Shown: positions 1 to 64,000 of the stretch, piece after piece
Layout of the letters: each line of letters opens with the position of its first letter
Numbering within the stretch: the first letter of the stretch is position 1
The notes under the pieces: generated by a model
Databases searched by the model: none
The model's input: only the letters and a program-made list of their open reading frames with translations
What the model was told of the DNA's origin: nothing
Made by a program: the position numbers and the translations under genes
NCBI RefSeq assembly: GCF_036588685.1
Contig: NC_086374.1
Location: 88,164,001 to 88,228,000 of the forward strand
DNA length: 64,000 nt
Direction of reading: 5' to 3'
From: Mytilus trossulus
Lineage: Eukaryota

Positions 1-26
1 GATTCAAGGATTAAAATTTTATATTT

Positions 27-71
27 GCGCCAGACGCGCGTTTCGTCTACTAAGGAATCTTCATTGACTCT
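27..71 (-). ncRNA. Degenerate hammerhead copy
   Basis: AGAC GAAAC gcgc GUC uggcgc is intact but the CUGANGA box reads AUGAAGA. Confidence 0.55.
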
Positions 72-594
72 TTTATTTTCATTTAAACGTTGTGGTTGTT
101 TCACCGGAAATGACCAAGGAAATAGCTCGATTGACGACACAAAATTTAGTTTTTAATTCTAGCTTTTCATCTATTATCTTATAATCCTTCATTCTAATTG
201 AAAGATTTCTTTTTGAAAAAGTAATATCAACACGAATTATGAATAATTTAGAAAACTGTTTCATGAAAACATTTCATAGCATACATGTTCAGTTGAATTT
301 TAATAAAGATTTGATTCTCGTTTAGCCTCGTTGTTATTTACCACCTTCTAATCAATATTCTGCCCAGAACGGGCACACTTCAAACTACATTACCTATGAC
401 AACTTTATTTCCTTTGCTAGTCAAGTAAAGTCCTTTAATAGCTATAATACCAGTCAAATGTTTATGGGTTACGAATGTGGCCTAATTTTACATACATATA
501 TGGTCAGCTCGTATATGATGTATAAGTAAAACACAGAAAATGCCTCAAGATATGAATTTGAGTAGTCAATAAAATTAACGGTACCAATTTTCTT

Positions 595-638
595 GCACCA
601 GATGCGCATTTCGACAATACATGTCTCTTCAGTAATGT
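595..638 (-). ncRNA. Minimal type I hammerhead ribozyme (second family)
   Basis: acauua CUGAAGA GACA-uguau-UGUC GAAA U-gcgc-AUC^uggugc; within a retrozyme-like repeat at ~569-850. Confidence 0.85.
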
Positions 639-2491
639 TCGTGGCCAAAATATTCAAAATCCAAAGCTTATATAAAAGATGGAAGAGCTATAATCCAAAA
701 GGTCCAAAAAGTATAGCCAAATTCGTGAAAGGAATCAGAGCTATGCATGAGGGAGATACATTCCTTAATTTATAATAATTTCTAATATTTTATAACAGCA
801 AATTTTAATAACACAAAAAAAACCGTATTTTCATGCCAGTACCGAAGTGTTGTCAACTGTTGTCAACTGGACTACAGGTTTATGATTGTTTGCTAAACAT
901 AATGGTATATGGTAAATATAGGAAAATGCATATGTTTGTGAACATACAAAACTAAGAAAACGCACTCTACTTTTGAAACTACATATTCTTTCTTTTCTTT
1001 TGTTATTTGGGTTGTGTGTCTGGTGTTAGTGATCGTGTCCTATTTTGATAAAATCTATTATCCATGAATTAAAGGTTTCATAGTCCCGTCTTTTCAATTT
1101 CTGTTCTTATTTCAATAGAAATGTTGACAGTCCTTCCCTCCCAATGCGAGCGTAAAAAATGTCTGGACGCTCAACCGTCTATTTTAGTTTGATGTTTAAA
1201 GACCAAGATTGCTTCTGTCAGAGCTAAACACTTATTTATGTTTATAGAAAAATGAAACTGAAACTTCTTGACAATTCTGTTTAAAAGCCGGATTACTGTA
1301 CATGTTGTATAGTGATGTATGTCGATTGTTGTGGACCCACTGGGAACAATGAATACATATTTTATGTAATTATCCTCTTCTACAGTTCTCAACCCATGTC
1401 ATTGAAATTTTAAAACAAAGTGTGCATACTTTATGGTGTTGCTTTTAGAAAATTTCCTTCCCATTTCTCATTAATTTAACGTTTTATATCTTCATATTTA
1501 AAATATTAATTATAGACTATCAGCTTGTGGCACGGTTTTAAATGTTCCTGTAATATATGGCAAACATTAATAAGTTGCATGCATTGACAAATTGGAACTA
1601 TTCACTCAGATTGATTTTTAGAATTCTCTAGAAATATTTTGAGTTAGAAATAGAGAAGTAATTTTTCATTTATTAATGCATTATAATATTATTTTATTAG
1701 AATTTAACTTTGATTGTAATTTTGTTAACAGATCTATGAACTTTTTATGGACTGGAAAATTACAGTCAAGATTCGTATTTTAAAATTACCTTTCCGTAGT
1801 AATAGTGACTGTTGAACATATTGAATTTTCGGATACCAAATTTCAACCATTACTTGTTTCTAAATCATTGAAACCAAATTTAATTCTTAATAGAAGGGGG
1901 CGAAAGATACGAGAGGGACAGTCAAACTCATAGATCGAAACAAACTGACAACGCCATGTCTAAAAATGGAAAAAGACAAACAGACAAATAATAGAACATA
2001 TGACACAACATAGAGAACTAAAGACTAAGCAACACGAAGCCCACCAAAAACTGGCACTTTCATAGACAAGATGGTTATAAACCCATAACAGGTGTCCAAT
2101 AACAAAATAGGTATTAACCAATTCATTCAATACATTTATTGGCATTCAAATCACAACAGTTAAAGGACGATTAAAATATGAAGTAGAGAAGCATTAGAAA
2201 CTAAAAATTCCAAAAAGTTATGCCAAATATTCCAAAGCAATATATGTATTAAGGAAGAAACCAAAGAGCTATGAAAGAAATTTGTAAGCAGTAAATTTAC
2301 AGAAAATAATAGTCTAAATGATTCAAAATGGCAATACATGAAGGCTGTGAAAAAGTGCAATATTGCCTTTAAAATATATAGTTTTAATAGCACTTAAACA
2401 TAGCATTCGTTTCTACTTGAAGAAATATCATGCTTTTATAAATATTGTTGTATGCAGTACCTTAACCGTCATATTTGTTTTTGTTTATTAG

Positions 2492-2739
2492 GTGATTCCT
2501 TGCAGCGACAAAATGGTCAGAAGTTTTCCACATATGACAGAGACAACGATATATATTCTGGTAACTGTGCACAGATATATAAAGGAGCGTGGTGGTATAG
2601 TAACTGTCATGATTCGAATCTAAATGGTCTATATCTAAGGGGACACAATAGTCAATCTGCTTTAGGCATGGTATGGAAAGCATGGCTCGGATACGACTAC
2701 TCGCTTAAAACTACAACCATTATGATTCGAAAATACTGA
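2492..2739 (+). CDS. Terminal coding exon of a fibrinogen-related domain (FReD/ficolin-like) protein; upstream exons not found in window
   Basis: GDSL..QNGQKFSTYDRDND..GNCAQIYKGAWWYSNCHDSNLNGLY..W..W.GYDYSLKTTTIMIR is the FBG C-terminal signature; pyrimidine-rich AG acceptor at 2490-2491 (phase 1); TGA stop overlapped by ATTAAA. Confidence 0.93.
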
Positions 2740-5700
2740 TTAAAGCAAATTGAAATTGAATTTAAAAAGTTTAAAACCTCATTGTCTTTGTCAATGGTTG
2801 ACAGAAAATTGGTTTTATAGTACATTGTATGCAAATTTGAAACGCTGTTGATGAAAAGAAAAAAACACTACTCTATCATGAATTGGTTGCCAGTTATGAA
2901 ATATCCATTTTACAGATGATATAGATATGCTCTGTATGTCGTATCTACAAAACCGTCCCTCTTTTTCGAAATTGACCTACCGAATAAGAGTTATTACCGG
3001 GTCTGTACTAAAAAAAGCTAAACATCTCAATTATCTCCATCACATTTTCATAAAAGAAATAATGTTAAGGTTATATTTTTACTGCAAGAGGATCAAAAGT
3101 GGTCTCTTAGTAATCAAAATGTGCTTCCCACCATTAAAGACGAAGAAACAAGATAAAATGTATCAATTCTGCTGAATGTATTCTCTCGTCTGAAAAACGA
3201 TCACCGTAACATTTATTCAAAAACCTTTATCATACAAACAAACGTTTGAAAAATGAATGTTTGGATTTTAAAAAAATCAGCAAATACCAATAGAACGGAA
3301 ATTAATTATAAGTCAACAAACATTAAACAATATAGTGGTGTGACATCGGATTGACAATGTCATTACTACTAAAAAGACAATTATATCCAATATACATATC
3401 TTTTAAAACTCTTGAATATTAAAGATCAGGTTTTTTTAATATAAAATATCGATGAAACTACATACTTCTAAATTCTAAATTCTAAATAATAAAATTAAGT
3501 ACAAAATATAAAACACTAGAAAACAAATAGAACTTTCCCTATATTAAAAACGATATATTGAAGATCATCGAAAATTTGGCGTATTTCAAATTAAACTTGG
3601 ATATGAAAATACACTTGCAATCCTATGATTAACTGATACTTCTTTAATTGTATATGATTAAGGTATCCTAAAATCTATATTGAAATGTATAATAAGCTTT
3701 TGACGTCTCCGTTTCTTTAAAACCAAAGAGTTGTCTCATTGGCGCGCACATCAAATAGTCTTACTGTCATATTTATCGTATGCTTTACAGATTTATATTT
3801 TTTGTAATGAGTACGGTGTTTTCAAAACTAGTTATTCAGAGAAAATCTTATTTCAACTGATACGACAGAAACAATTAAAATAAGACAAAAACATCTGCTT
3901 CAATTGTTAATATCTGAAATTTAACGGTTTTTTAGATTGTAATCGGGCTTCATATTTTTTTTGGTTTACTGGAATGATAATGACAACTGATATTACGTTT
4001 TTTTACCCTGAGGAAATCTGTACACTTGCAATACTTTTGAATTATTTTAATGAAGTAACCAATTAAAAAAAAGAATAATATTGTATGGACAATATTTTTG
4101 ATTATATGCAATTACGTTTATACATGGGAACTGCTATATCGGGTGTAAAATCACCTATTTTGTCCCCTTCTTTTCATTGCTATTATAACTGTCAGGTGCA
4201 CGCTTTGTATCGGTATAAACATTAAAAAAAAAATGCGGTATGATTCCACATGTCATTTTCAATCTGAGACCAAATGACCAATATGTAAGCAACTATACAT
4301 TCCCATCCGGAAGTTTACAATGATTCAAACCAATAACGCATAGCTGATATCTCTGTATTAAGCGTCAAGAAAACCCCATCCTACTTGTTAAAATTGTTCA
4401 TAATTCCGATTTTTTTACAAACTTAATCTATAAAAAAAATAAAATTGAAACAGTTAAATAAGGGATAACCTCTCCTGTAGTTGTGAATTCAGAGATATAC
4501 AATACTTTGAAATCGTTTATAAAGGGACTTAAAATTACACGTCCGGTCGGAATGGGGACGTTTAATCATACGCTTTGTGTTGTGAGAGTGACACGCTCTC
4601 TGTACGTTAAAGCATATTTGCAATAACACTGAGATGACTTTAGGTGATCTATATCTACGTTTATATTCCAGTGAGAGTTTAAATTTTACTCTCTTCCTTG
4701 GCAACCTACATAACGGATCTTTCTTATTGTAGTATTTGTTATTTCGGCCTGATTCTGCATGCATTATTTATCACTGGGAGTTAATAAATGAAAACAAAAT
4801 ATCAATCGATGTACAGTTTCATCGTCTAAAGACATTGTAAAAAGAGGGGCGAAAGATACCAGAGTTTCAGTCACACTCATACAACGAATATACACTGCCA
4901 ACTCAATGGCTAATAAAGAAAAAGATAAACAGACAAATAATAGTACACAAGACACAACATAGAAAACGAAAGACCAAGCAACACAAACACCACTTGCGAC
5001 CAAAAATTAACATCAAAAATATTGTTTCCAATGTATGAGAAATCGTAACAATTAGCATATGGAAACTTTAAAGTACACACAAATAAGGATCAACGTTATA
5101 TGTGAAAGGGAAAAGACCACAGGCGAACATTATTTAACCTATTTCAATAAAATATCAACGAATATAACAGAGAAATTAATTGATGTCAAACTTTTTTATT
5201 GCCTCGACAGAAAGTAAAGATCCTTAAATACCTCTGTGGTAGCTCAAGTTTATCTGTCAATTCAGTTGAGTAACTTCATTGCATCATGAAGAAAAATGTC
5301 ACCAGGGAATACAAAATATTGTACTTTAGATAATTAAAACTGGATAAAATTGCAGACGCATCAGTGTGATAAATACGACGACAAACTGCATGTTGATACT
5401 AAATGATATCTACAAAAGCAAAGAAATTATAAAAAAAACACAATTTCTATTTTATATGTAGTGTAAAGTGAGTTTGAATTGGTCCATAGTTTACTTTAAT
5501 TACATTTCATGGTTCTCTGCAGTTAAGGGAGCAAACGATTTTTCTTAGGATCGTTAAAGTATGGGGCTAACAATTTCTGTTTCTTACCTTGAGTTTCGGG
5601 ACCTAGAGCATAAATAACATTTTAACAGTAAAGGATTTCAGAAATCAAAATCTTTATACTTTTTTTTTTATAAAGCACTGTTTTCTTTTCCTTTCAAAAA

Positions 5701-7127
5701 AATGTTTCTATTGAATATTATTCTAATTAACATTTGTCCTATGGTCTCATATGTTAATTCCTATTTTTTTGGCGAACCCAATTACTGTTTGTATAAAAGA
5801 AGAAGATGTGGTATGATTAACAACGAGATAACTCTTCACAAGAGATCAAATGACACAGAAAATAACAACAACAGGTCACCGATTGTTTTAACATTTTACG
5901 TCAACTTGAAATAAATTCTATGTTGTATTATTTCATTTAAAGAGTGGATTGACATCAGTTTGAGAGTTCATTGGCCTTTGAAAAACCTTCATGTTGCAAT
6001 AAACCAAACAGTCTAGCTGGAGAACTTAAGCTCAGGGAAATATTTTAAAACATTTATTTGAAAAGTTGTTAACTTTAATCTAAATACACAAATTCAATTG
6101 GTTTTTTGCATATAAACAATGCTTAAATATCAATGATATATGTACCATTGTTACGAAGGCGTAAAAGGTCTCGCTACAGCTTGGCGCTATGCGTTTGTTC
6201 GTCCGTTCATCAACCAAAAAATTAAACTTGCTTCTAAACCGCAGTTAATCTGATTTTATGTGAACTTACATGACTTAGTTGATTTTATTTTTAAATACTT
6301 ACATCAACACATTTTCTATATGTGCCTGTTCTAATTCAGGAGCCTGTTGGTTTTGTTGATTTACGTAATACATTTCATATTGGTTTTTTTTGTAAATTTG
6401 GTTTGCTATAAATTAGGTCTGTAGTCTTCTCATATTTTTAACCCGGTGTATTTTATAGTTTATGTTTGTTTTTCTTCTCATAGATGAAGGGCGTACACTA
6501 GACAATTATTGCTTATATCCACTTGATTTGGACTTTGTGGATAGTTGTCTCATTGACATTCATTCTACATCTTCTTTATTTCATAAGCCTTATTAACGTG
6601 AGCCTATTTATACATAATAATAATTACATTTCTCCCATTTTCCATATTTTAAATTTGTAACAATTTCCAGATTACATAATTGAAAATTGATTTTGTAAGA
6701 ACAATATTTGAGAAAAACAAATTGTATGACACCTGCAATTCTACAGGCTGTCAGAATTATGGAACAATCATTACCGATGCCGAGGAAATATTGCAGTCTT
6801 ATTGCAATACGTATAAGAACATGACAACCTACATTTCACCCAACTTGATATGTTCTTTCATTTGCAACTAAGTTGACCTCTAGATGTATTTTCGTGTTTC
6901 TGTATCGCTAATGTGTTGTCTATTTGGCCACATTTGATAAATGTCCAGTAACGTCTAATTTATATCTTGCTTCAAATTGTCAACAGCAAAATATGCTGCT
7001 ACAAGACAGCACTCACGCCGCAAAGAGGAAATGGTTTAATGTAATTCTCAATTACTTGTTTCCCAATCCACTATACATAATTTTTTGTAAACTAAAAAAA
7101 ATCATGAATCTACTTACGATTGTAAGA

Positions 7128-7495
7128 GCGTCTTGGATAATCCTTTTTTGTTCTGGTATCTATGATTTTGATTTCAACCCCTGGGTCTTTTGGCGTTGTT
7201 GGTGGAGGTTTTCTAACCGAGCATATGACCAGCCCAGTAGTTAGCAATTATGTGTTGACATGAATCATAACTTATATTGTCATAATGTCAATGAATTGTT
7301 TGAAAACTGTTACTTTTTTCGAAAAGCTGAGGATTTTCTACCCGAGGAATGGATTGACTAAGCTGTTTTTGGCAAAACCTGTTTGAATTTTGGGTCCCAA
7401 ATACTCTTTATCTGCGTTTTTAATTTGCATTTTTACCGTTTACATTTCAGCGTCACTGATGAGTCTTTTGTAGACGAAACGTGCGTCTGGTAGAA
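7128..7495 (+). mobile_element. Retrozyme-like monomer (~355 nt between hammerhead cleavage sites)
   Basis: Remnant gcgtc(t)tgg at 7128-7136 and full HHR at 7450-7492; central ctgggtc..tggtggag..accagcccagtag block. Confidence 0.7.
7450..7492 (+). ncRNA. Minimal type I hammerhead ribozyme
   Basis: gcguca CUGAUGA GUCU-uuugu-AGAC GAAA C-gugc-GUC^ugg; intact core, predicted cut after 7487. Confidence 0.85.
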
Positions 7496-9516
7496 AAAAT
7501 AAAAATATCAAACATTGATAAGTTAATTTGATATAATAACCTTGATGAGTTAATTTGATATAATGATCAGGTATGGTGAAGACTCGGTATTGTTATGTAA
7601 AGTATGATTTTAGTAAATTGTATCTCAACTTCTACTTGTGTTGGTATAGAGTAAAGTAAGTAGTGATGTATAACCATAAGATCTGATATAGTACTGGAGA
7701 CTAGTTAAAAACAAAAATTATTTCATCCTGTTTATTATGTATGTATATATATATATATATATATATCCCTAACTTCCGCCTTACTAGGTACATCGATATC
7801 TTTTACCAGATATAACGCATACGTCCATTAATTTCAAACTCTATATTTACAAATATCCGTACTTATTTTTGTTTTGTTTTTTATTATCAAATAATGACTT
7901 TTACTACTTTTTAAAAGTTTTTTTTTGACACACGTCATATTATTGTGAAGAAACGAGTTAATGACATTATCTTCATGCTTAATTACACCCACCATTCAAA
8001 TGTAAATAACTCCTCATACTGAAACATTCCTGTCAGAAATTCAAATGTAAATGACCCCATCTACTGAAATAATCCTGTAATAAATTAGTATTTATATGCC
8101 AATCGAACGTCAAAAACTTCGAGAGACGGCAAAAGTTCAAGTTCATTTCTATCAAGTACAGGATTTATAGCTAGAAGTTCACCGATAGGTCTTAATAAAA
8201 TCTGTAAAATGTCTGCTCTTCTGTCACTCCAAGGTCATGGTCAGTGTTTGCATTGTTTCCATAACTCAGTTCAGTAATACAGTAAACAACAGAGGAAATG
8301 ACAGAAATACAATATCGAAGCCTTTGTTACAGATTTCTTGTCTAGGTTTGTCACCATATGCTTCGTTAAAGTGTAACGTTATTTTTGGACAGTGACAAAC
8401 AAAATGTGTTCTTGTTGTGATTTGTTAATAGACATGTATGCCATGATAACTACATCACTAGTTGAACATGTGGAAGACCCATAAATTTCAAACCCTTTTT
8501 TTAGTTTTGACTCTTGGTAGGAATTACAATAAGCCTACCAAACATTGATTGTAAAACTAAAATTCATCCTTTGTGGGCAGCCTAAAGTTGATAAAAATTA
8601 GCGGCGTGTATAAATATAAAACAAAACTAGCGGATTAATTCCGTATAAATATTTTTTTTTATAAAATGCGCTATGTTCACCATGGTAATTCACCTAAAAC
8701 ATCAACATAATTACTTTTCTAGCGACTCATTCGTTATACGTGCTTGCAGATAAACTTTGAAGACAGGATTGCAAACATTTAATATTGGAGTTCGTGTTAT
8801 TTATTCTTTAGTTTTGTATGTTGTGTAATGTGTACTATTGTTTGTTTGTTTGTCCTTTTGTTGTGTCACGTGCACTATTGTTTGTCTGTTTGTCCTTTTC
8901 ATTTTTAGCCATGGTGTTGTCAGTTTATTTTCGATTAATGAATTTTACTGTCCCTCTGGTATATTTCGTCCCTCTCTTATATAAGCTATACCGATAAGGG
9001 ATAATTCAAAGTTCCTTCATTCATGAATATATTCATATGTATAAACAGGGGTAATTTGATTACCTAAAACTGTACCTTAAGGTTTGCAATAACAGATTGC
9101 ATTTCTTGCGTATGTTGGTAAAAGATAACCTAATTTCACCACTTTAACTGTGATGATGATTGAAAATGAAATGTTTCATTTTTTTTTATGTTTTTAACAA
9201 GCCTTTTCAATTAAAACGACACAACAAATGAATATAAGGTTGAGGTTACACAAGAAATTTACAAAATTTGATACATAATGGCAGTTCATTGTATCGTTTT
9301 TTGTTGTTATTCTATTTATCATACTGGGCTCTACACGGCATAAGTTTTTGCATAAATATGGAAATGAAGTGTATACTAATTTAGACGATTCAACCAACAA
9401 GCAGTATTTCAGCATTGAATGGCAGAAAAACTACTGGTGAAGTAGGTGAAATTAAAAGAGAAATAGCATATTTATATAAAAAGCTCACAACCTTTATTGA
9501 AAACGTCAAACATATA

Positions 9517-9768
9517 TCATAAAAACTCCAAATCTTGATCAGAAACAGAAAATCTAGAATTTTTTACAAATCCAGAGTCACTGCAGGGATCTATTGTAAT
9601 TGTATATCTATCCGGAAGATGTGTTCGGAACTCATGTACCGACGCGACATCATCACATTCAAAATGTCTTATAAAAATCGGACTATTGTTGTATTCAGCA
9701 CTTATTGCTAGTCTTTGTTGAGATCTTTTCTCTAGTTGACAATTCAGGTCTTTAATTTGGTCTTCCAA
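9517..9768 (-). CDS. GABBR1: GABBR1 last coding exon ([19 protein letters not shown]...DLEFL*)
   Basis: tttcag acceptor, continues the coiled coil in frame, TGA stop; AATAAA at 9498-9493 (-). Confidence 0.88.
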   Translation of the reverse strand: MEDQIKDLNCQLEKRSQQRLAISAEYNNSPIFIRHFECDDVASVHEFRTHLPDRYTITIDPCSDSGFVKNSRFSVSDQDLEFL

Positions 9769-12700
9769 CTGAAATTCGGTTAAATCGTAATAATAAATCA
9801 TGGAAAACAGTTCATATATACTTTTTCGGTAAATATATGTAAAATTTTGTAGTACATCTTTTTTGCTCTCATAACATAGGTACTCCTCAAACTCATAATT
9901 TAATGTGTATGTTCCGAAACTCCAAAAAGAGACATATCTTTGCAGTTTTTAATCGTAAGACAACAGTACCTAAAACATTTGTCTGATTTGAAGAGATAAC
10001 AGATTTGTTCTTTTTAATGTATTGACATTTTATCTGAATCTTCATTGCACACAGGTGACACATTCATAGGAGAAGATTTCTTTGGTCTTGTTTTGAGTTC
10101 CCTTTAAGGCTTTTTCTTGGTTCGTTTGTTCAAAATTAATTTATTAGATTAAAACATTGATTCAGTAGTGTTGCTGATTATCTATTTTCGTAATAGATTT
10201 AAGATTTTCGAGAAGTAATTTATTACTATGTTTTAGACCAGACGAAGAACATCAAAAGCAAAAGCAAAAACAGAAATCAGAAGTCGACATCAGGTCTTAC
10301 ACAAACTACAGGTCAAGACAAACATTGAACTAGCTACAATATCTGTGAATACTTTTAGTCAATCCCGTTCGAATTGACATTTACAGCTTGCACATATAAT
10401 GTGCCAAAGCACCACTGGGTCATGTAAGGGGAGGATTGAACGCTCACAATCATGTTTCATCCCGCCATTATTTTGTATATCAAATTTATACATTTTTACA
10501 TGTTCTAACGTTATTTTTCTATTCGTAAAGTATTATATTTGAAATAACAGTACTGTAGTTGAGGAGTTGCCACCGTCAATTTTGATTTTATGGTCACAAA
10601 TTTCTGTTTAACTGTCTCCTCTAAGCGTCGCCAGTAAAACTGTATTTTCCACCATCAAATCGACAATTGACGGTGGAAACTCTTCAACTACAGTACTATT
10701 ATTGCTAAAATGTATGCAAAATACATGCACATACCTCTGAAAGCTGGTTTTTAAATTCATCATTTTCTCTCAGCAGTTTTTGATGTCTTTCTTCCTCTTC
10801 ACGACTAGCATGTGACTCTGTTATGGTTTTTATTTCTGAATTATATTTCTTGGGTCGCTTTTTTATTTCTATCATCTAAAATAAATAAGCAGAAATTAAA
10901 AGAACTGCTAAACTTGAGTTCCTTTGAGTTTTGCAATGCCAGACGTAAACTATGTACCTGGTGTGATTCTAAATTTAATCACATATTGGTTTACGACTGC
11001 GACTGTCATCGCCGGTTGCATGACCTTTTAACTTGTTTTCGGTGAAGTTTTAAAAAAAATATATGTATAATTGAGTGACTGACCTTGGGTGGCAAGTTTT
11101 GACCTCAAAATCATACTAGAGTCAACATTTAATTAAGACAGATTAATGATAGACCAAAACATTCATCATCCATTTTTCATCATGCTTATAGTTTATTTGT
11201 TCTTATAAGCTCGCTCACTGTAGCGCATACCAAATCTTTATTTCCGTCAACCATCCATTTTTTGCTTCGTTTTTTTTACATCATGTTACCGCCCTTATTC
11301 CAATCTGTTCGCCAAGAAATGCCTCATGTGGAAATAAATTCTTTCAGAAAGTAAAATAAATAAAAACTCTAAGGAAAATTCAAAACAGAAAGTCCCTTTT
11401 AAAATGGAAAACTGAAAGCTGAAAAATATCAAACAAATGGATAAAAACTGTCATATTCTTGACTTGGAACAGGCATGTCCATATATAGAAAATGGTGCAA
11501 TTGACTCACTTGACTTCCCTATATTTACAAGTCTATATGTGTTTATCATATGGAAAACAAATGATGATGCAACAGCTCTAATGATTACAAACACTGGTCT
11601 ATGAGGATATAACGCATAAACGCATAAGAGTTGACTACAGTTTTAGATGGAGACGCGTACGATGACGACGAACCCAGTCAAACTCATTTTCAAGTTCGAC
11701 GAGTCTATCAGTTTTGATTTGTTATTTTGATTTGTATCTTCTTAGATTTCAACATCAGTTAACTTATTTTACATACACGTCAACTACGCCACTTGTTTAG
11801 ACTTGTGTGAGATACTTTGGCAGTTGTTGTCTTATCTTATGTCATATCTCGATGCTTTATGTTATCCACTGAATTTTGTGTTATCGGTAAATCTTGTTTA
11901 CAAATATAGTATGTGAATTATAGACCAAGTACAATTTTAAAAGGGCTTAAAACAATGTTAAGAATGTGTCTTATAGAAGACTAATGTTTGTTTTTAAGAT
12001 GTTTTTTTTGTTGTTTATTGTTGTTAGGATTCTGTCTCATTGACGTATACTTCACAAAAATTACAATCTTACCTTTGGAACAAAAATAAGACCCGTGGAT
12101 AATAAGCTGCATAGAAGAATGGCTAAAGACACAAAGGCAAAGCTGGCATCTTGTTGATTGTTTATAAGTAGTGTAATAGGAGCAGTTATTACACAAAGCA
12201 CCTGTAAAGTACAAAATATGCAGAAAGTTAACCTCTGTATTTTATCGGCAAACGATGGAGCATGTACTCGTTACTTAATAGTTATACTTAAAAAAAAAAT
12301 ATATAAAAATACAACAAGGCTTCTAATTAAGTACGATAGACATTAGTTCATTTTACTCATTAGTTGCAGTGAAATAAAAAAAATATAATGTGGAAACCAA
12401 TTATTAAGTTGAAGTCATCAGTGTTGCAATTCAAAAATCTCTCCAAAATTAATGCCAAGTATGGCTGCGACCATCTATGCATAAGGACAGAACAACCACA
12501 GTATTACAAGTTTTCACGTTACATAATCCGATACATTTGTACACAAATAAAGAAAAACAATTAAAAAGGCTTCAATCAATAGAGCAATGCTCCGACATTT
12601 TGGCTGATACTTTGAATCTCAATCGAATAAAACCTCAAATTTTTAACATATACAATACAAAGATGCAATAGAACCGAATGATTTACATTTGCTTCTTTTA

Positions 12701-15700
12701 TTAAATCGTAATTGTATCTGACGAGATATTGAAAAAAATACTGCTGCATCGTTTTCATCACGTAATAATTATATTACAGACAAAAGATATAACAACTTAA
12801 TTTACACTACAAATGATGACTGGTTCTTTGTATGGTGCTTCGAGAATATAGAATAAATCGGCTAAATCTCTTGAGAAATCTGAAGTAATGAATGTCCGTG
12901 TCAACCCCAACATTAGAGTATTCACAGTAGATGTAAACAATATTTACAAGGATGCTATTTTAGCCGCCATTAAATATAGCGAAACAGTCGAGAATATATT
13001 TGATTCTAAAGTCTATTTTGTTTTATCTCTTTGTTTTGAAAATATTGAAAAATTCATAATTGTATAACATTTGTTTGAAATATGCATCGAAGTATATACT
13101 CTATTATAATCCTTTCATTGATTTTAAGTCTAAGAAGATTTATTCTTTTGTACACTAATTTAGGATTATGATGTATTTGACAAATCTCGGTTAGAGTGCG
13201 AAAAGATGTCTCCCGGTACAAATTTCTACTCACCACAACATTATAAATGCTCATACCAACAAATCTAGAATCATTCACTTGTTTCAATTTGACACTCCGG
13301 GTTTCATAGGCTAGAAATATGCCGAATAATAAAAGGATTCCTTTATAACCAAATATAACTCCTAAAATTGAAATATGATAAACATTAAAAACATCTTTTA
13401 ATTTAATTATGTCTTATTATAAATACAATGATTGAGAGCAAACACATCAAAAGTAGGGAGAGGGAGGAACCGACAAATGTCCAAGACTTGAAATATTTTT
13501 TGAAAACAATTTAAAAGAAAATGCTAAATTTTCGCAAGCATATCAGACGTCTCTTAATAACATTTAATTTGCCAATTGTAAAATGCTCATTCTCCGTTAA
13601 GCAGCACAAAATAAAGACGAAGAATACCAAGGGGACATTTAAACATATGGAGGATATGTGTGCCAGGAGTTTTTTTTAAAGAAATTTACTTCACTTTCCA
13701 AAATAAAGATGATGTATTTTCACGAAGTAATTTTGGTAAATTTGTAAACTGTTTCTATTACAGAGACCTTAAAAAAGATGACAGACCAAAGTCAAGTGTT
13801 GGTCATATCTCGACTTACATCTATAAATTGACAAAGAACGTCGATTTAACACAAAAGTTTACAACAAAAGACAGGATTTCAGCTTTCCATTTCTATGTAG
13901 GCTGCATATGCAGTATATAATTCCCAGTTGACATATAGAGAGCTTTCGCAATAAAAATATTAAACCAAAAAATTCAAAGTAATAGAGGTAAAATCATCCT
14001 TTCGACAGTTTGAACGCCGTAAAGGGCTAATTTGTATAAAATATCTGTGTAAAGATGACGATAAGTATGTTCAAGTTGTCGTTTCCACAATCCCACCTCA
14101 TTTCCTCGAATAAGACCTTCCGAATTTTACTGATCATCGGGATTCTAATTACATGAGCAACAAACGGGTGCCATAATTCGATCAGGATCCGGTTACTTTT
14201 TGGAGTTAGCCGATTTTTTACCGAGTTCGTATAACCCAGTCTTTTCTATGTGTTATTTATTTTACTATTAATTGTCTTTTGGTGGTTTTTATCTCTTTAT
14301 TTGACGTTGCATGGTCAGTTTGTTTTCGACTGATAAATTTGAGTATCTCTTTTGAATCTTTCGCCTATCTTTGAGATTGTTTTACAGTGGATAAAAAGTA
14401 AAATGAAAATAAATTAAGAACTCCGGGCAAAACGGAATGTGCAAAATCAAATGGCAATATCAAAGGCTCAAAACACACTTAAGAATATATAACAACTGTC
14501 AAATTGCAAAATTGGTACACTCATTTTCTTTTGTAAGAATTTACGTCCCATAGTTGGTAAAGTTATAGCCCCGTGATAATACGATCACGAATGTGTTCCC
14601 TCCTTATTGCTAATTCCTGCAATTATGCTATTTGTACTGTTGTCAGTATTCCTCCATTAGATTTACGCAGTTCTGTAGAACTATGTACATGTATTATGAT
14701 AAAGACATATTTCGTGACACGAAACAAATAATTAAAGAGTCCATTAATTTAAATTGCAAATAAAACATTACTGTCACGTATAACAAATATTCTGCTTCGT
14801 CTTTTGGTCATTTTGCAAATAATGATTAATGTTTTACTAAGAAAATTCTGTCTCAGGTTAAAACAAATGAACGCAAATGTCTTAGAATTCGAAGATTGAT
14901 GTCGAATTAACACTTTTTTTGGGCGAACATTCAGACAATTTAACAACATGATTTATAATAGCAGAAAGTATGCTCAAAATGGAATTAAATGCATGCATCT
15001 AATGCTATTTGGTGCACTTTCATCTTATCAATCAAAATAATGTATTAAGTTTGATGGATAATCTGCATGACGTCACAGTGCAAATATAAAAGATACATTT
15101 TGTGTTATAAGAAATCAACGTTCGTATTGCCAGATTCTCGCTTGTAACAATTAGTATTTTTTTAACTTCCAGAATGACCATGGGCAAAAAGAGCGATTAA
15201 CTACACGTTTTCTGCACATACTCGACAATAATTAACACAAATTGCTTGGCCTGGTCAGTCCGTATGAATCGAACAATTTGGTAAATGTCATCCAAGCTGT
15301 GTATTGAGATTTTGCCATATATTTCCTTAACATTGACCAAATATTAGTCTTTTACGTTTGTAATTGTAATCTCCGTGATTACCATTTGCAGTCGATCTGA
15401 AATTGACTAGACTCACTCAGCATCAATCCATTTGTCAGATTTATGGTCATATTTGATAGGATTATATTTTATATTAGAGCAGAAACCTGTCTGGTTTTCT
15501 CCGTTTACTAATGGTTTTCTATTGCACAATACACACAACATGGACATTTGTCCCATTTTAATTGCAACCTCATTAATTATCGATAGTGAAATAAATAAAA
15601 ATAAAAGTGAAATTATCTGTCTGCCTGAAGTTGAAAATGAACATGAAATGCTTTGTCGCAATCTTTCCGAAATGCCGTTGTATGTTAGTTTTTGGGTTAT

Positions 15701-18700
15701 TAATTTTCAATGTTACACCCAAACATTGCATCTGATGTCGTCACGACTTGACTATGACTGATGAAAATGAGCCAAAAGAAGTGATAATTCGATCAACCAA
15801 ATTATAATTCGAGTTTGAAACTAATGACGATTGAATGTTAACTTCAAGTTTGATTTTTTCCATTTGACATCTCGTTGTTTTAATTCACAGCGACGAAGTT
15901 GTCACAGTCTCAATGCATTAATTTAAGATAGTCTTTGAAATCTTCTGAGTGCTTTTTGTTTACAAATTATTCATCAATATCAATGGCTGTGACTCATGAA
16001 TATTTACACGCAGAATGTATATTCCTTTTAATTACTTTAATTTAGAATATACTGACTATCAAGAATCTAAATTGTGCAAAACGTAATGTATTAAATGTAT
16101 ATAAAGAGAGGCGAAGAATACCAAAGGGTCATTCAAACTAATAAGTAAAAAATAAACATGGCTTAAGATAATAAAGACAAACAGACAAACAACAATAACT
16201 AAAACACAACAAAAAAAACCAAACACGAATCCCACCAAAACTAGGTTTTATCTCAGGTGCTTTAGAAGGGTAGGCCAACCCTACTCTACATGTGCTGATT
16301 TTAAATATTGCAAGCAATTGCAAAAGATAAAAGATTACAAGGTTAAATGTTATAGCACATCTAGAAACCATTAAATCACGAAAACACATATACGAAAAAA
16401 AAGGAAACAGACATGAAATCACTATGATTTAACTGTATCAAGTGTGTTATAGATTAAGAATCAACTTGCTGTTTTGTTTTATTATCATATTGCTACATTT
16501 ATACTCATTGCTTGTAGAATGGAAGTTTTGAAGATAAGATATTCGCAATATCAATCATAATTATTTCATAATGATGTATTTCACTTAAACCGACACATTT
16601 TACTACTTTATCACCTGGTCGAATTAATGCAAAGAATGTCATTTTTTTTTTATCAAAATTCAATGTCATGCTTATGTTCTCGCAAATTAAAATTTTAGTC
16701 ATAAAACCATCGGAAGGAAACGTTTCACTGTAGTTAATGATGAGAGAAAAGGTTTGGCAAATAAGTTTGTCACAATGATGCTCCTTATATTGATTGATTG
16801 ACCCATTGGAATTAATTCATGCAAATTCGAACGAGACCAAATTATCAATTTATTCCATAGGGATGTTCGGAAAGTCGACCCAGGAGGGGAAAAATGACTG
16901 CCACTGAAAAATAAAGGTATGTTAGGTGGTATACATAAATTGTGCCTGGCAACAGGGCTACATACTGATCAATCAAAGAATTGTAGGAGAGGTCCTTAGC
17001 ATGTAGAGAGCGTGCCACTTACTCATTAAGAGCTATCGGATTAATCGTCTGCTATCCGCTAGAAATTCATCTTCAAATTCATAGAGCACATACGACTAAT
17101 CATAAAAAGGAAAGGTGTCACTCGGAGAAGTGAAGACATGAACGTGTTTTATAGGCAGTCAATCATTTTGATTTGCATTCTTATTAGGACAACGCCAATA
17201 TATATATATATATAGGGTTGTATCATAAAATATAATGAAAGTGCCGTGAATCTTTTACTCACAATTGTTAAAAAAAACAACGGAAGTAATGTCCAAGGTT
17301 TCAACACAAATGGCAAATAACGGCAACAGTAGTATATCTCTATTTGAAAGTAAAAAAATCGATTAAAATAAAAACAAATCTAGATAAGAAACAAAAAAAA
17401 TACAATGCTAGCATTTACTGTCAGGAATATGACAGTTGTTGTCCATTCGTTTGATGTGTTTTATCATTTGATTTTGTCATTTGATAAGGGACTCTCCGTT
17501 TAGAATTTTCCTCTGAGTTCAGTATTTTTGTGATTTTACTTTTTACACTACATTTTTATTTATAGACTGGTCACTTACCTAACCAAACTGACATGTTTTT
17601 TGAAGTACAGTGCTCTAGCTGGGGTTGGTACACTATATCTTCGTCCGTATTTGTCTGTGTTTCCATGTCAAATGTCTCTACAGTTCTGTACAACGGATCC
17701 TTGATTTGCCACGTTGTCAAACAGGCAACATCTAATACTAGAATGACTATCAACACTGTATACAGCTCACAACTATTTACCTTCTGCAAAATAACACATA
17801 CATACTTATTTGATCGAATATCAATTATTTCAACAACAAAAAATATACTGAATACGTGTATTTTTACGGGGTCATACCATATCAATTAAATGTCGTTTTC
17901 AGTTATTAAACTCAAAATGTTCCAAAAAAGCTACACAGGAAGAAGAACCCATTAAAGATAAAATGTATATAATTGTGCACGCCAGGGGCGCAATTCTTCT
18001 AGAAAAAAATATACCAAATGAAAGCAATACTTTAAAAAAACATCATGTGTTCGAAGCGCTTTTCTTGATTTCGCAAAAAGCTGAATGTTAATGTGTTCTG
18101 AAAGAATGCATACGTAAACGAGATTGTGACCTGTTCCCAGTTGTTACATTTTTAGTCTGAATTCGAATATTGGATAACACATGAATAGCAAAAGACTACG
18201 CACACGGTCTTACTCCTTTAAGAGTTTATGTGATTCCCACAGTTTTTGTTGGTTACCTTAATTTGGTTTTGTTGCAATTTGTGGGATTTGAACATCGGTA
18301 ATTTTTGCCTTTTGTAAGATGATTATGTGATCATCTACGACTTTGCTTTAAATAAACGTAAAGATTTATTTATGAATTATATGGTATATTAGGTATAAGA
18401 AATTCAATTGAATGAATTTTTGTTTTTGTAATTATCATTTAAGAAATAATTCATTGTGGCTTGAATATATCGTGATTTTACCACGGGTTGGCCCTTATCC
18501 CAAATATGTTACCATGAGCGATAGCGAGGGTACAATATCGGCATAAAGAGACAACCCGTGGTAAAATTACGAAATTCTAGCCCCCATGAATTATTCTGAT
18601 TCTAATAGGACAAATAAGGCAATTCTTTTGGATCGAAGCGCTCTAGGTGGAGGCAAATATTTGCCGTTCCAATAAATAAACGCATTATTAAATTGGCGTA

Positions 18701-21700
18701 AAAGAACGTAGCAAATCGAATTAGTGATATGCTTAAACTATTTACAATAAAGTATTCAGATAGTTTTGGATGAATTCAAATGATTATTTACTTATATGTC
18801 TTATATGTATAAAAAAAATTGGCTTATACCACATTTTAGCATCGTTTGTTCACGTTTCCTTGTTTTCGGTTTCACCAGCGTGTATTGTCCCGTAAAATGC
18901 TTATATTCTTACGTCATCGTTCTGTACCGCCGGGTTCCTCATTCATAAAAAGCATATAACATGAGAGTACCATCGGAACAGCCAAGGCAATATATTCATA
19001 TTTTACCACGGGTGTGTGCTGAAAGCGTTGGAAGGACGTCATGTCAGAATCACACTTATATTTTCAATTTTCTAATTACTGGTGTAGGTTGGGGTTTTAC
19101 ATTTTTACTCAAATATCATCATCCCATGACATGGTATATTGTTAAAATACTTAACATAGATACTTCGTCGCATGATTATTTCATATGTTAAAGTCAAGTA
19201 CAACGTAAATAAGCTAGTATAGCTGTTTGAAATTCTAGTCTCCTTTCAACGGATTGACCACCGTTTGTTGTCTCCCGTGGGGACCTTTTAACATTTTGCA
19301 TTGATAAAAACATAACCATACATACTATTATTTTTTTATTTTTTTTATTTTTAATATTTTTGAAATGTTATTTGTAGCCACCCTTTACACAATCATCTGC
19401 TTAAACCTCAGATTTTAATATTTAAGTTACATTAGCATACTGATTCCCTGATATCTTGCTTTCAGACAACACCAAACAGATACAAACAAAGTGATACTAA
19501 ATATAAATTGAAAATTAACTCAATTTTCATAAAAATTATTCAGCATCAATAAAACTTACCTTTTTTTCTTTTTTCCTTGCAGTTGTCAACCTGTGAACTG
19601 TCCAAATTTTTGAAAACATTCCCCCATATCCCAATGTAAAACCAAGTGACAATAACCAACATCGGATCTGCAAATGGAAACAACATAAAACACACAAATC
19701 ATATAGCTGATATTTTTTATTTAATCTTTCAACAATGCATCAATGTGTATGGAAAAGCGTGCTTTGCAATGATGATGTTTAAATGAGGAAACTGAATTAC
19801 AAAATATAATGCGAAAATAGGGTTGTATCCTCCCCCCGAAAGATAGCAAGGCATTTGATCATTTTGTTGTTGTATGAATACTATGTGTTCATAAGTTTGT
19901 AAATCAATCATTGACGACGGACCTTTAATTCTTCACTGTTACTCTGGTTCCAATCAGTAACGGAAGTTAAAACAATATCATCAATTGACAATATAATTCA
20001 ATGGAGTGGATTAATTTTTATAGAATTAAAAAATGTGGCTGTTTTCTATAAAACAAAATATAGCTGATAGGAAGTTACCTGGCAGATAAGAGGAAAGGTA
20101 TCTGGTTCAACAAATTGTCCATCCAATCCCAATAAAAATATTGAAACCAAACATACCATACAACCGAATATGGTTATGTTATTCATATTAGGTTGGGAGT
20201 ACGCTATGCACCTACAAAATAAGTATATGTTTGTCATCGATATATGCATGGAATTAAATAATAGGTTACACATAATTTGTTAGTTCCCTATCAAGTTCTA
20301 TGAGAACTGACAGTAACAGTCAAGTGTTGTCAATTGTTACTAAGAAGCTAATACCACTATTGCATTTCAAACTTTAACGAAAACCTTGCTACTACAGGTT
20401 TTTCAAACAAGTTTCCGTTGTTATAATTACTAGTGTTAATTAAAATGTATCTTGGAAATTGAAAACCAAATATTAGCAAGAGACATCTGCTACCCTAGTG
20501 AGTCTTTGACATTTACTATTAATAAAACATTTGCAGATTGAAATGTTACCTTCACAATAAAATTGAATATGTTTTACTTTAATTAAATGCATATTTGTAT
20601 TTCCATTTTTCATTCTCGTTTCCGAACACTTGAGCTGAATGTTAATAAAGGCATTGTTTACTATAAAAGTGCTGTTTGGTGTACAGAGGTCAAAAGAAAT
20701 CACATATACCCAAAAAAATTATCTCTATTTTTGTTGTGTAAAAACAAATACCTTCTTCAACAGTAACGAATATATTAGTTTTGATATCAAATTGATCGCT
20801 TTTTGAATAATTTTACCAATAATTCTGACAGCAATATCAAAATATTTATGCTTGGTTAATCAAATGTCATCTTATATTTCACAATTACGGCTTCATCTAG
20901 GGATGGATGAACAGAGCTTCACATGGGAATATTTTCATTACTGGTGTAGTTTATATGTATCGATCATGCAGCATTTTGACAGTGGTCAAGGCTTCCATCA
21001 CTTGCCCGATATAAAATTATAATTGTAATATTTATTTAAGAAAAAGACCACTAAACATAGCGTCTTGCATTGAACAATAACTGAAAAGGAAGTATTTACC
21101 GTTTCACAAATGATATCGGATATGTTCCTTACGTCGTAACTACAATCCCCTTCCCTTTCATGAATTTGACATACCGAATTAGACTATTTACCGGATTTGT
21201 AATCATATAAGCAACACGACGGGTGCTGCATGTGGAGCAGGATCTGCTTACCCTTCCGGAGCACCTGAGATCACCCCTAGTTTTTGGTGGGGTTCGTGTT
21301 GTTTATTCTTTAGTTTTCTATGTTGTGTCATGTGACTATTGTTTTTCTGTTTGTCTTTTTCATTTTTAGCCATGGCGTTGTCAGTTTGTTTTAGATTTAC
21401 GAGTTTGACTGTCCCTTTGGTGTCTTTCGTCCCTCTTTTATCGTCCTTTATGAACAAACACAATCAGATACATATAAGAGTACATATTGGCAACATTTGT
21501 ATTGCGTACATTCTAGACAATGAAAAAGACCAGATGAAAAATAATGCTTTCGTGAAGGACAAAGCTCAACGCCTTTACAAATTATTCCAAGGTTTTCAAG
21601 TAAAGTGCATTTGTTTATTCTGTACACACATTTGTTTGTTGGCATTGTAGTTAGGTTCGACTGTATGTTTGTTCGAAATATTTAAGTCGACAATTGTGTT

Positions 21701-24700
21701 GTATGTCTATGATGTATGTGAAGCAATTGTTGTCACGTTTATAACTAAGTATGTTATGATTGCTCACTCACATACAAATTAGGAAATGTAACGCATCAAT
21801 AAAATTCTGTCATACAAGTTGGATGATAGCTAGCTATAACACCAGGTTTGAATCACTATTTTCTTTGAAAAAGCATGTTACAAATCAGGAACATAACAGT
21901 TTTTGCCAGCAGTACAGTTGGTTGATCTAGTCTTTGTGGACATTTTCCTTATTTAATTAAGCTTACAGTTCGTTTTTGTTGTTAAACAATTTTTTCATTT
22001 TCTATTGTTGACTTTTTTTTTTTTTTTTTTTTTTTTTAGTTTTTTATGTGTTCCCTGATTGCCGTATACCCAATATGTCTTTTGTTTATTAATGATCTTA
22101 TCACAATAAAGCGGTCATTGACAGGACAAATAAAGTTATCTCTGAGAATTATGTCCTGGATCTTTGTTTTACTCTAGAATGTAAACAAGACTGCAGTTGA
22201 AAGTTAAAAATGGTGCACAATATCAGTAGTATGACTCATGTTCAAAGACCTTGCAATGTAAAAACATTTTGAAACAGATGAATAAAAAAGAAGTCACAGA
22301 ACCTTCAGCCCTTTATTATATTATGTACAAGTTCGAAAAGAAGAAAGAGAGTTGAATTCATACCGTACCTTCTATGTTTGTTGACAATATTAAAACACAG
22401 ACATACAATTCCAAAGATTATCCCCAAGGCAGCTAAGGCACAAACAGACACAAATAAACTGTATGTTACCACTCTGAGAAATGGTTCAATTTCTGTACGA
22501 TCCGGTGGTGGTTTTTCACCTAAAAATGAAAATGGAGCAAAATCTGTATTAGTAGAAACATGAATCATAGGGTTCAAATGTGGATAATTATAAAATAACG
22601 AACCTGGATAAATTAATTGAAATCGTAACGAAGGAGAAATATATAGTTGCAAAAATCCAGATCAACTGTAGTGATACAAATATTTTGATAGGTAAAAAGT
22701 AAAATCACAAAAATACTGAACTCCAAGGAAAATTCAAAAAGGAAAGTCCCCAATCAAATGGCAAAATTTGTACTTGTACATAATATTCATTGTCTTTTTT
22801 TTGGAATGTAATTTCATCACAATTACACCTCTGTTTGTCAGCTTTCACATATTTTGTTGTTTTATCACAGTAGTTTGGTGTAAGTTTTATCTTGTTGATG
22901 TTTGTGTCCGAGATACTTTCGATATTTATTTCTATATAAAAAGACCCTTAAAAACAGTTTAATAAATCTGACATTAATTGATATTTCGCAAACAGTTCCA
23001 ATATACAGTGATAGTATATACATACCTTTCCATTTCTCAGCATCAAACCATGTCAAATTATCTGTGTTATAATCATAATAACCTAATTTGCGATATGTTC
23101 CATCTGAAACAGAACATGGACTTGTTTACCTTAATATTTTGTAATTATGCAGTGATTAAAGGTCATTCATATTGAACACTTGCAATTTTGCTAGACGGTA
23201 AAAAATAATTGAATATAAACATAACTTACATTATTTCGTGTGTATTGAAAAAAAAACCTTATGTTCTACGAAGAAAAGACATTTAAAAACATTTTCATGA
23301 ATCTGGAAAGCAATTCTGATGAGCCTTAATGAATTTTGAAAGATACATGATTTATAATTTGTTACCCCGTACGCATGTTTCGTCTACATGATACTCTTCA
23401 TTAAAAGTAATACTAGTTATTAAACAGAATCAAACCTAAAACTTTAATGTAATTTTCATTGCAATAAACGGACAAATTCATTCTATATAAGCACTATTGT
23501 CTAGAGAAGATGCTTTCTGCGATCATATTTTATATACACTTGATATGTTAAAGGAATTTAACCGTTTTTAAATATCTTACTTATCATCTGTTCAATCTGT
23601 GTCCATGCAATTCTGTCACCTTCCGAGGAGAAAGCAACATTTCCCTGATAATATAGAATTAACAACACATCTAATAACTATATTGGAATGATGGTCTGCA
23701 TCTTACGTCTAGACACAGTGAAAGAAATATTACGTTAGCCAAAATCTCAATGAAAACAATTTGTTTCGGTGAACCAAATTAAGAAAAGGGCATCCAAAAC
23801 ATTAACCATTGTGCTACTGAAGACTATCAAAATGTAATTGAAAATTAATGACTCTGTCTGATGACTGCTAACATTGATTTATTGTTGTTATATTATGTTT
23901 GCTTGTATGTTTCCGATACAGCACCATAAATCATAGAGTAACTACCACAAAGAATTTGTATAAGACTAAATAGAGTTTTAAGAACTTGGTTGATGCAGTT
24001 CATTTTGCCAAAAAATTGAGTTTTTAATTGTTGTAGTTGGAAATTTGGCAAACTCATTTCATTTAAAAACTTTTAATTAGAAAAGTCCACCAAAATGTCT
24101 AGCATAGCAATCAATAGACCACTTTCGAGTTCATCCGTCACCGGCAAAAACTCGTCAATTATACACGCCTTTATGACGTCATTTACCAGATAGAGGGGCT
24201 CGCCTGTATCCCTGCACTATTTACGTTCATCAAGCGTCTTAGTGATCGTCTTTGTGCAGGATAAACTAGAAATAATGGTTGCTCTGTAGGTACTTACTGA
24301 CATTTCCCTAATGACAGCAGTGTTGATTGTCAATTTTGAGAATTCAATTTGCCGAATAATTCGTACAATATAGAATTATAGTTTTCCAACCACTCGCTCA
24401 ACATTGGAAGGAAGTGACGACGCCCCTAAACGCACAAATGACGATGATAAATGCGCGTATAATTGACGAGTTTTTTCCGATGACGGATGAACTCGAAAGT
24501 TGTCTATTGCCGCCTCATTGTATACTGTTTGGTTATTCCAAAGAAATAATTAAAAAAAAATGACAGCCCCAAATTAAAGTAGGCAACGACTACTCATTTT
24601 AACTGTTTGAAAATGATACTTTTATGTATGCAATTTATTACACAGTTTTGTTCATTTTAAAATCCCATTTGATGATACAAATTAATTATTGAGAATGAAA

Positions 24701-27700
24701 GCCAATATATTACAAACCGAAACTCCAAGAAATCTTGTATTATTCATTGCTGAGTAAATTTCTCTTGTTACATCATTACTGTAATAGTCGAAATGTTCCA
24801 ACGATTTCTTCTGTTCCGCCAACCTGAAAATACAATTCTGCCATTATTCTCACTTTTGAATTTCGATTAAAATGTTCATTCACCAATTGATGACCACACA
24901 GTGATTATAATCATTAAAAACATACGAATAAAAGGAGATGTTGTTCGTCTCTAGTTATGTCTTCTGGTTATTTTGTCATTTAGTTGGCTAAGATTTGAGA
25001 GAAACTCATGGGTTTTGAAATTATCACTATTACAATTTGATTTTGAATTTGAGTTATTCGACATCACCGTGCCGTGAGATAGTCATATATAAAAAAAGAG
25101 ACCTCGACATGTGTGTCCAACTAGCTCAATAAAACTGGTTAAACAGAAACACTGTTTCAATATATATTTTAATGGCTAGCCATTAAACCAGATTCAACCC
25201 ACCATTTTTGTCTTAAAATGTCCTATCCCAAGTCAAGAATATGAAAGTTGTTATGAAATAGTTCTTTCTATGTATGTAAGCGTGTGTTTTTTGTTTTTTT
25301 GCACTTCAGTTTTACTGTTGTTCATTTTTTTTCATCTTATGGTTGATGTGTTTCCTCGGTTTTAGTTTTTAACCCGGATTCGTTTTCTCTGTATCGACTT
25401 ATGACCTTTAAACACCTGCATACTACAGTTGCCTTTTTATGTATTTGGTAAATTTTGGGTCCTCGTTGCTTTTCATTTCCTTATGTGGAAAATGATGGAA
25501 AAACCAACTGGTTTTATAACTAGCTAAACCTTTTCCATGGCTTTAAAAAGTAAAATAAGAAAAAATAGAAAAAGTAAAATAACAGAACCACCAAACTCAA
25601 GGAAAACTCAAAACGGAAAGTCCAGCAATGAATGGCAAAATCAAAAGCTCAAACAGATTGTTGTCAATTTAATGGAATTGTATGCGACAGTCTTACACGT
25701 GAGAGGTTTAGCTTGCTATCAAACCAGGTTTAATCCACCATTTTCTACATGAGAAAATGCCTGTATCAAGTCAGGAATATGACAGTTGTTGTTCATTCGT
25801 TTGATATGTTTGAGCTTTTGGGTTTCGATTGATTAGGGACTTTCCATTTTGAATTTTCCTCGGAGTTCAGTATTTTTGTGATTTTATCTTTTACACACCA
25901 AAAGAAAAGAAAACAGCTGTTATAAAACTTACTTGGTATAGGCATTTCCTTATGTAGAAAATAGTTGATTAAATCCCCGACTTATGTTGATATAAGAAGA
26001 TGTGATATGAGTGCCAATGTGACAACTCTCCATCCAAGTCACAAATTATACAAGTAAACCATTATTGGGCAAAATACGGTATTCAATACGGAGCCATGGA
26101 TTTATGAGTTTTGAATAGCGGTATACTACTGTTGCTTTTATTTATATGACATTCGCTAAACATTCAATTACATTGACAACAATGTGTGAATAAAACATAC
26201 AGCAGTCAACATTGTGTTATAATCTTAATGACTTTGGCGAATTGAGTTCTGGCTAAACAGTAGATATTCGAATCACTACAACCGTTGTTTTTCGTCAAAT
26301 GATTCATTTTTTACTTTGACTTGCACAAAGTGGAACTCATCCCCATCAACCCCACCCCAAACAATGACTGACATAATTATATTTATGATTCCCTCTATTT
26401 TAAGACAAATGGGATAAATATAATCAACAGTCAACAAAAAGTGTAAGAGGAAGTCATCATTACAGCGTTAAATTACATTATGTTGAGGAATGATGCCATC
26501 GTCTATTCAATAATTTTAAATGATTGAAATAAACTATCTTAATGGCATTTTTCTATAATTAATTTTTTTTCTTAAGATCACTCAATCAATAAAGATCCAT
26601 GCATACATTTCTTAGGAATTCCTCTGGCACTTTTCATGACTATGGACATTTGAAAAAAACTTTAAGTTGTCAGAACATTATTCTGTATAAGTAATAAATT
26701 ATAAATGTATTCACTAAAATCAAATGTATACTTCGAAAACAATTTTAAATGCTTCAAATTTATCTGAAACTTAATTGGAAAGACAATCACAACAGAAATT
26801 AAACTTAAAACAATTCTTAATTCCGATTAATCGTTTTCAAATTGACATTTATTCCTATTGGTGGCGGTGGACATTCGTTGCAAAACAGCTTACTGTTGGT
26901 GTGAGTCAAGGCTCCGTGTTAAATACCGTATTTTGCCCAATAATGGTTTACTTGTATAATTTGTGACTTGGATGGAGAGTTGTCACATTGTCACTCATAT
27001 CACATCTTCTTATATCAATAAGTTTACAATTTCGGATAAATTGTGTTTTGACAAGCCATGCTTAATGCTAATTAATTTATAAATACGTGTATATGTTAAA
27101 TAGCAGAAGAATATTTAAAGTATGTTACATAGAATCTGTGATATTAAATTGCTGTCTGTTTTAAACCCATGAGTGAACTCAAATGAGGGCATTGTACATA
27201 TGTTTTACTAACCAACATATTCTTCATGGTAAAGAAGTATATTTAGCAAAGTCGATATCAGTCTGGTTTGTTTCGGATCCATTAAAGTATTTTCATTTTT
27301 TGAACAGTGTATGACCAGTTTAAAGGATATACAGCAATACTGTTTCTATGAAGAGACAGCAAGTAATTGATCAATTGAGAAACATCCGAACGCTTCTGAG
27401 TAATCTTCATCTTATTTTTGTTACTGTTATTGCGCTCTGTACATGTCATAACTTCATCACAACAAAGAGCGTATCAATGCTGTTCATTGAGGTTGACACA
27501 TGTCTTTCAAAATATCAATTAAATTCTAATAACCTTTAAAATTGAGCTTCACATTTCATGATCTAACAGAGAAGTTATACAATTAGCTTGAGATTGATTT
27601 TTAACACTATGAACGCTGCCTTTAATTCGATTTCATAGAATAAATAAGTGACAGTGTAAACTTAGAAAACTCTTAAAGTGCTTTGATTTACTTATGTAAC

Positions 27701-30700
27701 ATTCCAAAACGGTTGATACATACAAAACGTCGAAAAGGAAGAACATACAAATGTGTCGATCAAAGACCATAAGATGATAAAAAGATAACCCACGAACAGA
27801 TTAACAATAGCAAACACAGCACAACACAGTATTCTAAATATTGTGCAACATCCTTCAGTAAATTAGGAAGATCAGGAAAGGTTAGAACTTCCTGTTTGAA
27901 AAGTACACCGATTTTGAGTCACAACCGATCATAGGCCACAACGAAAGACAAGCCATAATTAATGGAGAGCCATGCAAAATGGTGATTCAGAGACGAGTCA
28001 TAAATAAAGGCAACAGTAGTATACCGCTATTTATAATCAATGGTTGGTGAGTCATAACCAATGACGAGTCACCCAAATGTCTATTCATAACCAATGATGT
28101 GTCAACCATTTGTTTTGCATAAGAAAATGCCTATTACAGTTCAGGAATATAACAGTTGTTGTCCATTCGTTTGATGTGTTTGAGCTTTTCACTTTGTCAT
28201 TTGATACGGAATTTCTGTTTTTTTAACTATCTATGGAGTTCGTTTTTTGTGTTATTTTAATTTCAACAATTGCCTAAGTAATCCCACTTTTTTTTATTGA
28301 CGATTTGCAAACGTTAATATGTAACTTTAAAGAATGTGTTTAAAAGGGACATGACGTGTGACTGCTCACGAGACAAAAAATATCGAAGTCCAAATGAAGT
28401 GAATGTATGCAATGTATTGGTCATTCATCAATGAGTCAAAATCAACCGCATGGCCCGCTGCAAAAGACTCCGACATGACATATATGAAGCTTTTCAAAAG
28501 AGAGAAAAAAGGCCGGATTAATGACAAAACGATTGACATGAAAAATAGACAACAACCCACGATAACCACTGATAATCTTTATACTGATAAAAAAAGGTCA
28601 TATTGTTTGTTACAAGATGTCGTTTGAGTAAGCTTTTAAATCACGTGCAAATAGACAATTGTTTTACGCATATTGTAAATCGTTAATCTCTGTTGTTGCT
28701 TCATGCTGATTTCAAATACTTTGATCTGAATTAATACGCACTGATGTAGTTGATAATTGATGTAATCCTCTTTACTTGAATGAACTAATGGCCACTCGCA
28801 ATGGTTTCTTTCTAACAATTACGATCTCTCTTACTATACAGTGATGGCTTCACAGCAACAATGATGTATCTTCTTCACATGACACAAAGCCAGCAATAAA
28901 TAGATTGCTGCTAAATAATAACACAGATCTAATTAACCACTGGTGCTGCAGAACTATCAAAGTGCATTGTCAAATCAAATTTAGTTTGGGAAGCTGTGAA
29001 AATTAGCATGCTGGGTAAATAAACAAGGAAGATTTTTTACAGATCAACCGATGCAGAATGATTTATATTGGGTACAAAATTTCCATTTCCATTTCTATCA
29101 AAAACGGAAAACCAACGCTTTGAAAGGAAAAGAAAATATCAAAATACAATTGTAATCGTCTCGTAATATCAAATTATTAACAAACAGATAATCACATATT
29201 ACAAATGACAAATGACAAAAAGTAATGTGTCTGAGAATACTGATTATATAATACCAGTCATTAGATTAAAAAATCATTCGAAAGATAGTAATTTCATATA
29301 TTATTTTCGCAATATTAACAGGTTTTGGTGCAAAATATTTGTTTGTGTTTAAAAAGGATGCCTCAAACAAATTAAAAGTCGGTGACATGTTTTTTTATAT
29401 TTTTCCATGACCTTTATTTATAAGTGACAAATTTACAGATAACAAGGATGCCGCGAAACAATTGAAACACAGTGACTTCCTATCATTTCACTATGATTTT
29501 AAAATGTGAATAACAAATTTGTTAGAATTATATTTTTTTAATATAATTAGATTATGACATAAAAGCCAAAACGTAACAAAAGAGGGGCGAAAGATACCAA
29601 AGGAACTCATAGATCGAAAACAAACTGTCAACGCCATGGCTAAAAATGAAAAAGACAAACAGACAAATAACAGTACAAATGACACAACATAGAAAACCAA
29701 AGACTAAGCAACACGAACCCCACCAAAAACTGGGGGTGGTCTGAGGTGCTCCCGAAGGATAAGCAGATTCTGCTCCACATGTGGCACCCGTCGTATTGCT
29801 CATGTTATTACAAACCCGGTTAATAGTATAATTTGGTAGGTCACATTCAAAAGCAAACTCCCCGACAGTTCCAGTTCCGATCCGCATACGGGCCCGAATA
29901 CTACTCTAAAAATTGATGGAGTAAGGGAAATAAGTTCCGGAACGGAAACGATCACTGTCCGGAGTTTGATTCGAAAGGGGAAGGGGATTGTAGTTACGAC
30001 GTAAGGAACATCTCCGATATCACCTTTGAAACGGTTATTCCATAACGGTCAACCAACTCGTGGTGGCGTCCGCAAAATTTACGAAGGGATAATTACAACT
30101 TCACCATTTGGAACTTTTGTTTTAATAGCTGTAATAAACTGTGAAGAAAACATAATTCGATTTTAACCTGACATGAACCGAAAGTAAACATTTGATGTCA
30201 TTTAAGTACACTTCTGAGTATTTTCACACTTACTGCATAGAAGTTTTATTTAGAGCTAAAGCTAAAGCCCAGACTGCATCGTACGCCAATGGAGCCTCTG
30301 GATACCCAACGATCTGACTTGTATCTGTAACATTCAGTTTCTCATCTAATCTTTCCTTGAATCTTTGTGAAGTCTGAAAAAAATAATTAACCGCAGTATA
30401 GAATTAAAACAGAAATATTTAGCGTATATGTTAAGGGGACGACCATTTGATATCCAGGGGGGGGGGGGGGGGGGGTGGGCAGGACGATTTGTTTTGGATC
30501 AGTTATTTATTTTTGTAAAATAAGAGGACAGATTATCTATTTTCTGCACTATTGAAGCAAGATTTTTCATTTTCTTTAAAGCAGGGGACTGATTATTTAT
30601 TTTCACAACTATATTTATAATATTCGAAAACCTACAATTTTAAATTATTTGTTTATTATAAAAAAAAATATATGTATAGTTAAGTGACGTGACCCCCCTT

Positions 30701-33700
30701 AAGTCATTATGTACCATTTAATCAGAATTCATCATCATTCTCTGTAGAAATGACTCTTCTATATTCCCAACTGCATATACATGTATTGTCTTGCATACAT
30801 ACACAGTATTAAAGTATGGTTGTATCTAGCATTTTTTTTTTATGTATTGGCAATTATGTTTCGCCGAGCGGAGCGAGGCAAAATTTTTTTGAAAGGGTTT
30901 TGTAGCCACTGAGGGCCCAAGAAGCTTTAGAACAAATGATGCAAAATCATGCTTTCTGGGTGTTCCTTCAGACCCTTCCTTAATTTGAAAATATCGCCGC
31001 GGTATAGCCTTTTTGTGCTAATGCGGCGTAAAGCAACCAACAATCAATCAATTAATTTGAAAATGCAAACTCTGTTTTAATAATTTTGACAATATTTTGG
31101 TCTTAAAGCAAAATGTTTACATTCAGTGTAAGACTTAAGTTTCTAGGGACAATATCAAAAGACAAATATGCATGATAAAGCAAAAATATAATTCACATAG
31201 TTAAGTCTGTGGCTTCTGCTTTTTTTAAACTCATGATCAAGTTAATAACAAAATTACAAAAGGAATGCAACACTAACAGAATACAGAAGGGCAATCAAAG
31301 AACAAAAGACAAATAAATAAGAAACAATGATCTGGAAAAATCAAGGGGTGCGTCTGAGGGAGAACAAAACTTGCTTCTTGCAAGGCACTCGCCGTGAACA
31401 CAATTTGATATGGAGACAAGCGTTTGGTTTTGAAATTTCCTACATGAGGCATTTGCCTCAATGTAGTTACGATTTTTCTCGGAAAAAAGATGAAATTTAT
31501 ATGAAGAATCTGTTGCCATCTTATACTTTCTATTAGACCTGCTGAGTTATTTATTTTCAATACATTGCAAGTCAGGTTATTTATTTTCAAACCACCACAC
31601 AACAAACCATTTATTTAAGGGCAGGTTCCTAAGTTAACAGTTCACACGAAAGCTTGGTTTTTGTTTGAAATACAGATTGAACAGTACACAATAACATTTG
31701 CTTTAAAAACTCCTATTTTGCTAATTTATAATTTGTTTGTCTATTTGTCTTTTTCCTTTTAGCCATGGCGTTGTCAGTTATTTACGATCTATGAGTTTGA
31801 ATATCCCTCTGTTATCTTTTGATCCTCTTTTTATAGAAATAATGAAGCAGTTTATTTAAAATTAATATGAGTTGAATGTGTCAAACTAATTATGACATGA
31901 AAACTATATTTCAATGCCTTTGTCGATTAATTTCAATTATTTTTAATCATAACGTTCATATTGCTGAAGATTAAAATGAGGGTAGCATTATAACTATACA
32001 ATGGTTGTTCTGATAAAATCAAGTATAAAACACGAACCAGAGAAATATGTATGAATGAATAATGACAATAAATCTAGAAAAAGCACTTCAGAAGCATGAA
32101 ATTTATAACGTGTTATTTCATTTTTTCAGCACTGGGTGGAAACCTCTGCTGAAAGACTATCACTCTCCGAGGGTATCATCAGATTATCAATTATTTGATG
32201 TACTAACATGATTTATAAAAAACTTTCTAAAATTGTCCGTTTAAAAATTGTGATATATTTTTGGTAATTCTTAGTTATACATGTATAGCTTTTTATTGTT
32301 TATGTTCTTACATTGTATACATCTTTAGATTTCTAATATATGTTTTAGAGCGTTGCAGATGAAGTTAAGTTAAGAAAAGAACTTTAGACGCACAAAATTC
32401 ATATCGATTTTTTTTCTCGAATTTTTCTAGCATTGTTTTATGAAATATTATTTCAAAATGTATGGTTTGATTCTGTCGTCGTCCTCCTTAGATCTGTGAA
32501 TACTATGGTTTGCGTAAATATTTTTTTAGTTACCGCCAATCATTCGCATAGCGATTTTAAAATAAGTCACCTATAGCGATGGTATTGGTAGACATTGTTT
32601 CAAAGCCACCATCAGTTAAAAACATTATTTAACTAACGGGTTTTAGAAGTTAAAGATTTTACTGTTACAGTAGTAGAAATGAGTTTATGGCATACGATAA
32701 AATAGCCTTATTCAATAACATTACAGTAGATCGGAAATTGTTCATATACCTAATGAAACTTGTGGTTGACCTAAGTGGTATTACATCTGAGAAAAACACT
32801 TATATTGATCCAGATCTTTATCTGATCTGTCAGAAAAATCTAGTATTAAGAATAGTTTTACAGAAACGTGGTTAGACATCAACGACTCGCTTTAGAATGC
32901 ACTACCAAACGTATGCCTAATATAAATCTCCATCAAATCTCAATTGATATTTTATAAAACGAAAAGTGGTATTACAATGATCAATGGTTCTTAACCATTA
33001 CACGAATGTCAAATTTGTTGACGATTTAATCACAACCTTGAATCGATTGATATCACTTTAATGTATTCAAAAGAGCTAGGAATAAACCACTATTTTGAAT
33101 TAGATTGTACTTCGGCTTTCAAAATGGAATTCCGTTAATAATAACTAAACATATCCTAACGATAAACATATCACGTGACTTATAACGATTACTAGAAGAT
33201 GTGAGTAATTCATTTTATTAATTCCGCAAATTATAGGGTGGCATATAGCATGTATAGTTATTATTGAGTTATTAAGTCACTGAGAATTTATTTTTCAATT
33301 CGAACTATTCCAGTTGTTAAACGTTATAAGCTAAGCCAATGCCATAATAGGGATAACGAGGTGTGTTGCAGTAGTGCTAATAGCACAGACACTGAATACA
33401 AGTTTAAAATCGGATAGCAAGTTGAATATAAGCCGTCGTAACAATTTTAACATCCCCAACAGGAAAGCTTTTTTTTTTATTAACTATCGATTAACTATAA
33501 TTTGTTGATGTTTTAAACACGAGAAAAGCTTTAGTTAGAATTTTTGCAAATAGACCTATAATCAATGGAATTTCTGTGATATGCATACTTCGTATTTTTG
33601 GAAAAGTTTTAGTCCAGCGGATATCAGAATAATTGATCACTTTATGGTAAAAGCATGAAACTTGGCAAAATGAAAGATTAAAGGGTATAAACAAAATTCA

Positions 33701-36700
33701 GATATGGAGCCACGTAAAAAAAATCCAATATGGCCGCCAAATTCAAGATGGCCGCCATAAGTATAACATTTTTCACTTGATGAATATCTTTCAATTCTAA
33801 TGAGTTCCAAAGATGTCAGAAACTTAAGGAAATACAATTCAGATATGACATTTATTATGTTGTTAAACCTTATGGTACAGAAATCATAGAAAATGGCGTC
33901 CAAATTCAAAATGGCGCGTCAAAATGTCTAAGTTTTACCATATTCGAATGTATACACCATTATTATGTGATAGAAAGTTATCAAAGCAGTAAAACTGATC
34001 TTTTTGATATCGACAAAGGGTAACAATGTATCATTTTTACCTGGGTACGAAGATAATATTTTCAAAATGGCGGCAATATTCAAAATGGCGCCGTTTAACA
34101 TGTAAAAATTTGACGTTTGTTTTTGAATATGATATAAAATGATTAAAAAATAATGGATCCAAATGCAGGGTAATCAAAATAAAGCACAGTCTCAATCGGT
34201 TTCTCTGTCACAGTCCGGTGAGCATTTGCATAATGCTGTGCATTTTAATGCTGCTTTTAAGCATTTACATGCACCTCGACATCCTTTCTTACAGCCACAG
34301 TGGATGAGCTCTTGGCATGACATTGAAACTTCAGCCAGCACAGACCAGAATGGTACCCAAGTACCATCAAGTTTTTGCCAACCAAATAAATCTGGTGATG
34401 GCATACCTGGATTTGAAGCTAAACAATTTCCCCAAATAACACTTCCTTGGTAAACTGCACGTTTCGTATGTTGAAGAAGTGCATCTCTTGTTGGAGGAAT
34501 ATTGTCTATTGTTCTTGTCTTTTGTGTGAATAACTGTTTTCTTAACTCATTCACCGTATTAGCTGTACTAGACCGATCATACAAAAGAACAACATACCGT
34601 TCTATTACTTTAAACACTTTTAAAATTTCAACTTCATTTGGATTCTCAATAATCTGCAGAAATGCATCTGACAACTCCTCATATACGGACCATGTGTCCC
34701 AAGCTGATTTCTTACCTTTCCCAGAAAAAGCTGAGACTGTGTCACAACCGGTAAAGGCATGGAACAGTGGAAAGACTTTCGATTTCAATGGTCCTAGAGC
34801 AAGGCACAATTCATGAACTGAAATATATCGGAAGTTCTTTCCAGTGCCAAAACCTATCCACAGCTGTTCAATTTGCAGTCTGTTGAAACAAGAGACAGAC
34901 AAGACAACAACATCTGTGTCAACTGTTCTGATCAGTATTCTGTTATGGCCTTTCAGTGAAGCATCTAAGGCATGCAACAACATTCTAGTATCAGCTTCCT
35001 CGTGTGAACATGGGCTTAACAATTCATAGCTGTGTCCTGCAGTATTTCCAAGGGCGTTGATCTTGTCAGTTACTACGATCTCATTGTCGATACCAGCACT
35101 GGTTATTTTATCAGCGAGAAAATGAAACAACTCAATTTTATTTTCATCTAGACGCAAGAATTCCTGCCAATTTCTTGGTACATTCGTTTCATCTTGAACT
35201 CGTCTTCGAATACCTTTCCCACGTTTTCCTCGAGTAGACGCCTTTAAGATATTGTCAATGTATGTGTCAAATACAATGTCAATTCTTTGTACATTTTTTC
35301 CAATATTCTGAATATACGGTACAAACACTTTTAAAGCGTATTCATTAAATGATTTGACATTGACACTACAGGTTGAACATCTGTTGGAGGGGTTAATCTC
35401 TCCAGACATTTTGAAAGAAGGTCAGCTTTTGTTCCTAGACGTATAGTACCATTTTGACTAAGCGATGGAGGGAAAGCATGATTCTCATGTCTGAAGAAAT
35501 CGTCAAGGTTTCCATCTCTTGATTGACAAGCAATATACAATCTTGAAAATAAAGAACAATTACTTTTCAAAGCCATTAGCTTGTGATCTGTCATAGACGT
35601 TTTCTTTGCAGGAGGTGGTGTTTGAAAAAGTGGTACTAGTAACTTATTCCTCTTGATAGTATTAAAGACAGACGTTGTTCGATCAACAAGGCGTTCTTTC
35701 GTATACTTTTCAAACTGTTCTTGTCCCAATGATTCTATTGTGTTAACAGTTTTAACAACTGATATGTCAACAATGTTCTTCGAATCTAATACAAGCAAAT
35801 CCTTACTTGTCTCTAAAAACGGATTTCCAAGATCATCAATTACATCATACAAAGACACAATGTCATTTCGGAAAGATTCTTGAAAGGATAATGTTTGTTC
35901 ATGATGAAGTTTATTAGATGCGTTAGTGTTCACAAAGCATTCAGTGACATTTTCAAATTCATTTACCAACCTTACGAAGCGCCCCTGGATTTTCCGTCAA
36001 CCCAACAGCACCACCATCTGCTTTAACACAAGCATTATTTTGTTCGTGGGCTTGATCAATAGCCATACAGGAAAATTTCTTCTCTGTCTTGTTGACAACA
36101 AAGTTGCCGTCAAGGAATGCTCTATGAGTTTCTGGGTTCGTTTTTGGTAACTGAACCATATCACGCAGATGAATTGGTAGCCATCGTGAATAATTGGTGT
36201 GATCCAAGGCAAAAAACCAAGGAATGATCTTTGAGAGAGCTTCAATATATAATGAAAAGTTAGCCTCACGTATAGACCTTATAAATATTAATACTGTCAA
36301 TTCAAATCGGAGAGTTATATACCAAAATTTAAAATGAGGAGATTCTTTAGATCGTTCCAAACACCACTCTTCAAATTCTAAGGTAACCTCATCATCCCTC
36401 AAAATATCTTTGTATTGACAGTAAGCATTTGACAATAGACGGTAAAGTGTGCATGCTGTAACTTGGTGTGCTCTACGTGTTTTTGTAACATGAGAAGCCT
36501 TTAGAAATGAATCAGCTGTACCTGGTGATGTAACCTGTGCATTTACTAAAACACTAGTCCATCCACTATCTTCAAGCCAACTACCAAGTGCTTTGAACGC
36601 AGCCATCTCTATGTGTAGGCCACCGAACATCATAACAAAGTGATCCTCACCATATATCTGAGGCCAGTTCCACTGTATTAGTTTTGCTACAGTGAAAAGG

Positions 36701-38259
36701 GGTTGGTCAAAAGCAACAACTGGCGTTTGGCCAGGATTTAGCTTTCTAACAGCGCTACGAATAATGTTCAATGAGTGTCGTATCATTGCAACAGATTTTG
36801 CTTGCTCATGAAACAGAGGTAAAAGGGCAGACACTGCTGGTAATTTATTCCCATCTGGCAGGACTGCAGCATGATAGGCGGACCATGAAATATTTGTACC
36901 CACTGTAGCACTAACACTTGAATTTTCTGCAACATGTTTCAGCCATTTGAATTCCCCTTTTAATGCAGCTGGGAATGAGAACATATCAATTGAAAGTTCT
37001 CCTTCAACTAATGGAATATCTGGTTCGTTGAATCTTAGTACAGCTGGTGGAAGGTTTGAATAACTCTCTGGTAAAAGAGAAACTCTCTTTGACTGACATT
37101 TCAACATAGTTTCAGATTGGTCCAATGCTTGAACAACGCCTTGAGCATCCTCTGAAATATGTTGGAATAAAGATATACCTGTACCATGGAATGAGTCTTT
37201 TGACGATATACTGCTTGGATTGTGATCAATGTTGTCTACAGCAGATGAAGTGAATACATTTTGCAATAGATTGGTAGGGCAAACAATACCTTCTTGAACA
37301 TAACGACGACAAGCATCATTGGCCATTGAAGTAGAAATTTCTAACACTCGATCGTAGGAGACAGACAGTCCAAGTTTGAAGAAAGTATCTACTAGATCAC
37401 GTTTTCTAGTCTTACAGTGGATCATGACTCCCAAATAAACACAAACTGGAGGTTCATGATCTTTCATGTGACGGTTTGATTGTTTCTTTGTACAACTATA
37501 CATCAGAAGCTGTGCTATTGTTAATGTCGACTGAGAATAGGAACGGTCCTGAATGTTGGGTCCAAACTGAATCATACTGATTAAAGAAAGCAATGACTGG
37601 GGTACAGAAGCTTCCTGACATCCCTTTGGGAAGGTTCCTTTGAATTCTGAATTTAATGAGAAAATATCTTTACGAACAAACGTAGCTGCTTTAGATATGT
37701 TGACAAACTCATTATCAAAGTCTTCTAAGCAGACTCTCTTCAGTGCAGGACCAATGTCATCTTTGAAAGCAAGAATGTTTTCACGGCCTTGTTTGTAAGC
37801 ATCTAAGTCTGGGAAATTAGATACGATTCTGTCTTTTAGTCGTGAACTATTAACTCTAGATGAAACATCTGCACCTAGACATGTGATTCTTTCCGTATAC
37901 AGTTTACATAGATCTGACAATTTGTAAACACTTATGGTCTCATCGCATGACCTTGTCTCATTTATATAAGAGACAAGTTGTGAGAAATAAAGATACAAAA
38001 CAAACTTTATTCAAAAAAATATATATGGTGAGAGGTAAAGATATATAGATCGATAATGATTGCAGGTACATGTACATTTGTACAAGGACAGATAATATTT
38101 TTACTGAGGGTTGATGTTAATAATTTATAGTGGGAGTTTTTTTTTCTCATTTGATTTTTCCCCGACAAATGAGACTGTAACAATTGGGGCCCCCTTAGTT
38201 GCTCCCCTGGGCAACTGAGGGTTGATGTAACAGGCGATTGTTAATAAAAGATGTTTTAT

Positions 38260-38312
<53 letters not shown>

Positions 38313-41300
38313 ACAAGTTCTGAAAATGCAATGCCATGGATTTGCCTTTCTTTCTTAGATTCGACATTATCATTTTTCATTTCAATTCGAGATGCACGAT
38401 TATATAGGGAAACTAAACATTTAGAGTGGTACTTTGCCTCCTGTGCAATTAGATCACCAGCACTTAACTTTGCAAGCAACAATGTGTCGTTCAATTTCAC
38501 TGCACATTCTCTCACACGTGTATCTTGTCCAAATGTTGAGGACTCATGAAGGGCTTCTTGGCCATTTTCATTACAGAAAAAGCACACAGACGGGTTACTG
38601 ATAGACTGAACGGAAAAGCTATGTCTAGTCTTTTTTTTTAGATGTGGTGGCTTCATCTATACTCTCACGTAATGTTCGTTTTTCTGCTCTATTTAACTTT
38701 GTCCTGTTTAGTTTTAAGTTGCAAGATTTATGCCAACATGCCTTGTGATCAATAAAAGACTGAGCTATTCCAGATCCCTCATCTAAGTTTTCAACGCACA
38801 CATTAATGCCTTCAGGCATTAATCGCAATGCATGAAACTTCTTAATATTGTCAGCTAAAGATTGATAACCAGCCCCAACATTGAGACGTTTAGAATCAAA
38901 TGGGCATATCAGTTTTTCATCTATAATTTCTTGGCATAGGATGCAATTTGCCCAATCAATATTATTTGATTTAGTTGGTTTGTCATATTCTACACTTGAT
39001 ACCCTGAATGTCTAATCAGTAGCCATGTTGTAAGAACTATGATCGTAAATTTGTTTAAATATTCCTTGTGGATAACTTCTGTATGCCAGACGCGTGTTTC
39101 GTCTACAAATGACGTATCAGTGACGCTTGAATCACAAAAGTCAAAAAGACAAACAAAATGTATGTAATTCAAGATGATGACCTGAAATCTTGAAATTTTC
39201 GCAAAACTCAATTATTTGTTAATTGTTAATGGCTTTCCAGATAAACACGATATAATGTTTAAAAATAAGACTTTTGGCGGCCATTTTGAATTTGTCGGCC
39301 ATTATCGAATTGTTTTCCATATTCAGAAAAGATAAATTAGCATCATATTTAGCAATATACAATGTTTTGTGATTTTATTTTCAATGTTCAATTTAACTAT
39401 TTTTTTTTTATTCTGCCTAATGACTGTTGGCCGCCATTTTGAATTTGTCGGCCATTTTGTGATTAGTTTTGATTGTTCAATATTCGTTAAAGATTAATAA
39501 GCATCATTACTAGCAATATGCATTGTGGTGTGCTTTTATTTTCAATTGATAAATTATACCTTATTTTTTGACTCCGTCTCATGACTGTGGGCGGCCATTT
39601 TGAATTGGCGGCCATTAAAGAATTATTTTTTTATTTTTCCATATTCAGAAAATATTAAGTACCATCATTACTAGCAATATGCATTGTGGTGTGCTTTTAT
39701 TTTCAATTGATAAATAATACTATATTTTTGGACTCAGCTTCATCACTGTTGGCAGCCATTTTGAAATTGGCGGCCATTGTGGATTTTTTTTTATGGCTCC
39801 ATATCCAAAAATGTTTATCAGCATCATAACTAACACTGTGCAAAGTTTCATGCTTTTACCATTAAGTGATCAATTGTCCCAAAATATTGGACTTAGCTGC
39901 TGGACTATTTGTCGGAAGGTGAACATAATCATTTTACTTTACGGTTATCATCCTTGTTTAGTTGATGAGATTGAAACATACATATATATATATATATATA
40001 TATATCTTAGTGTACATATTGGTTGTCCCATTTATCAAATCCAAAACCATGTACAATAAAATAAGTAATTTCTTTGAAATTATGGTTTTCGTAATGGGCG
40101 TGGAAGTTATGAAGGAACAAACTAAATATGCAATCGAAAACTTAACTGTTATCAGAATACCTATCAATTCATTATTAAAATACCGCAGAACAAGATCCAA
40201 ATTATTTTGATTAAGGTACCAAAAAAAAACCACAAACACCAATTAGGAACTGTCATGTTAACTTGAAAATGATATTCATACTCTTAAAAAGTGAAAAAAC
40301 AAATGAAAAAATACTGAACTCCAAGAATTTTTTTAAACGGAAACTCCCTAATCCAATGACAAAATCAAATGATCAAACTCAGCAAACAAGTGGAGAATCA
40401 ATCTCATATTCCTGACTTGGTACAGGCATTTTTTAATGAAAAAAAACCCGGTGGATTAAACCTTGTTTTATTTAGCTAGATAAACCTCTCTATTGAATAT
40501 CAGTCGCATAAAATTCCATTTTATATCGACAATGTGTGAACAAAAACAAAAAGATATAATAGATAAAAGTGTCAAAAAAAGGGACACAGCAGTCAGCGTT
40601 TTGTTCTAACCTTGATCATTAAAAAAAAAAATATGTCAACAAAGAAAAACAAAAAGGCACATAGACAAAGCACAAAACATAAAAAACGAATGACAAGAAC
40701 CAAAACACAGCTACACAATAACGGGATGTTTAAGTACAGATCCACATAAAAAGGATATAAATACAGTGTTGAAGAAATGATAAATATAGAAAGAAAATAA
40801 TTCTTAGCTCAAAGAATAAAGTAGATTTTTGGATGGATAAGAATAAAGTAGCGATTATATCAGACTAAAAACTTTCAACAATGGTGTCTTATTGAAATAT
40901 TTGTATTGTTTGGTCCCGATGGTCCTTCTCGATTCATGAACCAAATACAAAATAACGAAATATATTTAGCGTGAGTACACTACTATAGTCATCATTAATG
41001 CTAATTCAGATTGAGAACAGTAGTTAACAAAATATATCTACTCTATAGATGCACTCAGTTTTAAGTTCATATTCATCCAGGGTGATATTGACGTAATCTG
41101 TAATCTACTAACTTTCCACAATGATTAATCGCGTTTTCCTAATCAGACATAACATGTTTTTATAGTGATGTGTCCCAATGGAACTTCCTTAGGTTATGTC
41201 GGCCTATTTTGAAACATCCATCAAGACTGATTCGTGTCAGTTAAGATGTAACATTTGTACTATTGCATAATTGTGGTTGTCTTGTATAATTATGTCATTC

Positions 41301-44300
41301 CAGTAGTTACCTTCTCCTCTAGACGATGATTTATTATCATCAGTGGCGTAGCTTGCATGTATGGTCAGATGCTCAAGCATCCACATCATTTTGACAAACA
41401 AAATAAAAATAGCAGCAGTTTAACTCGGAAGTATCCAAATGTAACAAGACTGAGGATATGAGGACAACGTCCAGTCATTTTCGATGCAGTATGCCTGGTC
41501 TTTCATTTAGGATAATTTAGTTTATGTAAACAAGATAGTTGAATCACAGAAAAGTGTTTCAAGTTAACTTTTGTTCGTAAAAAAATTTCTACGTCATCGG
41601 CTAAGGCAAGAGGAGAGGAATGATACGCAGACCCGTGGACATGTTTCATCTGAAATTGGACCTAGTGGAGTGATGGCTTCTCGTTTGACTATAGCAACTA
41701 ACAACTAAAACAAAAATTTCAGCAAAAAATTAAACCTTTATTTTTTCATTACAAATTTTATTTATTACACTATTAGTTATTACTTTATGATATGGTACAA
41801 AAAGCAACCCCAAAAATCGATTAGGTTTAGCCCCAGATGACTTTTAAAATGTTTATATCATTGAAAAAGCTCCAAATTATCTCCCTTTGGTGCAAAAATG
41901 CCATTTTTTTTGCATTAAATTTGAAATATCTTTTTTAACTCATCGGTGACCTATTATTTTTATTAAATATTGTTTTCAAATAAGCTGTACATGAACGAAA
42001 TAATTGTAAAATTTAAGCGATTTCTGTAATTATGTTATTTTTTTTTTTTATTTCGATATTACCTCTATTTCTCCTATTAATTCAACAGAAAAAAAAGGAC
42101 ATTCACAAAAATGTATGCTTCTTCCGGAAACAGATTGTGAGCTAAAATGAACGGTGACCCCATTTTTTTATTTCATTTTTCTTTGAAGTATATGATTAAG
42201 TTTATTTATAAAAAGATATACCGAAATCCTATATTAGAAACAAAAATTGATTTATACCCAGGAGCCCCCTTAAGAGAAATAAAAGCTTCACACCAAATGA
42301 AATGGGGATTTCCGTCACAATTTATATTTCAAAGGGTCATAACTGGTTAAAATTATTTGATTACGACTTATTTTCCAAATTGTCAAAGCTTATTGCTTAT
42401 GGTATAAGTTTCACTTAATCTTACAAGAATTGTACACATAAGAGTGCTAACAAGACCGAACGATCGGACGCCCGGTATTTTTATGTCTCCTGCAACGCGT
42501 TTAGCTCAGTAATCAAAAATCAAAAACCCAAAATTGTAGACTCAAATTCCTGGAAAGAGAAGTCACTTCAGTTCTTATGATCCGAAGTTCCTAAATTATA
42601 CAGAAGTGCCGCTGTAATGGGGTCCGTTTTTGATATATGTCAAATATAAGATTGGATGGGAAACCTTACATCAAATATTTATGAATTGAATGATGGTAGT
42701 TTCGAGGAAACAATAAAAAATATAAATATATGAATTGGTGGGTATTTTGAATTTAAACAAAAGTCTAACTAGTGTCGGAATCTGGGAGAGTACATGTGCT
42801 TAAATAAAAAAAAAAGTTTCTGCATAAAAAGGTCCAATTTTTTTTTCGCCTCGCTCCGCTTGGCGAAACATCCACATCATTTTAACCCTGGCTACGCCAC
42901 TGATCATACATAAAAAGACTAACAGGAAAAACAAAAAATACTTTCCTGGACATCAGACCCGTCAAACACCCCCTAGCGGAGTATTGAAAATATAAAAGAG
43001 AAGTTGTTGTATATTTGCTAATGAGACAGCTCTTCACAAGAGACCAAACGGAACAAAAATTAACAACGGTAAGCTTACTATGAGTTATGTTATTATGCTC
43101 ACCATTCCAGATTGTGTTACAGTGTTCTCCTGATGTAAAACAACAGCCTCTGTTGTTATATGGCCCTCGAGAGCCTCTTTGATTTGGTCAGCAGTACAAT
43201 TAACGGGCCATTTAGGATCCTTCTTCTTGTACCAGTTGTCTGGGTACCAACCAATTATAATCCAAACATATTTTTTACCATATAATTTTTCTTTGTATGC
43301 CTGAAACAAACCCATGAGGAATACTGTTGATGTATCAACATCAACTTAATCAAAACAACATGCACCTTTTTTTAATTGTGTTCTACATATTTCATATAAG
43401 CTATTAAAACAGAATAATTGTGGGTTCCATATCTTATCCTCGTTTGCAATTACTACTTTATACAGTACAAATGCAAATTGATTTAGTTTAATATTACATA
43501 ACAAGATAGTCTAATTTCAAAATTAATGATTTTATAGAGATGCAAAGTTGACAAAATACATTGACGAACAACAAAACCTCTAATACGTACAATTCAAAAA
43601 TTTCTAAGTTTTTTGTAACGTTGTCGTCTCGAAAAGAATTTTATGGTGTACCATACCTGACAAAACACTTTTCTTGCCATATTTTCATAGAATACTCCAA
43701 TAATAATTCTTGCATCTTGACGCTAAAAAAAGTTGTTATTTTTTTTAAACATTGGAAAAGTATGTTTATATGTATACAATATATTCATTAAACATGAACT
43801 AAGTAATAGATATGTATATAATAATAGAATACATTTCAACTATGTAATTTTTGTGACTATATAAACTGGTTCGTCCCATTATCACAAATGTTTGTGTTGC
43901 TCAGTCTTTAGTTTTCTGATAAAATTGATTTACAAATGATTCAATTATCAAACAGAGATCAATTGATGTGTATGATCATCTTAAGACCTTCAACAATGAG
44001 CAAAACTCTGAACATAAGATCAGCTATAAAAAGCCCTGTCAAGAAAATATTAAACTATAAACGGGAAAAACAGTTTGTCTGTTTTATGGTTATAATATTA
44101 TCCGTCTTTTGTCGACTAATTGTTTCGATTTCCCCTTTGATACCCCCTACAATAGTTACAATTCGAGTTGTCTAATGGTTAAGTACACTTTCTTCATAAA
44201 AATCCAACCAGTCTATTTGTTTTCATGAACAAGGTTATTAATAAAATAAGTAACGCAAAAGACAAAATCTAGATTTAAAAAAAATATTGTGTATCAAAGA

Positions 44301-47300
44301 AGAAACAATAATACACGTGTCCCTAGTCGAATAAAAAATGTCAAAGATATATTTTGCTGGGAACAAATATACTTTGATTTCTATGAGCACTTTGAAGTAA
44401 TGCCTATTTACCACCATATTCCAAATCATCATCTATTTCCCTACGTATTTGTCAATTTAGCCATACGCTCCTCAACAAATATTCTTGGTTTCGATAAAAA
44501 TAAGAAGTAATGGAATGAAATAAAACTGCATGTTTGCGCAAAAAATATATAGTACAATAAAATTGAGAATGGAAATTGGGAATGTGTCAAAGAGACAACA
44601 ACCCGACAAAAATAAAAAAAAACACAACAGCAGAAGGTCACCAACAGGTCTTCAATGTAGCGAGAAATTCCCGCATCCGGAGGCGTCCTTCAGCTGGCCC
44701 CTAAACAAATATATACTAGTTCAGTGATAATGAACGCCATACTAATTTCCAAATTGTACACAAGAAACTAAAATTTAAATAATACAAGACTAACAAAGGC
44801 CAGAGGCTCCTGACTTGGGACAGGCGCAAAAATGCGGCGGGGTTAAACATGTTTGTGAGATCTCAACCCTCCCCCTATACCTCTAACCAGTGTAGAAAAG
44901 TAAAAGCATAACAATACGCACATTAAAATTCAGTTCAAGAGAAGTCCGAGTCTGATGTCAGAAGATGTAACCAAAGAAAATAAACAAAATGACAATAATA
45001 CATAAATAACAAGAGACTACTAGCAGTTAACTGACATGCCAGCTCCAGACTTCAATTAAACTGACTGAAAGATTATGATTTCATCATATGAACATCAGGC
45101 ACAATCCTTCCCGTAAGGGGTTTAGTATCATACCATCATAAAATATATGAGAAGAACATAACCCGTGTCATGCCAACAACTGTTTTTAGAATAAATGTGT
45201 TTAGTTCCGACGCAAAGACCTTATCAGTGACTCAATATTAACGCCAAAATATGCAATCTTTAATGACTTGACAACAGTATCGTAATTATATCCCTTCTTA
45301 ATAAGTCTATTCAAAGGTTTTGTAAGTTTATGAGGTGAATACTGACACCTTTGTGCTTTATAAAGAATATTTCCATAAAAAAATGGATGTGAAATACCTG
45401 AACGTATAAAAAGTCTGCATGTTGAGCTATATTTACGAATGATGTCTTTATACCGATGATACAATTTAGTAAATGTTTTGACTAGTTTGTGATATCGAAA
45501 ACCCTGGTGTAATAATTTTTCAGTAATACATAAATTTCTTTCGTTAAAATCTAAAACATTGTTACATACACGAGCGAATCGTACAAGTTGAGATATATAA
45601 ACACCGTAAGATGGTGACAAGGGAACGTCACCATCTAAAAACGGATAATTAACGATAGGAAATGAAAAATCATCCCTTTTATCATAAATTTTAGTATTCA
45701 GCTTTCCGTTAGTGATATAGATATCAAGATCGAGGAAAGGGCAGTGGTCATTGTTAGTATTAGCTTTATTTAAAGTAAGTTCACCAGGATAAATTTCATT
45801 AATATACATACTGAAGTCGTCATTATTGAGAGCCAAAATATCATCCAAATATCTAAAAGTATTATTAAATTTGTTTATCAGATGTTGTTTTGATGGGTCT
45901 TTGCTTATTTTTGTCATAAATTGTAACTCGTAACAATACAAAAAGAGGTCCGCAATAAGTGGTGCACAGTTAGTCCCCATTGGAATTCCGATAATCTGAC
46001 GATATACGGAATCCCCAAAGCGAACAAAAATGTTATCTAGTAAAAATTCAAGGGCATATATAGTATCAAAGCATGTCCAATTAACATAGTTTTTTTGTTT
46101 ATTGCTACTAAAAAATGACCTAAAAGAGTTTGAACATATATATTCACATTCTGACTACTTACTTTTAAATTTCGTACGGCATTCGTTGGGTCAGTAAGGA
46201 AGTTTTGTCTAACAGAGACCTCTATACCAGCTTTTTTAACCCTTTCCTCCAAATCTTCTACTGTCTGAAATATCGAAGCATTTTACCATATAATGCCAAA
46301 TAAGTGAATATTTCTTTTTATCATTTCTTGTATTTTATTTAATTTTATTCTCAATATAATAATTACAGAAATAAAGGCAAGAGTAGTATATATCCCTGTT
46401 CAAAAGTCATAAATCGATTGAGAGAAAACAAACCCGGGGTAAACTCAAACCGAGGGATACACAACAATTATATAAAAAAAACCATCATCAACTGAAACAT
46501 TGAACTGCAACAAACAAACAAAAACGCCAATAAACATTGAAACGGACAATTGTTACAACTGTCAGAAAAGTGACCCAACAGTTATCAGTATTCCATAAGT
46601 GACTACAGAATTAGAATAAAACTTAATATAAAAAGAGAAAATGTGGTATGATTGCAAATGAGACAGCTCTCAACAAGAGACCAAAATGACACACAAATTA
46701 AGCATGTTTATGAAACGAACCAGATCAATCCTTTGTGTTTCGTGTCAATTTATCAATTTATTTAAAACAAAAACTATAATTTCGTAACTAAATATTCAGC
46801 AACCAAAAAAATGTTATTGTCTTTCAATCGTTTTCCGTTTTTCACCATAGTGCTCTCAGTTTGTTTTAGACTTGTAAGTTTGTACGTCTCCTTGATATCT
46901 TCTGCCTATCTATTTGTATCAATTTCACTTATGTACACTAGTATAATGAAACTTGCCGCTATTGAACTAAATTACTTACTTTTCTTAATTGAATGCATAT
47001 TTATATAAGTTCACTCTGTAGTACTGAATGTTATCAAAATAGAAATTATAGCTTCAATGCAAGAGCATCTATTAAAGTGCTGACAGTCTAATCATTTACC
47101 AATGCGTTTATTTACAAGGTGATGCGAGGTCTTATCCATAAATGGATTGTAAAATGGGTACTGTAATCCAACAAGAGTAAAAACAACATCTTTGTATTGC
47201 AAACATTCTGAATAGTAATGACAATTAAGACCTCGGACATCACCCTCACCATTAGGACACTACAATGTAGTACAATTGAACTTTCCTTACAAAGATGATA

Positions 47301-50300
47301 TAATATGTAAATGCACTTTCCATCTAGATTTTATTTCTTACTTACAATGTTACAGTGGAGGAAACTAATAATACAAATACCATTTCTCGATCACGTCACT
47401 CATACGTCAATTTTAAAGATTGCAGTGAGTGACAATGGTCACATTTATACCATTAAGATAATTTTATATTGCTATTTTTGTGTATCTGTATTTTATCTTA
47501 ACGGTATTTATGGGAATATTGAGTTCAAAACATGAAATCTAATTTCACAGCGCTATTCTTATAAAACAGAGTACTGCTGATTTATTGTTTGTAAATGATA
47601 ATAAAAGAAAAAAGGATCAGATGAATATTTCGACAATTAATATTGTTTTCAAATATGCCAAAAGGCAAAATTATTTGAAAACCTAATACAACCATTATGA
47701 GGACCATTGAACCAAAGGACTAAGAGTATAAACGAACCTACAGTGTATATTTGATATTTAAAAAAAAATGAGTTCTATAACCATCATACAACATGTCGGA
47801 TAACTTTACTAGTTTGTTTCCCGCTATTCAAAGTGTAATGTAAATAGAATTATAGTTATAAGTACAAGGTTTTAAGGATGATGCTAATATATAACTAAAA
47901 TGTTATTGTTGTGGACTTAGAAACATTGAAAGGTTTTAAAGCGCACATGCCATGGTAAAGCATGGACACTTGCAGAGCTGTTGTGAACCTTCAATGAAGG
48001 TATAATTTCTTAATTTTTGTTTTAAATAGTTATTGATGTTCTAGATATATGCTTTTTAAATAACAGTTATCACAACAATTTAACTGAAGATTTCATGAAT
48101 AGGGTTAATCATGAGTTAGTGATGAAAGCCATGAAGTAGTTAAATGCAAGTATTATAAAATACTGTAATATTTAGATTAAACTTAAGGAATGTTTTGAAT
48201 GACAAAAGGTGTCATTAATTGGTTTTCTGTATTGCTGGCAGGTAAATTCTTCTGATCAATTTGAAAGTTCAGTTCAATGACCAAATTCCAAATTTACAAT
48301 TGAGTCTATGGTTAATTTGAATCCTGTTGTGGCCAAGTGAGGAACATTAACATACATTTACCTTGATTTATTAAGGTATATATAAGTTACTGGAACTCTG
48401 ATTTTAAATTCTCGTCATGTCCTTCTATTTATATTTTAAAGGTTCATCATTGCATCAATGGAAATTTATTTTCGTTTAAATTGCTACGGAAAACTAGAGT
48501 GTGATTCTGCTGCCTCGATAAGAAAACGGGACATGTTATGAGTTGTCCTTTGATAAATTGTACTGTTATCTAGAAACTAACTCTACCGTTGTTGGGATAC
48601 TTTGTATATTTTAATAAAAAACTATAGATAGAAATAAATGTTCTAACATACAAGCACATTTCTATTTGTTCATTTAAAAACAAACATTTTATATTACTAT
48701 TTTATCTGTGTAACGGTGTGCTCATTTATTGATTACATGGTCCGAGACCACAATTGTCGTCCCTTGATTTTCGTTGTTCAGTCCCTAGTGTTAACAGTGG
48801 GTTACTTGCCATTAATTTTTATACTCCTTCCAAATTTATTTCTCCATGTTTAATGCCTCAAATTGTAAGTAGGGGGTGAAATTACACTGTAAACAAATTT
48901 GGGTCCAGAATTTTAAAGGAAAGTAGTGATTTGGTCCAGGTGAAAAAAAGGTGGCGAAATAGCACTTCGGAAGCTGTCAAAAGATTTCAAGACGCCCTAA
49001 AGATAAAATTGTCCATATTTTGAGTTAGAGACGATGAAGTTTTCTATAATTTTGATATAATTTGTCCCAAAAGTAGTACAACACACTGTGAAAATTTCAT
49101 TGAGAAAGCGCAGATGGGATTTTTTTAATTTTCATTTATGTTCTAAAAGAAATGCACTACGAATTAATTGTGTTCTCGGACCACATGTCAAAATCGACCT
49201 CTGACGAAGTGATTATAAATTATGATAACTCTTGACAAATTTAATCGGTTATCAACAGGGAATGGATAGCTATTAACCTACAAGATGTATATACAAAAAG
49301 CCTTTAACTGACAGATAATCAAATACAGTGAAATTAATGGGTACGATCGCATTTTTTTCTCCATGATCATGACTTTGGTACAATTTCCTGAGTGTGATAT
49401 CAATACTCTTTGTCGATACAACATCTGTACGAAATAGAGAATATCGTATATCCCGTGGTTAGGGCTTCGGCAAACTATCTGAGATTGTCATCTCCAAAAC
49501 CATTATTGGGATACACTGCAAAATCTCTAGAGTGACAGCTGTTCCTTGGGCCAGACTTCAATACACGTTCTGATGGTATCACCAACCATGAGTTCGAGTC
49601 ATATTACTGCATGCATTTTGTGATTTTTAAAACTATAAATCCTTCACATACAGTTTCACGGTTTTATACCGTTTGTTATTGGTCTGAATGTAATCTTAGT
49701 TATATAAAGATGTAGTATGAGTAACCATGAGACAACTCTCCAACAAATTCACATTAAGTAAAAGGTAACCCATTTTAGGTCAAAGTGCGGCCTGCAACAC
49801 GGAGCCTTGGCTCACACTAAACAGCAAGATATAAAGGGCTCCCAAAATGACTAATGTTAAGGTAGCAATACACAGTTAGGAGTTTAGTTTCACATTTTGG
49901 CCCCTGTGGATTCTTCAAATAGGAAAGTTATTGTGTAATAAAATTAATTTTTAGACAACTGAATGCTAATTTAGACTTCAAAGATGGTTTATAAGAGCAT
50001 CAAGATTATTTTTTACATGTTTTATGGGCTGTTTTCGGTTGGACAATCCGTATTTTCATAGCTAGACCGAAAACGCTCCAGAAATTAATGTAATGTTTAC
50101 AAACACTTTTTTTCTACACGAAGTTTTTGACGCAATTTTACAAAAAAATGAGATGAAAGACATATGATTTTCATTGGATTTGCTGGATGATATATGTACA
50201 CAGTTTCAGAAAAGGTATTACTTCAAGCGATTGAAATTCTAATTTTTAATCTTTTCCCCCCTTTTTGCAATATTTTATAACAAATAAATGCAGATTGTTG

Positions 50301-53300
50301 CCATGGATACACCCAAAAGAAATTATATTTATAATTATATGAAATCTATGGAAGATTCTGATTACATACATATGCCCATATATGACACAAACAGTAAGCT
50401 TGATATTACAAGAAAGCAATGAAAAGGGGATGGTAAAATTTATAAGGGCAAATTTTAATATTTTTTCCTAACTGTTTATTGCTACATAACCTTTCAAACA
50501 GGAAAACCAACGGTCCAGTCTATCTCAAAATCGAGAAACACTTATGAACCCCAGCAACGAACTATAACCACTGAACAACAGGTTTCTGGCATATGGCCGG
50601 TGCAACCAAATGCAGCAAGTTTGAACATTTTAACAGGCTCCAACCCTTCGCCCTAACCTGACGTAATGGTTTTACATCGCAATATAGAAAGACACACTAT
50701 AGAATATCAATTGAAATGGCTTTAGTCAATCATAAACACTTGTGAATCACAACAACAAAGGTTCACCACTGAACATCAATTTCCTGCCATAGGAGAGGTA
50801 CACACAAATGCAGAGGGTATAAAAGTGTTAACAGGCTCCAAACGTAACCCTAATCTGACGTAGTGGTGTTACATCACAATATAGAAAAACACACTATAGA
50901 ATATAAATTGGAAGGGCTTTATTCAATCAAAAACACTTATGAATCCCATTAACAAATAACAACCACTGAACATCAGTTTCCTGCCATAGGCCAGATGGAA
51001 ATCAATGTTCTCTTACCATATTTCCCGATAATGATAAATTCAGGGATTCAACCAACCTAGTCCTAGTTTCATGCGTCGTAAGGTGAACTTAATTAGAGAC
51101 AGCTGTAGTTGTTCAAATAAATGTAATCAACTAAGAACATACTAAATCAAGATAACAACACAACAAGGTATAAACTCGCAAAGGAACAGACCGGTTCGTG
51201 GACAAAGTCTTTTATAATTAAAGTAATTGACTTAGTTGTTAGTATGGAAGGGATGACTGATATTATATCAAAACAGTTCAGGTACTTTGATCTAACATTT
51301 TTTTTCATATTTCGTAAATCAATTAAGAAAAGACAAATTAAGTTACAAATAAGAACAGAGCAATCGCATGAACTCCAAAAGGAGCAAGACCACGTGCTTT
51401 GCCATGATAAGCGTCTTCTACTATGCAGGCATCATCGGCATCGGTCTTTAATCATATTAGACCGCGAAGTCTTGTCGTTAGAGAGTTGAGACATCGGTCA
51501 ATACAGAACAGTATAAAAACGCGAGTGTCTCCTGTTTAAAACACCAAAACTATTCTTGAAGCAATAAATTTCATGTCATTGACCAAAAGGTTTTATATAA
51601 TCAATTATAAAAAAAAATCAAAAAGTCAAGGAATATGTATATATACATTTCCTGTTTCTAAACAATCTGTTTATCAGTCAAAGATAGTTATCTGGAGAAT
51701 GTGGGTACATATAAGAGCCGTGGTGTAGTGGTTAGTGCATCGGACTACTAACACAAAGGTCCCTGGTTCAATTCCCGTTATGGACTGAATTTTCGGCTCT
51801 CCCTTGACACCATTTGCGAGTATGGTCTTGAGGAAACGATGATAGTCCGTCGGAAGGTGACGATAAATGACTGACCCGTGTTAAGAGAGATTCATATCTC
51901 TTGCACGTTAAAGACACCCTTGTAGATTTCGAAAAAGAGCAGGCTAATGCCGCTACAAGACAGCACTCGCACCTGCAAAGTGGAAAGGGATTAATGTAAG
52001 TTGCAAAACTTGTTTCCCAATCCACTATAAATAAATCTGGAATACGATACAGTAGCAGGGGCAGATAATAACGTTTTCAAAACTTTTCGTGTTGTTTTCG
52101 CGACGTTGGTAACCAGAACGTTGTAATTTCGCGATGTTTCTAATAAGAACGTTAACATTTCGCGACGTCGCTTTAAAAGAAGTCATATTTCGCGGAATGT
52201 TCACTGACGTCATTAATTTCGGTTGCGCGAATTTCAAAAAAGTACCTGCTAAAAAAGTGGCCATGCCGTTTCTAAAAGACGGAGAAATCCGCCGAACAGC
52301 AGTGAGACTAAAGGAAATACTTGAGATGTACAAACATAAATCAAATACAATTTTGCATGACAAAATTGAAGAAATGGTGATAGACACAGAAGAGAGTACT
52401 GACAGTATAACATGAAAAGACGAAAGAATTGTGGAGCTTTTTAGTCTGGCACTGAATAACTGCCAAAACTGCACTTCCCAGTGGAATCTGCTCAACGTAG
52501 AGAAAGAAAAATTACAAGGAATTGGGGTCTATCTTACTATTCGTTGCTTGAACTGTAACATGCTGAAAAACATTTTACCAATAACACAATTCGGAACAAA
52601 ACGACCTGCAATAGCTAATTATGAGTATTGGTAGCTGCTTAATGTCCAGCGGCAAATATACATCCAAATGTTATTTTAATGAAACTTAAAGAAATGAGAA
52701 AACGTATGAACCCGTGATTAATGAGAAAAAATTAACAAAATCTATGGCGCGTAGACATGGTGGCTGAATCGGGTCTGGTATTAAAATCCATACACATAAG
52801 TCATTACTACGGCGTGTTGTAGAGCTGTGCAATATTTTTCATGACGAGCAGAGTTATTTTTATCAATTGATAATGAATTTCGAAGTAAATAATACTATCT
52901 TGAATTGAAAAACATCAGAATCAAAATAGTTAAGTTTGTGTCTTTTTTTTTCTTTTCTTGTTTAGCATTTGGAAGCCTCCAAATTTTACGGAGAATTGTC
53001 ATTGTAAGGTCAAAAACAGACTATCAATGAAATAACAAAACCGACTGCATGTGCGAGACCCTCATTGGTGGACAAGGTCGTATAACACACATATTGGTAA
53101 ATAAAAAAATAACTAAAGAGAGTGTATCATCCTGTTCTGGACTTGAAATTGGTACATAAAAAAGAAATGCCGATATAAATTCATATTTTAAAAACATAGT
53201 ATTGTATGTGTACGTAGAAAAACTGTCATTAAAAGTCCGTTAAAAAGATTTCAAAAAAATATATTGGTGTCGTTTTTGGTTTGAATTTAAGCAAAATATT

Positions 53301-56300
53301 ACCAAAAGATGCAGAATTGTTACACGTTAGTTTGTTTAATTGGTTGTATTTTCTTTGTATATGAAACTGAATGTAATAGAACAAAACAAGAAAACGCCCG
53401 TTCATATATGCTGTTTAAAAAAGGGCTTGTAATTAAATGGTGTCTTTTGGTATTGTTCATCATATTTTTATTTTGTTCATTGTTTTGTACTTAAATCAGG
53501 CCGTAAGTTTCCCGTTTGAGTTGTTTTGCATTTGTCATTTAGGGACCTTTCATAGCTGACTCTGTGGTATGGGTTTTACTCATTGATGAAGGCCGTCCGA
53601 TGTCCTATAGTCGTTAACTTCTATGTCATTTGGTCTCTGGTTCTTTTTTGTATAAGCATATCTCTATTGAACTTCAACATATTGAGAGATAAAATTAGAT
53701 ATCGGCAAATGTTCAATAACTACAAACAGACAGACCAGAAAGTATACACACGTTAAAACTCGTAGCTGTCAAGCTGATCAGCAAATTTGAAGTCATTCAG
53801 TAAGGCTGTTTCTGAGAAAAGTAACAAACATATTGTTATACGATCGGACATAAGAACAAACGAAGTGTTTGCAATATAGACAAACAAGTAAGCCAATAAT
53901 TATACATATAAGCCGTATAAAATGTAATGGAACTTATCTATTGATAAGACATCATTCAATATAGTTCTCTAATACCGGCTGCTGTACTTCCTATGAAATG
54001 ATAAACTACAACTTCATTTTCGGTCGATTGAGGCAATAAGGACATGAAATTGCACGAAGCAGCTCTAACTATAAAACCAGAAGTACTCCCTGTAATTTAA
54101 ATTTTAAAGCTGACAATACGGTACCGGATTGTTATTGTCGAAGGTTATATGGTTGTCAATTAATGGTACCACCCACTTAACTTATAGTTGGTTCATAATT
54201 TGCCACGACATGGCCTTTGACATAATGTTGTCTACCTTCTTTCAGTACATGAAGCAATTTTGAACTAATGTCGGACGGAGATGCACCTTTATACTTCTAT
54301 CAGATTTTTCGTTTTGCCGTACATCTGACAAAGTAATCTGCTAGAATCCTTTTTTTGTCTTATTTTTTATTATGAAAAAGGTCCTGTCCAAATTTCGTTT
54401 TCGTCCAAATGTTTAGCACAAATGATTTGCCATTTTAGGAGTAACCATCTTATGAAACTTATGATACAAGTATCAACGCTTAGTGGAAAAAACCTGCATA
54501 TACTGCTTGACAGCATAGTCGTGTACGGCGGGAATTATTACACGACGTTGTTGCGATTAAAACTTAATAGTTCGTAATTTAGCGCCATACTGACAAGCGT
54601 TGTAAGAAATCAAGGTATGTGGCTTTTGTTGAAAAAACAAGCACGTGGACCCCTATTTTTTTCTTTTGTAATCAATCAAGTACTGTGTCAAGATCACTCC
54701 GCCAAAATTTCAAGAAAAAATCAACGATCAAATTTTTTCTGCACTTCCGAATAGTCACAAAAATATGATCAATTTCTTTATTTTGAAAATAGCAAACACG
54801 TTACGCACGTTATTGCGTCAATACCGTATAATCAACCAGTCCACACTAATAACCAGCTTTTCTATAAAATCATAACAGTTAAGTTATATAAAACTTATAT
54901 CCATAGACTAGACAGGTAAATACTATTCCGAAAAAAAGTACAAATTGTTTTATCATATTTTACTTTAGTTAATGAATGGCTGTTATTTATTTTGAATTTA
55001 TTGAACCATAAAATTAATTTTTGACTCTTCACATTGAAAAATCCGCGAAGCGGATTATGTTAAATGTGAAGAGTCAAAAATTAATTTTATGGTTCAATAA
55101 ATTCAAAATAAATTATTGCCATTCATTATAAATAAATTTATATCAATAATAAGGCTCAAAGATGTATATTAATTAAGGGCATACGATACAGTTACAGGGA
55201 AGGTAATGACGTTGCTAACGTAATTTGTTATTTTCGCGACGTCAAACTGTGACATATCGGGAAAAGATGCATTTTTCAACTGATTTTTATCATTGAAACT
55301 GATTTAATTTGAAAACGAGTTCATGGACCCCTATTTTTAAAAACGGCATTTTGTTTCATTTTGCAGGGAGATTATGTGACCCAAATTTGATAAAACTGTA
55401 AATAGAGGATATTTTTTAATTCTGATAAACATGCAGTAAAAAATGACGTTTTTTCCTCAATTCATGAATATTTGATAAATATGAGTTATTTCGGAATAAA
55501 AAATGCATATTTTGTTAGGATATTTATAAAATTCAGAAATAACCGATTATTTAACAAAAAACAATATGCGTTTATCTTTTATAACAAAAAAGTAATGTCT
55601 TTCTTTCGAAAAAGAAATTACGGCCACAAATCTGAATTTTGAGCAAATATACAAAATTTCGACCTCATTTTACTAAAAAAATAGCACATGAAGGTATATT
55701 TTTTATTACATATTTGATTTAATCAGGTAGAAAATAGCCTATATGCAAATTTTCACGAACTTGTAAATACAGGATCAAAACTGTATCGTATGCCCTTAAA
55801 ACGAATAACAACGTACACAGAATGTTTGCATATGAATACACAACGTTAGAGTGGGCGTGTCGCCATAAAAATTGATAACATTGAAAATAAAGCTAATTCT
55901 TTTAACCAATCAGAAGACAGTAAATACACCAAATTTATTTATTCTAAAATAAGGACAACATATTGACAAAACGTCAAAATATGCGTGTCAGACGTAACAG
56001 ACTATACACTATACACTATACATCACTTTAGCAGGGGTGTTTATGTTCTTTAAAATAGTGTTATATCTACGAAAATTCGAAGGAATGATATGCTTTATAT
56101 ATTAAGTATAACAATATTACTGGATATGTGTTTCTGATACGACCAACGCTATTTTTTGGCAAAAACAAATAGTGTTCATTATGGTCAGATTTTGGAAGAT
56201 GTTAATTTATCAAAATTTATAGGTTTTGAAATATAAGATTGTATGATATTTCGTTTGTGTAATTTCGGCTCACATAAGTGCATTCATAGACCATATCAAA

Positions 56301-58254
56301 GTCGAATTTTTGCAGCACTCACACTACATATAAAAATGCAACGGCTTCTGGCAAATGTCTTGCAAGATGTCCAATGCCGGATTTCGTCGTTTGTTTACAA
56401 ATAAATTGTCATTTGCGACGTTATTTATTGAAAATTTAGATTAGTTGCATGCTAAATAGTGCTTTTCCGTAATTGTGCTTTAACTTTACAAAACAGCTAC
56501 ATACTTTTTGATAACTTGCGTAGTCAAAACGACTTCGTTTTCAAAGAAATGAAATGTCTTGCAAGTTTGTCCACCGAACGATTTTCGTACGTTTTCAACG
56601 TTGTCGATTCGGGGTACGCTATTTATGGTGGATCATCTGCATATAGTTCTTCAGATAGAAATTTCTTGATAGTCAGATACTATAAACAAGACCACAAAGT
56701 ATTAAAAAAAATCCGATGAATGGGTTTGTTCGTTTATAGATGAGGTTCTTAAGTTGTGAAAAAAATTTGTATCACAAGAGGATAACAAATCATCTTTGTC
56801 AAATTTTCAAATTTGGGAAGCGTAAACTGACTGCGATTTTTTTTCTCTGCAATAAGATTCAAGTGTATAGAATTGAAAGTGAAAATAAAATTAGGCCTAA
56901 AGCGTGGCTATATACCTCTCCACATCATATAAAGCTTTTAAACATTTGAAATGAATTAACCTTTTTCATTTCAATCGTTTAATTTCATAATCTAATTGTA
57001 CCGCTATTAAAGAAAGTATAGTGAATTCTATAAGCAAGACCCGTTTAACTTGTTATTCCCGACAAACTTTTTATATTAAGGCAAAATACATATCCTGCTC
57101 CTTTTCGGATCTAAATGGGAAAACATTGCACTTTATTACGTTTTATGTCAATTGATCTCTGGTAGAGAGTTGTCTCATTGACACTCATTATACCGTATAT
57201 ATCTTCTCATTTCATATAGCTTATGCATTACCCAAATACGATATATTTTGTTGTTTGTTGCTTACGTTACTTTCATTGGGAAATATTCCATGCATATTCA
57301 GTACAACAAAACATTATAAGAAGTATCCATATTGATATGCAAAACAAAAATTGCAAGCGAAATACAAAACTTATCCCAAATAATCGGTAATAGTTGTAAA
57401 ACGTAAAAATTTGACGTTACCATTTGAGACGCAATATCGTGCTTAACGTCAATCTAAATCGGGAACATAATAATCTGGTTTAACCTTAAACTTGTTTCAT
57501 CATGTTGATGCCATGGATCCAGGGAACATTTTACAAAAAAAACGGTTAAGTTATGGCTTTTCGTTCAAAAGTATTGTTACTTTCTTTAAAAATCCTTATT
57601 TATGAAATTTCAGGGATTTTCTTCCAAATATGCAAATTTCGAACCAAATTATCACAAAAAGTAAGTCATGAAGGTACTTTTTTCTTTGCATATTCAAAAG
57701 TACACATTGAAATTGACCTTTTACCAAAATTTCAGGAAAAAATCAACGAGGGATCTCTACTGTATCGTATGCCTTTAAACTAAGACAATATTAAAAGAAA
57801 CCAGAGACAAAGGAAAGCACTTTAGTTACCAATTTAAAATTCACAGAGTTGTAGGTTGTCGTGGATGAACTTATTAAGTCACATTTAATTACACGACAAC
57901 GACGGTGTCCATATTGATAAAGTATGTAGTTATTAAAGACAATGGCCATTGAGACATCCCGAGAAATATCATTTGTGGCATTGCTAAACAAGACTGTAGT
58001 ATAACAGCACCACATGCCAAGACAATTACAGGTTAGTATCAAGTATAATTGTAGACGACAATGCTTATTAAATGTGAACTTACCGAGGTGAACAGTTCTT
58101 GAGTTTCCTGTATTGTTGCAATTCTCTTCCATCCAAATTTTTGACAAAGTTTTACACGTGTGGGATTGTGGAGTGTTGCAGATGGATGGGTACGGAAGAA
58201 TGTGGGAAACCTTTCCCTGTGTGATAATGCTGGCGAGCTAGAACCGTATCCAAG
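9517..58254 (-). CDS. GABBR1: GABA-B receptor subunit 1 (class C GPCR), 5'-partial, 16 coding exons in window
   Basis: Spliced exons give 723 aa with Venus-flytrap motifs ([48 protein letters not shown]), 7TM ([28 protein letters not shown]) and a coiled coil; all introns GT-AG with matching phases. Confidence 0.96.
10543..10703. repeat. Solo ~160-bp palindrome/MITE
   Basis: aata.cagtactgtagttga.gagtt.ccaccgtcaatt inverted at both ends. Confidence 0.8.
10735..10875 (-). CDS. GABBR1: GABBR1 exon, coiled-coil start (MIEIKKRP...[22 protein letters not shown])
   Basis: 141 nt, ttttag/gtatgt. Confidence 0.92.
12073..12201 (-). CDS. GABBR1: GABBR1 exon, TM6-TM7 ([10 protein letters not shown]...[13 protein letters not shown]...IFVPK)
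   Basis: 129 nt, ttacag/gtaaga. Confidence 0.96.
13234..13361 (-). CDS. GABBR1: GABBR1 exon, TM5-TM6 ([42 protein letters not shown])
   Basis: 128 nt, ttttag/gtgagt. Confidence 0.96.
13690..14372 (+). pseudogene. Old decayed Penelope-like RT remnant
   Basis: [10 protein letters not shown] (decayed TFRYxDD) and [28 protein letters not shown], followed by the family 3' UTR. Confidence 0.7.
17579..17783 (-). CDS. GABBR1: GABBR1 exon, TM4-ECL2 (KVNSCELY...[14 protein letters not shown]...[15 protein letters not shown])
   Basis: 205 nt, ttgcag/gtaagt. Confidence 0.93.
18445..19050. mobile_element. Long-hairpin element (imperfect palindrome 18445-18595, GCGATAGC centre)
   Basis: Short IR attctga (18593) / tcagaat (19044); arm motif attttaccacgggt repeated near 19000. 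Confidence 0.65.
19560..19667 (-). CDS. GABBR1: GABBR1 exon, TM3 ([36 protein letters not shown])
   Basis: 108 nt, ttgcag/gtaagt. Confidence 0.95.
20079..20211 (-). CDS. GABBR1: GABBR1 exon, TM2 ([11 protein letters not shown]...LGLDG...LICQ)
   Basis: 133 nt, ttgtag/gtaact. Confidence 0.95.
22369..22519 (-). CDS. GABBR1: GABBR1 exon, TM1 ([15 protein letters not shown]...FNIVNKHRR)
   Basis: 151 nt, ttttag/gtacgg. Confidence 0.94.
23026..23103 (-). CDS. GABBR1: GABBR1 exon ([25 protein letters not shown])
   Basis: 78 nt, tttcag/gtatgt. Confidence 0.94.
23581..23644 (-). CDS. GABBR1: GABBR1 exon ([21 protein letters not shown])
   Basis: 64 nt, tatcag/gtaaga. Confidence 0.94.
24112..24509. 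mobile_element. MITE with ~55-bp TIRs
   Basis: caatagac.actttcgagttcatccgtca.cgg.aaaaactcgtcaattatac inverted at both ends; TSD not resolved. Confidence 0.85.
24718..24823 (-). CDS. GABBR1: GABBR1 exon ([35 protein letters not shown])
   Basis: 106 nt, tttcag/gtttgt. Confidence 0.93.
25684..25789 (+). ncRNA. Twister-like fold in a second dispersed repeat family
   Basis: GAGAGGUU..UAGCuuGCUA..AAACcagGUU-U^AA-UCC-AC-CAUUUUCU/AGAAAAUG-CCUG-UAUCAAGU-CAGG-A with P5 gcgacagtctta/tatgacagttgt. Confidence 0.62.
29578..30130 (-). mobile_element. 5'-truncated Penelope-like element, another family (RT thumb end plus 3' UTR)
   Basis: Translates ..[27 protein letters not shown]; same 3' end at ~1893-2053, 4840-5000, 8788-8977, 16104-16293, 21095-21438, 31730-31830. 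Confidence 0.75.
29854..29968. mobile_element. Small MITE nested in the Penelope-like fragment
   Basis: CAAACTCC..GACAGT / ACTGTCCGGAGTTTG inverted ends; absent from the 21095-21438 copy. Confidence 0.7.
30234..30373 (-). CDS. GABBR1: GABBR1 exon (TSQRFKERL...[23 protein letters not shown])
   Basis: 140 nt, tttcag/gtaagt, ends phase 2. Confidence 0.95.
30435..31600. mobile_element. One-ended TTAA-type non-autonomous element with G-tract
   Basis: ttaaGGGGACGACCATTTGATATCCA-G-run, repeated ttatttatttt blocks; matching right end not found. Confidence 0.5.
30993..31051 (+). mobile_element. 59-bp 3' tail of a SINE/LINE with (CAAT)n end
   Basis: 13-bp TSD TTAATTTGAAAAT at 30980-30992 and 31052-31064. 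Confidence 0.85.
32070..32405 (+). repeat. Decayed retrozyme-like monomer of a third family
   Basis: Similar terminal blocks (agaaaa..ctt.aga.gca..aaatt) at both ends; shares central ctgggt..ctgctg..ccgagggtatca block with the 7128-7495 unit. Confidence 0.45.
34192..39026 (-). pseudogene. Disrupted Academ polyprotein: N-terminal Cys/His motifs, transposase ([24 protein letters not shown]), XPG/FEN1-like nuclease (HEEADTR, DTDV, TGCDTVS..GKGKK), C-terminal Cys-rich finger ([21 protein letters not shown])
   Basis: Five ORF pieces join into one protein; in-frame ATG at 39026 with TAG at codon 5; frame breaks near 38635, 35965 and 35365; insertion at 37980-38307. Confidence 0.88.
37980..38307 (+). 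mobile_element. Poly(A)-tailed retroposed insertion inside the Academ ORF
   Basis: AATAAA at 38243-38248, A-run 38264-38309, 12-bp TSD AAGAGACAAGTT (37968-37979 and 38308-38319); removal restores ..[13 protein letters not shown].. Confidence 0.92.
39082..39200 (-). repeat. Retrozyme fragment with mutated hammerhead inside the Academ 5' region
   Basis: gcguca CUGAUAC guc..agac GAAAC acgc GUC uggca (G8/A9 changed). Confidence 0.65.
40401..40508 (-). ncRNA. Twister-like fold, another copy of the second family (partly decayed)
   Basis: GAGAGGUU...UUUAAUCCACC...GCCUG-UACCAAGU-CAGGA. Confidence 0.5.
41341..42902. mobile_element. Non-autonomous hAT-like element with a nested truncated TTAA element (~41710-42273)
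   Basis: 12-bp TIR CAGTGGCGTAGC; subterminal direct repeat catccacatcatttt; flanks share only ATCAT. Confidence 0.75.
43103..43300 (-). CDS. GABBR1: GABBR1 exon ([19 protein letters not shown]...QSGM)
   Basis: 198 nt, tttcag/gtgagc. Confidence 0.95.
43657..43722 (-). CDS. GABBR1: GABBR1 exon ([22 protein letters not shown])
   Basis: 66 nt, ttttag/gtatgg. Confidence 0.95.
44798..44888 (-). ncRNA. Twister-ribozyme-like fold, P5-type permutation, atypical palindromic P1
   Basis: GGUUAGAGGU-AUA-GGGG-GAGGG...U^AA-CCCC-GC-CGCAUUUUUGCG-CCUG-UCCCAAGU-CAGG-A-GCCUCUGGCC. Confidence 0.75.
45080..45153 (-). promoter_or_regulatory. SECIS element, form II
   Basis: UCAUAU/AUAUGA helix I; AUGAU...UGAU quartet; 11-position helix II GGUAUGAUACU/AGGAUUGUGCC (one mismatch); apical AAA; CCC/GGG mini-stem. 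Confidence 0.82.
45201..46154 (-). CDS. Penelope-like reverse transcriptase, C-terminal half plus thumb (5'-truncated, frame uninterrupted)
   Basis: [60 protein letters not shown]; frame stays open 58 codons upstream of the listed ATG. Confidence 0.92.
46163..46264 (-). CDS. GABBR1: GABBR1 exon ([34 protein letters not shown])
   Basis: 102 nt, tttcag/gtaagt. Confidence 0.95.
48739..49182. mobile_element. MITE with 4-bp TSD
   Basis: TIR GGTCCGAGA(C/A)CACAATT; ACAT on both flanks. Confidence 0.88.
49861..50486. mobile_element. Non-autonomous TTAA-site element interrupting a dispersed repeat
   Basis: TIR GTAGCAATA(C/A)ACAGTTAGGA; TTAA left, TAA right; host repeat resumes after it. Confidence 0.8.
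50535..51000 (-). repeat. Tandem repeat, ~197-bp unit x ~2.3, each full unit with a decayed twister-like fold
   Basis: aaacactt.tgaa recurs at ~50536, 50734, 50932; units share aaccactgaaca..ctgacgta.tggt..atagaaa.acacactatagaatat. Confidence 0.75.
51715..52036 (+). mobile_element. tRNA-derived SINE with conserved central domain
   Basis: A box TGGTGTAGTGG (51721-51731), B box GGTTCAATTCC (51765-51775), body ccgtcgga..gcacgttaaaga, (TAAA)n tail; 3' part also at ~6995-7080. Confidence 0.85.
54970..55941. mobile_element. Long-hairpin element (palindrome 54970-55128, GCGAAGC centre), split by the TTAA element
   Basis: ~70-bp near-perfect arms; short IR taaataaattt (55129) / aaatttattta (55931); CCAATCAG at 55906. 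Confidence 0.7.
55177..55795. mobile_element. Non-autonomous TTAA-site DNA transposon (Kolobok-like)
   Basis: 17-bp TIR GGGCATACGATACAGTT, TTAA on both flanks. Confidence 0.9.
58084..58254 (-). CDS. GABBR1: GABBR1 exon ([57 protein letters not shown])
   Basis: 171 nt, ttccag acceptor, gtaagt donor; not in the ORF track. Confidence 0.95.
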
Positions 58255-58317
58255 CTGGAAATAAACATTAAGAAAATATTATTGATAGAAAAGTTTTAAA
58301 TAGGAATGTAAATAATA

Positions 58318-58746
58318 TTATCCTGATTTAGAGTAATTTCTCACAATTTGATTGGCTGATATTGTCCTAATAAATTTCAGTACAATTTTTTATCACGTCA
58401 ATTGGAATTATCTCCCTTATTTATTACGTCAATTGGAATTATCTCCCTTATACCATTGACCTAATAAAAAAAATTGAGTTGCTTTATAGTCATAATATTT
58501 TTATTTTTTCACAGTTTTAGATTAAATATCTATAATATATTATTGATATTGTCCTAAAATTGAATTTGAATATAATAATATGTAATATAACAAAATCAGG
58601 ATAAATTCGTTACACAGTGTTCAGTTGTCCTAATACGGAATTTATCGGGTCAATAAAATTCATATCGGGTTTGGCTTCGCCTCACCCGATATGAATTTTA
58701 TTGACCCGATAAATTCTCGTATTAGGACAACTGAACACTGTGTAAC
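58318..58746. mobile_element. Long-hairpin element (palindrome 58609-58746, GGCTTCGCC centre)
   Basis: ~62-bp arms; short IR ttatcctgatt (58318) / aatcaggataa (58594); GATTGGCTGA near the far end. Confidence 0.7.
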
Positions 58747-61700
58747 TAATAATATTCTTAATTTTGTATTGGTATAAATTCAAATCCTACACGTTGTACT
58801 ACAAATGTCTAGTTATATATTGCATAATTGTAATAAAAAGACAAGGTCGACATTTTGAAATAGTAAGAAATCAAGGTTCCAACTCCCGCTGGCAAGGTAG
58901 GCCGTAGATTGATTTGGCTATTATTTCTCTGCCATATTTTGTCAATAATCTCTTTCTGTTCTAAAACACCATTGGCTTTCTAATATTCAACTTTGAACAT
59001 TGCTTATGAAGGTAAACAACGCATGAAATTACATAGGTTTTTCGTAGTCTTTTTTATTTCTGTGTATAAGATTTTTAGCCTGAATATCGGTAGTTAACAT
59101 GATATATTATATTATTGGAGCAGGAACTACTTACCCCTCCACATAATATAGTATCGGTAGAGTAAGAATTACCCAATATTTGGTTTTCTGTTTTGCGTTT
59201 TGTGGAGATTGTCACTTCATCTTTTTGCGTTTTGTCATGGGATTTCTACCTGCCTTCAATACAACATTTTTTTTAATTGTCCCCTTGGTTTGACAGTTTT
59301 TATTGCTTCGTTTGATGTTATTGGTTTTTTTTTCATTATCTTATGGCGTTTCCGTTTTTAATTTTTCTCGGAGTTCGGTGTTTTTGTCCTTTTACTTCCT
59401 AGTACAAGTCTATCCTTTTTAGCATCTGATATATTTTCGAAAAGGAACACGTAAATAAAAAATACGACATAACATATCCTTTAAGCTGAAAACTGTTGTA
59501 ATGTAAATATTTTCTAAATAGGTTATTTCCAATTGATGGTAGAGTTAATAATAAGTTTGTCGTTCTTATTTCAGAGGCAACGGTATATAAAAGTGAAGAA
59601 TCTCCGATAATCATCCGCTAAGAAATAAAACGGGAAAAGGAAATGGTTCAATCATAGTTTTATTGAATAATGGTATGATTTATAGTGGACAGAGACGTAA
59701 ATTAACGGGAAAATCAATAACACCATCATAGGAAATGGTCAAAATTCAGCACATGGACAATATGGTGAGACAGCCATACATCGGTTGGAATTAAAGAAGT
59801 AAGCTGCTGTTGTAAACTGGCGGACTGTTGCTCTCCGATGATACCATCAGTACAGCACATCTTTCTTCTTTTTTTGAAGTTATGGTGTTATATGATATTA
59901 TATACAATAATATAAGAAGAACTGTGTAAATTGTATCAGATAAACCTACGGTTTTTATGCTGAATATGAGAATAAGTTTTCAAAGGGAATAAAATTTCTA
60001 AGGGAATAAAATTTCTGTACAAAATTGATCTGATTTTGTAATCTGTTATAATCTGTTCATTCGTTTAAGAAGCATTAAATGCCATTCATCAGAACATAAT
60101 TTGTATTAAGGAGAAAATAATATTAAATCGAATACAAAATTGCATTTTGTGCGTGAGAGTATTTTAGAAATTGAAGTGCAATCAAAACATGTCAGAAAAT
60201 ATAACATCAAAATGCTGTGATGGATAGAATAGCATGCAATTTATATTTCATAAAAATTTGAAGAATGGGGTGATTATGCAACCAATTTCAACGCTCTCTC
60301 GGAATGTCATTAAACTTATTAAAGTTCTCCTAATCTTACTCAGGCAGTAATCAATAAATTATATTAAGATTTTTTAAATGGAAGCATTCACAGCTGCAGG
60401 TTCTGATATTTTCATTTAGGCCTCTTAGATTATAGAATCTTCATCTTTTATCAATATAATTTTAAAACAGTTTAATGGTAAAGAAATGCAATTTTAATGA
60501 ATGGCTTGTGTAATGGTATGGAAAATTAAAATTTCATATACCCTCATTATTGCATAATTTTTACATCTCTTCTGGTCATTTCAAAATGCAGATAAACAAC
60601 AGATAACAGATGAGTTAACACCATTTAAGTTCAGCAAAACCTGCTAAACAGTAACTTCTTTTTAGCAAAATACATTTTTGTAAAGCCATTTTTTTTATTT
60701 CCCGCCGTAGATATACCTATGCATTTTGACCATCAAATCAAAGGTCGCCTCTTTTAATATTTTAATTTCACAGGTCAATAGAATGACTTTTTTATACAGA
60801 TTTGACCGTAATATTTTAATAATGTATCAAGTCTGTAATAATGGATAACCACACGCACTACACACATCTAAATTATACTAAATCTCTCTCTCTCTGGGTT
60901 TAAAATGTTGTTGTTATTAGTATTATGATGTTTGTAGCTATATTGCTATTGTATGTTAATCACTTTTTAAAAATGCGGTCCATACAGGTAAGAGTAGTTT
61001 TGTGGCTCCTTGTTGGTAGAAACGTAGACCTTTTATCGTAAATATAAAAAAAATATGGTACATATTTTCAAATAACCAAAAGAATAAATTTCGAAATAGC
61101 ATAAGATAATCACTAAAACGGTTTCTAATTTTGGACAGACATATGAACATGCTCAGGTGTAAAAGTAGGTTTCTGAGGTTTTAACCTCCTTCTCAACATG
61201 TGTAACCGCAAATGGTCATGAAGGCATATTCAAACTTACATGTTAACATTTCAACCATGTGTGCGTGAAACTAGTTATTCTACAGTTATTGTATAATCAT
61301 CTGTTACTTTACAACTCAGTTTCAGAAAGTTCAATTATGCTGATATATTTCAACTCATGAGAAAGGTTAACTCTATGCACTAAGAAATAACCAGAACACG
61401 GTTAAACTGTGTTCAAAGAAGTTCGGATAGGATTGCAATCAACTATATAATTTATCTCTCGGAATTCTACTAAATTTGCAACGTATACAACTATAGCTTA
61501 GAGGGCACACTTTATTGAAACTGCAAGTTTGACATCATCAATTTTATTGTCACAACGTTATCGTATTCATGATCAACATTTCAAATAGTGAATTAAAGTT
61601 CTGGTTCTTGTTTTATAGCTTTACCACACAGGATAATATTAAGAAGTTGAAATAAGAGAATTTTCATTTCTCAATTTATCCGTTTAATAAGATTTAATTC

Positions 61701-64000
61701 AATCATTTAGTTAGTCTCTGTGTTCTCAGAATTAAAAAAAATATCAATGTCCATAATATTGCTTTTAGAGTTCAGGGACTCGTCCACCAACTAATAACTA
61801 CGAAAAAGATCTTATCTAAATTGGCTATTTCCATCAATATAGCAAATACATCGGGATTTCATTTTGTTCGGAAGTGATATACATCTCCTTAGAAGCAAAT
61901 TCTTTAAAGGTGGAATATGTCAGTTGGAAAAGAGTTTTGATTAGGAAAATCTATACAAGAAACACATTTTACTCTTGTCCATATCTTTAACCAAACTCCC
62001 TGCCCGTAATCATCTTTTATTCTGTATGCTGGAGTATATCTGAGGCGACAAAAACCTAACGAAAACTCCTGATTTCTTTAGGCAATAGATCGATTAAAAC
62101 AATAGGAAAATAGCCTCAAGAATGGAATAAGATTATAAACGATCTGTTATCAAATCTTACTCCATAAATAAAGAAAAAATGCACTGTTTTTTTCTTAGAA
62201 AACCAATTCACTTGCTACGATTTGCAGAGCAGACATTGTTTCTGGTCTTCTCAGCATGTTCCTTCATTTTACTATTTTCCTTGTTCCCAATCATTTTTTC
62301 TTAACAGTATCACATTAGTATGCCTTTAATTATTCCATGACTTCCGCATGCTAGCTAACATATTAAAAGCATGTCAATCAAAAACATTAAAACTATCATT
62401 TAAAAGAGCCTTTTCTAATAACAAAACAAAAATAAAACTTTGTTTTTAACAACGGTGATTCACCTTTTCCGTGAAATCCATTTCATAATGTTTGCTTCAT
62501 ATTGGATTATGTTTGTAAAGTTCATATGCATGCATAAACATAAATTTACACTAGTACACATCACATGCTACTATGCTCTGGTTTGTTACATGAAAGTATC
62601 TTGTATTAATGACTGTTTATCAATGAGGATATAATCACAATTGCTTGCTTGTGTCGTTTTTTATATGGCTTTTATAAGGAAAAATACATGTTTCAAGGCA
62701 TTTAATACGGCTATACTTCGTGTATATTTTAAAGAATTTATTCAGCGTTTGTCAAATTTTTATAGTGAAGTTATTTCAAAACAGAGGTTTTATTTCCATT
62801 CATAAAGCGTAGTGAGTATTTAGATTTTCAAAGCTAACATCGTTCGATTTTTCGCCTTTCAAAGTTCAGATCGACTATTGAGAAGACATCATGAAAAGAT
62901 CGAGACCAGAATAGGAATTAACACGTGATGTGTTTGCTTTTATGACATTCGCGGCAGACACTAGCGTTTTGAATCGATTTCAACAATTAATTGTGGGGAG
63001 AAATGGTAATGAGACAGTAACAAAAATGTTTCCTGTATTCAGTTGAGTTTTGCTGAACCCTTCTCAAACGTGTTTGTTTTTATTATTCGTTAAATAAATA
63101 GTAAGCAAAGTGTTTAACTTCTTAACAGTAAATCTCGTATATTTTCCTTTTCAACTATAGTAATGGCTTTATATAGTATAATATGCTATGATATTCTCTT
63201 TCCCGAAGCCGAAATTCGCCGTTTCAGAATCTAATGGATTGTTAATAATTATAATTTTCGTAGCACAAAACAAAAATAACGGCATTTCATTTTTTGAATT
63301 CATACTATTTAAGTGTGTGCCTTAGAAAATATTTCCCTGTATACAAGTATATTCGAACAAAGTTATTTGATACAATAATTTGATTAAACATCTTTATCTT
63401 TACTAAAATTGACCCAAATCGTATTCCCACTTCTCGATTCCTTTATTAAGTTGCCTTTTTCTTTAATTAAACAAAATAACTCATCAAACTACAAATACGT
63501 TTACAAAAAATGTTATAATGAATAAAATGTAGCTTCGTGATTGCGTGGACTCGCATTGCATCAGTTTAGAATATTTGTTTTAACAAATTGAAAATAACAC
63601 AAATGGGAGCTATAACCGATATCATATCAACAATTTTCAAGCATTAATGTCATATTAAATAAAGATCTGTTTGGATAGCAATAATAAAAATTAACTGTTA
63701 TATTCAATAACCATTTCTATTCCCTAGAAATTAATGACTATAAACATACCCTAATCAATCATCGGTCATTACTACCGTTTGTTTTGGCTAACACTAAAAA
63801 AATAATTGAATAGCAAAAGGCACAGCAAAAATTGCTCACATAACAAGATGAAATTGATTAGAGTTGACACAATTTCCCATGGGATACTACATCACCGGAA
63901 GTAAAGAGAAAATTGATTGCCGATCATCAGCATATAATGTTGATGGGATATCACATACTAAAAAAATAAAAATCTTTAAATATGTTCTTTTTTCAACAAA

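Follow-up and report, generated by a model that had tools for sequence, protein, structure and literature searches.

A twister-like module with two palindromes in place of stem P1 in the 3′ UTR of Naiad Penelope-like retroelements

The 3′ UTR of Naiad-clade Penelope-like retroelements in the Mytilus trossulus genome contains a conserved module which has the fold of a twister ribozyme of type P5 and in which the P1 hairpin is replaced by two adjacent palindromes. The module was analyzed in a stretch of 64,000 nucleotides (contig NC_086374.1, positions 88,164,001 to 88,228,000; here called the window), in other copies of the element in the same genome and in 80 metagenome loci, which were taken from an unbiased RT-protein search of JGI and other metagenome contigs. 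We regard it as probable that this twister-class module, with its P3 hairpin and both pseudoknots, is an inherited part of the Naiad 3′ UTR or pseudo-LTR which would cut the sense-strand transcript and which most likely pairs through its palindromes. The Naiad clade has been described as being without the hammerhead found in other Penelope-like elements.

The module and its host element

The window copy of the element is truncated at its 5′ end. Its comparison by blastn with 30 other genomic copies showed that the copies share a 3′ end near 44556 and differ in their 5′ ends, and the longest genomic copies reach about 3.67 kb. The features of the element and of the module are as follows.

46154-44556, minus strand: 5′-truncated Naiad copy with the end of the RT coding region and the 3′ UTR (blastn)
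45980-45201, minus strand: ORF remnant, C-terminal part of the RT (MGTNCAPL..., YLDD motif)
45149-45085, minus strand: SECIS, about 52-116 nt past the stop codon; Rfam SECIS_1 34.0 bits against a cut-off of 35, E = 1.9e-5
44888-44798, minus strand: whole twister-like module, 91 bases, in type-P5 order (P5, P2, GAGGG, UAA, GCC, P3, P4, loop UCCCAAGU)
44888-44879, minus strand: P5 5′ strand GGUUAGAGGU, pairing with GCCUCUGGCC
44878-44876, minus strand: junction AUA
44875-44872, minus strand: P2 3′-side strand GGGG, pairing with CCCC 44842-44839
44871-44867, minus strand: GAGGG strand, with G44871 as presumed catalytic guanine and with the T1 bases GGG 44869-44867
44865-44856, minus strand: palindrome 1, UGAGAUCUCA, at the site of the would-be P1 3′ strand
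44854-44845, minus strand: palindrome 2, AAACAUGUUU, ending at U-1, at the site of the would-be P1 5′ strand
44845/44844, minus strand: predicted scissile bond U44845^A44844 (U-1 / A+1), homologous to the twister U-A site (PMC8501958, PMC5408937)
44842-44839, minus strand: P2 5′-side strand CCCC
44838-44836, minus strand: GCC; G44838 and C44837 belong to T2 and C44836 closes P3
44835-44825, minus strand: P3 hairpin GCA-UUUUU-UGC-G
44824-44821 and 44812-44809, minus strand: P4, CCUG with CAGG, closing loop L4
44820-44813, minus strand: loop L4, UCCCAAGU
44807-44798, minus strand: P5 3′ strand GCCUCUGGCC, preceded by junction A44808

Each twister part named in the original prediction, which had been made from the window letters, is present base for base on the minus strand where it had been placed. 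P2 and P4 occur together with the optional P3 and P5 in twister order, the UAA, GAGGG, GCC and UCCCAAG of the twister L1/L4 consensus are all there, and the window copy agrees with twister at each conserved position. The P5 helix has 10 bp, of which three are G-U, and P3 is built of the pairs C44836/G44825, G44835/C44826, C44834/G44827 and A44833/U44828. The two pseudoknot pairings of twisters can both be formed at the window bases as had been proposed, T1 (L1-L4) by GGG 44869-44867 with CCC 44819-44817 and T2 (L2-L4) by G44838/U44813 and C44837/G44814, and both covary in relatives. A P1 stem is lacking: the strand that follows GAGGG has no complementarity to the one that precedes U-1, and a 21-nt linker made of the two palindromes stands in place of the hairpin.

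The Penelope-like nature of the host, also part of the original prediction, is borne out, and the element can be placed more exactly in the Naiad clade by its GIY-YIG, CxC and DKA motifs, its UGA codons and its SECIS, an assignment which rests on the motifs described in PMC8557442. The ORF remnant has 4,423 homologues. In the long copies L031 and L073 the stretch ..IIYLLT[TGA]NKPGCGIQYVGETGR..EH lies in frame upstream of the RT and represents the N-terminal GIY-YIG, a part which the truncated window copy does not have; CxC is present as CNC and DKA as ..PADKAANN... Full copies contain three in-frame TGA codons at the positions reported for the selenoprotein Naiads of clams and spiders, in which UGA stands at the cysteine before GIY-YIG and 8 aa after DKA (PMC8557442). 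Profile searches of the element proteins against Pfam and PDB gave no useful match, and Pfam gave none for GIY-YIG.

SECIS_1 scores 28-33 bits in the relatives. That the twister motif might be the SECIS itself was ruled out, the SECIS being a separate structure at 45085-45149; the motif begins about 312 nt past the stop codon of the truncated copy, and the distance from the module to the 3′ end of the element is about 250-340 nt. Tandem or pseudo-LTR arrangements or repeated tails were observed in L082 and L033, with the module upstream of the ORF or flanking it. Search for hammerheads gave no match in the window or in 20 relatives. Naiads are without canonical hammerheads according to Craig et al. 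2021, where twisters are never mentioned (PMC8557442), and no paper linking twisters and Naiads was found in the literature.

Covariation among relatives and the question of chance

Covariation across families, which the original prediction had named as a test of itself, was found in all helices and the two pseudoknots: diverged families, taken from this genome and from marine metagenomes and with RTs 40-99% identical, retain the fold through compensatory changes in P2, P3, P4, P5, T1 and T2. In the set of 11 families 97% of the cells are paired and 17 of the 24 pairs change on both sides, values that none of 500 shuffles reached, and slid controls were 32-47% paired; in the set of 31 sequences pairing stands at 92.7% of the cells and two-sided change at 19 of 24 pairs. 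T1, T2 and palindrome 1 had been left out of the search model, and all three covary nonetheless.

The changes are spread over the whole structure. P2 occurs in relatives as GGGA/UCCC, GGGC/GCCC and GUGU/ACAC and P4 as GCAG/CUGC, ACCG/CGGU and GCUG/CAGC, each of the six P3 pairs shows two-sided changes among families, and P5, wholly different in sequence between families, pairs in 11 of 11 (p <= 0.016). The T1 pairs go from GC to AU, UA or GU, and the first T2 pair is distributed over 30 cells as CG 11, AU 9, GU 7, UG 2 and GC 1, with none unpaired. Mismatches to the consensus in L077, L078 and L107, located in P2, T1 and the C-G pair closing P3, proved to be compensatory. Beyond the module, pairwise blastn detected no other significant similarity between the UTRs of distant families, and it was clearer than the conservation profile of the UTR multiple alignment, which was weakly informative. 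This pattern of sequence change supports the reading of the fold as a twister.

In the RT tree the module is found downstream of the RT in all eight members of the closest clade and in 15 of 16 of the sister clade, and it also occurs in remoter branches (L140 and L129 in the tree, L125, L127 and L119 outside it); several distant Naiad-like loci among the metagenome loci examined are without it. Many relatives have deviant cores, with GAGG-UU, a recurrent N-C mismatch in P2 or U-U in T1, and judged from these cores their activity is doubtful. The GAGG-UU variant goes with the loop UUCCAAGG, and a further family in the genome pattern listing carries UGGCGCCA.

A chance likeness to the twister consensus within a repeat, with no function, could be argued from the Rfam models, all of which stay below threshold, and from the high copy number, which transposition alone explains. 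At gathering score the scan of the window and 20 relatives gave no twister match (RF03160, RF02684, RF03154). The best twister scores were partial, 13.3 bits for the window copy and 20-24 for relatives with a top of 24.1 (L107), against a gathering score of 67.2. The twister-P1 partial alignment, obtained in E-value mode, spans P3 and P4, and the twister-P5 model did not match the window copy or the relatives even in that mode; against the whole genome it gave three weak unrelated places (79 of 26,711 candidates scored). The original prediction had accepted a missing hit to twister covariance models as evidence against itself, and these sub-threshold partial matches do count in part against it. 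The folding energy by itself is mildly unusual for the window motif (z = -2.15), with the P5 duplex at -20.3 kcal/mol versus -8.5 for shuffles.

The idea of chance is met by the core pattern GAGGG-N(4-34)-TAANNNNGCC-N(3-33)-TCCCAAG, which was searched in the 1.3 Gb genome with the reversed pattern as control and gave 9,519 matches versus 1, and by the position of the module, downstream of the ORF in every match close to an RT end. It is refuted in practice because of the covariation, that is, compensatory changes in six structural elements in families whose RTs are as little as about 40% identical, and we give it hardly any weight.

The palindromes and the predicted cleavage

The original prediction had described P1 as replaced by two self-complementary 10-mers, and UGAGAUCUCA and AAACAUGUUU are indeed both perfect palindromes whose self-complementarity covaries. 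At the position of palindrome 1 a palindrome of at least 8 nt is present in 26 of 31 sequences, and its symmetric pairs change on both sides in 4 of 5 cases in the 11 families and 5 of 5 in the 31 sequences. Palindrome 2 ends at N-1 or N-2 across relatives, and its centre varies (CAUG, CUAG, CCGG, ACGU, CUGG) with self-complementarity retained. Both palindromes are kept in nearly all families, with covarying central bases. Taken by itself, the P1 region has a folding energy of 0 to -3 kcal/mol, and the self-duplex of palindrome 1 lies at -14 to -23 kcal/mol. Such covariation towards staying palindromic favours pairing between two RNAs, and the suggestion that the module may work as a dimer gains real support from the conservation and covariation of the palindromes. 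Two-copy dimers computed with RNAcofold were rejected as evidence for a dimer, since the domain swaps of which they consist would arise with any hairpin set of this kind.

A stronger form of the dimer idea, which we put forward tentatively and with more doubt than belief, is that Naiads carry an obligately dimeric twister, each former P1 strand pairing with its twin in a second RNA, so that cutting and dimer linkage would be one device. A device of this kind would sense tandem or paired transcripts, and RT switching between two linked templates could explain the tandem and pseudo-LTR copies. If true, natural twisters would for the first time include a dimeric one, and Penelope-like elements would have recruited a dimer-dependent ribozyme a second time, independently.

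It is also possible, but rather improbable, that the module is an active monomeric mini-twister which needs no P1, and that the palindromes serve a non-catalytic role, either in pairing element RNAs for the RT template switch that would give tandem or pseudo-LTR copies or as a site at the DNA level. Twister cleavage can dispense with P1, and U-1 is the less conserved base (PMC5408937); tandem and pseudo-LTR arrangements exist, and the palindromes resemble symmetric sites of 6-10 bp. Some palindromes, however, are symmetric by G-U only (AAACUGGUUU in L107 and L089, UGGGAUCCCG in family B), which points to RNA pairing rather than DNA, and the palindromes sit exactly at both P1 strand positions beside the active site, which suggests a link to the ribozyme.

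In the reading that we prefer, that of a twister pairing through its palindromes, the sense-strand transcript carries the module, which would cleave it between U44845 and A44844. Ten bases of the twister consensus are more than 97% conserved. The first G of GAGGG, G44871, is presumably the equivalent of rice G45. In the published numbering of the rice twister, G45 is the conserved catalytic G and the adenine is A7 (PMC5408937), and the original assignment of G44871 as the catalytic G and of A44844 as A+1 fits these numbers; the roles of the conserved L1/L4 bases were taken from PMC5408937 and PMC8501958.

These residues bear on the possibility, unlikely yet deserving of more weight than the monomeric one, that the twister fold serves without catalysis, lost or never used, as a structured 3′ UTR element, for example as an RT recognition site in target-primed reverse transcription or as a dimer-linkage signal on the two palindromes. 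A+1, the first G of GAGGG and loop L4, the bases of the chemistry, are retained across families whose helices have fully diverged, and an exact twister active site would be unneeded in a structure for mere protein binding or dimerisation. The palindromes are as well retained as the core, and imperfect cores are found in many relatives, as would suit a non-catalytic element. The ends of the genomic copies speak for it too. Copies with their start at A+1 are not overrepresented: about 2-4 of 100 listed copies with non-U at -1 have unrelated upstream sequence, and a pile-up of genomic copies at the predicted cut was looked for among the listed copies and not seen, a rarity which indicates that new insertions are not commonly templated by cut 3′ fragments. 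All genomic copies compared retain about 250 nt past the module, so the RNA that templated them was not cut there.

For a cleaving module the following course may be proposed. The module occupies the position held by the hammerhead in canonical Penelope-like elements, and two copies, in two RNAs or in two units of one tandem transcript, would pair via the palindromes. Dimerisation would then be linked to folding or cleavage, as in the minimal hammerheads that work as dimers in other Penelope-like elements. Where units are arranged in tandem or as pseudo-LTRs, read-through transcripts would be trimmed by the cut upstream of the next ORF.

In the genomes of bivalves and of other invertebrates Naiads are dominant, reaching tens of thousands of copies, and they have been singled out as the clade without a canonical hammerhead, an absence from which it was suggested that ribozymes are dispensable for, or parasitic on, Penelope-like elements (PMC8557442). 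Should Naiads have a twister at this equivalent site, self-cleaving ribozymes in the terminal repeat would turn out to be general among Penelope-like elements and to be maintained there by convergence. To our knowledge few functions have been assigned to the twister class so far, and the Naiads would provide a large natural setting for it. With two covarying palindromes standing in for P1, the module has a defined variant architecture that is open to bench tests.

Comparison with known systems

The twister ribozyme class is reportedly that of Roth et al. 2014, and its type P5 is Rfam RF02684 of clan CL00120. With type P5 the Naiad module has in common the order of parts (an open P5, P2, UAA and GAGGG, GCC, an optional P3, P4 with UCCCAAG), the T1 and T2 pairings and the U-A site. 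It differs in having the 21-nt two-palindrome linker and no P1 hairpin, in scoring below the Rfam gathering scores and in being a component of a retroelement UTR in thousands of copies.

The mini-twister of Kosutic et al. 2015, as described in PMC5408937, still cleaves without P1; it differs from the Naiad module in being an engineered truncation without palindromes and not a natural class.

Perere-3/RTE non-LTR retrotransposons of Schistosoma mansoni bear twister variants, called T-variants, at their 5′ end (PMC8501958; PMC7761336), and these are thought to process co-transcripts (PMC8501958). The T-variants share with the Naiad module a twister-derived motif that is borne by a retrotransposon and has an unconventional P1. 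Theirs lies at the 5′ end of RTE-type LINEs with P1 coming partly from the target-site duplication, whereas the Naiad module lies near the 3′ end of a GIY-YIG/RT element with palindromes for P1.

With the selenoprotein Naiads of PMC8557442 the host elements share the N-terminal GIY-YIG, CxC, DKA, the UGA positions, the 3′ UTR SECIS and a very high copy number; the difference is that no ribozyme was reported there and twisters go unmentioned.

A further parallel is offered by the hammerheads of other Penelope-like elements, among which minimal forms cleave in dimeric state (Cervera and de la Pena 2014; Lunse et al. 2017, according to PMC6765202). In both cases a small motif of a self-cleaving class, predicted here, lies in the pseudo-LTR or 3′ region of elements that form tandem arrangements, and a stem is weakened and palindromic in such a way that two copies can pair. 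The class here is twister and the clade is Naiad, reported to be without canonical hammerheads (PMC8557442), and two separate palindromes are found in place of one palindromic stem-loop.

The twister module and its host element

The module at 44888-44798 (minus strand), in the 3′ UTR of a Penelope-like retroelement copy, is a real, conserved twister-fold part of Naiad retroelements in which P1 is replaced by a double palindrome. Direct reading of the sequence found the full list of twister parts named in the original prediction.

Parts of the module, all on the minus strand
P5 helix: GGUUAGAGGU/GCCUCUGGCC, then junction AUA
P2 helix: GGGG/CCCC
GAGGG strand: first base G44871
44865-44856 and 44854-44845: linker of 21 nt with two perfect palindromes, UGAGAUCUCA and AAACAUGUUU respectively
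Predicted cleavage site: U44845^A44844-A, then GCC
P3 helix: small hairpin, C-GCA/UGC-G
P4 helix and loop: CCUG/CAGG around loop UCCCAAGU, then A44808

Both pseudoknots can pair, GGG at 44869-44867 with loop CCC (T1) and G44838 and C44837 with loop U44813 and G44814 (T2). The folding energy is mildly better than that of shuffles (z = -2.15), and the minimum-energy fold of the module contains a competing helix of GGGUUGAG with UUUAACCC.

The window copy of the host is a 5′-truncated remnant holding the RT end, SECIS, twister and tail. Long copies, locus L031 and metagenome contig L073, were each read in one frame and have one long coding frame broken by TGA codons only, with a GIY-YIG-like block at the N-terminus (..IIYLLT[TGA]NKPGCGIQYVGETGR..EH), a CNC (CxC) motif followed by ..PADKAANNIIIV[TGA], and the RT motifs LPKLHK and YLDD. 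The Naiad clade is defined by an N-terminal GIY-YIG, CxC and the change of DKG to DKA (Craig et al. 2021, PMC8557442), and in clam and spider Naiads UGA stands in for two cysteines, one preceding GIY-YIG and one 8 aa past DKA (PMC8557442); the TGA codons of L031 and L073 are at the same positions as in these selenoprotein Naiads. Pfam and PDB profile searches did not recognise the element protein, so the classification rests on the motifs of PMC8557442. The Penelope-like host of the original prediction is thereby borne out, and its GIY-YIG, CxC and DKA motifs assign it to the Naiad clade.

A SECIS lies at 45085-45149 (minus strand), a short way 3′ of the stop codon, with 34.0 bits for Rfam SECIS_1 against a cut-off of 35, and is found in relatives too. 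Together with the three conserved cysteine positions that are in-frame TGA codons in long copies of the family, it places the host among the selenoprotein-type Naiads, like those from clams. Adjoining the SECIS, at 45040-45095 (minus strand), weak C/D-box snoRNA-like matches (AUGAUGA ... CUGA; 14-17 bits, far under threshold) were probably set off by kink-turn-like AUGA/UGA motifs.

At least 40 identical copies of the 111 bases around the module were found (the best 40 of 499 candidates scored). The twister core-base pattern, with helices left free, matches 9,519 sites in the genome (1.3 Gb), against 1 for the reversed control. Element copies share a 3′ end near 44556 and vary in 5′ truncation; units measure up to about 3.67 kb, or about 4.0 kb when the 342-nt leader of a tandem pair is counted. 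The genome-wide pattern listing also holds other families with different first palindromes (UGGCGCCA, GGUACC) and different P3 sequences, for example G000:C1:6904974-6905034 and G000:C2:102083462-102083527. Two further twister-model matches lie in the window. The one at 25699-25775 (plus strand; 38 bits) is more diverged, with core GAGGU, loop UAUCAAGU, decayed palindromes and no clear P5 visible, and is probably an old copy of a different Naiad family; the weak one at 50783-50850 (minus strand; 32 bits) departs from the core at several places (GUUACG, loop UCCUAUGG) and seems to be a decayed copy.

Relatives and covariation of the fold

An RT-protein search of metagenome contigs, made blind to the RNA module, gave 80 loci of 38-99% identity. 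Among these the module was found in 5 by a strict core search and in 8, then 11, by a mismatch-tolerant one, while a pairing-based descriptor gave 12 genuine loci and two spurious matches against 2 control matches. A covariance model (R1) built from 11 families recovered the module in over 30 loci at E <= 2e-5, all on the sense strand and, where close to the RT end, downstream of RT; four R1 matches sit elsewhere (L082:3-81, L101, L127 and a weak minus-strand one in L129). On the RT tree 8/8 members of the closest clade and 15/16 of the sister clade have the module, which also occurs in further branches. Most sister-clade copies have GAGG-UU in place of GAGGG-U, loop UUCCAAGG or UGCCAAGG, a CC/GG T2 and, recurrently, unpaired bases at the second P2 position, and these variant cores keep P3, P4, P5 and both palindromes. 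Two independent metagenome contigs (L128, L130) both end 6-7 nt past P4, inside the P5 3′ strand and away from the predicted cut, probably through an assembly break at the repeat.

Pairing is kept between families in P2 (GGGG/CCCC, GGGA/UCCC, GGGC/GCCC, GUGU/ACAC), in P4 (CCUG/CAGG, GCAG/CUGC, GCUG/CAGC, ACCG/CGGU) and in P3, whose sequences are unrelated; P5 is entirely different in each family and pairs significantly in 11/11. Covariation among family copies, the absence of which would have counted against the original prediction, was seen as both-side changes in 17/24 pairs with 97.3% of cells paired (11 families; 0/500 shuffles as high, slid controls 32-47% paired), and in 19/24 pairs with 92.7% paired for 31 sequences. 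Part of this covariation is ascertainment, as the descriptors demanded P2 and P4 and model R1 encodes P2, P3 and P4; the model made no demand on T1, T2, P5 or the palindromes. The first T2 pair is CG in 11, AU in 9, GU in 7, UG in 2 and GC in 1 of the 31-sequence set, with 0 unpaired cells. Loci L077, L078 and L107 were initially picked up with three mismatches to the core, which proved compensatory: in T1, GAAGG goes with loop UCCUAAG and GAGGA with loop UUCCAAGG (A-U in both), GCU...A stands for GCC...G at the P3-closing pair, and P2 is GGGA/UCCC. By blastn no other similarity was detected between the UTRs of distant families. A core that covaries amid otherwise dissimilar UTRs marks a twister fold under selection. 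With both-side changes across families and pairing kept in P2-P5, T1 and T2, the predicted fold is supported, and we consider it very probable.

Rfam's twister models, also proposed as a check, did not recover the module at threshold. A gathering-score scan of the whole window returned 0 families; in E-value mode the sole twister signal in the window came from twister-P1, which aligned in part, along P3, P4 and L4 (13.3 bits, E = 9.8), and the type-P5 model gave 0 matches. In relatives the scores rise to 20-24 bits, where 67.2 is the threshold. The scores are low because the models expect a P1 hairpin, which the module does not have.

Palindromes in place of P1

In twisters, P1 pairs the strand directly 5′ of the cut with the strand directly 3′ of GAGGG. 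Both positions are occupied here by separate palindromes, and the two self-complementary 10-mers originally proposed to replace P1 are indeed perfect palindromes (44865-44856, 44854-44845). Both are kept across families although their sequences change: palindrome 1 occurs as GAGAUCUC, GGGAUCCC, GAGCGCUC, GGGCCC, GGAUCC and ACGCGCGU, and as GCAGCUGC, GGGCGCCC, GUGCGCAC, GGCAUGCC and others, and palindrome 2 as AACAUGUU, AACUAGUU, AACCGGUU, AACGUU and AACUGGUU, ending at N-1 or N-2. Symmetric pairs of palindrome 1 show both-side change in 4/5 (11 families) and 5/5 (31 sequences), with AU, CG, GC or UA as central dinucleotide.

A hairpin cannot accommodate the central pairs of an even palindrome. 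Folded by itself, the linker has an energy of 0 to -3 kcal/mol, against -14 to -23 kcal/mol for the palindrome 1 self-duplex. Since the palindromes covary, their central pairs need a duplex and the self-duplex is far stabler than the linker fold, the best reading is the one in the original prediction, that they would pair two RNAs as a dimer. A few palindromes are symmetric through G-U pairs only, which favours RNA rather than DNA. Twister cleavage does not need P1, and U-1 is a less conserved base (PMC5408937), so the missing P1 is no argument against activity. Dependence of the predicted ribozyme on the dimer is a tentative proposal, to which we give somewhat less than an even chance.

Predicted role and known systems

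Catalysis by the module is predicted with fair confidence. The ORF of long copies starts about 23 nt from their 5′ boundary, so transcription must begin upstream. Both L033 and L082 carry a repeat of the tail upstream of the ORF. The ORF of L082 is flanked on either side by the module (3-81 and 4184-4262) plus about 160 nt of tail, with 95% identity across 240 nt, so that units of 4,181 nt are arranged in tandem or as pseudo-LTRs. L033:1087-8857 holds two head-to-tail copies of the window's family, one with an internal deletion; before each stand the final ~173 nt of a tail and the 342-nt leader, which the L031 copy does not have, and the module of the upstream copy precedes the next ORF. The most likely role of the module would be to process read-through or tandem transcripts, possibly restricted to two paired modules. 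About 250 nt beyond the module are kept in all copies compared, and copies beginning at A+1 are not enriched among those listed, which speaks against the templating RNA being cut efficiently.

Our literature search did not find twister and Naiad together and, mostly by title and abstract, gave no apparent link of twister ribozymes to Penelope-like elements, in agreement with the original prediction, which knew of no such description. Bivalve twisters have been predicted computationally without genomic context (PMC11662667), RTE/Perere-3 LINEs have twister variants at their 5′ end (PMC8501958; PMC7761336), and Naiads were reported without canonical hammerheads in a paper that never mentions twisters (PMC8557442). 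Penelope-like elements have hammerheads, some of them dimeric, which in canonical elements sit in a pseudo-LTR layout (PMC6765202), and the tail repeats of L033 and L082 show this same layout with the twister module in it.
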